Shown: positions 1 through 64,000 of the stretch, piece after piece
Position numbering within the stretch: the first letter of the stretch is position 1
Layout of the letters: every line of letters starts with the position of its first letter
DNA from: Paragordius varius
Lineage: Eukaryota; Animalia; Nematomorpha
NCBI GenBank assembly: GCA_964247055.1
Contig: OZ176054.1
Coordinates: forward strand, 2,914,001-2,978,000
Direction of reading: 5' to 3'
DNA length: 64,000 bases
Notes under the pieces: generated by a model
What the model was told of the DNA's origin: nothing
The model's input: the letters and a program-made list of their open reading frames with translations, nothing else
Databases searched by the model: none
Made by a program: the position numbers and the translations under genes

Positions 1-260
1 ATGAAGTCCCATTAACGGCAATAAACATGTAAATAATACCCTTCATACCCATTTAAAATACCGTAATGGCCTGTAATTGATTTTGTTACTGTAAATAAAT
101 ATACACTTTCAACACATATTAAAAAAATTTCTCTATTAACCGATTTAAAGACCTATGTTAAACAATAATATTGTTGATTTTTTATAATAGGTGTGCAAAA
201 ATAAATCAACGTATTCATATTTATTGCTCCTGAATATCTATACAAATTTTTGGCATCTCT

Positions 261-3200
261 CTATATAGTGAATACATGTAATTTACGCTTTGTTGTAATT
301 AATACAGTATAATCATAATAACAAGCATAATTATCGTATAAAGATGTATCACTGGAGAATATATCGTCGGTGAAATATGTCCCTTTCAAATCTTTAGATT
401 GAATTTCGGAATTGAGAGGAGATTGGCAGTGTGGCAGTATTTCATGAGTTTTTTGGAAGCATACCTCTAAATATTGAATTTGATCATTTACGTTTTTCAA
501 ACTATATGTATATATTAGTGTATGCGCCCCAAGTAATAAAGACCGAGTTTCGGGGTCTCTTAAATTATCCAAATTTTTCTGTAAACATAATTGAGCAAAT
601 GATATGAGATGAATTTCAACCCGTTTTACCGATTCAATACCCAAAATTACGGCATCCCCACACATTGCGATGGCTACTGGCCTAAAATTCGTTTTAAGTT
701 TTAAATAATTAGAATGAAATTCCTTGGTCGCACTAATATGAGACAAAATTTGATTTGAATGATGACATTCTAAGCTTTTGATATGGGTGCTTCCTTCTGA
801 ATTTAAGTTAGTTTTGAAAAAAGTATTTAATATTTTATTTTTCACCATGCGACACATATAAATGTCAAATTCAAAAACTTGTCCATTCAAGGTTGATGAT
901 GAAAACGCAACAACCAACTTTTTATCTTTCAGATACATAACCGTGGAACCTCTTGATACAAAATTTTTGATTCGATGATATATGGGTAGGTGGAAATAAA
1001 AGATAAGATCATCAAATGCTATACCCAAATTGATGGTTTGTTTGCAAATGCGTTGTTTTAAGCACCAAAATTTAGCCTCTCCATCCAAAGAGAATGTCGT
1101 AAGTACATCATTCCAAATCCTTATGTGAAGCATGAGTTTAGAATCGGCTAAAGCAAAGAGTTGTTTTACCTTATGATTTCGAGAGTTGCCTTTAGATGTG
1201 CTGCGTTTGATTGCGGGCACATCGGCTATCGGTTTCGCACACTTTTTTAATGGTTCATGGTGAGAATTTTGTTTTTGAGTAGGCTTATACCATTTCCAAA
1301 CGGTAACCCTGTGATTTGATCCATCTGTCACGATAATATCTTTCCAAACACCCATGGATTTTGGGAAATTATTTGCACCAAAACCATATATTTTTTGACT
1401 GTTTAGGTGTAGAACTGGGTAACATGATTTTGTTTTGTTATAACTAGATGAGGTGGTAAGCGTATGGTAATAAACTGCTTCACGGGAGGATAAACTTAAA
1501 AAATGTGATACATTGTTGTTTTGGATGTTAAATGTGGGGGACATGTCTTCTAACAAACAAATATCTACTATAGCACATTTTCCAAGAACAAATTTAGCTA
1601 AAGGTTTGGGTGGTTTTGTCTTGAATAAGCCTACTTTTTCATATACATTTTGATATGTGTTAGATGAATGGATGAAACATCTAATTTGGTCCGATATATC
1701 CCAAATTAATATGAAACCTATGTTAATAAAATATTAATTTTTTAAAATATCAACGGGTATAAAAGGCGTGATGGTAAAGTAGGTAAGGGTCCTGAACCCT
1801 TACACTGCGTGACGAAACCTGAAACCACGCAATTTTTTCATCATCTCTGTCTGCCCTGGATAGGTGAGTGTAAAGCCTTCACGGGTCCGGATACAATTTA
1901 AGTCCTTACCCTTAAATAAAAAAAAAGGAAAAAAAGACTCTAAACTGTATGTTTTAAGATTATAATATCAAATATTAAAAGCATCCTAGCTTTTACTGAA
2001 AGGAGTATATGTTGGATCCAAGAGAGAGAAAAAATTATTGACCAGTAATATTATAACAGAAAAATATACTAATTGTAATTTAAAAAAAACACAAAATCTT
2101 ATACATTATATTTACCTAAAATTCATTTTTTTATTTTTCATATCAAGTGATAAGCATATGTTCAAAAATTTTTAACTTGTTTGTGACCAGTGCCAGTCAC
2201 TGCCATTAAGCACTATTGGCTGGTCAGACCCGACCTTAGTTTTTATATTATATTTTGTAACTCTAATTCTTAATGAAATTTCTTCTAACAAAAAATAAAT
2301 TAAGTATAATGGTTTACCGAAAAAAATTTGTTACCTGTTGAAAAGGCAGTTAACGCAAAATTGGCCCCATTCGGGAAATTGATAATTTTAAAGGCAGTTA
2401 TTATATCATTATTATCTTTTGAGTTCTCTGAGTCATAATCAAGTAATTTCGATACACATTTACTAAATTTATGGGAATGTGATAAGGGTTTAATAGTGAT
2501 TGCCTTACTTATATTTCCACAATTATTTCTTTTTGCTAAATTATGTGACGTACTATTAAACGAATCATTTGGAATGATGGCGGCGCCTGGCTGAAAGCTG
2601 ATTGGAAAAATTTTATTGCAGGTTCGTAACAAATTTTTCCAGAAATTTTCGGGAAACGTAGGGTGATTGGGTATTCGTTGGTGGTCAGATGAAAGATTAT
2701 TATGGTAAGGTTCAGCATTTAAGTAATTGTTTATTGGAAAACCTAAAAAAAATTAAAAAAAATAAAAAATTAAAATTTACGCTTAATTAGTATTAAATTA
2801 ATAACTGTCAAAAGGTTATTATAAAAATTTCTTATACGACTTCCTGTTGCATGCAATATAATATAATTAAACCGTCCAAAAAATTAAATTTATAATCTCT
2901 GGAGAAGATAGATAGAGAGAGAAAAAGAAAGGATAAAAACTAATTAAATTAAGCCTCGGATCTTATATAGTTTAGTTGTAAACTTTTTCTTTGTCCCTTT
3001 TTAAGTATCAACGACGGCTTCTTCAACACAAATCCTCAAAAGCCTATGAATTCATACATTAAAGGTCAATATTTTTGCTTTAATGTTATCCAATACGTGG
3101 CCATAAAAATTCAATCCAATTCGATAAATAATTATAACGTTTTAGAAATAATTAATTTTATATAAACTAAACAAATTTGAATCCACGTGGGAATTGGTTG

Positions 3201-6200
3201 ATTTTGATTTTGGGCTTCTAACTTATATTTCCACAATTGTGGTTCCTACTAAATTTGTTGATCAGAAATAAATAAAATTATCGGTTTTTAGTATCCTCCG
3301 TTTGGAATTTTTATATTAGGTAGAATATATGATTTTAGGTAAATATTGTCTTAAAAGTCATCGACATATTAATTTTTTTTAAGTTTGTGTAAATCGAAAA
3401 CTAGCAAATTGTGCGCATAATTAAATGTTCAAAAATAAATTTAAACCTAATCAAGATGAGTTTAAATCTAACTAAGGTCAATATTCTTAAATACAAAAAT
3501 TTTATACACAATCCATCATAAAATAAACAATAAATCTACTATATGTATATATTATATATGAAAATTGGATATCACAAATTTTTTGGGGTGTCGACATTTT
3601 CATACATATATATTATAACTTGTTAAACTGTAAACAGAAAACAATTTAAAACAGAGATGAATGTGCACATCTTTCAGATAAATAGTATAACTTGTTTCGT
3701 GCTTGTTGCGATTTCCTAAAACTATACAATAAAAACTGAAATTAAAAGAACAAAAGGTAAAAATATAAAGACAAATATTTTTTTCTAAAAGACAACCAAC
3801 CATACTTTTATAAAGCTTAATTTTTCTTATATAAATTATATAATTACATTTGTAAAATATATAATTGAATAACCAATATACATATCAATTTTATACTTTG
3901 CAATTTAAAACAATGATTTATCTTTTGAAAAATAAAGTTTAAAAAAGTATGGTTGTTAAATAGAGAAAAACATTTGTCTTTATATTTTTAGGTTTTTCCG
4001 TATAAGTTCAGTTTTTACTGTATAAAGAAGGTGTTGTGTTAAATATATCTTGACTGCACATGGTTAAGACATATTTTATCGATTATATAAAATATTTCTA
4101 CTATTTTGCCGCCAAAACTATCACCTCAAAATTTTGATTTAAAATTTGTGTGTCATACAAAGCACTTAATGAATTCAACCTTTTTTAAAATTGAATATAA
4201 TGATATATACGTATACAATTAAACATTCACTACATTTATTTGGTCCCATTATCCAACAAAATATTATTATATATACCATTTACAATTCGAATTCTCCCTT
4301 GAACAATTAAAATTCACCCTGTGTTCTCGGAATAATATAACTCATGATTAATAGGATATATAGTTTTACGACATAGTATATTATTTTTTTCCGTCATATT
4401 TTTAAATATTAAAAAATAAAGGTAATTTTTAGTCGCAGAAAAACACATAATTTATTTTAGGGTGAATTTGATTCGTTCAAGGAAGATTTTGAACTGTAAA
4501 TGGTTTACAAACAACTCTTAAGGACATTAGCAAAAAACCAGCTCATTCATCGTAGGCGCTTAATGTTAACCACAAATTAACCGTGTACTATTTGTTCTAA
4601 GTCCTGATATAACAATATTTGCTGGTGTAAAAATGGTGTTAACGGACCTCCTCAAACTAGATTATTTGATATTTGTCATATCATTTGTTAAGTCCACTGT
4701 ATTCTTTAATTAGTGAATTAAAAATTGAATACAATCTCAGATAAAGGCAAAATTTTATTTCTATACCAAAAATATATGATGAAAACTTTGACTTTTACAA
4801 AAAATTTCCATGTTTAACAAACTCACACACGTGTTTGTCAATAAGTTTGTCAACCTATAAATCACCTCCATTATATATATATTATGTATAAAATTTCAGA
4901 GGAATGCATGCATATAATTCATCTGACATTTAAAAGGGATAGAGAAAAACGTGACCAATCATTACAGACATTCATTATATCTCTGTGTGTAATTATGTAT
5001 ATTGGAAGCGAGAACGCTAATATCTGTCGTTTTAATTGCACTTTTGACTAATAAATTAATTAAATTTTGTTAGCATTTTGTGGCATAAAATTTTTTGGAG
5101 ACGTTAAACTCTGCAAAAAACTTTCTCCCAAAAAATAATTGTTAGATATTTACAAACCTTTAGAGGTATTTCATTTATGTGTGTCTTATGATTAAAAACA
5201 TACACTTTAACTAACGAATTTCAACAATATAAATATTATTGAAAATTGGATGCTTTCTTCCATCTTCGCAAAATTAGATTGAATTGATGATTTATTATGG
5301 ACAGCGTTTAGTCAAATGATTTAACATATAATATAAATCTTTTCTTTGATTATTCATCCATGATGATTTTAGATGTTTTAGTTGGTTAGTTTAGCTTTAG
5401 AATAATATCATAAAAATCTTTAATTAAACATCTCCTGCCTTTGAGATCCTTATAAGTTATTACGAGACCATTTGTGATTGTCATTGAAAGTGTCGAAATA
5501 TTTGCATATATGTTATTTTTGGCATTTTATTATTAGATGAGTTTTGGTTGGTCTTAAAGAAAGCAAAAAATAATGTGTTTGACCTTAAAACAAGACAAGA
5601 GTGTATGTATAATAATCTAAAAGATCTGGTCGTTTCATTTGTTTGCCTTAAAAAAACTAAAATTTTATCTACTTTTGCGGTCAAAGTTTTTTTTACATAA
5701 TAATAATAATTAATACAAGAATGGTTTTACGATAAAGTTATCATCATATATACATACTGCTAAATTTTAGAATAATCTTTTGTTATCTAAATTTTTTTTT
5801 CGTATACATGTACTCATATTAATATAAATTAGTTTTTTTTTTCCTAACTAAAATGACAACAAACTTTATTACAACACAAAAAAAACTAATTATAATATAT
5901 ATTAAAAAATATCTTTTGGCTTTGGATAAATGAAAAAAAAATAAAATAAATCGAAAAAACCACCAAAGTTATATACAGGATTTTCCCCTCTTCATTTTGT
6001 TTGGCAGTAACAAAACTTTAACATACAATTACAGTTAGCATTTGAAATCTAACCATCCATAAACAATATGATATGGTCACTTTCTTAATTGTGGAATAAG
6101 GAAAAACTATTCAAGAACCTAAAAAATTTCATTTTGAACAATAATTAAAGGTTTTTGTTGAATTTACGGATTTATAAATAGCAAGTCAGGAAGAAAGAAA

Positions 6201-7145
6201 GACCTTGAGATGGGGATTAATTTATATGTCATTATTTAAGTAAGAGCTCTATTGCTTTTACTATTGCGCAAATCATTAAAAAATGATTGCTTTATATGAA
6301 AGCTGTTGAGACGTGTTGGTTTTTCTCTATTCTCTAATCACACTTAAATGCGGTTCCCAAAAGGGAGGTAATTCCCCCCAAGATCTAGGGGGCGTATAAG
6401 GGGGCGCAAATAATTTGGAGAATTCAATTTAAATTTACGTATTCAGGTGCGAATTATCAAGATTTGTCACCGATATGAGAAAAATATTTCAAAAAATCAG
6501 ATATAAGGATCTCATTGATTGGGATATTTATATTAAAATAGATTTTTAAATTTTATCTGGAATTTTTTGAGAATTCGTATATTTCGCTATTATGTAGTAC
6601 AAAAACTTGTTTATGATACATGTTCAAAATTTGAATTTGTCACTTAAAATTAAGCAAAAGAAAATTTAGATTTAAGGTAACACCTTTGGACTAATGAAGG
6701 AAAAAAGTAATGAAAATCATAATTGTTTTAGGTATAATATAGATTTAATCGTTCAAAAATTTAACTATAGTTATTAAAAACCCGAACCTGTGAGGGTAAT
6801 TTTGGCTGTTGTGTGCATGTTTTAAGTATTTTTTATAAAAATTATACTTTATAAAAAGGAACTAATGATAATAATAATACCTGCTATATCATTGATGGTA
6901 TCTATCGTAGTATTTGGATAAAAATTTGTATTATGTTGGTTATTGGCTCGTTCGATAAATATCTTAACTTGATTTTTCCACAATTCATGGGCTCGGATAA
7001 GGACATCAAACCATTTACAAACTTTTTCACATTGAGCTAAATCGCGTAATGATAAGAAACGAATGATATCAACTATTATGAATTCCGGAATATTATATAT
7101 CGTGGAAGAGCATTCAAATCCAACCGTAGTTTTTGTTTCTTCCAT
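261..7145 (-). CDS. F-box protein with divergent WD40/beta-propeller-like C-terminal region, 3 exons, about 709 aa
   Basis: Exons 7145-6881, 2742-2335, 1717-261 joined by GT-AG introns, both phase 1, giving one frame. Exon 1 encodes an F-box (IYNIPEFIIVDIIRFLSLRDLAQCEKVCKWFDVLIRAHELWK); exon 2 has FWKNLLR; the exon 2/3 junction reads ALTAFSTG-FILIWDI, a WD-repeat-like end. The 431-aa ORF is open a further 54 codons upstream to the acceptor at 1718-1719. Confidence 0.8.
1758..1936. other. GC-rich, self-complementary element in F-box intron 2 (structured RNA or retroelement UTR fragment; unclassified)
   Basis: GC-rich island with complementary segments GGTAAGG 1782-88/CCTTACC 1904-10, TTACACT 1800-06/AGTGTAA 1867-73, TGCGTG 1806-11/CACGCA 1826-31, GTAAGGGT 1783-90/ACCCTTAC 1796-1803; followed by an A-rich tract. 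Confidence 0.4.
2990..3130 (-). mobile_element. Possible decayed RTE-clade LINE 3' fragment
   Basis: Minus frame reads LNFYGHVL...ICVEEAVVDT*KGTK with stops, resembling the RTE C-terminal RLxFFGHV...GKVEGKR region. Weak. Confidence 0.3.
3727..4020. mobile_element. Tc1/mariner-type MITE, family A, copy 1
   Basis: TA-flanked; TIRs CAATAAAAACTGAA...TTCAGTTTTTACTG; internal sequence shared with 9318-9580, 38498-38781 and about 34200-34425. Confidence 0.8.
4274..4506. mobile_element. Foldback-like MITE, family B, copy 1
   Basis: TIRs TACCATTTACAATTCGAATTCTCCCTTGAAC...GTTCAAGGAAGATTTTGAACTGTAAATGGT with TTCACCCT subterminal motif; related copies at 41057, 43294, 47975. Confidence 0.75.
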
Positions 7146-7789
7146 TAAAAAAATTTAAAAATTACAAAAAGTATTTGCTATTTTTTACATATATACCCTC
7201 AATCGCATAATTGCTGTAAAGTGTGTGTATTATCCCTTTTAAAAAAGTATAATTGTGACGAATAACAATCAACTAGAAACAATCAATCGAAATAAAAAAA
7301 ATTATAAATTTTTAAGTGTCCTTACAAAAATGAGGGGATAAAAAAACTATAAAAATGCATATAATAAATATGAAAAATGAGAACATATATTGGAAGAAGA
7401 ATAAGTAGAAGCTATAAAAAGTATAAAAGCTGGACATTCAGTGTGTAGAGCAAAAGTAACAAAATAAAATAATTTTTAGTGACATTTTTAACTCTGATGA
7501 TAACTATATCATTCGTACTAATAGTAAAATATAAAAGCATGCATATATTATAAGCAAAATTTTAAAATTCATGAAAATTCTTCATTGATAAAATTATACA
7601 ATTATTAATGCATGCTGGAATATTATCAATCATTTGTTATGATGATATAACAGGCGTGTTAAAATAAAAATGCACTATTATTTTGTAGCCCGATAGTCTT
7701 TCTAAGAAATATTGCACGTTTGAAGTTGTTACTAAGTCTCACGGATCTAAGTTGCGCGTTCCGTCCTTGATTATTTTTGGTTATGATGT

Positions 7790-8330
7790 CGTATGGTGTA
7801 GTAATGAGATCTATGGATATAAGATTCAATTAGCCTCACTATATATCCATGATGGTTTTGCTATGAATGCTAGGATAAAATGGGCCAACATATTTAGGAA
7901 ATACCAAAGCCGCAAAAAGGCTTTTTTGGCTAAACGGGATGATAGCTACTTAAATTTATTACGCGCCTGATGTCAAATGGAACCATTATTGACAAACAGT
8001 GGACTAACGGAATATGACAGCATATAACATTATGTACATGCCAACTAGATTGCTCAAAGGTGTTTAAGATCGGGATTGTAGTTGTGCACTACTCATAAAC
8101 GAAGTTTAAAATGCCTAAGCCATTATACCGACCACGAATTGGATTAGATACCTTGAAGTCCCCCTCATGAGTGACTTACACATGAAAGGGATTGATGACC
8201 ACGTAAAGGGAAGAATTCATTTGATAAAATGGTTTAATTGAATAAGAAGAAAGTAGAGAAAAGATGACGGACGCATAGAGGTTGCTTGCACGAAACTTGA
8301 ACATTAGGGATGTGGATAGGAAATTAAAAC
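7790..8330 (+). mobile_element. Decayed RTE-like LINE fragment (post-RT region)
   Basis: Broken frames give DGFAMNARIKWANIFRK, NWIRYLE and MKGIDDHVKGRIHLIKWFN*I, resembling RTE EINARIAKA / RLRWxGHV / GKVEGKRPRGR..RW; many stops and frameshifts. Explains ORF 7752-7970. Confidence 0.4.
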
Positions 8331-9012
8331 ACATGCAACATATTTAATCATTTTTCACCACATCAAAGCAAATTTAAACCCAATAGATATGTGTCCAATT
8401 TTCGTTTAAATTTGTTTGTGTAAAACTATAATCAAATATGCTCTAGAAAAATTGATATCGTTTTCATACATATTTATCTAAATACCCCAGATTAAGTTAA
8501 TATTTTTAGATAACTACAGAAAGAGGCCAATAAATTTATGCCTCTATCTTAATAAAAATTATATAAATAAGCAATATGTAAATTTAATTTAGTTTTGAAA
8601 AAAGTTCCGTATGAAACTACTTCCACGCCATTTTTATTTAACAACACTTTTACAAAATATCGCGTTTATTTGACTCTAAAAGGCCAAAACTTAATATATT
8701 TTTTATTAAAATCATCTTTATCATTGATATAAACTGAAAAGGTGGTATGCATTATTTTCATATTTAGCTTATGCACACATGTCATGTTGGCTAAATTTTT
8801 ACCTGTTGTATTTACCTCTTAAAAAGTAATATCAAGTATTTTTGAATAAAAACTTTTATGTTTCGGTTCATTTATGTTATATGAGTGCAAACTTTTGCCA
8901 TGGTTTCAATTTATTCCATATTTTTTAATATATATATATATAATTTTAAACGTGCCTAGGGTATCTACCTACGCAAGTTTTAATCAAAGGACTAAAATGA
9001 ATGTGTTGTATC

Positions 9013-9659
9013 CAGGGCTTGGAACCGGTTTAAAAAAAGTGGAACCGGAACCGCGTTGGTTCTAAAGAATTTAAAAATAGAACCGGACGGTTCCTAAATT
9101 TTTGGACATTGAGAACCGGTTCCATTTTCGGATCCTAACTTTTGATTAAATGATTTTCTTACAAAATATTTTATCCCATCCGTTGTAATATATTCTGACT
9201 TATTTTTCGAACAGCCGAATCCAAAATTCAGAGAGTATCGCTAATTTAATATTAGGCGCTTAGTTTGAAGTTTTAAGTGTGTAATAATGCAATTTAAATA
9301 ATAGAATAAAATTTTTACAGTAATAATTGATATTATACGGACAAAACAGAAAAATGTAGACAATTTTTTTCAAAAGACAACCTTAATTTTTTAAACCTTA
9401 ATTTATCCTATATAAAATATTAATTAATATTGTAAATATATAATGGATTGTATTACAAATTTACATTTCTGTATTATACTTTGTAGATTAAAACAATGAG
9501 TTATATTTAAAAAAAATCAAGATCTTTTTGAAAAAATATTTGTTTTATATTTTTTGTCAGTATAATTTCAATTTTTACTGTATAATAAAAATCATATGGG
9601 AACCACTAATTAAGGGGGTGGAACGGTTTCGGTTCCATGCGGTTCCGGCGGTTCCAATG
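9013..9659. mobile_element. hAT-type non-autonomous element family D, nested in family C
   Basis: Left TIR CAGGGCTTGGAACC; right end GGTTCCAA--TG (4-bp deletion); GGAACC/GGTTCC subterminal repeats; 8-bp TSD GTTGTATC (9005-12) / GTTGTAAC (9660-67). Confidence 0.75.
9318..9580. mobile_element. Tc1/mariner-type MITE family A, copy 2, nested in family D
   Basis: TA|CAGTAATAATTGATATTATACGGACAAAA ... TTTTGTCAGTATAATTTCAATTTTTACTG|TA. Confidence 0.8.
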
Positions 9660-10406
9660 GTTGTAACCAAGTGTTTATGACTAAATAGCTGGTTTTAATA
9701 TTATATAGATGTTTTTTTATTATAATTTTTGATATTCATTTCGAATGAAACGAACTTTATATATTTAAATGTAAGCATTAAATTTTATATGTGAATTAAG
9801 TTTTCTGATAAGTTTTTATACTGATGCCCTGTCAGCGTTGCAGTGACTTAGTCAAAATGTATTTTCCAATCAGTGCTAGACTATATGTAAGATATAATTT
9901 TAAAAAATACTGAACGAAACGGTCCCATTTTATAATATATATATACTTCTATCCGAATAAATATTATATAAATAAGCGGTAATATACAATAATATTTAGG
10001 TTTGAAAAAAAGTTCCAGGTGTGTAAAATTAACAGGCCATAACTCTTTTTTCCATTTTTAAAATTAATTTTTTATGACATAAATCCTCACAAAAAAGGAG
10101 TATTGTGAAATTTTCGATAAAAATTTTTAAGCACATTTTTTACATCCACACTGTTAAAATTTACTTGACAATGTGTAGACTAAATAACAAGTCTAACATG
10201 TAAATTCCCGAATTTTTCCATTTCTTACTACATTTGTGCTAACTTATTGAGGAAGCCTACATTTTAATGTATATAAATATACAGTTAGCAGTTAGTATAT
10301 TGCCAATAAAAGTATCAAGTTTCAGAAATATTTAGACCATGTCTTTACTAATAACATATAATTAATAAGGAAAAAAACAATCACTCTTAAATTGAATTTA
10401 ATAGTA

Positions 10407-13400
10407 ATGAAATTGACAAAATTATTGCGGAAATATTTGAATTTGCTATTCCCCATTGATTGGTACCTGTCCTTATGTATTGGCATATTTGGATGTTTTT
10501 GTTTAGTTTCAATTATTGCCTATGTCGATGTTGGCTCCTGTAAAAATCTTAATAATTATTTTTGTATCGGAGCAAAGCTGACCAAAATGTTCCCTAAATT
10601 ATTCAATAATATCGAACCAAAATTTTATGATAATAAGATACATTCCGATTCAACAATTGGGATCAATCACTCATTTACGGATTCATCTAAAATAGATTTT
10701 ACTTTTAAATTTGATCAATTGGTTCATACCTCTATGCAAGATTTGTTAAAGGCCATATTTGATTCTCTCCAAACTAATCCGATAATTCATAAAAATGTAC
10801 TGAGAACAGCAATAGAAAACGAAGATAGCCGATTGGATGAACAAACAATTTTATCGCAAAATTTATCAAGATATCAAATTTTTTCATCAAAATATGGAAG
10901 AGCCCTAAACTTATGGCCAGAAAATAGTCCAGGCGATAGAATTATGGATCAGTTATCGCTGAATTCTAAAGATTTACATATGTCAGCCAAGGATGCCGCA
11001 AAATGTTTAAATTCAGATGATTTAAATTTTAATATTAACCATGCTAGGTAAATTGATTTATAAAAGTGTAACTAACATCTAAAAAAGGAATAGAGTAGTT
11101 CCTTTAAAGTAAATTATTTTGTTATAGGGTTTTTGGCCAGTTTTATAAAAGCTATTGATGTTAGAGATTAGATCGAAGTCGATTTGTCGTTATTTATTAA
11201 TAATTTTTCCAGCTTGTATGGTTTAGTGCGATGGATATCCAAATAGTTAAATTTATCAGTCCAACGCATTTTGCATTTAATTGTTATATAGAGTATTTTT
11301 TTACTTTTAAGATTTATTAGAGTTTTATATTAATAATAACAATAATCATTTACTGTGCCTTACATGCTAAAAATCGCTTTATTTCAACGTTGTGGATAAA
11401 AAGGCCTTTTTCAATGAATTAAAATTAAATGTAAAATTCATGAGAAAGATATTGCTTAAAAATTCAGAAAGCATTTTAAATTTGTTTGCATGGAGTAACG
11501 CGTTATTTCCCCAAGATTAGACCGCCCTTATGAATAGGAAAGGGCAAAATGGCAATAGCTTTGTAAGATTTTCCCAAGAAGTGTTAAAATTTAAATAAAC
11601 TATGGCCATTATTAATTTTTAAATGTTTGCTTTGTGTAGAGCGGAACGTTTTTTAAGCTCATAAATCCCCCCTTATTAAAAGTCCTTATATTTGTAAAAA
11701 ACACAAAGTTTCACGCATCTTTAAGAAATACTCCTGAAAATTCATCCGACATTTCTATCCTATCAATTAAATGCGCAGATGTTTTTATATGCTGCCGTCA
11801 GGCTAGTTTTTGAATTGATCCTCAGTCTCACCGTACTTTTGACCCTAAATTAAAGATTAAATGTTATTTAAGTAGAGAGTGCGTAAAAAATCCATTTTTA
11901 AGAGGGCTAAAAAACTTTCCGTTCCCCAATATCGGCCTTACAGTGGCATAGTGAGCGTTTCCGGCATCTGGCGAACATCCTTTTATGACTATTTATTGCA
12001 GCGCCATTTTTCAACCATAATCCAATTAAAAAAATATATTTCGCCCCCCTCTTCCTTAATTTATGGGTATATACACACCTCAAACTTTCCTTACTAAGCC
12101 CCCTACTGCCCTATATTTCATCTATATCAGGGCTTCTTAAACTTTTGTATTTCCCGACCCCATTTATGATAGCAAGTTTCTTAACGACCCCAACAATTCG
12201 AAAACTCTTAGAAATTTTGTTGATATTATTTATCAGGATTATTTCGGTTTTAAGAGATTGACAAAAATAAATCTACATTTTTTATGAACTTCTATAACAT
12301 TTTCTGATTCATAGTTAACTAATACAAAATATTATAATAATCGGTGGTTCTTTTTTAAAGGAAAGAATGATATTATACAAAATCCCCAGAAATGTGTTTA
12401 AATAAACTCGTATGGCTTTTTAATTTTTTTGAAATGGCGTTTCAGTTTTAACCCTACCCAGAGACCTATCTCGAAAAAGCGCTGAGGTAAAATATTTGCC
12501 TTTATAGGGCAGATATTTGGAATCATCTTTGGTACCATCGTCTCATGGGTTAAAAAATACCTCAACACTAAATTATCGTTATATGATGGCATATGTTTAG
12601 GGCAAAGAGGCTTCAAATTAACGGCTAATAGAAACGCCTGATTTTTTTAACCTAGTTACGGATAATAGTTCAAGCTTTTAATGAGCTGGCTTCTTAAAGT
12701 TTCTGTAAATTAGCTCCAAAACAAAGTAATTTCTATATAGTGGCGCATTTTTCGGAGGGTAGCTCCTAACCCAGGGCAGGTATAAAAAAACGCTGGTTAA
12801 AACTTTTTCCCTCATATGGGGAATATCTGGAATTTCATGGAATGCAACGCTCTCATTAGACTAGGTTTTCTGAAATTTGGCTCCAAAGGCATGCTTTGAG
12901 ATAATAAAGCAGTTTTACGCGGGTAGAGTCTAACCAGGAGCGAAGCAAAAAAACGCTTGATTATATTTTTTGCCTTAATTCGGGTAATACCTAGTGTCAT
13001 GATTGATTTTATATACTCTCGTGGTGCCTCAAAACCAAAAAGTCATTCTATGGTGGCGCATTTTTCAGGGCAAGGGCCTAATTAAGAGGTAATTTAATAA
13101 AACCACTCTCCTCATATTTTTGCCCTGGGTAATATTTCAAGCCCTTATTTAACTCATATGGCCTAAGTTTTCTAAAATTTGCCTCCAGTCACGCTGTATC
13201 GATATGGCGGTGCCGTTATAGGCCCCAAAGGTACGCTATTTCCATATGACGAGGCACCTTTTAGCGGGTATCTCCTTATCCAGCAGCCAATATAAAAAAT
13301 AAATATATTTTTTCGACATTTGGATTTGAATGAGTCTACCGGTTTTCCGGAAACAACAAAGCAGCATTTTCCATTAATATATAGATTTTACAAGTTGTTA

Positions 13401-16400
13401 AATATTAATTTTATCACCGACCCCAAATGGGGTCGCGACCCATAGTTTAAGAAGCCCTGATTTATATAGTTAAATAAGTTTTTTTTGAAATATTTTCCTA
13501 GAAATAAATATGCCTATTTAAAGTTATTATAACAATTTCCTTTACACTCCATATGTTTAGCTATTTTGATACACGTCGGGCTCAGTCCCGTTTAAAGGAA
13601 TAAAACGGTCAACCGAATAGGCATCTTTAAACAATATTTTCCAATTTAAATCAATGGCCAAAAAGATGGTGACATATAAAGATCAAGTTGAACAAATATA
13701 TCCAAATTATAAAAAAGTTGCATTAACTTTATAATACCAATTAGAAATGAGTTAAAAGAAACGGTTTTTGTACCATGTCGCATATGGTTTTAAAAATTTC
13801 GCTCTTACATTATATTAACATATTAAAAGCTTAAAAATAAACATTATTATCGTTAACAATATTAATAAACTTGGACATTTTAATTTTTAAAGTAATCGTC
13901 TTCGACATCACAGCGATTCATTAATAAGGTGTGTGTTTATAATTTTTAAAATACTTTTTTGATTTAGTTTTTAATTACACTGCTAGATTTCAACCTACTT
14001 AAAATTTTTTTCATATTTTATATTTTAGAACTATTAAGTTTGAACACAAAAAACCCAAACTTATTCACGTAGAAACAGGAGATATAAGGACAATATGGCC
14101 AATAGAGAAGTATGGATGTTCATACCTCCATCAAATTAATTGCTCTTTTCGTAATTGTTATCTCACTGATTGGAATGATCCATTGATTAATTCTAAATTC
14201 CCTTTCATCCCGGTCAAACGAAATAAAATTCAGTATAATGATCAAGCTGATCTTATCCTTTGGCGTGAAGGTTTAGCCTCACCCTTCATGACTACCTTAA
14301 GGCGAAAAAAACGAAATTTCGATCAGATATGGATGTGGCATTCTTTGGAAAGTTCAGATACATTAGTTCCTCAATTGGAAGAATTTGTTCAAGGTTACAA
14401 TTGGACAGCTACTTACAAAAGTAATTCGGATATTGTTACGCCTTATGCAAAATATGTCTTATCTCATTTACCTGATAATATCGCCCCGCAATTTTATAGA
14501 TTATTAACGAAACGAGAAATAAACAAAGCTATAACAAATTTTCAACAAACATTTGTCCATCCATACTTTGGTACCAACTATTCGAGTTATAATACAAGTT
14601 GGTTATCCCCCTCTTCTTCGATAATCAAATATCTACAAACGAAACAAATGATTTTAACTACATCTAAATTGTCACAACATATTATTGATAAAACTTTTTT
14701 ACTTAAGCGCAAGTTTGCAGCATGGTTCGTTTCCAATTGCAATCTCAATCGACGTTTACATTACGCCAAAGAATTGATAAAATATATTCCCATTGATATA
14801 TATGGCAATTGTGGTCCCTTAGTATGTCCTCGTGTGCTAGATAGCTGCTGCAAAGATATGCTGAAAAGAGATTATAAATTTTATTTGGCTTTCGAGAATA
14901 CTGAAGTACCAGAATACGTAACGGAGAAATTTTTTGAAAACGCGTTAAAGTATAAACTATTAATATTTTTGGTAATTTTTTTAAGATAAAGGAAACGATA
15001 GAATTATATAGCCTAAATCAGGAATGTCCAACACAAATATCTTTGCGGCTGCTTTGATAATTTTGTTTATCGATTTTTCGCTAAATTATGGATGATATAT
15101 CTTTTAAAAATCAAATTTTATATTTTTTGACATTTTTAGAGCATTTTTGCATATCGAAAAAAGCTTATTGGACATCCCTCGCCTAAATAATTGAAAAATA
15201 AAAAAGTTGGTTGTAATGCATTCATTATATTTTAAATATGTTTAACACTTCGATTCAAATTCGGGTATTTAAATACAGACTAAATTTAAGTTAGGATTTA
15301 TAAAAAACTACAGAAGGAAACAGTCCCAATTTAAATTTATGCTTTTAACCTAATAAAAATTATATAAATATGCCAAATTATCTAAATAAAAATTTGTTTT
15401 GAAAAATCCATGTCAAACTACTTCGTCGCCATTTTTATTTTATAAAATTGCTGTAAAATATCGTCTTCATTTTATTTTAACGGTAAAATTAAAGCTAATT
15501 TTTTATTTGAATATCTAACATTGATAGAAATATAAAAAGCGGTTTATTTTGTATTATTTTTAATTTTAGCATTGCACACATGTCACGTTGACCAAATTTT
15601 TACCTTTCGGTTTTAGCTTAAAATAAGTAATATCAAGTATTTTTGAATAATTTTATATATTTCGGTTTATTAATGTTATATAAGTGTAAAATTTTGCCAT
15701 GGTTTCGATTCCTTCCATATTTTTTAAAAAATTTAATTTTAAACAGACCTGGGGGTATCCAACTACCTCAATTTGAATCGTAGGACTGAAATGAATGTGT
15801 TGTATCCAGGTGTTAAATAATTGGACAAAATTTCAATATTTATTATAATTAATTGAATAATAATAGTGGGGCCATTGAAAATGTAGGTATTTTTTTAGTT
15901 ATACATAATGCAGTCATTTTTTAGCCTATAAAATGTAATTATTTTCCATGAAAATGGAAAGCAAACTTAACGGAAAAGATATTAATACACATAAAATTAA
16001 TTCATAACCGTACTTATATAATTCAAAAATAGTATAAATTCAATATTTTTTTATCAATAATACAATTTTTTAAAAGCTTAAAAATGAAATTAGGCAATGA
16101 ACAATTTTATATTAGCAATGAATACAAAGTTATGTTTAACTCATTCATAAATAAAATATTGCATTTAGATACGATTTAGTACCGATAGTTTTAGGAGCCA
16201 GGCCTCAGGATTATAGTAAGATTGCACCTCCATTTTCTTTCATACATGTTGATGAATTTGAAAGTCCGGTCCATTTATCTTTATACTTATACATACTTAT
16301 TGCGAATCCTCATTTATATGCAACTTACCTGGCCTGGAAATATATACCCTCCCTCATTAAATATAAAAATGAACAAGCAGAGCAAACAAGTTATTTATTT

Positions 16401-16669
16401 TTATGTAAACATATTTGCGATTGCCAGTTTTTAATCTTATATGACCGGGTAGCATTAACGAAAAAATTCTATTGGCTGAATGTGAGAAAGCGAAAAAAAC
16501 ACATTACATCAACCATTTTTAAGTCATACTACTTTTTAATGTAAATGCTATCGGGCAATAATTTATGAAAAACTAATACTCTATTTTTACTCGTATCGAT
16601 GCTATTTCGGCTTAAATTGGCTAATTACAATAACAAAATCAAATCGTAATGTAATTTAATAATTTCATG

Positions 16670-16700
<31 letters not shown>

Positions 16701-16891
16701 ATCCAAGGTTTTAATCAGGGTTGACTATATTTACTTAAAAGTTAACACACTGTCCCATTCAAACATTAGGACTTAATAAAGATTGGTATAATGATCAATT
16801 TATCGATACGAAATTTTGGTGTCGAGTATGTGGCATGTTAAATCTGGCTCATTATCAGGGAATGAAGAGGACATACGATATGCTAAGTTAA
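10407..16891 (+). CDS. Alpha-1,3-fucosyltransferase (GT10), FucTA-like core fucosyltransferase, type II Golgi membrane protein, 4 exons, about 634 aa
   Basis: Exons 10407-11047, 14029-14949, 16169-16389 (alternative donor 16404), 16770-16891; phases 2,2,1 match. N-terminal signal-anchor; LNLWPENSPGDRIMDQL; NWTATYKSNSDIVTPY; AAWFVSNC; GT10 motif YKFYLAFENTEVPEYVTEKFF; VPIVLGARPQDY..APPFSFIHVDEF; FWCRVCGML. Confidence 0.9.
12128..13459. mobile_element. hAT (Buster/Charlie-like) non-autonomous element family F, 1332 bp
   Basis: TIRs CAGGGCTTCTTAAACT / AGTTTAAGAAGCCCTG; 8-bp TSD ATCTATAT / ATTTATAT (one mismatch); GGGGTCGCGACCC subterminal palindrome typical of Charlie-type ends; no transposase ORF. 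Confidence 0.85.
12400..13290. repeat. Degenerate GC-richer tandem array, period roughly 150-170 bp, inside element F
   Basis: Recurring blocks such as GTTTCTGTAAATTAGCTCCAAA (about 12700), GTTTTCTGAAATTTGGCTCCAAA (about 12865), GTTTTCTAAAATTTGCCTCCA (about 13167) and TGGCGCATTTTTC (about 12741, 13055). Confidence 0.55.
15019..15180. mobile_element. hAT (Buster-type) MITE family H, copy 1
   Basis: TIR CAGGAATGTCCAAC / ATTGGACATCCCTC; perfect 8-bp TSD GCCTAAAT (15011-18, 15181-88); homologous to 19202-19356. Confidence 0.85.
15246..15812 (+). mobile_element. piggyBac-type (TTAA) MITE family C, full-length copy
   Basis: TTAA|CACTTCGAT ... ATCCAGGTG|TTAA; 567 bp; homologous to three other copies in the window. 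Confidence 0.85.
16670..16697. repeat. (TA)n microsatellite
   Basis: Uninterrupted AT run in the last FucT intron. Confidence 0.95.
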
Positions 16892-17459
16892 ATCAAGAAA
16901 AAAGAATCATTAAATTTATCAATATATACCTCATCTAAATATATATGTAAATAAATGATATTTTATCTTATTGTAAATTTTATTTAAAGTTAATCTTACA
17001 CCTTTTTTTTCATAAATAAACCATTTTTTACAATGTCGCTTTTTGCCAAAGCAGTATTTTTTTAAATCAAATTTTATACAGAATCATTTAAATGGCAAAA
17101 TATTTTAAAGGGTTTACAATGGTGTATCATTAGAATAAATTAAAAATTTTTTTTGGCGAAAATGAAGTATAAGTTGTCTAAAAAGTCCAAGTTGATTTTA
17201 CAAAGAATCAATAAATTTCAAACTTCCGCACACGGTTAAGCCAAACTCATGTTACCGTGTTTTAGAGATTATAATAAAATTAATGCAGCACCTCTTATAA
17301 ATTATATGAAAATACAAAATTAGATATTATATTATCAAATTTTTTCAGTTATGTTAACAAAGCCAAAATACCTAATTAAAATAAAATAAAAAACTTTTTA
17401 CACATGTATCATTTATTAATAAAATATCGTATATCGTATAAAAATTCGGTGTGCAAAAT

Positions 17460-20400
17460 TTATTCTTCAGCGTCTGCATTTTGTTGTTTTCCAATCCTTC
17501 TGTCCCTAATAATTTGCACGTCTTCAGGCGTTAGCGGGTGCGGAGGTTTCCCAGTTATTTCCCATTCAACCCGCATTCGTAAACGAGCTTCTTCCATGTT
17601 ACGATTCTAACACGACATATTGACAGTAAAGCTTTAAAAGTGAATGTAAAATTTTAAAGCTTTCTAAGAGAGCAATGATTAGAAAATAATTATGAATTTC
17701 AATTTTAAATTTGGGGAGAAGAGTATAAAATGATACTAAGAAATAAGGTTTTACATATATTACGAATACACATTGGTCGGCATAAAATACAACTTTTGTG
17801 GGAAAAAAATCCGTTTAAATTTTAAATTAGACATAAATACATAGAACAATAGATGTAATCAATTTGTCCAGAAAAAACAATGAAATAGTAATCATCATTG
17901 CACATAAATAATTTGGCACAAAAAGGAAAAAAATATTTTCCCCATAAAAGTTATTAAAAATGGGTCAACTAACATACATACACCACCGAAAAAATTAGAC
18001 TATTAATTTGAATAAAATCGGATAAATACTATGCATATGACATGTTTAGTTGCCAAATATATTGAAATAAGCGTTTGAATTAATGATGTTGCCAAGAATA
18101 AGGCTGATGATATAAAAATAATTATTGAAGACGCTTGATAAATCTAAACTTTTTGAAACATTTTACCTAGGAAAATTACAGTATGCATTTTAATGGTTGC
18201 TTATAAACACTATAGTAAGGCAATCAGCAACACAGTAGTGTATGGAAAAAACAAAAAAATGAAATAAAAATAGTCTTTTATTATCACATTACTTTGTTAT
18301 TTTTTGTTTTTTTTCCATACACTACTGTGTTGCAAATTGTCCAACTATATTGTGAAATAAGCAACCATTAAAATGCATATTGTAATTTACAATATATACA
18401 TACCATAAATATTAAAGCAAAAAATGTGTTAATATATAAATATCATCACAACCACAAATATATCGGAATAAAAACTAATGAATCAATGTATGCTTTAAAA
18501 CAAAAAAGATACCCTATGTTTATATCGCATATATCGATCGTAACCGGGTAAATTGACGAAACCACGTTTCTTTCGTTCAAACCAATTTTTATTGAGGTAA
18601 AGCTTTCCACCTTCGGTGTACATTGTTTCGAAATCGTATTTATCCATTTCACCCATGTATTCTGCAGGGAGCTCAGGTTCTTGTTGAGGTGGTCGTTTAC
18701 ATACAGGGCGTTTTGGAATCACAATTTCTGTCTCGTAACAATGTAATGTATATATATAATTTTTTTATTAAGTATAAGTTTAACTATATATCTTTAAATT
18801 CCCCTTGAATAAAATTTTAATCGTTTATCGGTTAATGGATTCCTATATACTATACTCAAAATTTTCTTACCCTGAATTTAAGAAACATAATAGTATTTTT
18901 TTTCCACAATAAATCTCAAATTTCCAACTTATGGCTGTGACAGCTTGGTGTGCAAAAAGACTAATCTGAAAATTAATCAAACTTTTAAGCAAAAGCTTGC
19001 AGGTGAATGCTACATAATAGACGTATAAACTTGCTAAGAAATGGATTAAAACAATAAACCTAAGACTCACCGCTTCAAATATTAACAAAGTGCAGACAAG
19101 GCTATTTTCACCATTTCATGAGGAACAATAAATTAAAACACAATCCTGCTAGAATAAAAAAAAGTAAACTCAGAAAAAAACGGACGCAACAATTAATAGA
19201 TCAGAGGTGTCCAACACATATTTCTACGCGGTCTGCTTTGATAATTTTTGTTTTTTTTAAATATATTTTAAGCCCAATTTTGGATGATATAGCTTCAAAT
19301 AATCGTATTTTTTTTGGAGCACTTTTGCACAGTGAAAAGCCCGTTAGAGATTCCTGTAATAGATACCAACCTATCTCCAACATATCTCTATTCTGATCAA
19401 TATATACTCAGACAGATGAGCCTATAAAAAACTTGTTTATCAAGTCCTGTAAAAAGTTGAATTATCAACTACGCTGACTCTTTCTTATTTCATTCACTCG
19501 TATGAGCTATCTAGGAACAATAACGATCTAAAATATATGAATTTTTAAAATTTTGAATTGCGGCTTTTTAATATAAAACTTATTTAAGTCTTATTAATTA
19601 TGGGTATATTTGTCTAAAATAATGCCTAAATAAGTATAATTTCGTATAAATTAAATTTTTCCAGGAAGAAATAAACAAAACATATTAATATTTAAACCAT
19701 TTTTTGCAAAAATAATAATTTGGACCATTAATAATTTTGAGTTTTAAAAAACAAACATTCATTTTAAAATCATATTTACCCGAATTTCCAAACAAAAAAC
19801 TATCCTTGTTAAAATTATTGCCGTTTGACAGTTCAGTGTCTTCATTTACCATATTTTGTGCTTCTAAAAGTTGCAAACTTTCTTGATTAGGAGCCGCCAA
19901 GATCCAGGGTAAATTTCCACATTCCGGTTTAAATTCTACCACATATTGACCGGTTCTATTGGCTAATTGTTGATACGTTTCCTTTATATATGTTAACAAA
20001 AAAGAAAGTTATTTTATTTTATAAAGCACTGCAATAAACTATATAATATAGAATGCGATTTACAGGCCATAATTTAACCTGTATACCAATTTACAAATTC
20101 AATAATTAATTAAATGAAAACGATCAAAAATAGATATTTTACATCAAATTTCATTTAAAAAATAAACACCTTTTCAAGTGGCAAAATAAAAAGTGTAAAA
20201 TTTCCATTTTCCCAAGTTAAATTTTGAGAAAAAAAAGTAATATAAATTAACCTGTTGAGCCAACATTGAAATAACTGCTGAGGTTATGTTTAAATAATTT
20301 TTCATGGAGCCTTCAACACGGGCATACAGATCTTTAATGCCAGCGCATTCACATATGGATTTTATAACTCTGTGACAAACTAGACCATGACCTTTTCATC

Positions 20401-23400
20401 GTATAAAAAAAAGTAATAATATGTGAGTTTGACTTTTAATAAGATATGAGTTGATACAAACTATGATATTTATTTATTTGGGATAAGGTTTACAACCGTG
20501 GTGTTGGTTGGGGCAGTAAAACGCGCTAATGTCAAAGGCCAGTTACTAATTAACTGTAAAATCATTATTTGTGCATAAGGGCATGTGTTACGTAAAAAAT
20601 TGCCTCAGAATAACCATGAAGTATGAATATTATGAATATAAACTACTTCGTGGCAAAAAAACTCCGATCTAGAGGCTTACCCTTGAAGATTACATGTTAA
20701 CGCAAATTTTAAAATATCAATGCGGAATTTTACATATTTTAAATCATTTTAATTTTTTTATATGATCACTTTGCTTATGTGAATGTAGGTAGAGCAATAA
20801 ATATAAATTAAATTATTTATCAATTATACACAAAAAATAAAATTGTATTCTAATAAAAGTTAAGGAGATATTCAATTTTTATGTAATTTCAAATAATTTT
20901 ATATTAGATTTAACCAAGTAATATATGTTCCGTAATTTATAATTTGTTATAAATATATTTATATATTAAACCTGGAGCACGTTTGAACATAAACACTTTT
21001 GTTTTACCCATACCCCCATACAATGTGTGATAAACTATAAAACATAACAAAAAAATAATTAATTGTATAATGGAAAAAAAAATAAAATTTATTAAAAAAA
21101 TGACAAAAATACTTGTTCGTTGGTCATAACGCTCAATGTAAACCAAATTTTTAAAGGCTCGATTTTTAGCGATCCGCAATGCTGATCTAGCTTCCTGAGA
21201 ATTTGCTTCTGCCCAACCTTTTAATATAAATGTCGTAAAATATAGATAGTCAATCTTATAAAAAAAATTATACTTAAAAGTTTGGAAATTTTAATCTTTT
21301 GGTTTTATAAAGTACAAGATATCATTTCTTGTTTATATTGTCTAAGGGCTGATTTATATGGGCAAGTAATGTTTAAAGTTAGAGGTCCTTTAACACATTA
21401 TTAAACAAAGCAATAAAATTATATAGCCTATGTTGAATAAATTAAGGACAAAAATATGGTTAACTTTTAAAAAACTGACCGCCATTATAAATACTCAAAG
21501 ATAATTGTTCAAAAAAACTTAAATAAAAAATTAATATTGTAATTTCATAAATTGTTTTAAATACTATAAAGTTTGTTATTAACAAAATTTAAACCGATTT
21601 TGGGAGATTTGTTCTTGATTTATATAATTAAAACATAATACATTTGCATTAATAATATATTAGTTAACTAGTTAAGACGACCGCCTAAACTGCATTTATA
21701 AATTATAAACGGTCGATTCGCTTTTAAATATTTTAACGGTTAAATAAATACATCAGTAATCTCAACATTAAAAATCTATAAAACAAACCACATACCTATT
21801 AGACCATGATGATTCCCAGTTATGACTATACAGTTAAAATAACGTTTTCGACCCATGTTTCCTGTCATACGACAATTTATACGCAGCCTTATGATGCGTG
21901 AATCAAAATTCAAACCCCAAAAAAGTTCTCGAATATTGCGCGGTTTATTTTCAAACGTTGCCAAATATTTCTCTTTTTCACGTTCAGGCATATTTTCTAA
22001 CGAAAGGCTTTGTAAAGAAGATTGTTGTTCATTTGTGAGAAAGTTATCTGTAGATGTCATCTTTTTTATATCACCAGAGGTGGTTTGTGGTTGCTGTTTT
22101 TTATTTGTCGATTCAAGTGCCATTTGTTCACGCTTTAGATGAACGAAATATGTCATGTAATTAGGTATAAAAATCTGTCTTTTTTTTACTAAAAACGGCG
22201 ACATTTTTTGGATTAAAACGGATTAATATTTTATATTTGAATAAAAAGTAGTGTTATTTTTTAATGAAAAAATATTTGCAAATTGGATTAGATGTGTTTA
22301 AGAATGAGGAAATGTTGAATTTAAAAGAAAAAGTATTATTAATAGATAGAGCAATAAATAACAGGGATTAGACCCGGAACCGCTTTTAGTATAGCATATT
22401 TTGGTCTCTCTGAACCTAATTTAAAACTGGTTCCATGGTTTTTTGGTTTAAGAGTTTACGAATAAACTTTATTGTGTTTTTTTAAAAAAGTTTAGAAAAA
22501 TACACTATTTATATAATATGACAAAATTATATTAAAATATGAAAAATTAAATCAACTTTATTAATACTGTTAATAATTCCGATTCCAGTTCACAAAAACA
22601 CTGTTTCTATTGCCCCAATTAAAATTGTTAAAAATTAAAAGATTCCCTTTTCTTAATCAATATACGGTTATATTGACAAAAAAACAATGCCAAAAATATA
22701 ATATTTCATTTTTATTAAAACCTAAACATTTTATGCTATTTAAAGTCAAATATTTAATATACTCCAAGACAATACTTTCTAATAATGCCAATTAATTATG
22801 ATTTAACATAGATAGATTAATTAAATAAAAAGTAGTTTATATACAAAAAAAGATTAAACAAACACGTTTAGTTGATACCAAATAAGTTTGTTGTTTTGCC
22901 AAATATTTGATGGCACCTTCGGGTAAACCCAGCTTTCGGCCACCCATATGACCGCCGGACCAACCCCTTTCCTCCGGAGCCGGTTTTATTGCCTTGAATC
23001 GAAACATTTTGTCCCTTGATATGGCGATATAAAATTATTAAATTAATATTTGTATTACAAAATAATGTAGAGTGTAGCTTCCCCCTATAAAACAAACGTA
23101 GCCCATAGTAAGTTTGTTGATAAAAAAAGTGCCTTTAACTACTAGCTTATTTCAACTTAAAGTAAGGTCTAGTGTTAAGTTAGGATTGTTTAAAGTGAGC
23201 CACAAAAATAAAAAATTGAAATATATTAGCATGATACTAATATTAAGCATCATCATTGGAAAAATTGAAAATAATAGTATAATTTTTTTAAGGGTCATAC
23301 AGGGGTTGGCTAACCATTTATTTTCCCAACAATCGGGATTGTCTATTTACATTGTGTGTCAAATATAGAAGTCCGTATAGAAAGATATGATAGATTTTCT

Positions 23401-24243
23401 GATTAAAATTAATTTGGGGATTAAACGGCATATAAGCGGAATAAATACAAAGTGTGTATATATATGTTATTTATAATGGGCTCGTTATATATTTCTATAA
23501 TTAAATCTAATTGTCCCAAAATAAATATTTTATCTTAGGCAGACACCTCATTTCATTCAATCGTTTTTGGCGTTCAGGATCGGGAGGAAGTTCCTGGATT
23601 TGAGCGATTTCTTTTCCTTCCCTCATCAGTGGAGATGTTAAACCGGGCCAAGCCATATTTTGAGGACCTAAAGTTAAAAATTAGGAGAGTAAAACTAAAT
23701 CGTGTGGTTATAAACGATATGTTGATAAAAATATGAGCTTTTCATACCAAATACAAATACTAGTTGAATATTTATATTTTAAAGTCGCTATATTGATCCA
23801 AAGTAAATTTCGATTAAATTGTAAATCTAACGAATAAAATTTGGTTAATATCGTCCAAATCCAATTAAAAATGTATTACGCAATACGCAAAATACCTAAA
23901 AATTAAAATAAGATCAAAATTTAATGTAAAACAACGATTTATTGATAAAAAATTGTGTATTTATACCTAATCCAATGACTTGTCCGCGGTTGAGGTCTCG
24001 CTGAACTCTGCGATTTTTTCCCTTTCCGCGACCTCGTTTTTTTCCAGCATTACTTACACTGATAACTCCTTTCCATAATTGAGTAGCCGATACTAAAAAT
24101 ATAATTTTAAAAATCTTACAATTTTGAAAGAATGTATTGTGAAACTTTGTAGAGGTATGAAAGTTATTAAATTGTAAATTAATTATAGTTTTGTCAAAAT
24201 TCCAAGCAAGGATTTTTAACCGATTCGCCGTAAAAGAAAGCAT
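17460..24243 (-). CDS. MRPS5: Mitochondrial small-subunit ribosomal protein uS5m, 11 exons, about 577 aa
   Basis: Exons 24243-24120, 24092-23967, 23667-23547, 23014-22917, 22188-21796, 21217-21113, 21034-20972, 20391-20252, 19981-19780, 18727-18513, 17606-17460; all GT-AG, total 1734 nt in frame. Motifs LWKGVISVSNAGKKRGRGK, AWPGL, ERGWSGG, FDSRII...GNMGRKR..IVITGNHHGLIG, IERYD, GHGLVCHR..ICECAGIKDLYARVEG, ETYQQLA. The exon 4/5 boundary has an alternative phase-0 pair. Confidence 0.93.
18179..18382. mobile_element. Tc1/mariner-type MITE family E, near-perfect hairpin
   Basis: TA|CAGTATGCATTTTAATGGTTGCTTAT...GCAACACAGTAGTGTATGGAAAAAA and its reverse complement ending AAATGCATATTG|TA; single arm repeated at 41841-41910. 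Confidence 0.85.
19202..19356. mobile_element. hAT (Buster-type) MITE family H, copy 2
   Basis: CAGAGGTGTCCAAC ... GTTAGAGATTCCTG with perfect 8-bp TSD TAATAGAT (19194-201, 19357-64). Explains ORF 19201-19383. Confidence 0.85.
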
Positions 24244-24321
24244 GGTTTACCATATGATGCAAACCATTCGAACGTTATTCAGATGATATAAAATTAGTTA
24301 GAAATAATTTGAAAAGGCAAA
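24244..24321. promoter_or_regulatory. Putative bidirectional promoter / shared 5' region of MRPS5 and NELFA
   Basis: Only 78 bp separate the two divergent ATGs (24243 on -, 24322 on +). Confidence 0.6.
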
Positions 24322-27300
24322 ATGTCAATGAAGGATGCGGATCTCTCACTTTGGCTCCATAACAAACTCGGACAAATTGATGAACATTGGTCATCCAAAA
24401 ATATTGTACCACATTTAAACGGTCAGATAATTTTGAATGCTAGTCACATTTTCAATTCCCTTCAACCAATTGTTAAAGTCAGATTACTACTATCTCTTTT
24501 ACATATCACGCGTAAGGATTTAAACGAAGTAAGTACCTTTATTATTTATTAAATTATTAGTGGAGAGATGAAATTGCAAATTTATTAGCTATAGCTGAAT
24601 TGGACATTGATCAATGGTGCTGTGCTATAGCTAAAATACTTAAAAAATATCCTCTGGATAACGTGTTAAGTTTTGACGAAAGTTTGATGGAAACCTATTT
24701 TTCGGATCTTCAAACTGAAATTTTCCGGATAACTAGTGAGAAACAAAATTCCAACATTACACCATCGTTATTACCGCTTGAAAGTTTGTATTTAAACAAA
24801 AACGCTTTACATTCGCTTACTGGTTACACTCTTTCTTACAAAAAAAGTTTTACCCTTCAAAGAAAACCCAAATCAGCAATACTTAGGGCCGAAATGTTAC
24901 AAAAAGGTTATTTGATGTGACTTGTATTTTAGCAATAAATATAAAAATATTTAACCGATTGATTTATTTTTAATTTTAAATGTTTATTTTATTATAAGTT
25001 AAAATAATTTCAAGTTAAATATTAAAGCCTTTTTAGGTGAAAAATGGTCGTTATTCTTCATCTAGAATTTTAGTCTATACATATTTTTGTGAAAAAATTT
25101 CAATTAATTCCCCTTTTAGAAAATAGTTTTTAAACCAAACATCTATAATTTGTTATGCAATTACAACGAATGATACTATTTTACTTGCATTCGTTTATTT
25201 TTAATTCTCTTCATTTTTTCCGATATTTAGCATCAGATGCAAATAATCAAGCCAAAGCGAAAAACCCCATGAATACTCCTATTTTACCGGTCAAAAGCCG
25301 AAATGAAAAATTGGAAAATACAGGTTTGGCTTTAAATTTTTAGCAAAATTCAAATTTAATATTTTGTAATATAATAGTAAAAAATGAAATTTTATAAGAC
25401 TTTTATAAATAGCACAGCCATTATTTAAACCTTAGTTATTTAATATAATCTATTATTTCCTCTTCTTAAATATGGAAGAAAGAGTTTGATAACACTTTCA
25501 ATTATATATTTACAAATTGAAGTTTTTTTCATGTTTTTAAAATTATTTGTCTTTACAATTTTATATCTAACTATATATATATTTTCTTAAAGTTTCACAA
25601 AAAGATGCCAATTTTCATAAAACTGCAAAACTTAACGTAAGGCCACAGATATCTAGTCAACAGAATGTTAAAAAACTACCGACAATACCCTCTCAATTCG
25701 GACCGAATAAAGCTGCTCACGTTTCCAAAAGAGTTGAAAACGTTCATTCAAAAGTTAAGGTATACTTTACCAGACATGTATATTTAGTTTTTTATTTAGG
25801 CTAGGCTAAGTTTTGTAGTTTTTATAAATTTGTAATATAATTTATGGTATGTGATAATAATGGTTGTTAAAACTGAATTCTGATCAATTTGTTAAATTGT
25901 CGGAGGATCTCGCCAAATTATTTTTTTATTTTTATTAATTTTGTTTATAACATAAATTTAATGGCAGAAAATGTCATCAGTTATGGTAAAATTAATAAAC
26001 ATTTTTATTTAATTTATAAAATCAATAAAAAGGAGACCTTAACTCAAAAAGTAAAAAAGTTGAGTTTAATTATCCATTGAAAATTAAGAAAAATATAATG
26101 TCGCTCGTTATATATGACTTGATTTTTATCCTTTAAGTCGATGGGTTATTCTTTTATTCATTTTCCTTCACAACTTGTGAATCCTATGTTTATTCAATAT
26201 ATTTTTCAAAATTTTATATTTTGAATTTTTAAATACTTTTAGTTATTGGATATTACGGAACAGCCTCTAGCACTAAAAGATAAAAGGATTAGAAGAAAAG
26301 GTTAGTATAATTTTAAAATTAATTTAGTTTTTGGGTAAAAAATATTATTTTTACCTGCAAATATTAAAATTATCACTATCAATGTTTTAATCCCTAAAAT
26401 TGCATTACCAACCAATATGATATAGCACTATTTTTGTGGGTTAAATCATGTTTTCACCCGTTTTTTGAAGCTTTTATTATATGTTAGCGCATTTTTTAAA
26501 ACATAACTAATTGAATTTAACAATAAAACGTTAGTTTAAAATTTATCTTTTGCCTGTACTAAACTGCGGTTTTTATACTTTTTAAATCGCAATTCATAGA
26601 CGGGACCTAAAACTATTTATTTTGCAACCAAATTTAATATAATTTTATCAAAATAATTTTTTACCATAGGAAAACCATTAAATTTGTGCACTAAGCCGGT
26701 AAGTGTGTACGGGTAACGGATAAGTTTTTAAACAGGTCAGTTGTTTAATAAAACTATCAACTGTATATAGGGTTAAGAATAATACAATTATTAATAAATA
26801 GATAAAAATAAGATGAATTTTAAAATATTATTTTACGTTTTATACCATAACCATATTATGAATTCTTATAACAGTCATATTATGCATGCATTCATATCCG
26901 ATTAAATCTAACCCCAAATCATATCTTAAATATCAAAACTTGACGTTTTTTTTTCATTTACACTAATATAAAACGTTTTAAGAAAACTATTTACAATATG
27001 AGTAAATAAACATTGCTAGTTTTTCATAAACTATTTCTAGTCAGCATATACAGCAAATAGCAATTTGGCTAATAATAGTAGTATAAAGCCAAAAATAGTT
27101 TCTTTGTATCTTGCAAGATTTAATGAAAAATTAGCAATTCATTTTTATTACTCATAATGTAAAAATCAGAGGAGTCGGCCCTAAATATTAGTTATATGTG
27201 ATATTAATTTTTTTACAGTCATATGGTTTAAATCTACTAAAATATTTAATAATGCCCATATATTCTGATTGAGTCAAAAATGCGGCTCGCGAAGCCATGT

Positions 27301-27347
27301 GTGTTAAACACGCCTGCTATAAATCATCATTTACACAAAATAAAAAA

Positions 27348-27392
<45 letters not shown>

Positions 27393-29330
27393 AGATGACA
27401 GTAATTTGTTTTTTGGATCATCATTGAACCATCCATCCACACCCACAACGATTTGTGGGCCAAATCCCGCCCACCTTCCTTCTAACGTGTATATGAATAC
27501 GGCATCATCATTAAATAATACTGTTGGTTCCAATCCATATATGCAAGTAGTACGTTTTTTATAGTGTTTAATCATTTTATTTAGGTGTAAAGTGTGTTTA
27601 ACTAATTGCTAGTTTTTCATTATATTTTGCAAGGTGGTTAGCTTTTATAGAGAGTAGAAAGCAAAAAATAATTCATATTTACATTCATCAAATTTAAGTC
27701 AATCATATATCTTTTTTCTATAAATGCTATTTGTCGATCTAATTTATGAAAAATACCGTCTATTTTTAATGCTTTTTTATTTCAATTCTATGTATGGGCT
27801 GAAAATAAAATGTAATTAAATTAGTTAACTTATTTTTGGCTTTATTTTACGACAATTAAGACCTTTTTAAAAGGTGATTTTTTTCAACTTTATGTTTATT
27901 TTCGTGGTTAAATAGCACATTATTTTAATATAAAATATATCCGATTTATTTAAATTTTAAAAAAATTAAGATAATACATATTATATTATTTTATAGGCAA
28001 ATCTCACATCCCCTACCGCACAAAATCAATCAAACGCATTGTTTATGCAACCAAATAATGGTAATATTTTTGGATTTTTTTTAAATTATATTATGCAAGA
28101 ATTTGTGAAATTAAATTATTTATTTACTTAGTTCAAAATTTGGCGCAATCTGCATTGCCTGTACATATCAATAACCCTACCGGACAATTGAATATGACGG
28201 TATTTAGTATATATTTTAGATATTTATTAATTTATATTTTTTATGGATATAGATTTTGATTATTGTGAATAGATCCATTTTTCATAATTTGCTATGAATC
28301 AGATTTTTTATCATATTAAAATGGTAAAAATGCTTTTTAACATTTTAGCCGATTTTTAAGTGTTTTAAATAAGAAAAGCGTTTTGGGGTTTTAAGTTTAA
28401 ATGCCAACCCATGATAGTTTTAGCAGAGGGGCCATTTATTTTTTGCTTATTTAAAATTTTTACCCACATATTAGCATGAACAAATCGCTCAAGCACAAGA
28501 GATATTTAAAGATGCCACAAGTGTTACTCCACCAGAACGCGCCCTAATTTTGGCTTTCATGTCTGGCGTCAGAGGTTGTTGCACATTGAAATAATTTTTT
28601 TTCATAAAAATCGATGATTGAATTTAAATGTAACTATAATTAATTAAATATTTTGGCGATGATATGTTCCTTTTAATGAAATTCGACGAAATACTTTGAT
28701 TTGGGCAGCATTTTTATTAAAAATAAATAAAATATTTATTTAATTTATTTTGCAACTGCTTGTTTTAAGCATTGTCATTTTCATAAATTTTTATTATTTT
28801 TAGATAATCCTTGCCCGTCACAAGGTGATATCTTGTCCATTAAACTTAGTGAACGGATTGAAGAGGTCATGATCCGTGTAAATAATAATAATAATATGAA
28901 TATGAATACTCCCGTGGAAGGAAACCAATATACACTGCAAAAAAGTTTAGTTATAGCCCAAATCTTTTTCCAAATGAATTACCTAACAGGGGAATGGAAA
29001 CGCATAAAATCGTATCGACTTCCTGCAGCCACCACGTCTAATAACCCAATCATGGCGGCTGTCCAACAAAATGTACAATCTGTTAATAACAATCCCCCAC
29101 CTCTTTGTAATAATAGTTTAAATAATGGTAATCAAATGGGATTTGATTCTACAACGAATGCTGTACTAAATAATGCAACAGTTAATAATTTTAATAGCCA
29201 GAATAATTTTCAACCACAAATTGGTGGAGAAATGCCAATTAATTTTAATAATGCAAACAATGTCCCTACCAATAATAATGTTAATATGATGTACCCAATG
29301 TACACCGATCACATAGGAGAAAACACTTGA
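24322..29330 (+). CDS. NELFA: Negative elongation factor A, 10 exons, about 593 aa
   Basis: Exons 24322-24528, 24561-24906, 25231-25323, 25593-25759, 26243-26300, 27395-27546, 27997-28060, 28132-28199, 28475-28574, 28804-29330; 1782 nt in frame. Motifs LWLHNKLG..DEHW, LLPLESLYLNKNAL, FTLQRKPKSAILRAEMLQK, KLLDITE, AQEIFK....VTPPERALILAFMSG.R.NPC, IKLSE, FQMNYLTGEWKR. Confidence 0.95.
27350..27389. repeat. (TA)n microsatellite abutting a NELFA 3' splice site
   Basis: About 20 AT units immediately before TTTAG|ATGAC (exon starts 27395). Confidence 0.95.
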
Positions 29331-30521
29331 TTTAGATAAATGTTTATGCAAAAAAATTAAATATTATACATGATTATTAATTTATGTGCTTGTTAAATAA
29401 AATATTTATTAATTATAGTTTTTTGAATAAATTAATATAAATCCAAAATGTGATCAAACAAGAAAATTTTAATTTTATGATAGGTGTTGGAGCTTAATTT
29501 ATTATTTAAGATTTGGACGGAGAAGATAATGTCAACTATTTTTTACCAGATGATATTTTCAACCATAGATGAAATATTTGGCGTAAATATGAAAGTAAGC
29601 ATATAAAAGACCCTCCACTCCCAAAGGTGTCCGAATTCCTTAGTTAACAATCTTAGTCAGATAGGTTATATAAAAAGATCAGGGTTTTTATCAGAAAAAT
29701 TGGCTAAATTTTTTAGGTTAACATTCTCTATCATAAACTTTAATTTTAATTTGCGCTTTGACTTTTTGATTTACTGAAACATTCAAATAAAAAAAACTAA
29801 TTTTCTAAATGCGGTACTATCTTTATTTCTGTTGTAATTGATCCATTATTAGCAGTTAAATATGCCTTAACAATTTTGAAATAAATTATTATTTAATATT
29901 AAAATACATTAAATATTAAACTTTATCCCTCTTGTTCTAATGTTGGTTAAGTGTGCAAAAATTAACTGATTTTTAATATTCACAATCAGAATAAAAATAT
30001 CATGTCAATTGAATATTAATATTCCATTATCTTTTGTGTTAGTGTTATATCCCACAGCCATTTGAAGGTCATAAAAAGGATTTAAGGTATCAAGCCGAAT
30101 TGAAAAATATGCTTTCTTTCCCCAAATGCAACAGATAAATTGTGTGGTTATAAAATGTAAATAATTAGCGTTATGAAGCTTTTAGGTTACATTTATTAGC
30201 AAAAACTTGATATATTTTTATTTATTATCAGCTGTATATTTTAATCGTGTTTTGGAACTGACCCAAATTTAGGCTAAAGAAGCCACAAAACTAAATATCA
30301 ATAATGTTTAATAATTCAATTTTAACTAAAATATTTTCCAAAAACAGTAGTTTATTTACAAATTGAGCTTTGTATTTATAAAAATCCCGAAGGTACAAGA
30401 AAGAAAAAGGTAAAGAGGTAGTTAATATTAAATTATAATGTACATTTGTTAAGCTAGATTTTGTTAGTGCAAAAATTCATAATGGGCTGATTATATATAT
30501 TTGATGTGATAAACTGTTTAA

Positions 30522-31057
30522 AACTTAGATCAACTTCGGGTCCCAGACAAAATTTGAGTTAGGATTTTTAAAAAGCTACTAAAGGAAACGGTCTCAATTT
30601 AAATATATGCTTTTATCCTAATAAAAATCTAAAATATATATATCACAAAATATATAAATAAAATTTTGTTCTGAAAAAAAAGTTTCATGTCAAACTACTT
30701 CACGCCATTTTTATTTTACAAATATTTTCAGAATATCGTCCTCATTTAATTTAAGGGTAAAAAGCTAAATTTTCGTATAAATTACGTTATATTGTGTTAT
30801 TATTTAATTTTACCATTGCACACATGTCACGTTGACTAAATTTTTACCTTTCGATTTTAGTTTAAAATAAGTTATATCATGTATTTTTGAATAAAATTTT
30901 ACATAATTCGGTTTAGTAATGTTATATAAGTGCAAAATTTTGCCATGGTTTCGATTCCTTTCATACTTTTTAAAGAATTAAATTTTAAACAGACCTGGGG
31001 TATTTAACTACCCCAATCTAAATCGAAGGATTAAAGTGAATGTGTAGTGTCCAAGTG
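30522..31057 (+). mobile_element. piggyBac-type (TTAA) MITE family C, copy 3
   Basis: TTAA|AACTTAGAT ... GTCCAAGTG|TTAA; aligns with 15246-15812. Confidence 0.85.
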
Positions 31058-31205
31058 TTAATCACAATATAATTAATATCATATACATATCATAGACAAT
31101 TTATTTCATGATATTTTTTTATATTAAAAAAAGTTAAATTTTTAATATTTATATCTGATTCGCTTGCAGGCATTTGTAAAATATAAATTTTAAATTCATA
31201 CATTT

Positions 31206-31705
31206 ATGGTAAACTACTATCAACTGCTTAACTGTGTCCCTTCTTCAACAGTATTTATGGTATTAAAATTTAGCCCGATCAAATTAATGCAGAATATCGT
31301 ATTTTAATCCGTACTATTCACCCGGATAAAACTCAAGAAGATTCAAGTCTAAAAAAATTTAATTCTTTCAGATAATTTATTTGATAACTTAACTAAGGCA
31401 AAAAATGTCTTGACGAATCCCAATCTAAAGGCAAGATACGATCAATATTTGTCTTTGAATTGTGATATCGATTTTGAAAAATACTTGGAGCTAACGACAC
31501 AAGGGGTATGTCTTAATAAATCGCAAAAATAATTTTATAAACAATTAAAAATCTCAATATTTTTTAGACAATACATTGGACACCTATTGATAGTACCAAA
31601 ATGTTACTTGACTCAAAACCTATCATAGACTCACCCACACAAAACGTGCTTTTCAATGACAATATAAACCAAACACAAAATCTATTTCGAACATATCAAA
31701 TATAA
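31206..31705 (+). CDS. DNAJC12: DnaJ homolog subfamily C member 12 (J-domain co-chaperone), 4 exons, 129 aa
   Basis: Exons 31206-31250, 31274-31346, 31372-31505, 31568-31705 (introns 23, 25, 62 nt). Product MVNYYQLLNCVPSSTPDQINAEYRILIRTIHPDK...LTKAKNVLTNPNLKARYD...TIHW...LFRTYQI has the HPD motif, the post-J MHW-like motif and the FRxYEI-like C-terminus of DNAJC12. Start inferred from an upstream in-frame stop. Confidence 0.88.
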
Positions 31706-31986
31706 GTACTTAATTATGCATATTTTCAAGGTTTCACAAAGTAATATTCTATATATATAGTTTGTCATGACAAAATATTTTTTGTGCCTTATAATTAAAC
31801 ATCTTACGCAAATCAAAATATATATGGAAATTAGCATTCAAAAAAATTTTAATTTTGTCTAATTTAAACATATATGAATTTTTAATTTTGTTTATCCACT
31901 TTAATCAAGATATATGTAAAAATATTTATTACATATAATGTAAATAAAATATTCCTATATAAAAATCGATATCATATCTTTTCAAG

Positions 31987-34900
31987 CTAACTGAAGAAGA
32001 AAGTGGAGTCCATAACTTTGTCGATTTCCAATTTACCTGTAAAAATAAACAATTATTTATCCATAAATATTTTAAATAATATCTTTTATCGATATAGCAT
32101 TTTAAATTAAAATTATAAAATTGGATTCATTTTATCATTTACCTTTTTGTGGTATATTGCATATAAGGCGATTTAATCGTATCATATTGTGTACCAATTG
32201 TGATTTTCGACCAGCTTTTACGATTTCTCTAATATGATATGGAAAATTATTTAAAGTTAGCTTGAGGTAATAAAATAAGCAATTTTTAACAAGTGTTTTT
32301 ATAAATAGCATGAAAAAATTATTTTTAGTAAAAAATTTACTCGTTCGAATAACTGTATGTTTGGACAAAAAAATCTGAAAGATTGGCCAATATAGGTTGT
32401 TTATGTAAAGCGACAAATTGTTGACGACATATCTATAACAAAAAATTACATTTTTTTATTTATAAACATTGGTTTTTGAATTCGTTTACTTAAATATTAA
32501 CTGTTAACCAAATGGTTTCGGCTCCAAAGATTTTTATAGAAATGCAAATTTTGATTTTTTATGAAATTTACCAATAGGAATTATTTTTAAAAATGGGACA
32601 AAATAAAAAATAAAACTATATTAGATAGCTTTTCTTTAAATAGAAAAAACATTATATACAAAATAAAACTTAAAAAATTATAAAAAAAATTTATAACCGC
32701 GTGAGGTTCCGGTCAATAATTCATGAATGCATAAAAGAAAATTTAGTTATATAAAATCATACTTTGTTCATAATATCAACATGAGCTGCATGCGTCCAAA
32801 AACAATCGTGAACAGCCACAAAATTTAATCCTGACCTATATTCAAGACAAAATAATAAATACATATCTTATTAAATAAAATCGTGTAAGTTAAGGCTTAT
32901 AACTATAATTTTTTATATTTCAAGTATTGATTATTTTAATATTTTTTTCAAATCTTTTTAATTTAATGGATGATAATCTTTTTATAATATAAATTCGCCA
33001 TTACTTTAAAGTATTGATTTACTCAAATTTAAATCCATTAACGAATGCATATGGTTTTATAAAAAATACGCCCAATTATTTTGGAAATAATAAAATTTGG
33101 TTTTTTACAATTTATCAACAATAAAAGAAAAGATATACTGTTGGCAATGTTGAGCAGTTAACATCATGTGGGTCGAATCAAGGCTATGGATGAAATTGGG
33201 TGGAAATGCATTTTTTTGTTTTTGAGTTATGGGTTTTCTTTGAAACGAAATACAATTAAATTGAATATATAGAGCGTAAAATATATAAAAGAGTATACAT
33301 TTTATAAAAGATCAACTTGATTATCAATTTTAATTTGACAAACATTTTTCAAAACTGAAAATTTAATGACCTATGTAAATGTTGTATTAGGGCTTTGCCA
33401 CATAAAAACTCTAAAATATCGTTTATTTATAAATAAAAGAAAGACTTTTGTTAAACACTTTTTTGCATCAAAAAATGTTTTTTTCAGTTTTCGCCTTGTT
33501 TTTGGGTTTATATGGTGATATAAAAAATAAAATTAATTTAAAAATACACTTACTCAAAAACGCCGGATCTCAATTGCAAATTGGAGGCATTATCCTTTTC
33601 AAACACCTATACAAAAAATACTTAAACATACAGGCTGACAATGCAAAACATAAAAATGTAAAGATTATGAAATCACAAAAAAAGCTGTATTTTCAAAAAA
33701 TGTTACCAATTAATAAAGTTTGGTCGGCATAAAAATGTTAAAATCTGCATATATTTTAACAAATAAAAAACTAAAATAGATTCAATATTATATATCTAAA
33801 AGTTGTAAAAATGGCTCTTTAAATAATTATCCGCATAATGGCTCTTTAAATAATTATCCGCATAAATATAATTTTTATGTGAATTATATATATCTTAGAG
33901 AAAAACCAAACCTTTGGTATAGAAATTAACGTTTTTCTACTGTAAGGTTGAACAACTGGAAACCCCAGTGGCGTTATCCATTCAAGCGTTAAATCAGTAT
34001 GTGTACAAATCATACGGGCACATTCTGTAAACCATTCCTAATGTCACATAAAAAAATTTTCTTTGAAATAGGGCATAAAGTTTTAACTTTAAAGTAAAGA
34101 TAGAAACGGAAACCAGTTTTTACTCAAAATATTATATGGAACCAAAAAAGGTCCCTAAAATTCATAAATAATTTAGGGGGTGCGTTTGAAAATTGTTATA
34201 TTAAAAATTTATCCTACGGACAAAACGTAAAAATATAAAGAGGAAATACAGCTACACTTTTTACGCTTGATTTTTATATAACTTATTGTTTTAAATTGCA
34301 AAGTAAGTAGTGGTTTATGTATATTGGCAATAAAATATGAATTTTACAATTGTAATTCAATAATTTATTTAGGTTTTCTTTTGAAAAAAAAATGTTTGTC
34401 TATATATTTTTACGTTTCCGTATATTTATGTTTGGAACGTAATAATAAAAAACATGATCAAAAGCAGATCTAGAGTCCATTTATTTTTCGGTTTTATTTC
34501 AAATAAACTGCTTTTTCTATCTCTTAGTATTATACATAATTAATAATAAGTGAGTATTATATACAGCAGTGGGATTTGTGACAAATCTGAGTATATAAAT
34601 ACATATAATTTATATAAATTCTTAAAAGTAGGTAGTTTGACACTAAAACATAGGTCCCTGTTACATTAATTGAAAGTATGTGTTTTTTTATGCACAAGAA
34701 TGTTTTTGAGCTATCAAATATCGTTGGCCTTGTTAAACAACCTATAGTATTACTTTTAGACCGTATGTATTCAATTCACTTACTAGATATGTAGTAAATT
34801 TTAACCAGATTTTATAACAATAAAACAACTTTTTTTTGATAATTTTTTTAATATACACTTACTTGTATTTCACGCGTAGCGGTAAACAAAGTTTTTATGC

Positions 34901-37900
34901 TTTCAAACGTTTTTTCTACCAAATAAAGCGAAGCGTCCCGAATTTTATTGCGTGGAAAATCGGTCAGGGCTTCCAGTTGGCGTCCAATCTGTTCTTTGGC
35001 CCCGAAATGTGTAACGCCATACACTACAGTCATGACTGTTTGTTTTACAATCTATAATCAATCAATGATGAAAAATTATACCCAAAATTATCATATATAT
35101 AATAATCATCAATAAAACTGCAATTTCTCCGTTAAATTAACTCAAAATCTTTACAAAATATATAATTATTATTTTCATATTTAAAATGAAATGAACATTA
35201 AATAATAATAATAATAATGAATAAGATATAAGTTTACACATATATTTAAAAATTAGAAAATAAATTAAATTTTTTTTACTATTTTTGGGCCGCCATTATG
35301 AGGTATCACCCATAAATTAGTAATTTGAGGATAAATATAATTTTTAAAAGAATTTATAAAAAAAACAAGGCTAACAATATGATAAAAATAGAAAAAAGCA
35401 AAAAATTAAAATTTTGCAATCGTTTGGAATAATCATAAAAAGACAAAGTAAAAAATTAAGAATATTTAAACCGTTAGGGGGACGCTATTTTAATTTTAAA
35501 GGTTCTGCAAAACAATATTAAATTTCCGTTCCTTAAAATTGGTTTTTTTAAAATCTGTTTATTCCTATTAAATCCATATACAAAATATATTAATGAACCT
35601 TTCGTCCAATCTTTCCCTCAAGTATTTGTGCAATTTCTAAACCATCCTGAGCATCTTTAAGCCTTAAACTATCAACCTAGAATGAAATAATACCACCAAT
35701 AATATAGGTATAATCATATGGTAACCCCTTTTCATTCCAAATCAACACATATTAATCAAACCTTTTTCAGGTTAATAAAAGACACTTTCAATACGAGGAG
35801 TTATAAAGAGTAAAATATCTTTAATAACAACAACACTGATATCCATTTTTATACATTTCTAAAGGATATTGCTTTTATGTTGTTTGACAACATTTTTCAA
35901 TATTTAAATAAAATCTATTAAATAATGTCTTTGAATAAAAAACATCGTTTTTGAATGAAATAATGTTTATTAAACAACAACAACATTCCGAAAATATATA
36001 TTATAGCTATGAGATATTGAAAAAAAAACTTTTATTTTTAAAAACCGCTGTAAAAAGGGCACGGCACATATTAAGTTGGTTTATGTGATTACATACGCTT
36101 TTAAACAATAATCAAAAAAAATATATACATAACATAATCCAAAATATATTTCTTACAGTATCAGCAACAGCAGTATATACGTCTCGTGGTTTTGAATAAG
36201 GCAATAGATTGACTTGCGCCCCGCCCTGCTCATCCCTACCCAAAGCAGCATAATGTTGTAAACCATTGCAAGAACCATCCTTAACCCCAAAATCAAAAAA
36301 AATGAAATAAAATTTATGTAAATGTTTGTTTTGAAAAAATTACCTTTATTAATGTGTTACTTTTATTAAAACATAAAATTAAAGTGAATAAGCTCATTAT
36401 TATTTAAAAGTTTGTAAATTATATAAAAACTTATTAAAAATAAATTTACTGTGGGCCTTAATTTATAAATAAAATTTATAGCCATTACCTGATGAATCGG
36501 GAAATGACAAATATATTTAGTGGCTAAAGGGTCACTATCCTTATATTTTTCCATATAAGACAAAATTTTAGTAATTTCCATACAACACGCTAAAGTTTGC
36601 CAAGGATCATCAGCTTTCATCCACCAATTATTGCTCGGCTAACAATATAATTTTATAGAAAGAAGTCAAATATTAATTTAATTATAAAATGTGCAAAAGT
36701 TAGATGATCGCTTTCTTTAAAAGATAAAAATAATCATATGCTTTAAGGATTTTAAGTAGTTTCTAGTACAGAAGGTTAAAGTTTAACGATTCATAAAACA
36801 CCATAAAAGCATTTTCATCATATTAGTTAGCTATCAATAATTGATGATTCAAAATAAAGTTGATTCACATTTTTAATTCCAGCTGTCTAAAATAAAATAT
36901 TTTGACTTGTAATTAACATACTTTACACTAGATTATTAAAATTTGCCCTATTTATTTAATTTATAATTTAGTAATTGCAAAATTTTTTATTGACAATACT
37001 TTTAGCGGTTCTTTGGCACAAGCACAAATCATGGGTATCACGGATTCAATGTAGGCTAATCGTTCTGGAATACTTTTTCTATTTTACGTATAAAATAATG
37101 ATTTTATGTCTCTTTTTTCTCAAATTTTACGTGAAAAATCATAATACACAACAAAACATTTTTGAAAATTAGATTCTCTATCAAAATAAAAACATTATTT
37201 TAATTTTTTTATAAAACTTAAAGTCAAACAAACCTTTTAAGTTTCCCAGTCAAATTTGCTAAATGTAATTTTATCCATTCAAACCCTTTTGCTCCTAATG
37301 GTTGACCTTTGGCAAATAAGAAAAGGCTTCTAAACAGGTCACTAGCTAAATATAATCATATAATATATTTTTATGCATTAAAGGTAAAAAAAGTTTTAGT
37401 TGAAAAAAGTTTTAAATTTATTATGTTACTTAAATGATTGAATTGTGGCGGGATAGGGTAAACGCGACTTCGGAAATCCATATTGTGTGGTAACCAAAAG
37501 ACGCGATCTCTATACTAATAAACATTATCAAATAATTAATTTTGTAGAGGTTTTTAAATTATAAAAACACCTAGTAAATATTATTTTCATCCATTATAAA
37601 TTATTAATATATTTTCAGGTATTTCGAACCATTTTTTTCGAATACATACAATTTATGTAATTATTAACAACTTTTAAAGTAACTTTATTTCAATCCTATG
37701 CATATTCTATATTTTAAAATCCAATTTTGGAAAATAAACCAAAATTTGAGCAGTTTGTAATAGGTGGTGAGTTATTTTTATAAATTTATACCTGAAAATG
37801 ATGTCATATTGGTTTTAAAAAGTTGGATATACTGCTCAAATCTCATAGCTTATAGTTTTAAATAAATTATACCGGTTCAAAACCCTGCTTTTTAAAAAGA

Positions 37901-40900
37901 GTGAACATATATCAAAAAATCTTACATGATTTGCAATGGAAAGTTTATACAATGTATCACACCACAAACTGTACATTTCAGCCTCAACCTTTCGACTTAT
38001 CCGTGGATGTGGTTTAGTAGTTAAACTGCTATTTTGGTTCAAATTATTTTTATTATTTTTGATATCATTACTAAAATTCTCAATATTTGTTTCCTGGGGA
38101 AGATTTTGGAAATTGGTTTCATCCGAAATTTTTTCTGATGTTGCTATATTAGGATTATTGTTGTTATCTAAAATGGATTGTCCAATTTCACTTAATGTAT
38201 GATCCGTGTGTGTGCGTTGAAAACTAAAAAATATTAGAATTTCTAGTTTAGTTAAGTAGAAACAAATTGAATTAAGAATTTAATATAAAGAGAAGAATTA
38301 AATACAGTGAAAAAAACATAAAGCAAAAAGTAAGTAAAGCAAATAGAACTAAGTGTTTTGTAAAGCCGTAGTTTATATGCGTATTGTTAAACTTAACCCT
38401 AATTATTATTGTTTAAATTTAAAGTTTATATATAGCCAATATGATTAGGATTTTTGAATACGGATAAAAATTAGGGTTCCTAAACCACAAGATGGTACAT
38501 TAAATTGTAATTATACAGACGAAACGTTAAAATATAAAAACAAATATTTTTTCAAAGATAACAACTATATTTTTTCATAAATTTCCCTATGTAATTTTTT
38601 TTGATTACAATTATCAAATACATAATTAATTGTCTTCCGCTATAAATCTCATTTCATACTTTGCAATATACAACAATGAGTTATATTAATAATCGAGCTT
38701 ATATAAGTACGGCGGTGTTTTTGAAAACTCATATTGTCTTTATATTTTAACTTTTTGTCCGTATAATTTCAATTTTTACTGCACTATGGTTATTTTATAA
38801 GAAAATATTTTTACATGGAGGCCTTAAAACATAAAACTCGGCTTAACATATGGCCTTGTATTTTTAATTTGTTAGACTTATATAGACCTATAATTGCATA
38901 AAATTTAAAATGTTTATCTTAAATACGCAAAAAAAATTTAAAAAAGGGAATATATTAGTTTGTTGAACACAAACAACTTTGTAAATGATATATAAATAGT
39001 GAAAAATTATCATTATATAAAAGATAATCTTAAAAATAAAATGTACCCTGCATTCGAAAAGAAACCCACATTGCATGGTGAGAATTCTACCGAATGTTTT
39101 TCGATTGTGCCATTTATTTTATTATCTGGATTTTTAATTTGGTTATGGTTATTATCTATGTTATTATTATGAGAGGATGTTTGATTAATTATGGACCATT
39201 CAAGTTTATAGGAGGGTATACCGAGTTTTGGCATCCCGTTTGCATTAAAGATATGGATGACTAGATCTAAAATCTGTGATGGTAAAATAGATTTATTTCA
39301 AAAATAGGTGGATATTTGTTTAATGGGACAAAAATATATAACATTTTTTCCATTGAAAACAATAAACCATCATTTTTTCTTTTAAAAAAGTCACAATATT
39401 AAACAAAATGGTTATTTTGTGATTAAAAATAATTAAGAAAATAGATTGCATTATAATGAAAATATGTTACCTTAAACAAATAAAATATTTTTTTATATAA
39501 AATACCGTATGTTCGTAAAATAATTATATTGCAATTTTTTAACCTGACATTACCCAAAATTACAAATGAATACTCAAAAAGAATAAAATTTCATTTAAAA
39601 TTAAAGGTACAATAATGATATAAACTTGGGTATTTATGCGCCAAGGACACATCCCCAGGTAAGTTAAGCTATCCAGTACGGGTAAAAGTTGAGTATTGGG
39701 TGTTCGATTAAGTATTTGGTAATGAAAACTCCAACTTTCGGATAACCTTACAAGGGGACCTGAAAGCAACAAAACAATTTATCATTGTTTAAAAATAACA
39801 TTAGGGTTAAAAATTAAGTTTAAGACAAAATGTAAAACTATACGAATTTTTTTTAAAAAAAACAACTATTACTCATCCATCGCTTTGGGTTGGAAAATAG
39901 GGAACAGAAATATTATTACACTCAATTATACGATTTAAAATTGTAATTATAAAGCTTAGGTAGGAAAAATCATGGTTTAAAAAGTCTGATTGCAATATCG
40001 AATAAAATATTTGTCTTGCAGTATTTCATTCTTTATTATTTTATTTTTTACTGTTTATAACTAGATATGGGTTTTAACTGGGTAAAAATATTAAATCGTC
40101 TGAGTGCTTATGAGTACAGTCATTTAAAATCATAAACACATATATAATTATATATAGACGAAGCAAAAAATAAATTTAATTATTTAAAAGCAATATAAAA
40201 ATTTTATAACATGCAGTTTAGCAATTTTTATCTATGTTCTAGTAAGAAATATATATTTGATACCTCGATATATCTTTTTCAATATATTAAACAATATAAA
40301 AAACGGATCCTAAACTTTGACAAAAATACCTTCTCTTATTTATAAAAATCTTTTCAACAAAAAAAACCAAATATACTTGTATGTAAAAGATATCCCCCCG
40401 AATGAATCGTAGACCAAGGAAGAGGTGGAACTAACATAGGTAAGGCATTAGCTTCAAATTTTATGTGACTCACGTTATAACTCTGAAATTTTCGCACATT
40501 TTTCCCAAGAGCATGGCAAATATCATTTTTTTGATTAATCACGGTTAAACTGTCAGAGTTAGAGCTTGTTGAATTGCCATCAAAATTTTGCAAAGATTCT
40601 TTATTCATAGTATCAGAAAAATAATGATTTTGTTCGGTTAATTCAGGGTCAGTGGTATATAATGTATCATCATCTATGAAACAACCTTCGTGCAATTTAA
40701 TCATGATAGGATGTGGCTATAACGCAATTTAAGATTAAAATAAAATTTTATACTTTTTAAAAAAAGCATAGTTTTTCTTTCCGGGGTTATATTTTATTTA
40801 AAGGCAAAAAAAATATTTTAAATGCGAGAAATCCAAGATATGGCTAAAACATGTAACAAGGCATAATTGAATAGAGGTAATTCTTATTAAATTGTTCCTA

Positions 40901-43900
40901 AAAACTTATTGTTTTTTTAAAGAAAGTATCTTTCGTGTTTTTTATTTAAAATTTTGGAACGTAATATCATGAAAAGGCAGAAGTACAACCATTTTATTAC
41001 CAATAACATTGAACACCGAAACTAAGTTCAAAACCTTTATTTTGTAAAAAAAATTATACCATTTAACCTCGAATTCCCCCTTGAACGATTCGAATTCACT
41101 ATCGAAGAATTCAAACTAAAATTAATTATGTGTTTTTTAGGATTTATAATTGCCTATATTTTTTTATATTTTTAGAAAATGAAATTTTGTTAAATTAAAA
41201 TAGGAATGATAAATTAAGCCATAAAAATATATTTCACAATAGCCCGAATATACAAAATTTATCTTTAGGGTGTTCAAGGGTGAATTTGAATGGTTAAATC
41301 ATAACCAATTTTTAGATATTTTCTACATAAAACATTTATATAAATTGCATACCCTAAATTCTTCTTTTTGGTTAGTTGTAAATTCACGATACACTGAAAA
41401 AAAGGCTGGACATTCATCATCATTCGACCCGATTTGTTCAAGGTTAGCATTTTCTCTAAGAAAAATTAATATTATATTTATATAAAATTTTACACAAAAA
41501 CATGTTAAATAAAATTAATAAATTTGGACATAATTTATAATTATAAAAAGTTATAAAAAAAATATACATGTTATTTAATTCAATATCTTTCGTTGCATTG
41601 TTAGTTTCAGGGGAGAACATGGTTATATCATCATAAACTTTTGCAGAACTAATGTTGTAGACTGTTTTGGGTTTTACTTTAATATTTTCCAATATTAATG
41701 AGTACAGAAAACGACCAAGCTAAAAAATATTAGTATGGTAAATATTAAAAATATTGTTAAACAATTGCGTTAGATGAAATATCTATCAAAATTAATATTT
41801 TTTAAATTTTCAAATTAATAGTATGGAAAAATATTATATACAGTATGCATTTAAATGGTTGTTTATTTCACAATATAGTAATTTGCAACACAGTAGTGTA
41901 TGGAAAAAAGAAAGGAAATAATTGTATGTAGTTTATTATATTACCAAAATATAATCAAAGATTTATTTTAATTAACCTAAAAAGTTAGTGTTTTATAATA
42001 AAATTGTTTATGAATTAACAAAATTATCATTCACGTAAAATATTACCCCAATATGATAGGTTGTAGGCCAAATTTGATTTTCCATTTCCTAGGTTATAAA
42101 AATAAAAATAAGCATATAACTTATAAAAAAACAAATCAAGGTGGAATAATATAAATTTTAAAAATTTGCGATATGCTATTGTTGTGATCTTAATATTAGT
42201 TTTTTTAAAACAAATTTAGGCATGAATAAGTCAAATTTTTTCAGGCAACAATGGTTTAACAAAAAATTTATAAAAAAATTTATAAACATATTCTTTCAGG
42301 GCCCCTGATTTTTTAATAACATTATGCTAACTTTAAAACACAAAACTGCGATAAAATTCAGTAATAAAAATAAATTTTAAACATTTAGTTTTATAACCAA
42401 AGCATAAAATTAATAAATACCAAATGTAAATTCCAACGCATGCTATCTAAGCACGTTTTGTTCCAAAGCGATCTGGGTATATCAGTTTTGAATTCACTTT
42501 CATGATTTAGATTATGATTTTCATTATTGATATTTTTTGCGTAATAATCAAAATTACGATTTTCCATGTAGCCATACATACGTTCATAAAATGCTTTCAA
42601 CTATAATTATATGATAATTTTACATTACATACATATCTTTCGGGGTTTTTACCCTAAAAAATTTGTTATAAAATAGTCTTAATAAAATATGATAAATAGA
42701 ATGACATTGGAATTATATTTTATATAAAAGATCTTAATTTACAGAGATTGTGTTGAATTAACTCACAAATTTATAGAACTTTTAGATATGAAAAAATATT
42801 TTTTGTACTATACGCTGAAAAAGACATAAAAACATGGAAATATTATATTGTTATACTAACCCAATATATTAAATAAAATTAAATCCATTTAAAATATATA
42901 AATGCATATTTTTAGGATATAATTAAATATTTAGATAAAAGAATGATAATATACTTTAGCATCGAATTCCTTTTCTAATTTCTGTAACACAATATATTTA
43001 TGATTGACTCGTAAACCCAAATGACGATATAAAAATAGCGTTGATGGGCTATAATATTGTGCACTGGTTGATAAAAATTCAATCTCCTATACGCGTAAAA
43101 TAATCCGTAAAGTTTATTTATCTTGTGATGTAAAAATAAAAATGTAAAATTTATAAGTTAAATCTGTGAAAAAATTAACTTACATTCAAAAGCATATCAA
43201 TGTAATGGTATGTGGGTACACATTTCAACAGAGGATAGTAACTTAATACGGTGTAGCCTTTTTTAGCGCCTATGTATAAAAAATATTACAAGATACCATT
43301 TACAACTCAAATTCACCATAAAAAATATTACAATGACCCTTAAACAACTCAAATACACCCTAATTGTGTTTTGAAACTAATATACTCATAATTGGTACGA
43401 ATTATTTCTTTATAACATAGTTTATTATTTTTTCAATATTATCTTACACGAAAAAAATTATTTTTTAAAAATATTGAATAAATATAATTTTTAAACGCAT
43501 AATTTTTTTAAGGGGACTTTAATTGGTCGTGGGTGACTTTGAATTGTTCAAGGGTGAATACGAGGGGCAATTGGTATATAAATAAAAAAAACATTGGTAT
43601 AAAAATCAATTTAGTTAAATATAGTAACCCCTATTTTCCCATTCGTGTTTTAGGGCATTAAGCGATTTATCAAATGCTTCAGTTAATATTTTTCTCCATT
43701 TCTGCCGCTCTTGTCGTAATTTTTCATATTTTTCTAACCGCTGTTTGATAAGCAAAAATTGTTTAATGTATATATTCCAAAATATATAATAAATAAAAAA
43801 GTATTTTTAAGATTTTGAAATTAATTTAATGACATATATATTAAATTAAATAGGACATATATCACATTAGATTCTACATAATAATAAGAATAAAATAAAT

Positions 43901-46900
43901 TATTTATAATATATGGCAAAAAATTAGTTCAGATTAACATAAATAAATTTAAAAAAACTAAAAATCCAAAAACATTACCTAAAATATATATAAACTTTAT
44001 ATATATATCATTTAAAATAAATATATCCACCTTTTTAACAGTCTTATCCATTGCATTTGTCATTAATTCTGAATTTGAATTATTATTATTATTATTAGTA
44101 ATATTTTGTAAATCATAACTAGCGGTTAAACTATCATTAGTTTTTGATATTATTGTAGGATTAAATATTGAAGCAATCTTAACAATGCCCCGTTTTTCGA
44201 TTTGGATTTGTTCATTGAAAGCCTTAACCATTGAAGGCAAATCATGAATAATGCCTGTATAAGAAACTTCCGATATTGTGGGTTTTATCTTTTCAAAAAT
44301 ATTATACATTCAAAATGGAAATTATAAATACAATAGATATACAAATTTAAAATCCAATATTTTTTATAGAATATTTTTTAGATTTATTTTTAAATTGTAA
44401 AATAGATGTAAATTGGTATAGCACTGAATTATATTTATATATATATATATATATATCACAAATGTATTTATGATCAAGAAAATATTTTTTTATAAACAAT
44501 TAAGAATTTTGGTTCCACGTTGTATCCTTGAAAAAAAAGGTTTATTTTGTATATATAGAGGGAGGTTAAAAAAATCAGGATATATTTAAATAACCGTCTT
44601 TCGACTAATTTCATGAGTTAACTTTTTATTACTAATTCTGTCTTTCCAAATATATATCCAAACAACCTCTCCCAGCCCCTTATAAAAGCCATCATAAGAA
44701 ATTCCTTGTGTCTTTTTTAAAAGTCCAACTCTCATACTCATATATGTGGTAACCGGAAGTACGAAACAATTGTTTGTAGGATATAAATTTTACACAATTT
44801 AATATTAAAAATTTTTAGTTATTCGTATATTTAGATCAAAAATCACTGTTTATAAAACCTTGTTTTGGTTTGAACTCGTACATTTTTGCTTTTTCTCATA
44901 ACTCTTTATTAGTTTGGCCATCAAAATTATAATTTTATTCTGGGAAAAATCGAAAGAACTAAAGTGTATCGCTCCCTTTAATAAGATTCTGATTGTTCTT
45001 TCTATACAGAACAAGCAATTAAAAAGAACAACGGAATTTAAAAGGGTTCATCAAAGGGTGATCCTTATCCCCTTATCTGTTCAATTTGCGCACAGAAATG
45101 AGAATGAGAAAGTTAGACCAAAAATATTGGTCTAAGAACAGGAGGGGGAATAATCAATAACATTAATGTTTTCAGCCGAAGCCACCTTTATAGCTTATTG
45201 TAAACGAAATAATGGAATTGAATGATGTTTCTGATCTAATGCTTAACCCTAATAAAACCAAAATATTATATACTGGAGAAAAGCCTACAACTATTATAAA
45301 TGGGGTGAAAATAAAAGTTGTTAATGAATTAACATTTTTGGGTGTGCTATAATTTCCGAGGATGGCTCTTCAACTCCTGATATCAGTAAGAGAAAAGTGG
45401 GTATGTCGATGACCAAATTTATAAAGATTTGGAAAAACAAAAGTGTAGGAGTTGAAACTAAAAAAAAGATTACTCTACTGTTTTGTTCTCCCTGTCACCA
45501 CTTATGGTTGTGAGAGCTGGACTCTCAGAAAAAGAGATAAAGAAAGGCTCATCGCTTTCGAAAGGAGCTGCAGGCGTAAGGATAGACTTAAAAAGATAAT
45601 AATAATGGAAAGCTAACTACACATATGATTCATAAAACTATCTGGAGTTGCAAAAAAATATATTTTCACCAATTTAAAGAAAGACATTTGGAAAGGCAGT
45701 ATGGCAAAAAAAACGAAGCCAACCACAGATCAAGACAGGATAAAAAAGCCAACTAAGATTATATTATAAGATTCGAATATAGCGATAAAATATAGAAGGA
45801 AATAAAAGTTAACAGTGCCAACTATATCCAAAAGGTTGATTTCGACTTAAGAATAACCAGTGTGATAACATTTGGGATATTGCTTTGCCCAATTTTATGC
45901 GATTATACAAGCATGAAATTTATTATGATTTTTTACACAAGAAAATATTCATTTTCATGCGGACAAATAATAGAATATTAAAAATAACATATTTTTGTAA
46001 AATTTTTGTGCCGTCCCTTTTTTCTAAATCGTTAGATATAAATAAGGTGGTTATTAAGTCAAAATAACTCAACCTTATATTCATACCAAGTAAGAACCAT
46101 ATAGACTTACGCTCTTATGTTAACTTCAAGAATAGCGGCAGTCTTTTATTTTTTAAGTTAAATGATTATTTAATAACAACATCCACGTATAATATTTAAA
46201 TACCTCTTTTTCAATGGGCAAATTATTTAATAGAACATTATCATAATGTCGAGTAATAGTTGGTTTCATGGGTTCATACGTTGGATATATTCGTTTGATT
46301 GCCTATTATATAAAAATAAAAGATAAATATTTGTATTACGGTATAAATTGGGAATTAACAAGGCATAAGACTACTAAAAGTTAAAATCGAACTTGCTTTT
46401 TTTACAAAAGACAGTCTCTTAAACAGCAAGTATGTCGCTTTTAAGTGAGTCACATTTTTTATCCTTTTATTTGTGGTATTAAATTATTTATTTAACCAAA
46501 GTTTCTAAAATTGAGGATATATATATATATATATACGTTTAGTAAAAAAATGGCAGTCTATTAATTTTTATTCTATTTGCCTCATACAATTTTTACAGGT
46601 AAAAAACAGCATTTAAAAAATCAAAAAAAAAACCTTTAAAATATATTCAGGTTCGTCCTTGATTCCTTTGTAGTTGATAAGTAGGCTAGGTAAATGATTT
46701 TGTCCCTTTAACGCGGTAAAATAGACAAAAACAATTAATTTATATCATATCAATATAAATCATATATGTATGTTAATTTATAAATGTATTACCAATTTTT
46801 CTATTTCACCAACACAAGATTTGATACAATCATCAATAAGCTTGAAATTGTTCTCATTCTATAAAATTTATATATATATTATAGATTTAATATGTTAAAT

Positions 46901-48444
46901 CTTAATTCTTGCATAGTTTGATATAAAAAAAATTTCTGCATCCAAAATTCCAAAATTTTTGATTCAATCATTTATTAATTATAAATTCTTTAGATAGATG
47001 AATGTATCCATATTTTTATCGCTCATGTAATATAACCCATATATTTATGGTTTCTATAGTTTCTAAAATACTTGTGAGTTTCTCCATTTAAAAATAGCAA
47101 AATTTAAAAAGATTTTCATAATACATATATATATACATAAATATACAAAGCGTAAAAGTAAAAATTAATTTGGGGTATCAAAGTTATTCCAGACGACAAA
47201 AAATAATTTAAAAATTACAATAAATAATTATTTAAAATTACTTTATTATCGATCGAATGTTGAGTATTTTGTTGATGAAAAGACATTAGTTCTAATGCCG
47301 ATATATATCTTCCCATGGCCTCTAAGAATGAAGCGTAAGTCACATGATCTGGTTTAAGGTCTAGGAAATACATGAGATGTACCAAAGATTGCATATGACC
47401 AATTTCACCCTAAATGTATGTATAAAACATTTTTCAAGGTAAAAAGGAAATGCCGCCCGGTTTTTTTTGAAAAAAAAAGGAGGTCAACATATAAATAAAA
47501 ACTGTATAAAAATCAAATATTTTGAATATACTCGATATTAAAAACAAAAAACTGCTATAAATTCAATTTGAAAAATTGGTATTTATCCTAAACTTTAGCT
47601 CTCTTTCAGATTCTTAGATACAAATTATAATGCAAAAAATAGTTTTGTTTATCTATAATTTTATATAGGTATAAATTTGTTAAACAAAAATATTGAAAAA
47701 ATAAAAAAAGTTTAGGTTATTCATAAAAAAAACTTAGGCATAAAAAAAGACACTATCTTAAATTCATAAACTAACACAAATAATCTACCAATTTTGCCCA
47801 AGTTTGTAGTAGTTTATTGAAAGGTTTTATCGATGTGATTGAAGTGCTAAATTTTGGCATTTTCTTTATAATGTCATCTATATCTTTTTCAATTAGTGGT
47901 TCCGAATTTTCTATAACAAATAAATGTAAATATATTTTTGGGGGAATTACAATAAAAAATCAAAAGAGATAATATACCATTATTTACCAATCAAATTCAC
48001 CCTTGCATAATTCAAATTACCCTCGAATGATTCAAATTCACCCTTGCCAATTCAAATTCACCCTAAAAATAAATTATGTGTTTTCGGGCGACTCATCATT
48101 ATTAAGAAATATATTCTTATGGGGTTTATTATTTTTTCAGTATTATATTAACTTTGAACGAAATTTCATTTTTTTAAACATATTAAAATTTTTTGGTAAT
48201 TTTTAATCTTAAAAATAAATAATGTATTTAAGGGTGAATCAGAATTGTTCGAGAGTAAATTTGAAAGGGGTATATTTAAATTGTTCGAGGGTAAATTTAA
48301 ACTGTAAATGGTATAAAACAAAAATAAAAGATAAACTTTATATTTTTGAAGTTTTTTTTCTATAACTATATGTTTAGAGATATAAAATGGGGAAGTTATT
48401 GAAATTACAGTAAAATTGATAAGATAAAGACAAAACATAAATAA

Positions 48445-48503
<59 letters not shown>

Positions 48504-51107
48504 TTATTCAAACTTTTAGAAAATAATAATGAGTGTTTCACGTTTTCAATTTTTTTATTCTTTAATACGCAATAACTCAAAACGGGTTGTATGAAACAAA
48601 AGAAATTCAACGTCTATACATATGGTTTATCTCGTAAAAAATATGGTCTTTTTATTGTTACTGTAAACCTTTTATAGAAGTGTGGAAATAAAATCTTCAT
48701 AAAAGTATTTTCAAAGATTAACTTGTTTCATCCTTTAATTTTTGGTTTTCAGCATCATTTTTTTCCTTGGACTCACGCAAAATAGTTGCGCACAGCTTTT
48801 TGTGCGTTTTGACTGCAATGTGCATAAGGGTAGCTTGAGCTTTACATAACTAAATAAAATTATATCCCATATATTAAATTATAGAAATCTTTTTTTTGTT
48901 AACACCTAAATACAACATATTCATATTAGTCCTTTGATTCAAATTGGGTAGTTGGATACCCCAGACCTGTTTAAAATTAAATATTTTAAAAATATGGAAT
49001 AAAATACACCCATGGCAAAAGTTTGCGCTCATATAACATTAATGAACCGAAATATAAAAAAATATTTATTCAAAAAGAATACTTGATATTACTTATTAAG
49101 AGGCAAGCCCCAAAGGTAAAAATTTAGCCAACATGACATTTGTGCATAAGCTAATGAAATTAATGGAAAATATACCACCTTTTCAGTTTATAATGTTAAA
49201 GATGATTTTGATAAAAGTACATTTAATTTTGGTCTTAGAATCAAATAAACCCGATATTTTGCAAAAGTGTTGGTTAAATAAAAATGGCGTGGAAGTAATT
49301 TGATACGAAACGTTTTTTACAAAACTAAATTTTATTTAAATATTTTTGCTTTTAAATAATTTTTATTTAGAAACGTTACTTTCTGTAGTTTTCTAAAAAT
49401 ATCAACTTAAGTATTTTCTGAGGTATTTAGATCCCCAATTTCAATCGAAGTGTTAAAGTAATTACAATTTATAAAAATGTATAATTAAAAATAAATAATA
49501 TAAAAGGCAACAAAAGAAAGTTGAGTAAATTTAACTGCATTTAAGAAACTGATTCCCCGACACAGTTTTGTCCCCGTTAAATCTATATAAAGTAAATAAC
49601 TGATATTAGCCCTTGAATTGATGGCAAAAAACAATTAGTCTAAAAATATAGGTTTCCGAAAAAAATGACAAAATATATTTTCGCAATTAAACCAAATTTA
49701 ATTTATCAGATAAGTAATACCATATTCTCATGTTGTATGTAATAGAAAGGAGATGGTTCATGCGAAAAAATTCTATTGCCACTCTCAGGCTTACTTTGAT
49801 TGCTGCGTTCAGAAGTTAGGCAAACTCTTTTAACTCCTTTAAACAAAGGTCCAAAATCTATGGTAGAAAAATGCGAATTCTCAGGGTTTTTAGAACTTTC
49901 TAGAAAAGTTTTTAGATCATTATTCTGATGGGTAAAAGAGATAGAAGCATTATTATTATTATTAGCAAGTTTTTCAATCAAAAATGGTTCATCAACCACC
50001 AAATATCGGCAAATACATTTAGTGAGTGTAAGTTGATTTTGAAGTGTGAATGCGCTATCCTGGGTCGTAAACCATTTATTTTTAACGTGATGCAGTACAA
50101 GGGTTAATGGGTGCCCCTATTTGAAAAAAAAGATAAAAATTAATAAATTTAATTATTTGCTGTGTTTTAGGCTTATTAGAAGAGTTTCGAAATTCTTACA
50201 TACATTAGTAAGTTTTGTTGAAAAAAGATGCTTCTCATAAATAAAAATCCAAAAAATAAGACCATGATTATAAATCAAAAAGTAATAAAATTCGCTGGGG
50301 CCTATCGCTTTCAATTTTAAAATATATTTTGATATGAAAACAACATTCAAAAACCTTACCGAATTCAATATGGAGGTAAAAAGTTTGGTATACAATTTTT
50401 TTCGAACTACGCCATTGCATTCAACCAAATGACGTATGAGAGGCAAATACAGATCTAAGCTGATGACATAACCGCGATTTTGAAGCGTATTTATATGATT
50501 TATGGCTTGAAATGGTTGTTGTTTTTCGCAACATAATGATTCTACCACTTTCAAGTGTGATAAAGTTGTCTGCTCTGAACAATGATGATATTTAAATTTG
50601 CTATGTAGAGTATTATATGGTGAGACTTGTGAAACATTTAAACACGAATCAATGAAAACTTTAATGGCTTCATTGTAACTAACGTTTCTGCCATTTAGTT
50701 CAGTACGTAAAAGTGAAGTTTTATGTATCTCTGAAAGTTTTTGTAAATGTCGTTTCTCACGTTTGGATATTTCTTTTATACTCTTTAATATAATCTTGTC
50801 AGTTTTATTGTTTTCTGTGTTTTGTTGTGATTGGGTATTATCCTGATATTTTAATGGATTAATCTTCTCGTAAGTCTTATTATTTAAACTCTTTTTCGGT
50901 CCCGTTAAAAAGGGAACATTGGTTGATGTAGGTGAATAATCATCTCTAAACTCTAATTTGGGATTTAATTTTAAATTATTATCTAAATAATTATGTATAT
51001 AATACTATTGGTGGAACTTTTCCAAATTAATCGCTTTATCAATATAATTTGCCATGCTAAAAATTATTAATTCACTAACTTCCAAAATCCTTCTCCAGTT
51101 TAAGCAT
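31987..51107 (-). CDS. POLRMT: Mitochondrial phage-type DNA-directed RNA polymerase, about 35 exons, roughly 1750-1800 aa
   Basis: Phase-consistent exons: [51107-51080, 51056-51006 tentative], 50982-50204, 50116-49721, 48849-48723, 47910-47789, 47409-47242, 46858-46793, 46705-46634, 46302-46204, 44288-44031, 43740-43629, 43269-43184, 43086-42955, 42600-42421, 41719-41568, 41455-41353, 40716-40377, 39759-39626, 39273-39047, 38223-37926, 37514-37430, 37345-37234, 37078-37000, 36638-36489, 36279-36157, 35676-35599, 35051-34863, 34037-33912, 33606-33554, 33237-33139, 32835-32763, 32432-32341, 32228-32143, 32036-31987. PPR region ([13 protein letters not shown]...[12 protein letters not shown]), PMLVPPLPW, motif [13 protein letters not shown], motif [29 protein letters not shown], motif [10 protein letters not shown]-terminal FFFS. 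The start codon is uncertain (51107 or 51206). Confidence 0.93.
33811..33864. repeat. Perfect 27-bp tandem duplication in a POLRMT intron
   Basis: ATGGCTCTTTAAATAATTATCCGCATA x2 (33811-37, 33838-64). Confidence 0.95.
34200..34425. mobile_element. Degenerate family A MITE, reverse orientation, ends approximate
   Basis: TACGGACAAAACGTAAAAATATAAAG ... TATTGTTTTAAATTGCAAAGTA ... GTCTATATATTTTTACGTTTCCGTA match family A arms and core. Confidence 0.6.
38498..38781. mobile_element. Tc1/mariner-type MITE family A, copy 3
   Basis: Arms ...AATTATACAGACGAAAC / TTTGTCCGTATAATTTCAATTTTTACTG and shared core ATACTTTGCAAT..AACAATGAGTTATA. Confidence 0.75.
41057..41296. mobile_element. Foldback-like MITE family B, copy 2
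   Basis: TACCATTTAACCTCGAATTCCCCCTTGAAC ... GTTCAAGGGTGAATTTGAATGGTTA. Confidence 0.75.
41841..41910. mobile_element. Single arm of family E MITE
   Basis: TA|CAGTATGCATTTAAATGGTTGTTTATTTCACAATATAGT...GCAACACAGTAGTGTATGGAAAAA. Confidence 0.75.
43294..43576. mobile_element. Foldback-like MITE family B, copy 3
   Basis: TACCATTTACAACTCAAATTCACC ... TTGAATTGTTCAAGGGTGAATAC...TTGGTA. Confidence 0.7.
44590..44790 (-). mobile_element. Decayed RTE-clade LINE fragment
   Basis: With frameshifts reads [35 protein letters not shown], the RTE YGCESWT...AFE..WRR..ISWxDRITN segment. Confidence 0.7.
44990..45760 (+). mobile_element. RTE-clade (BovB-like) LINE reverse transcriptase relic
   Basis: With frameshifts: [91 protein letters not shown]; stops and indels; antisense to POLRMT. 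Confidence 0.88.
47975..48313. mobile_element. Foldback-like MITE family B, copy 4, with 3-4 subterminal repeats of about 20 bp per arm
   Basis: TACCAT...(TTCAAATTCACCCTTG-like)n ... (AGGGTGAAT / GAGGGTAAATTT)n ...ACTGTAAATGGTA. Confidence 0.8.
48448..48497. repeat. (TA)n microsatellite, about 25 units
   Basis: Longest AT run in the window. Confidence 0.95.
48903..49452 (-). mobile_element. piggyBac-type (TTAA) MITE family C, copy 4, reverse orientation
   Basis: TTAA|CACCTAAATAC ... ATCGAAGTG|TTAA; reverse complement of 15246-15812. Confidence 0.85.
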
Positions 51108-54100
51108 TATAAATTTTCAAGCATGGTTTTTATACCAACAAAGGTTTGTCACATGTCCGAATATCGTTTGCCGTAATAAGACGAAAATTGGTAAATTAAT
51201 CATCATTCTAACACTGCTTCCAACATCGAGCGAAAAAATATCCTGATTATATATATATATATATATATATAGATATATATACATAGTTGTGATAGATGTA
51301 TCAGAATCATTATGGTGCTTTCAGTTTTAGCCCTTACAAGTGAGATAAGAAATTTATTAACACTTTTGTAATAACTGGTTCATATCAGAAATGGCAAACT
51401 TTGCACATACTTTTTAAAAAATAAATTTTTTTGAACCAATGCTGCATTTAAAATTATATTATTTATATCACAAAGTGCATATAAAAATCAAAACAAATTT
51501 TTTTGAATATTATTTTTAGATGTTAAAATAAAAAGTCCCAAATCTTTTTATAATTTAATCAATTTTTTTAAATAAACGCAAAAATGATTGATAAATAAAA
51601 AATTTTAATATGCTTACCAAAAAAACGATCTTTTGTTAAAAAATTATAGCAAAATTTGTTCGAGCGTACTTCATAAAATTAGGATGACAGGTTTTCCGTA
51701 TAATTTGATGATGTACTTCTGTCACTTATATTTATAGGCTCGTTTGCTTTAAATATGGGTAATTTTTTGTAAAATTATTTATAATTAATAAATTTTAGGA
51801 CAAATGGATTTAACATTTTGTTTAATATTGGGGTATCTAGTGACTCCAGGCTCTATCTAAGTTGATATTTTCAAAAACACTACTGACCGTTTAAATTTAA
51901 AGTTAGGCTTCTATCATAATAAAAATGTAAGAGATTTTTTTAATATATGCGAAATAGTTAAAAACCAAGATCTACACATTCAGCAGATATTCTATTATTT
52001 AAAAGAAATTTAGACATAGTCAACAATGAATGTTTCAAATCATTTTTAGAATTAGTTTATTGAATTTTCTATCATACATATAAAACGGCCTGTTGGTTAA
52101 AATATATCATATTTGATAGGCCCTTTTAGCCGTAAAGTTGGTAAATAACATATATTAAATATGGTTCTGCCCCTTCAAGCTGACTCAGTTTGTGGGGTAA
52201 ATGATAGATAAATATTCTTATTTTATCTTTAAAAATTGTGAAAATAATTTTTATACATTGGTAATTAAATAATAGCCATCTTTTCCTAATAATTTTACTA
52301 TTATTCTACAGATGTATTGAAATGATTAAATTTGAAAATCTTTTTGGTAGATTATAAACGCTCCAAAAAACTGGTTTATGGATAAACTTTAAGCGGACAA
52401 GGGACCTTATTTTTAATAATCGGGAAAATTAATGATTATATTAACTAAAAAGCGCTATTAGTTTAAAAGTTTATAAGATGGTCATTATAAAGAGGATAGA
52501 TTGTAGTCCCAATAAACATCATACAAAACGTTAAAATTTATGGTGACATTTGTTAAATATTGTTTTTTTAAATATTTACCGGAAATAAAAATCTCATTAC
52601 ACCATGTACCATTACTTAATGTTTACCCTTTTAAATTTTGTGATAATATAGCCACTTCGTTTAGTTTTTGGGAAAAATCTCGAGTCTAAAATATGTAATA
52701 AATTATAACTCTAATATAGGATTATCCAACATTAAATTTATATATATATATATATATATATAAAATCCTTTACAGTTTAGTATAATAGTCTTATATTTAC
52801 ATACCACTAAAATCAATTAAAAGATACAGCTGATTCTAAAGAAATAAAGATTTAAGCTCGGGTACAGATCTAAATTTAACTTGCTGTTGCGCGCAAAATT
52901 TATTTTTATCGCCAAATTACCAAATTTGTTTTTGTTATTCCACAATACTTATAGCCATAAGCAATTTCTTAAATTAATAATCAAATTAATTAAAAATAAA
53001 AGAAATTGTGTTTGATTTTATTTAATGATGACGTCAATGAAATGATAAGAAATATGTTTTTTTTTATATTTTAAGTATCATTAAATTAATTAATTAATAA
53101 AACAATTGAAATAAAGTATAAGAATCTTGGATTTTACAATATATATCCTTATTGAAAATGTACCCAGTATACCCGTAATTTTTCTATATTCAAAACAATT
53201 TTTTTTATTGTAAATGATGTTAGAATCGTCGTAAAATAACGCAAAAATAAAAATATAATTTATTAATTCTCAAATTTTCGCCATAGGCATCATCAGGAGA
53301 TTAGTTAAGAAAAATATATAAAATATAAGAAACTCTCGTCGTTACCCACTCAATTAATTTTTTTTATTATTTAAAATTCGTAAATTCATAAATGTTATAT
53401 TTTGGAATTGCATGTTAATTCACCCATTTTTTCTAAATAAAGCTATATTTAACAAGATAATTTGCCTTTATAATATAAATTTTCTCTGTTTGATAAGATT
53501 TTAGGAATTCAAACCCATAAGGACTTAAATTACAAGAATAATGTGTGACATAATTTCTCAGAAAACTATGATAATAGCTAATAAATAATTATATTAATAA
53601 TATTATAAAATATTTATTAAATATTTTAGGTAAAAACCCCAAGTGACTTTATATAAATTTATTTTTCTCACCGTAGTCAGGTCTAGTCTCTATTAGTATT
53701 AATTAATAATAATTATTATTTAAGAAATTTTATTTTCTCATGCATGCAGAGTGTCTTACGTAATTTTTTTTCAATTCCTTAGGGGAATCCACGTTAAAAA
53801 AAAATATTTAAATATTTTAATTTGATAAATAGGTGATGATGTAAAACTTTTTTCAAATTATATATAAATATTTTAATCAATTGGATTATTTTTATAATTA
53901 AGAATATATTTTTTATAAAATTTTTGCTTGCGTAATGATTTTTTCCTATAATAATATATTTTATGTTATTATTGTAAAAATAATAAATCAAAAAATATAT
54001 AAAAACAATAACAAATATATTATTGAATCATCTTTATAAAAATTTATTTCTAAAAATATTTTTTTTCCAAAAATTTCCATTACCTTTAAACATCCTCCCA

Positions 54101-54118
54101 TGCTCTCAAGTAATTATA

Positions 54119-54157
<39 letters not shown>

Positions 54158-54276
54158 CACAAAAAAATTATAAATTTTCATATTAACACTTAACTATATG
54201 GAAATGATAAATCATAATAATAATAATAATTGATTTTAATTAAAATTATATTTCTTATTTTTTAGAAATTTACGTT

Positions 54277-54280
<4 letters not shown>

Positions 54281-54312
<32 letters not shown>
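54281..54312. repeat. (TA)n microsatellite
   Basis: AT run; shorter runs at about 51249, 52739, 54127, 56001, 60314. Confidence 0.95.
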
Positions 54313-54316
<4 letters not shown>

Positions 54317-56750
54317 TTGGATTTCACCCTATTCTTGACATCCAATGTGCATTTTAAAAAAATTTTTTATAGCTACACTATAAAAAAATCAAATTAGTAT
54401 TCTGATAAAGATTGTTTTTGGCAAATTAATGATCCTGTGAATATAGGGATTATGCTTCTCTCAGATTCGCACTATGTTAAAATGGTTTAATTTTAAGTGA
54501 GTTTTTGATTATGAATTTCACCTTGAAAAGGGTGTTAAATTTTGTTGTTTCAATACTGGCTCCTCCCTATCTATAAATTTTATTATCCTTAATTTAAAAT
54601 TACTTATAAATAGGTGTGCTCAAAACTTTTTAAAACTTATTTTACAATTTATTTTGTCCTTAAATTTAAGTAAAATTTCAAGAGTTTTCTTATACTTGAT
54701 ATATATCGTTACCCTCCCTCCTTGAATTCTTCAATATTGATTGCAATTCAGTTTACAAATATCTCAGGTATACTACCTTTAAGGGCAACACACACACCAT
54801 TAAAGTCAAGTGCATATTTAATATAAAATTATTAATTAATTTTTGTGAATTTAAATTATTACTTAATTTTTGTGAATTTAATACATATATATATAAATAT
54901 ATATTAATATTTTTTCAAGTGTCAAGTTAACATTTACACACTTATTGTTAAGGACACGCGCCTAAATATAAAGTATTTTTTTAATTTAAGTTTATTTCCA
55001 TATTAATATTTTAATTTACAACTTACCTGCCTGGAAGTCCTATACACTTCTTTACAAAAAAGTATAAAAGGAGTTATGAGATACTTTAAAATATTATATT
55101 CGCATTTTGTCCATAAATTTTAGTTTATTTTCATTATTCCTAAAAGTATAAAAACTTTTTTTCAACAAAATATGGATAATATTTTTTAATATTCCAATAT
55201 TCACGACGAGTCTGATACAAAAAGTATAAATAATTTACCATTAAATTTTCAAATCCCCAAATTTTATAAGCTAATTTTAAATTGGTTATCTACTATAAAA
55301 ATTTTGTAGATATCTTTTATCATTTTTTTATTTCATTTATACATATTTCTTTTGTAAGAAATGGATATATTTTACGTAATCCATACTTAATTAGATATTC
55401 ATTAAAATACATATATAGTTATAAGAACAAGACAAAAAATTTTAACAAAAAAATTTAATTCCCTCTAAACTAAATAATAAATAAATATATTATTATGGTT
55501 TAATTAATTTTACATGCAAACAAACAGGTAAGCTTGTAAGTATTTTTGAAGATCTCATAAATATCAAAATTAACAATAGAAGAGCTTCTCTTTATGTCAT
55601 TCAACATATTTTTAATTACAACAAAAAATTAATTATTATTAAATAAGGAATTTTATTTTGCGTTATACGGGCGTTTTAATTGGTGAATTGATTAAAAATA
55701 ATGCATTTTGCTTAGTAAAATAATCTAATAACTTTTATTTATTATATTCTGAATTTTGCCAATTAAAATTTTCTTTACTTTTTCTTTTTTATATCAGGAT
55801 ATTACGAACACGCATGTATATTATTTAATGAAAGGATTATTTTTATGGAGAATTTTGTTTATAAATTATCAAAAATGTACGGATTTTTTTTACACCGACC
55901 ATATAATATATTATAAAATAAAATTAATTCATATTACAATATGTAGCGTTTTTATTGACCTTAACACCTTTAAATAAGACTTATATTTATAATTTTCCTA
56001 TATATATATATATATATATATATATGGTGCCCTTGACCTTTCTAAACTCTATTAATATACATATATCTATATATATAAATGGTTACTAAAAATAAGGATA
56101 TTTTTGTGACAAAAATTTTCTATAAAGATGTATTGTGTCTTTTTCTTAAACAGATTAACTCAACTCCCCAACCTATATGTCATATAAACTAATTTACGGG
56201 GTCAACACTGATTTTTTACTGGTAGTATGAGTTTCTTAAATAAATATTTTTTTGATTTCTTGCCATGTAACAATTATTTACAAATTAATATATAGTTACA
56301 AGCAATAATAATAGGTTTTGAGGTCATTTTATGATGAATATACCCTACTTATGTAACGGAGATGAAAAACAACTTTTTGTTGCAAATTTTTTCGTATTTT
56401 ATCTTAGCATTACATGGGTCTCTAAGCTGAAATTCGACCGGCTAATTTGCTACGATTGCACCATTTAAACAAATATTATATCAGGATGTAATTATATATA
56501 TATATATATTTATAATGCTCTTTTACATTCTACTAATGTTATCAATTGATTACGGGGTTTTTAAAAATATAAGCTATTTCGGTTGACTTATAAAACCGGG
56601 TAATTTTGGCCCAAAATTGATTATTTAGTATTGTTGGATGGAGGCATTTGAAATCATACCAAAACCGGATAAACTCATTTTGTAGTGTCGATTGATCTTG
56701 ATTTTATTATTGTTGACATAGGTTTGGGTAGCTTACTTTTGTCTGTATGG

Positions 56751-57264
56751 GTAAGTTGTGTACATAGTAATGTAAATTTTTGATTCGATCTATATTTAAA
56801 ATAGTAAGTAATTTGCCAAACGAAATTTGGTAAAAAAAATATTTTGAAAAAAAAAATTATATATTTTGTCTCATACATCATGTTTATTTGATCACAGTCA
56901 GGTTCAAAATAACCTTTTAATATTTTTTTAGTTATTGTTTGCTACTATTTTTTTTTCATTTGTTTAACAAGTTTTTTTTTGGTAGATGATATCAATTTGC
57001 ATCACAAAATCCTTATTACCCTGTAATTATTGAAGAAAGCCATCCGCCTTTCGAGATGAGATTTATTCATTTACAAAATTATTTTACAACATTAGAAATG
57101 ATTGTGATAAACCAAATATTTCAATTAACTGATTTTGATACGAGACATTGCTCAACTATGGTACTACGTTTTCTTTAATATTTATTTGAAAATAAAAAAA
57201 TACCAAAAAATATGACAATTTTTAATAATTAATATCTGACTGTCACCCATCATTCATTCCTCAG
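56751..57264 (+). other. Putative 5'-UTR intron of the insulin-like gene
   Basis: Strong donor GG|GTAAGT at 56751 and acceptor TTCATTCCTCAG| at 57264, 22 nt before the ATG; a 5'-UTR intron is the classical insulin gene arrangement. Pairing of these two sites is inferred. Confidence 0.45.
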
Positions 57265-57286
57265 CAAAAAAATTTACGGGAAAAAC

Positions 57287-58698
57287 ATGATTAAAAGTTT
57301 GAGGCCAAACACATTTTTTGCCCATTTATGTACAACATCAATTTTTATTTTCTTAACATTCCACATGGCTAATAAAATATTAATCACTTCTATACATTGC
57401 CACAACACGGTTTCCGAAAATATTGGTGATAATGATAAATATATCTTTGAAAAATATTTAAGGCATCACCATAAACTGTATGAAAAAACAAAAACTACTG
57501 ATCGTAAAAACAACAAAGGCAGGTATATTTCCTCAAACCTTGAATGGTTTAATCAAAATACACCGAGCCTGAAAACGTCAGATAAAAAACTAGTTAGCGA
57601 AGGAAAAATATTTAATTTTCCAGTTATTTCAAGAGGTTTACGTAAACGGAGAAGTCCACAAAACCGTCGTAATTTACTCCGACAACGGCCTTTAAATGAT
57701 TTTTTATATTATGATGATGTAGGTTATTCAAATGAAGAACCGTACTCATTATCATATTATCAAGCATTTGATAGTATACGAACACACCCTAAACTATTTT
57801 CTAAACTCATTTCACCCAATGCCAAGTTTAATCCTCCGTCAGCACCATTCATATCTAGTCTGAAAAATTCTGAAGAACATTCACTAATGACCAAAGACAA
57901 TGAAAATAATTATAAGAATAAAAGAAGCCACATCACACCAAATGGTAACAAAGGTAGCGAAAAACCGCCCAATACAAAATTGAATGATTTGCCTGTAGCT
58001 TTAGGGGAAGATCAAAAAAGCATTCTAAATCAATACATGACTATAATGGGAACGCGAAAAAAGTATTGTGGTAACGTACTTATCGATATGTTACAAAAAT
58101 TGTGTGCAAGCAATTACAATGATAAGATTCAAAATACGGCCGCTAGAATCCAGCATAACCGATACAAACGGAGTTTCCGAAGTAAAATAAATATTTTGTT
58201 TTTTTATATGTTTTTAGTTATAAACCATAAAAATAAATTCTGCTATTTTGTCGTTTCACTTTTTCGTTTTAAGCTTTTCAACTTACCGTTACTAATCATG
58301 CTTACTTTATAGATTACATCGTAAGTCCGGACAATGGGGAAGACGATATAGTTATAGCTGATATAAATGCGGATGATAATTCCAATACAAATGTTAATAA
58401 TGGAAATGAAATCATTATTGAAGATTTTGACGAAGATGCCATACACACTCAAAATGGATATAGCAGTAGTCTAGATCTAAATGGGACAGGATCAAATTCT
58501 GCTTTAGCCAATAACATAGTTACTGAATGTTGTCAAAAAGAATGTACCATATTTCAACTCACGGCTTATTGCAAGGCTACTGCCATGCCTGATACAAATA
58601 TTGTTTTAAATAATCAAAAGAACCGTAGTGGAGGAAATGGACAAAATTTAGGAAATTTTTTATTCACCCTTAAAAAGTTGATTAATAATTCGGCATAA
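57287..58698 (+). CDS. Insulin/IGF-family peptide precursor with very long N-terminal pro-region, 2 coding exons, 426 aa
   Basis: Exons 57287-58181 and 58313-58698 (phase-1 GT-AG intron in the C-domain). B-chain YCGNVLIDMLQKLC (C261-x11-C273); A-chain NIVTECCQKECTIFQLTAYC (C371,C372-x3-C376-x8-C385); N-terminal hydrophobic segment; RYKR site at 292-295. Confidence 0.9.
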
Positions 58699-61559
58699 AT
58701 GTTTTTTTTGAAAAAGAGAAAAGTTTCACACATTCTCAAAAGAGAACTTATGAATAGATTAAAATATTCGCTAATTTCTACTTATTCAATATACTGAAGA
58801 TCTCTAAATATATTATTTTCTTTTAAATAACAATACATTCCGTAACCAGGTACATAAAAACTTTTTATCCAACATGAATAGAAAAAGTATTATTTTTTAT
58901 TCGTCTATGTGGCAAAATACAGGGAACCAATGAATTCTCAAACTGATTTTGTAAATATTTTATGATTCATATATTCACCCTTTTTATTTTATAAAATGTT
59001 AATGAATGTATACAATTATAGACATTTATTTATTTACTCAATTTTATTTTAGAAAATCCGATTTATTAATATATTTTCCTTAATTAGCACAAATTTATAC
59101 ACCATTTCAATGTCTTACATCTTCAATAATTAATTAGGCCCACATGCGAAATCTTAATTTATTTGTACCTCTGTTTAATAAATAACGTGATCATTTATTT
59201 ATTAATGCTATATTTAATTGCAAGTCGTCTGCGTTTTATTGCGATAATTATTGATATACTACCCAATTATTTATGGCACAGGATTGATCTATGAATGCAT
59301 AAAATTTGCGAATTTTTGATTTCGGCTATAAAATTACATAATATGAGTAATATCACAGGTATTGGTTGGGCTTTGCCGGCTAGAAAATAAAAACCGATAG
59401 GATTGCATATATATGCAGTCATACTTTGTCATTTTAAGCAGTTGTATTACAAATTATAAAATTTTGATACTCATAGATTTTGTTTTAATAGTATATATTT
59501 GAAAATATTACAGTTAATGCAAATCAAAAAAATCGAAACTTCACCAGTTATATTTGATTTCTAAAGCATGTGAAAATCACAAATTATAGAAATTACACCA
59601 TATTTAATTTTTAAAGCATGTGAAAAACACGTGTGTTTTTACTAGTTTTTCGATCAAAAGCCGTGAATGCATTCATTACTGGTAAACAATCTTAATTAAA
59701 CTTATTGAGGGTTTTAAGGTTAGATGATTGAGAAATTTATTAAATAAGTTCCATTGTTTGAAATTCTTAAATTTTTATCATTATTTTTAAATTTTTACAT
59801 AATTTTATGCAATCAATGCTTTTGCAATCTTAACTTTAAATAATTATATCCCTATATAAAAACAATTAAATTTTCATATATCACAAAATCGATGTTAACG
59901 CAAATATTGTAACTAGTTTTAGAAAAATATTAATTTTGCTAACTAATTGTTTTCAAAATTATATTATTAGATAGTGAAGTTCATAGACATGTTATTGGAA
60001 ACGATAAAATGTCAATAATAGTTTAAAAAACCAATTTTAACAACCGTTAAAGATATTTTGTTAAATAGCTTTTTTAAGGTTACAAAACTGCTAAAAATAC
60101 TATTTAAAATTTAGTTACATGATAAGTCAAATTCTAAATTTAAACTTGAAATAGTAATGATGTTTCTCCCATAAATAATTTCGGAAAGAATATAGCGTAA
60201 AAATAATTGTAACCCCGTCACGCGTGGTAAACTGTGTTAAAATAATTTATTTATATAAATACGATTTTACAATACTTAAAATGTCTCCATGCGAATAAGC
60301 CGATTCAATATCATATATATATATATATATATTATATAATGAAAAAAATATTTTGCTTTTACTCCTTGTATAATGAGGCATTGATAATTTTTAAGTCAAA
60401 CTCAAAATTATCCCATTCTTTACTAAAAACACTTGAGCTATTCTCTTTATATATAATGCCGGCTGAGAAGATTCATATTTACATAGCTCTTAATAAAAAT
60501 ATATTTATGCGATTTCATTACATATTTATAACCAGCAGTATTGACTAAAATCCACGGACCATTCGGCCTGAACATATTTTAAAAACAATTTTTATAAGTA
60601 TCCATATTATACCCTTTATCTTGAGAACATTTTTTGTAATTTGATTGGCAGTTTTCTCATTTCCACCACTATGAGAGTTTGCTACCCACAAAATAATCCA
60701 AAAAAACGGTTAATCATAATAAAAAACTAAATAAAATATTACTTATATTAATTATAAAAATTAACATCTGCGCAAACAAAATAACTTTTGAATTAAATGG
60801 CCTTAAGATTCTCAAAAAAATGCCGTAAAACTTATCTGCCTGTTCGCACCTCTGAGCAGGGCTAGATTAACGAGAAAAGGAGCTAATTAATGTTAGTCAT
60901 TGACAAATTTATAATCGGCCTCTTGGATTGTTCCCAGAAAAAATTCTCTGTGTTATCATCAAATATTGCAACTACTTAACACAATAATCAGCGCCTCTGT
61001 TTTTACCATAGTTTATCTGCCAGCGTATTATTTGAGAAGGGTCAAATTATCTTCGTATTAAAACTTTTGTCATATATAGCGGCATGTTCCTAAACTTAAC
61101 TGCATCTTTAGCCAATTTCACTAATACTACTGAAAATAACCTAAATCGAAAATTTTAAAGTAAAAGATTTAAAAATAAATAAGCGAATCTAAATTATGGT
61201 AAAAGGTGTTAAGATGATAACAGTTTCTTGCAAATTCATAATAAATCTACATATTATTTGGTGTCCAAGTTTTACTATACTATCCTATTGTGTTCATATA
61301 CATATTAAATATGTGAAAGGTATTTACTTATTGATTTAATGTTAGCACCAATTAATTGTATCAAGGTCAAATTGTTTACATTTTATCTTATGTACCCAAA
61401 CGATATATCCCCACTTTGTCGCCTAATATACCATATTAGATTTACAATTATAGAGGATGATATCAATATTGTAAAATTGGTCAAACAATTTACGTCATCA
61501 ATAAAGCTACCTTATTGTCTTTAGTTTTTGCCACAATTGATATTTAACTCAGAAATCAG

Positions 61560-62120
61560 TATAAAAACTTAGATGGACAACTCAACCTTTAATGGGATAA
61601 ACACTTGGGAAAAACTTAGGTCATCATTAGTCGCATAAAAATTTAATAAATTCTTTTCAATATTTTATGGAGAGAAATATTAGCGGGTTTGCTTGTAATT
61701 TGCTAAAGACTCATATTAGACCAATTCATGTTTTTACAGTAAGTATACAATGGTTTCGTTTACATTATGATCAAAGTTGGTACCAAATATATTTAAAAAG
61801 GATGAAATTTAATGGTTATTCACATTTCGATGGAAAAGAATTTGAAATAATAAATGCTATGGTTTGATAGTTCCCTTATAATCCCGCCCTCACCTCCAAA
61901 AAATTGTGATAAAAATCACTAAAATTGTCAAGAAAGTCAACGTAACTTACTATTATTCTGGAAAATTTTCGTCGTAATTTGCATCGTCGCATCTTTTTGT
62001 AAAATCCACGAATTCTGTCCAACATTTTTGACGAACTAAAAAATCTTGTTATTACGATTCAATGTCACAGTGAAGGAAATCTGGCGTCACAACAATTATT
62101 CTGAATAGATATAATGTGAT
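61560..62120 (-). mobile_element. Possible Buster-family hAT transposase C-terminal relic
   Basis: Broken minus frames give VTLNRNNKIF...MLDRIRGFYKKM and FLCD...FPSVYPIK, resembling Buster LNLxLQG..NIF.M.DKI.AF.KKL and YLCE..FS....IK; heavily decayed. Confidence 0.33.
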
Positions 62121-63258
62121 AAATATTGAACCAACATCCGATGACATTTTTGAGGCTTACTCCTCTTTTAAAAAGTTTTATCAAATCTCACTTAATTTTC
62201 ATATTAAAAAGGTTCGCAAATTTAGCCCACGTTATGTTAAATTTAATTTTTGGCAAAGGTCGAAAACTTAAATCAAATCTCTTTATTTAAATATATATTA
62301 TGAATTTTATTTGAATGATTAGTTATTTTATAGGGAGGACCAAAAACCGTTTAAAGTCATGTTAGAAATAATTAGTCCTTTATATAAACACAAAAAGCCA
62401 ACAATGCGCCATGGTAATTATATACTTGATTGCGATAAAATCAATTTTAAAAGCGTACATTTTAAATTATGTTAAGGCATTTTACCGCACCAAAACGGTG
62501 TGAAACACTTTTTTAAATTAGATTGCTCAAAATCTCTTTAGATAGATTAAATTTTTTAATAAGTATTTCGGTTAATCCACACAATTGGATACAAGCGAAA
62601 AGCTACTATAGCTTTGGGGCAGATTTTGGGAAAACTAGGCCATTTCGACTTTATTGATGGTTATTTATAATTGTTTACGCATGTTTTTTTTGAATAAGCT
62701 GCTAGATTTGGCTTGCTCATAATCAAAAGGCAAAATTGATTATCTTACAAAAAAATTCTTTAAGAATCCTAACCATTAATACCCAAGATAAAGGTTGATT
62801 TACAGATTTATAAGGCAGAATGCGTGCGAAAATAATTTTCCAAAAGTCACTTTCCAGAAAATTATGAAAACCTTACTCGTGATTGCGATCTGGGTGTCTG
62901 ATATAAATATATCTAACATTGAACAAATTATGTTAAAAATTTATTAATAGATAAATGCACGGAGATACATTTGATAAAATGCCTTTGAGATTATCTTTAT
63001 ATTAAATGAATGTATATAAATGTTTTTTCACATAAAGGAGGGGCAATATCAATTTTAACTAGATAAATATATCAAGTAATAGATAAACCAAACCAAATTG
63101 TCATATCTTGACAACGAATATGTAATTAAAATACTTTTTTATATGTTAAAAATCAGTTAAAAACAATTCTTAACCATTCTTTATGTAATATTAATTATCA
63201 CGTTTTCCAAATTTTTTGAGAATCATTAAATGTTAGTGTCCTTAGTAAATTGGAAAGA

Positions 63259-63583
63259 CTATGCGTTTGGATAAGCTGTTTTATCGAGATCATCGAAATA
63301 GGGGTGATTTATGGCACTTTTTGCAGTTATCCGTGAAACGGGATTATATAATAGAGTTTTCTAAATAAAAATTATACATCAACATATTAATTCTAAAAAA
63401 ATATAATTAATTCCTTTTAGTAGTTAATTAATAGTTTTTACTGCTAATAAATCTTTTCCAGAATCTTCGATTGGTTTTAACAATTCATTCAAACTGTTTG
63501 ATTTCCAATTTGGAAAAGTCATTTTATAATCCGGAAGATTGGTTACTCCCTTCCATGTACTTTCCGTCGGCGTAGATAATATT
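63259..63583 (-). CDS. CDK1: CDK1-like cyclin-dependent kinase, last two exons (5' part lies beyond the window)
   Basis: Exons 63583-63442 and 63360-63259 (81-nt intron): [80 protein letters not shown]. The kinase C-lobe is closer to CDK1 than CDK2; not in the ORF track. Confidence 0.8.
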
Positions 63584-64000
63584 CTACAAAAAAACAATAT
63601 TTAGTACCGGCTGATATCAGAACACATATGATTCTTGTGTATTCCAAAAGAATTAGTTTTTTCAACGGCTTTAAAACCATAAAATAATAAATACTATTTT
63701 ATTTATTAATAATGTTTTTTCTAACTAAATTTTTTAGGACAGAGAAAATTAGTACGAAACAATATAATTCTGTATTTTGGCTATTAGGGTGTCTCTAAAT
63801 ATATAAACCAAAACCATTTGTACCGGAATCCTTTTTTGTAAAAAAACATGGAACCGAAAAAACGGTTTTAATTTTAATCTCTGGTTTTCTCTTAATTTAT
63901 TGTTAAAATATTTGAGTTTTATCAAGCTTTTATGCGGCTTCAGTAAAATATTTGACATCTTTAAACTAGTTAAAATTTGATATAATCTTACAATACTTCA

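What the first reader, a model, noticed from the sequence alone, without database searches (positions are those of the whole stretch)
57287..58698. Giant insulin-family precursor: about 220-aa multi-site pro-region before the B chain and an atypical processing map
Seen: 426-aa product with canonical six-cysteine spacing and the classical phase-1 C-domain intron, but the first B-chain Cys is residue 261. Between the signal-like segment and the B chain lie RKRR (119-122), RR (127-128), KNKR (210-213) and RKK (257-259), bounding potential peptides, including an acidic Tyr-rich stretch (DFLYYDDVGYSNEEPY) resembling sulfation sites. After the B chain there is RYKR (292-295), then about 70 acidic/Asn-rich residues with no basic site before the A chain, then a 41-aa tail. 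Established: insulin-family precursors are usually about 90-200 aa with the B chain directly or shortly after the signal peptide; IGFs keep the C domain and have D/E tails. Inference: a polyprotein releasing extra peptides together with an IGF-like hormone bearing a long acidic A-chain extension, or a latent pro-hormone. If the organism is a parasite, it is a candidate host-modulating secreted factor (speculative).
Basis: partly seen in the sequence, partly recalled or inferred. Interest (0 to 1): 0.85.

Follow-up and report, generated by a model that had tools for sequence, protein, structure and literature searches.

The report
Oversized insulin-like precursor, horsehair worm
This is a real-looking, intact two-exon insulin/IGF-like hormone gene, apparently from a horsehair worm, with about 230 extra coding residues before the B chain; that layout is unusual, but no RNA or related sequence could be found to confirm it or to give the extra part a function.

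Summary
Exon 1 (57287-58181) and exon 2 (58313-58698) are joined over a 131-nt GT-AG phase-1 intron. Together they encode 426 residues with the six insulin cysteines at 261, 273, 371, 372, 376 and 385.

Exon 2 passes Pfam's Insulin threshold. The A- and B-chain regions separately give only weak matches (E 0.07-0.6) to IGF-I/insulin/DILP chains.

The long pre-B region reads as coding:
- It has 0 stops in frame, against 9-36 in the other five frames.
- Its GC is 32%, against 22-24% around it.
- It scores +0.24 bit/codon on a codon model, about 8 SD above intergenic DNA.
- Its listed allelic differences are 5 non-synonymous, 4 synonymous and one clean codon deletion.

It has no detectable relative in any of the three protein or contig collections searched, and no confident fold.

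The only sequencing runs that hold the locus are DNA, so the exon structure is not shown by RNA.

Earlier notes of this scan say the genome is a horsehair worm. The window's GC fits a published nematomorph genome.

Best reading: an IGF-like pro-hormone with an enlarged, weakly constrained pro-peptide, analogous to the nematode "F peptide", and three furin-type sites. Extra bioactive peptides and action on the host remain speculation.

The scan had noted only this same stretch before.

The parts
57250..57264 (+). Acceptor-like site (pyrimidine run + CAG) 22 nt upstream of the start codon; possible 5'UTR intron or trans-splice acceptor
   Evidence: Read directly; not tested further
57287..58181 (+). 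Exon 1: 298 codons + 1 nt (signal-like segment, pro-region, B chain, start of C domain)
   Evidence: The ORF begins at the first ATG after an in-frame TAA. Donor GT at 58182.
57287..57370 (+). Signal-peptide-like N-terminus (residues 1-28: basic n-region with K3 and R6, hydrophobic F10-A28); could instead be a signal anchor
   Evidence: Hydropathy (most hydrophobic 15-mers at residues 9-33). SignalP was not available.
57371..58054 (+). Pro-region, residues 29-256: orphan, basic (net +14), rich in N, K and S, with no N-glycosylation sequon
   Evidence: 0 in-frame stops against 9-36 in other frames. Codon model +0.24 bit/codon against -0.36 +/- 0.07 for intergenic DNA, and codon-position composition chi-square p = 5e-4. 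No homologs. pLDDT < 50.
57641..57652 (+). RKRR 119-122, furin-type site followed by Ser
57914..57925 (+). KNKR 210-213, convertase-type site followed by Ser; Arg213 carries only a synonymous allelic change
58055..58063 (+). RKK 257-259, directly before Tyr260-Cys261
58064..58159 (+). B-chain region, residues 260-291 (YCGNVLIDMLQKLC...)
   Evidence: Motif scan. phmmer match to the DILP5 B chain, E 0.6.
58160..58171 (+). RYKR 292-295, furin-type site followed by Ser
58182..58312 (+). Phase-1 intron in the C domain, 131 nt, GT..AG, 22% GC, with stops in frame
58313..58698 (+). Exon 2: acidic C-domain remainder, A chain, 41-aa tail, stop TAA 58696-58698
58516..58572 (+). A-chain region, residues 367-385 (IVTECCQKECTIFQLTAYC)
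   Evidence: Pfam PF00049, 25.7 bits against a gathering score of 23. phmmer matches to IGF-I, insulin and DILP1/2/5 A chains.
58758..58763 (+). ATTAAA, candidate polyadenylation signal 60 nt after the stop (AATAAA also at 59177)
   Evidence: consensus match only

Best explanation
A single-copy, intact insulin/IGF-like hormone gene of a very AT-rich animal, most likely a horsehair worm (Nematomorpha). Exon 1 encodes, in order: an N-terminal signal-like segment; a roughly 230-residue lineage-specific pro-region that is weakly constrained and probably disordered; and the B chain. Exon 2 encodes an acidic C domain free of Lys and Arg, the A chain and a 41-residue tail. Inferred mechanism: the precursor enters the secretory pathway and the insulin core folds with the three canonical disulfides. 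Furin/kexin-type convertases then cut after RKRR122, KNKR213 and RYKR295, each followed by Ser, and perhaps after RKK259. This removes the pro-region, much as nematode beta-class ILPs lose their 'F peptide'. It leaves a two-chain IGF-like ligand: the B chain disulfide-linked to C-domain + A chain + tail. That ligand would act on an insulin-receptor-type tyrosine kinase. Much of the size of the pro-region and C domain is best explained by growth of low-constraint linker sequence in an AT-biased genome, not by extra hormones. Shown here: the gene anatomy, insulin-family membership and the coding character of the pro-region. Inferred: secretion, the cleavages, the receptor and the organism.
For: Insulin membership: PF00049 above its gathering score on exon 2. 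The A and B regions match IGF-I/insulin/DILP A chains and the DILP5 B chain separately, though weakly. Cysteine spacing is canonical and the C-domain intron is phase 1. Coding pro-region: p ~ 1e-10 for the open frame. It has 0 stops against 9-36 in the other frames. GC is 32% against 22-24% in the intron and flanks, with GC at codon positions 1/2/3 of .36/.35/.25, like exon 2. A codon model trained on other exons of the window gives +0.24 bit/codon in frame 0, against -0.30 and -0.52 in the other frames and -0.36 +/- 0.07 for intergenic DNA. Frame 0 is the best frame in every 40-codon window. The ORF starts with a basic n-region and a hydrophobic core; starting at Met251 or Met254 would leave no signal. 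Constraint: for the listed allelic SNPs, the whole gene shows 5N:7S (pN/pS 0.18, p = 0.004) and the pro-region 5N:4S (pN/pS 0.32, p = 0.09). The only listed indel in the ORF removes exactly codon 97, while flanking indels are of 1, 2, 4 and 12 nt. Single copy: depth is even and no second placement was found; there are no repeats. Precedent for a cleaved pre-B pro-peptide: the F-B-A layout of C. elegans ILPs, processed by KPC-1 and EGL-3 (PMC3978837; 10.1101/336750). Organism: several earlier follow-up notes. Window GC is 26.5%, against 26.93% GC and 64% repeats in Gordionus montsenyensis.
Against: There is no RNA evidence. All runs holding the locus cover the intron and intergenic DNA alike, so they are DNA. 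No ortholog could be found, so conservation of the pro-region is untested. The SNP list is only the best-supported subset of what the reads tool found, and the pro-region alone is not significant. The hydrophobic stretch is long (F10-A28, continuing to I36) and His sits at -3 of the most obvious cleavage site, so a signal anchor is possible. RKK lies directly before Tyr260-Cys261, which would leave an unusually short B-chain N-terminus. Micro-introns of 21-26 nt are reported at the 5' ends of genes in this genome. Four in-frame GT..AG 21-mers exist in exon 1, all with weak consensus.
Confidence: 0.6

Rival explanations
1. Polyprotein. The pro-region is cut at RKRR, RR, KNKR and RKK into additional bioactive peptides, for example a sulfated acidic Tyr-rich peptide, which are co-released with the IGF-like hormone.
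For: Three convertase sites of the R/K-x-K/R-R type, each followed by Ser, and an acidic Tyr-rich stretch at residues 139-160. The listed changes at codons 213 and 214, at the KNKR site, are synonymous. In C. elegans the INS-4 F peptide acts in trans (10.1101/336750).
Against: There are no repeated peptide units and no Gly-basic amidation signals. No homolog of any segment was found. Non-synonymous changes and a codon deletion are tolerated. No structure was predicted. The composition, rich in N, K and S, is what AT-biased drift gives.
Confidence: 0.15
2. Mis-joined model. Part or all of 57400-58050 is intronic or alternatively spliced, so that the main product is a conventional short precursor with a signal peptide followed shortly by the B chain.
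For: No RNA data. One reasonable donor, CAG|GTATAT at 57523, and pyrimidine-rich acceptors at 57858 and 58004. The genome is reported to use unusual introns.
Against: The frame is open and coding-like along the whole stretch. The only in-frame donor-acceptor pair of fair strength removes residues 79-190 only, and none joins the signal segment to the B chain. The real intron has 22% GC and stops in frame, unlike this region (32% GC).
Confidence: 0.12
3. Membrane-anchored pro-hormone. The N-terminal hydrophobic stretch is an uncleaved signal anchor (type II), and furin cleavage at RKRR122 sheds the ectodomain that carries the insulin domain.
For: The hydrophobic run of 19-27 residues is longer than a typical signal h-region. 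His is at -3 of the best cleavage candidate. A furin site lies about 90 residues further on. AlphaFold draws one helix over residues 7-45, at low confidence.
Against: The author knows of no precedent in the insulin family. Small residues at 35 and 38 offer alternative signal-peptidase sites. No predictor was available.
Confidence: 0.08
4. Host-directed effector. The parasitic juvenile secretes the insulin-like ligand into the insect host's haemocoel, where it acts on the host's insulin receptor.
For: The organism is probably an insect parasite. The best solved-structure match of the B chain is insect DILP5. From general knowledge, cone-snail venom insulins and viral insulin-like peptides show that insulins can be used on other species.
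Against: The matches are weak (E 0.07-0.6), and for the A chain the top hits are vertebrate IGF-I. The gene has the host genome's own composition and the ancestral intron, so nothing suggests capture from a host. There are no expression data. Any animal needs its own ILP, and this is the only one noted so far in this genome.
Confidence: 0.05

Closest known systems
Insulin/IGF/relaxin superfamily (Pfam PF00049), especially IGF-type single-gene precursors (B-C-A-D-E)
   Same: Six cysteines in canonical spacing. B-chain motif CGxxLxxxLxxxC and A-chain motif IVxECCxxxCxxxxLxxYC. A phase-1 intron in the C domain. No dibasic site at the C/A junction, and a C-terminal tail after the last Cys, as in IGFs.
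   Different: About 230 residues lie between the signal-like segment and the B chain. The C domain is about 97 residues (12 in IGF-I, from general knowledge) and carries an internal furin site. The tail has no similarity to D or E domains.
Nematode beta-class ILPs with an F peptide (F-B-A; INS-2 to INS-9, DAF-28)
   Same: A pro-peptide between the signal peptide and the B chain, removed at an RR/KR or RxxR site by EGL-3 or KPC-1 (PMC3978837). Nematoda is the sister phylum of Nematomorpha.
   Different: In C. elegans beta-class ILPs the B and A peptides are contiguous with no C peptide (PMC3978837), and the class has a fourth disulfide (10.1101/336750). Here there is a long C domain and only three disulfides. 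Pfam Ins_beta scores only E 0.057, against 2e-5 for Insulin. The pro-region is far longer than the short nematode F peptides (the author's recollection of their size).
Arthropod IGF (aIGF) with long extensions (Veenstra 2020, PMC7357564)
   Same: An insulin-family precursor made much longer by non-core sequence rich in basic sites. Such extensions are easily missed or mis-modelled in genomes.
   Different: In aIGF the extension is C-terminal, encoded by two extra exons, and conserved (GTVxPx[F/Y]). Here the extension is N-terminal, lies within exon 1, and has no detectable relatives.
Planarian Smed-ILP-1 (Collins et al. 2010, PMC2953531)
   Same: An invertebrate worm ILP with an N-terminal stretch before the B-chain Cys, detected by peptidomics.
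   Different: Smed-ILP-1 is about 140 aa, with only about 23 residues before the first Cys. It is a different sequence.

Membership tests
Insulin/IGF/relaxin superfamily (PF00049) | Profile match above the curated threshold | tested here: met
Exon 2 alone scores 25.7 bits against the gathering score of 23, E 2.3e-5. Exon 1 alone gives no Pfam hit, because the B chain is too short.
Insulin/IGF/relaxin superfamily (PF00049) | Six cysteines: B chain Cx11C (inclusive CGx10C), A chain CCx3Cx8C | tested here: met
   Cys261 and 273; Cys371, 372, 376 and 385
Insulin/IGF/relaxin superfamily (PF00049) | B chain precedes A chain in one precursor, with a phase-1 intron in the connecting domain | tested here: met
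   Exon 1 is 298 codons + 1 nt. GT..AG intron at 58182-58312. The splice itself is inferred, not seen in RNA.
Insulin/IGF/relaxin superfamily (PF00049) | Secreted: N-terminal signal peptide | tested here: inconclusive
   A basic n-region and a hydrophobic core are present, but the core is long and the -3/-1 pattern is ambiguous. No SignalP was available.
Insulin/IGF/relaxin superfamily (PF00049) | Insulin fold (three helices, three disulfides) | not tested
   Exon 1 alone folds with mean pLDDT 39.
Classical two-chain insulin (excised C peptide) | Dibasic sites at both the B/C and C/A junctions | tested here: not met
   RYKR at 292-295 only. There is no Lys or Arg between residues 299 and 374.
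Nematode beta-type ILP (PF03488, F-B-A) | Profile match; contiguous B-A without a C peptide; extra disulfide | tested here: not met
   Ins_beta scores 13.9 bits against a cut-off of 21. The C domain is about 97 residues, and there are only six Cys in the core.
Nematode beta-type ILP (PF03488, F-B-A) | Pro-peptide before the B chain ending in a convertase site | tested here: met
   RKK at 257-259, with KNKR at 210-213 and RKRR at 119-122 upstream. Cleavage itself was not tested.
Arthropod IGF (aIGF) | Conserved C-terminal extension on extra exons (GTVxPx[F/Y]) | tested here: not met
   The tail of 41 aa ends at a stop within exon 2, lacks the motif, and has no strong donor in it.

The most novel reading that the evidence does not exclude
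The precursor is a parasite-made multi-product pro-hormone. The horsehair worm secretes it during its stage inside the insect. Convertases release an IGF-like ligand that engages the host's insulin receptor, together with pro-region peptides with activities of their own. This would help the worm redirect host growth, metabolism or behaviour.
Probability: 0.05. Interest if true: 0.85.

Novelty: new variant of a known kind. Interest (0 to 1): 0.4.

Why it matters
No insulin-like peptide of Nematomorpha turned up in the literature searched, and none of the paper searches found an insulin-family precursor with about 230 residues ahead of the B chain. If RNA confirms the model, it would be the first ILP described for this phylum. 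It would also link the nematode 'F peptide' layout with the classical B-C-A layout in the sister phylum. It shows as well how AT-biased genomes can inflate the non-core parts of a hormone precursor. Because horsehair worms grow inside insects and alter their behaviour, a secreted ILP is a concrete and easily testable candidate for host interaction, though nothing here shows that. Practically, the gene is likely to be missed or truncated by gene finders and is worth adding to nematomorph annotations.

Tried and rejected
- **Homolog searches.** All came back empty: exon 1 and exon 2 against the 5.8-billion word-indexed collection; exon 1 against 1.84 billion representatives with full HMMER; the ESM Atlas feature search of residues 28-255; JGI metagenome contigs with both exons; and an exact-product look-up of the 341-aa ORF. 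Conservation of the pro-region therefore could not be tested.
- **RNA evidence.** Five 'RNA?' runs of the same species label held none of the words.
- **Planarian origin or identity with Smed-ilp-1.** Rejected. Smed-ILP-1 is a different 140-aa protein, and fucosyltransferase hits show no close flatworm relative.
- **Literature search for the peptide strings.** No paper holds them.
- **Structure of exon 1.** Mean pLDDT was 39, which is useless for fold search, so no fold search was run.
- **Internal repeats or a transposon origin of the pro-region.** None found.
- **Micro-introns inside exon 1.** There are only weak GT..AG 21-mers. One would destroy the B chain, and none is needed by the frame.
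- **Paralogous ILP genes.** None in the window.
- **Chance ORF or pseudogene.** Rejected on the statistics.

Full report
**What is there**

The window is very AT-rich (26.5% GC). On the + strand an ORF opens at the first ATG after an in-frame TAA (57287) and runs 298 codons to a GT at 58182. A 131-nt segment follows, with 22% GC and stops in frame, ending in TTTATAG at 58312. The frame then continues, with the split codon AAT, to a TAA at 58696-58698.

The 426-residue product has Cys261 and Cys273 in a B-chain motif (YCGNVLIDMLQKLC). It has Cys371, 372, 376 and 385 in an A-chain motif (IVTECCQKECTIFQLTAYC). No Lys or Arg occurs between residues 299 and 374, and 41 residues follow the last Cys.

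**Is it an insulin gene?**

Exon 2 alone passes Pfam's curated threshold for PF00049 (25.7 against 23 bits). Against all PDB chains, the A-chain region finds IGF-I, insulin and Drosophila DILP1/2/5 A chains. The B-chain region separately finds the DILP5 B chain. Each match is weak, as expected for 20-30-residue peptides, but both point to the same family. The nematode-specific Ins_beta model scores below its cut-off. With the cysteine spacing and the phase-1 intron in the connecting domain, membership in the insulin/IGF/relaxin superfamily is secure. It is the only such motif in the window.

**Is the 230-residue stretch before the B chain really coding?**

This is the crux, and no RNA could be obtained. 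They are therefore genomic DNA. The RNA-labelled runs of the same species held nothing. The intrinsic evidence is nonetheless strong:

- With a per-codon stop probability of 0.086, about 258 open codons have p ~ 1e-10. In the pro-region the reading frame has 0 stops, while the other five frames have 15, 36, 21, 9 and 16.
- GC is 32%, against 22% in the intron and 23-24% in the flanks. GC by codon position is .36/.35/.25, the same pattern as exon 2.
- A codon model trained on three other coding exons of the window gives +0.24 bit/codon in frame 0. The other frames give -0.30 and -0.52. Three hundred intergenic samples give -0.36 +/- 0.07 (maximum -0.19). Frame 0 wins in every 40-codon window along the exon. 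Codon-position composition differs with p = 5e-4, against 0.93 for the background.
- The ORF starts with a basic n-region (K3, R6) and a hydrophobic core (F10-A28). Initiation at Met251 or Met254 would give an insulin with no signal.
- The DNA runs carry a second haplotype. Of the listed differences, the pro-region has 5 non-synonymous and 4 synonymous changes, and exon 2 has 0 and 3. For the whole gene pN/pS is 0.18 (p = 0.004). For the pro-region alone it is 0.32 (p = 0.09). The one listed indel in the ORF removes exactly codon 97, while indels in the flanks are of 1, 2, 4 and 12 nt. The tool lists only the best-supported differences, so these counts are a sample.
- No in-frame donor-acceptor pair of fair strength would join the signal segment to the B chain. 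The best pair removes residues 79-190 only.

I therefore take the long precursor as the most likely product, at about 0.75-0.8. It is under purifying selection as a whole, with relaxed constraint on the pro-region.

**What is the pro-region?**

Nothing known. It has no Pfam family. It has no relative in the 5.8-billion word-indexed collection, in 1.84 billion representatives read in full by HMMER, in the ESM Atlas feature search or in JGI metagenomes. AlphaFold without an alignment gives mean pLDDT 39, with nothing above 70. There are no internal repeats, no Gly-basic amidation signals and no N-glycosylation sequon. Read depth is that of single-copy DNA.

It is basic (net +14), whereas the exon-2 part of the C domain is equally acidic (-14). 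That invites a charge-masking or latency idea, but this is inference only. Its composition (N 11%, K 10.5%, S 10%), and that of the C domain (N 17%, D 14.5%), is what AT-biased genomes tend to produce in unconstrained linkers.

**Organism**

I could not establish it directly. The fucosyltransferase ORF at 14183-14989 has no relative above about 35% identity over its length. Its best hits are scattered over mites, insects, annelids, molluscs and brachiopods, which suggests a protostome lineage poorly represented in databases. Several earlier follow-up reports of this scan on the same genome conclude that it is a horsehair worm with 21-26-nt micro-introns at the 5' ends of genes. The window's 26.5% GC and its repeat content agree with the published Gordionus montsenyensis genome: 26.93% GC and 63.8% repeats (10.1101/2023.06.26.546503). 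I use 'horsehair worm' as the probable source, only partly tested here.

Because of the micro-intron reports, I scanned exon 1 for GT..AG segments of 20-32 nt. There are four in-frame 21-mers with weak consensus. One lies inside the B chain, and none is required.

**How it most likely works**

The following is inferred. The precursor enters the ER and the insulin core folds with the A6-A11, A7-B7 and A20-B19 equivalents. Furin/kexin-type convertases then cut after RKRR122, KNKR213 and RYKR295. All three are of the R/K-x-K/R-R type and all are followed by Ser. RKK259 may be a further site. The product would be a two-chain IGF-like ligand: the B chain disulfide-linked to a 131-residue chain made of the acidic C-domain remainder, the A chain and the tail. 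There is no basic site at the C/A junction.

The nearest functional precedent for a cleaved pre-B pro-peptide is the F peptide of C. elegans beta-class ILPs (F-B-A). It is removed by EGL-3 at RR/KR sites or by KPC-1 at RxxR sites (PMC3978837) and is reported to be needed in trans for INS-4 activity (10.1101/336750). Nematoda is the sister phylum, so the worm's pro-region may be an enlarged counterpart. The gene is not a beta-type ILP, however: it has three disulfides, a long C domain, and Ins_beta scores below threshold.

The long extensions of arthropod IGF are C-terminal, lie on extra exons and are conserved (PMC7357564), so they are a different thing. Planarian Smed-ILP-1 is short and unrelated in sequence.

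**Rivals**

- The polyprotein reading (extra bioactive peptides, Tyr sulfation) is possible but has no positive support.
- A model with part of the region spliced out cannot be excluded without RNA, but it goes against all the coding statistics.
- The N-terminal hydrophobic run is long enough to be a signal anchor, which would make this a shed type II pro-hormone.
- A host-directed role is attractive because the animal is a parasite of insects. It rests only on weak similarity of the B chain to an insect ILP.

**Novelty and score**

None of the paper searches found a nematomorph ILP or an insulin precursor with such a pre-B region. I rate it a new variant of a known kind. The core is an ordinary insulin-family gene, and the unusual part is orphan sequence of unknown and possibly little function. 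It lacks transcript support. Interest is 0.4.

I did not build, search or fold the joined 426-residue protein.

Noticed in passing
window 57250-57264: A strong splice-acceptor-like site (TCACCCATCATTCATTCCTCAG|C) lies 22 nt upstream of the ILP start codon. It suggests a 5'UTR intron or a trans-splice acceptor.
   Followed up: no
window 14183-14989 (+): A single 268-aa ORF encodes an alpha-1,3-fucosyltransferase (PF00852 + PF17039). Its best database relatives are only about 35% identical over its length and are spread over mites, insects, annelids and molluscs, which shows how isolated this genome is.
   Followed up: partly
window 63424-63597 (-): An exon encodes a cyclin-dependent-kinase-type C-lobe segment ([22 protein letters not shown]). 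It belongs to the neighbouring gene that another note (s1-285238) flags for 22-28-nt introns.
   Followed up: no
window 21776-22204 (-): The end of this ORF matches the Ribosomal_S5 N-terminal domain at 23.4 bits, below the gathering score of 27.1. It is probably an exon of a mitochondrial ribosomal protein S5 gene.
   Followed up: no
window 55500-60500: The DNA runs show two haplotypes at roughly equal depth in one sample, and a third sample fixed for the alternative haplotype. A second species label also holds the reference haplotype at low depth. So heterozygosity is high, or species labels are mixed. A 2026 preprint (10.64898/2026.02.03.703548) reports mislabelled species in horsehair-worm (Chordodes) data.
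   Followed up: partly
window 261-1556 (-): This 431-aa ORF is the longest in the window. It has no Pfam match and a TTG as its first listed start. It could be a transposon-derived or orphan gene.
   Followed up: no
window 57371-58054 and 58315-58512: The charges mirror each other: the pro-region has net +14 and the exon-2 part of the C domain has net -14.
   Followed up: no
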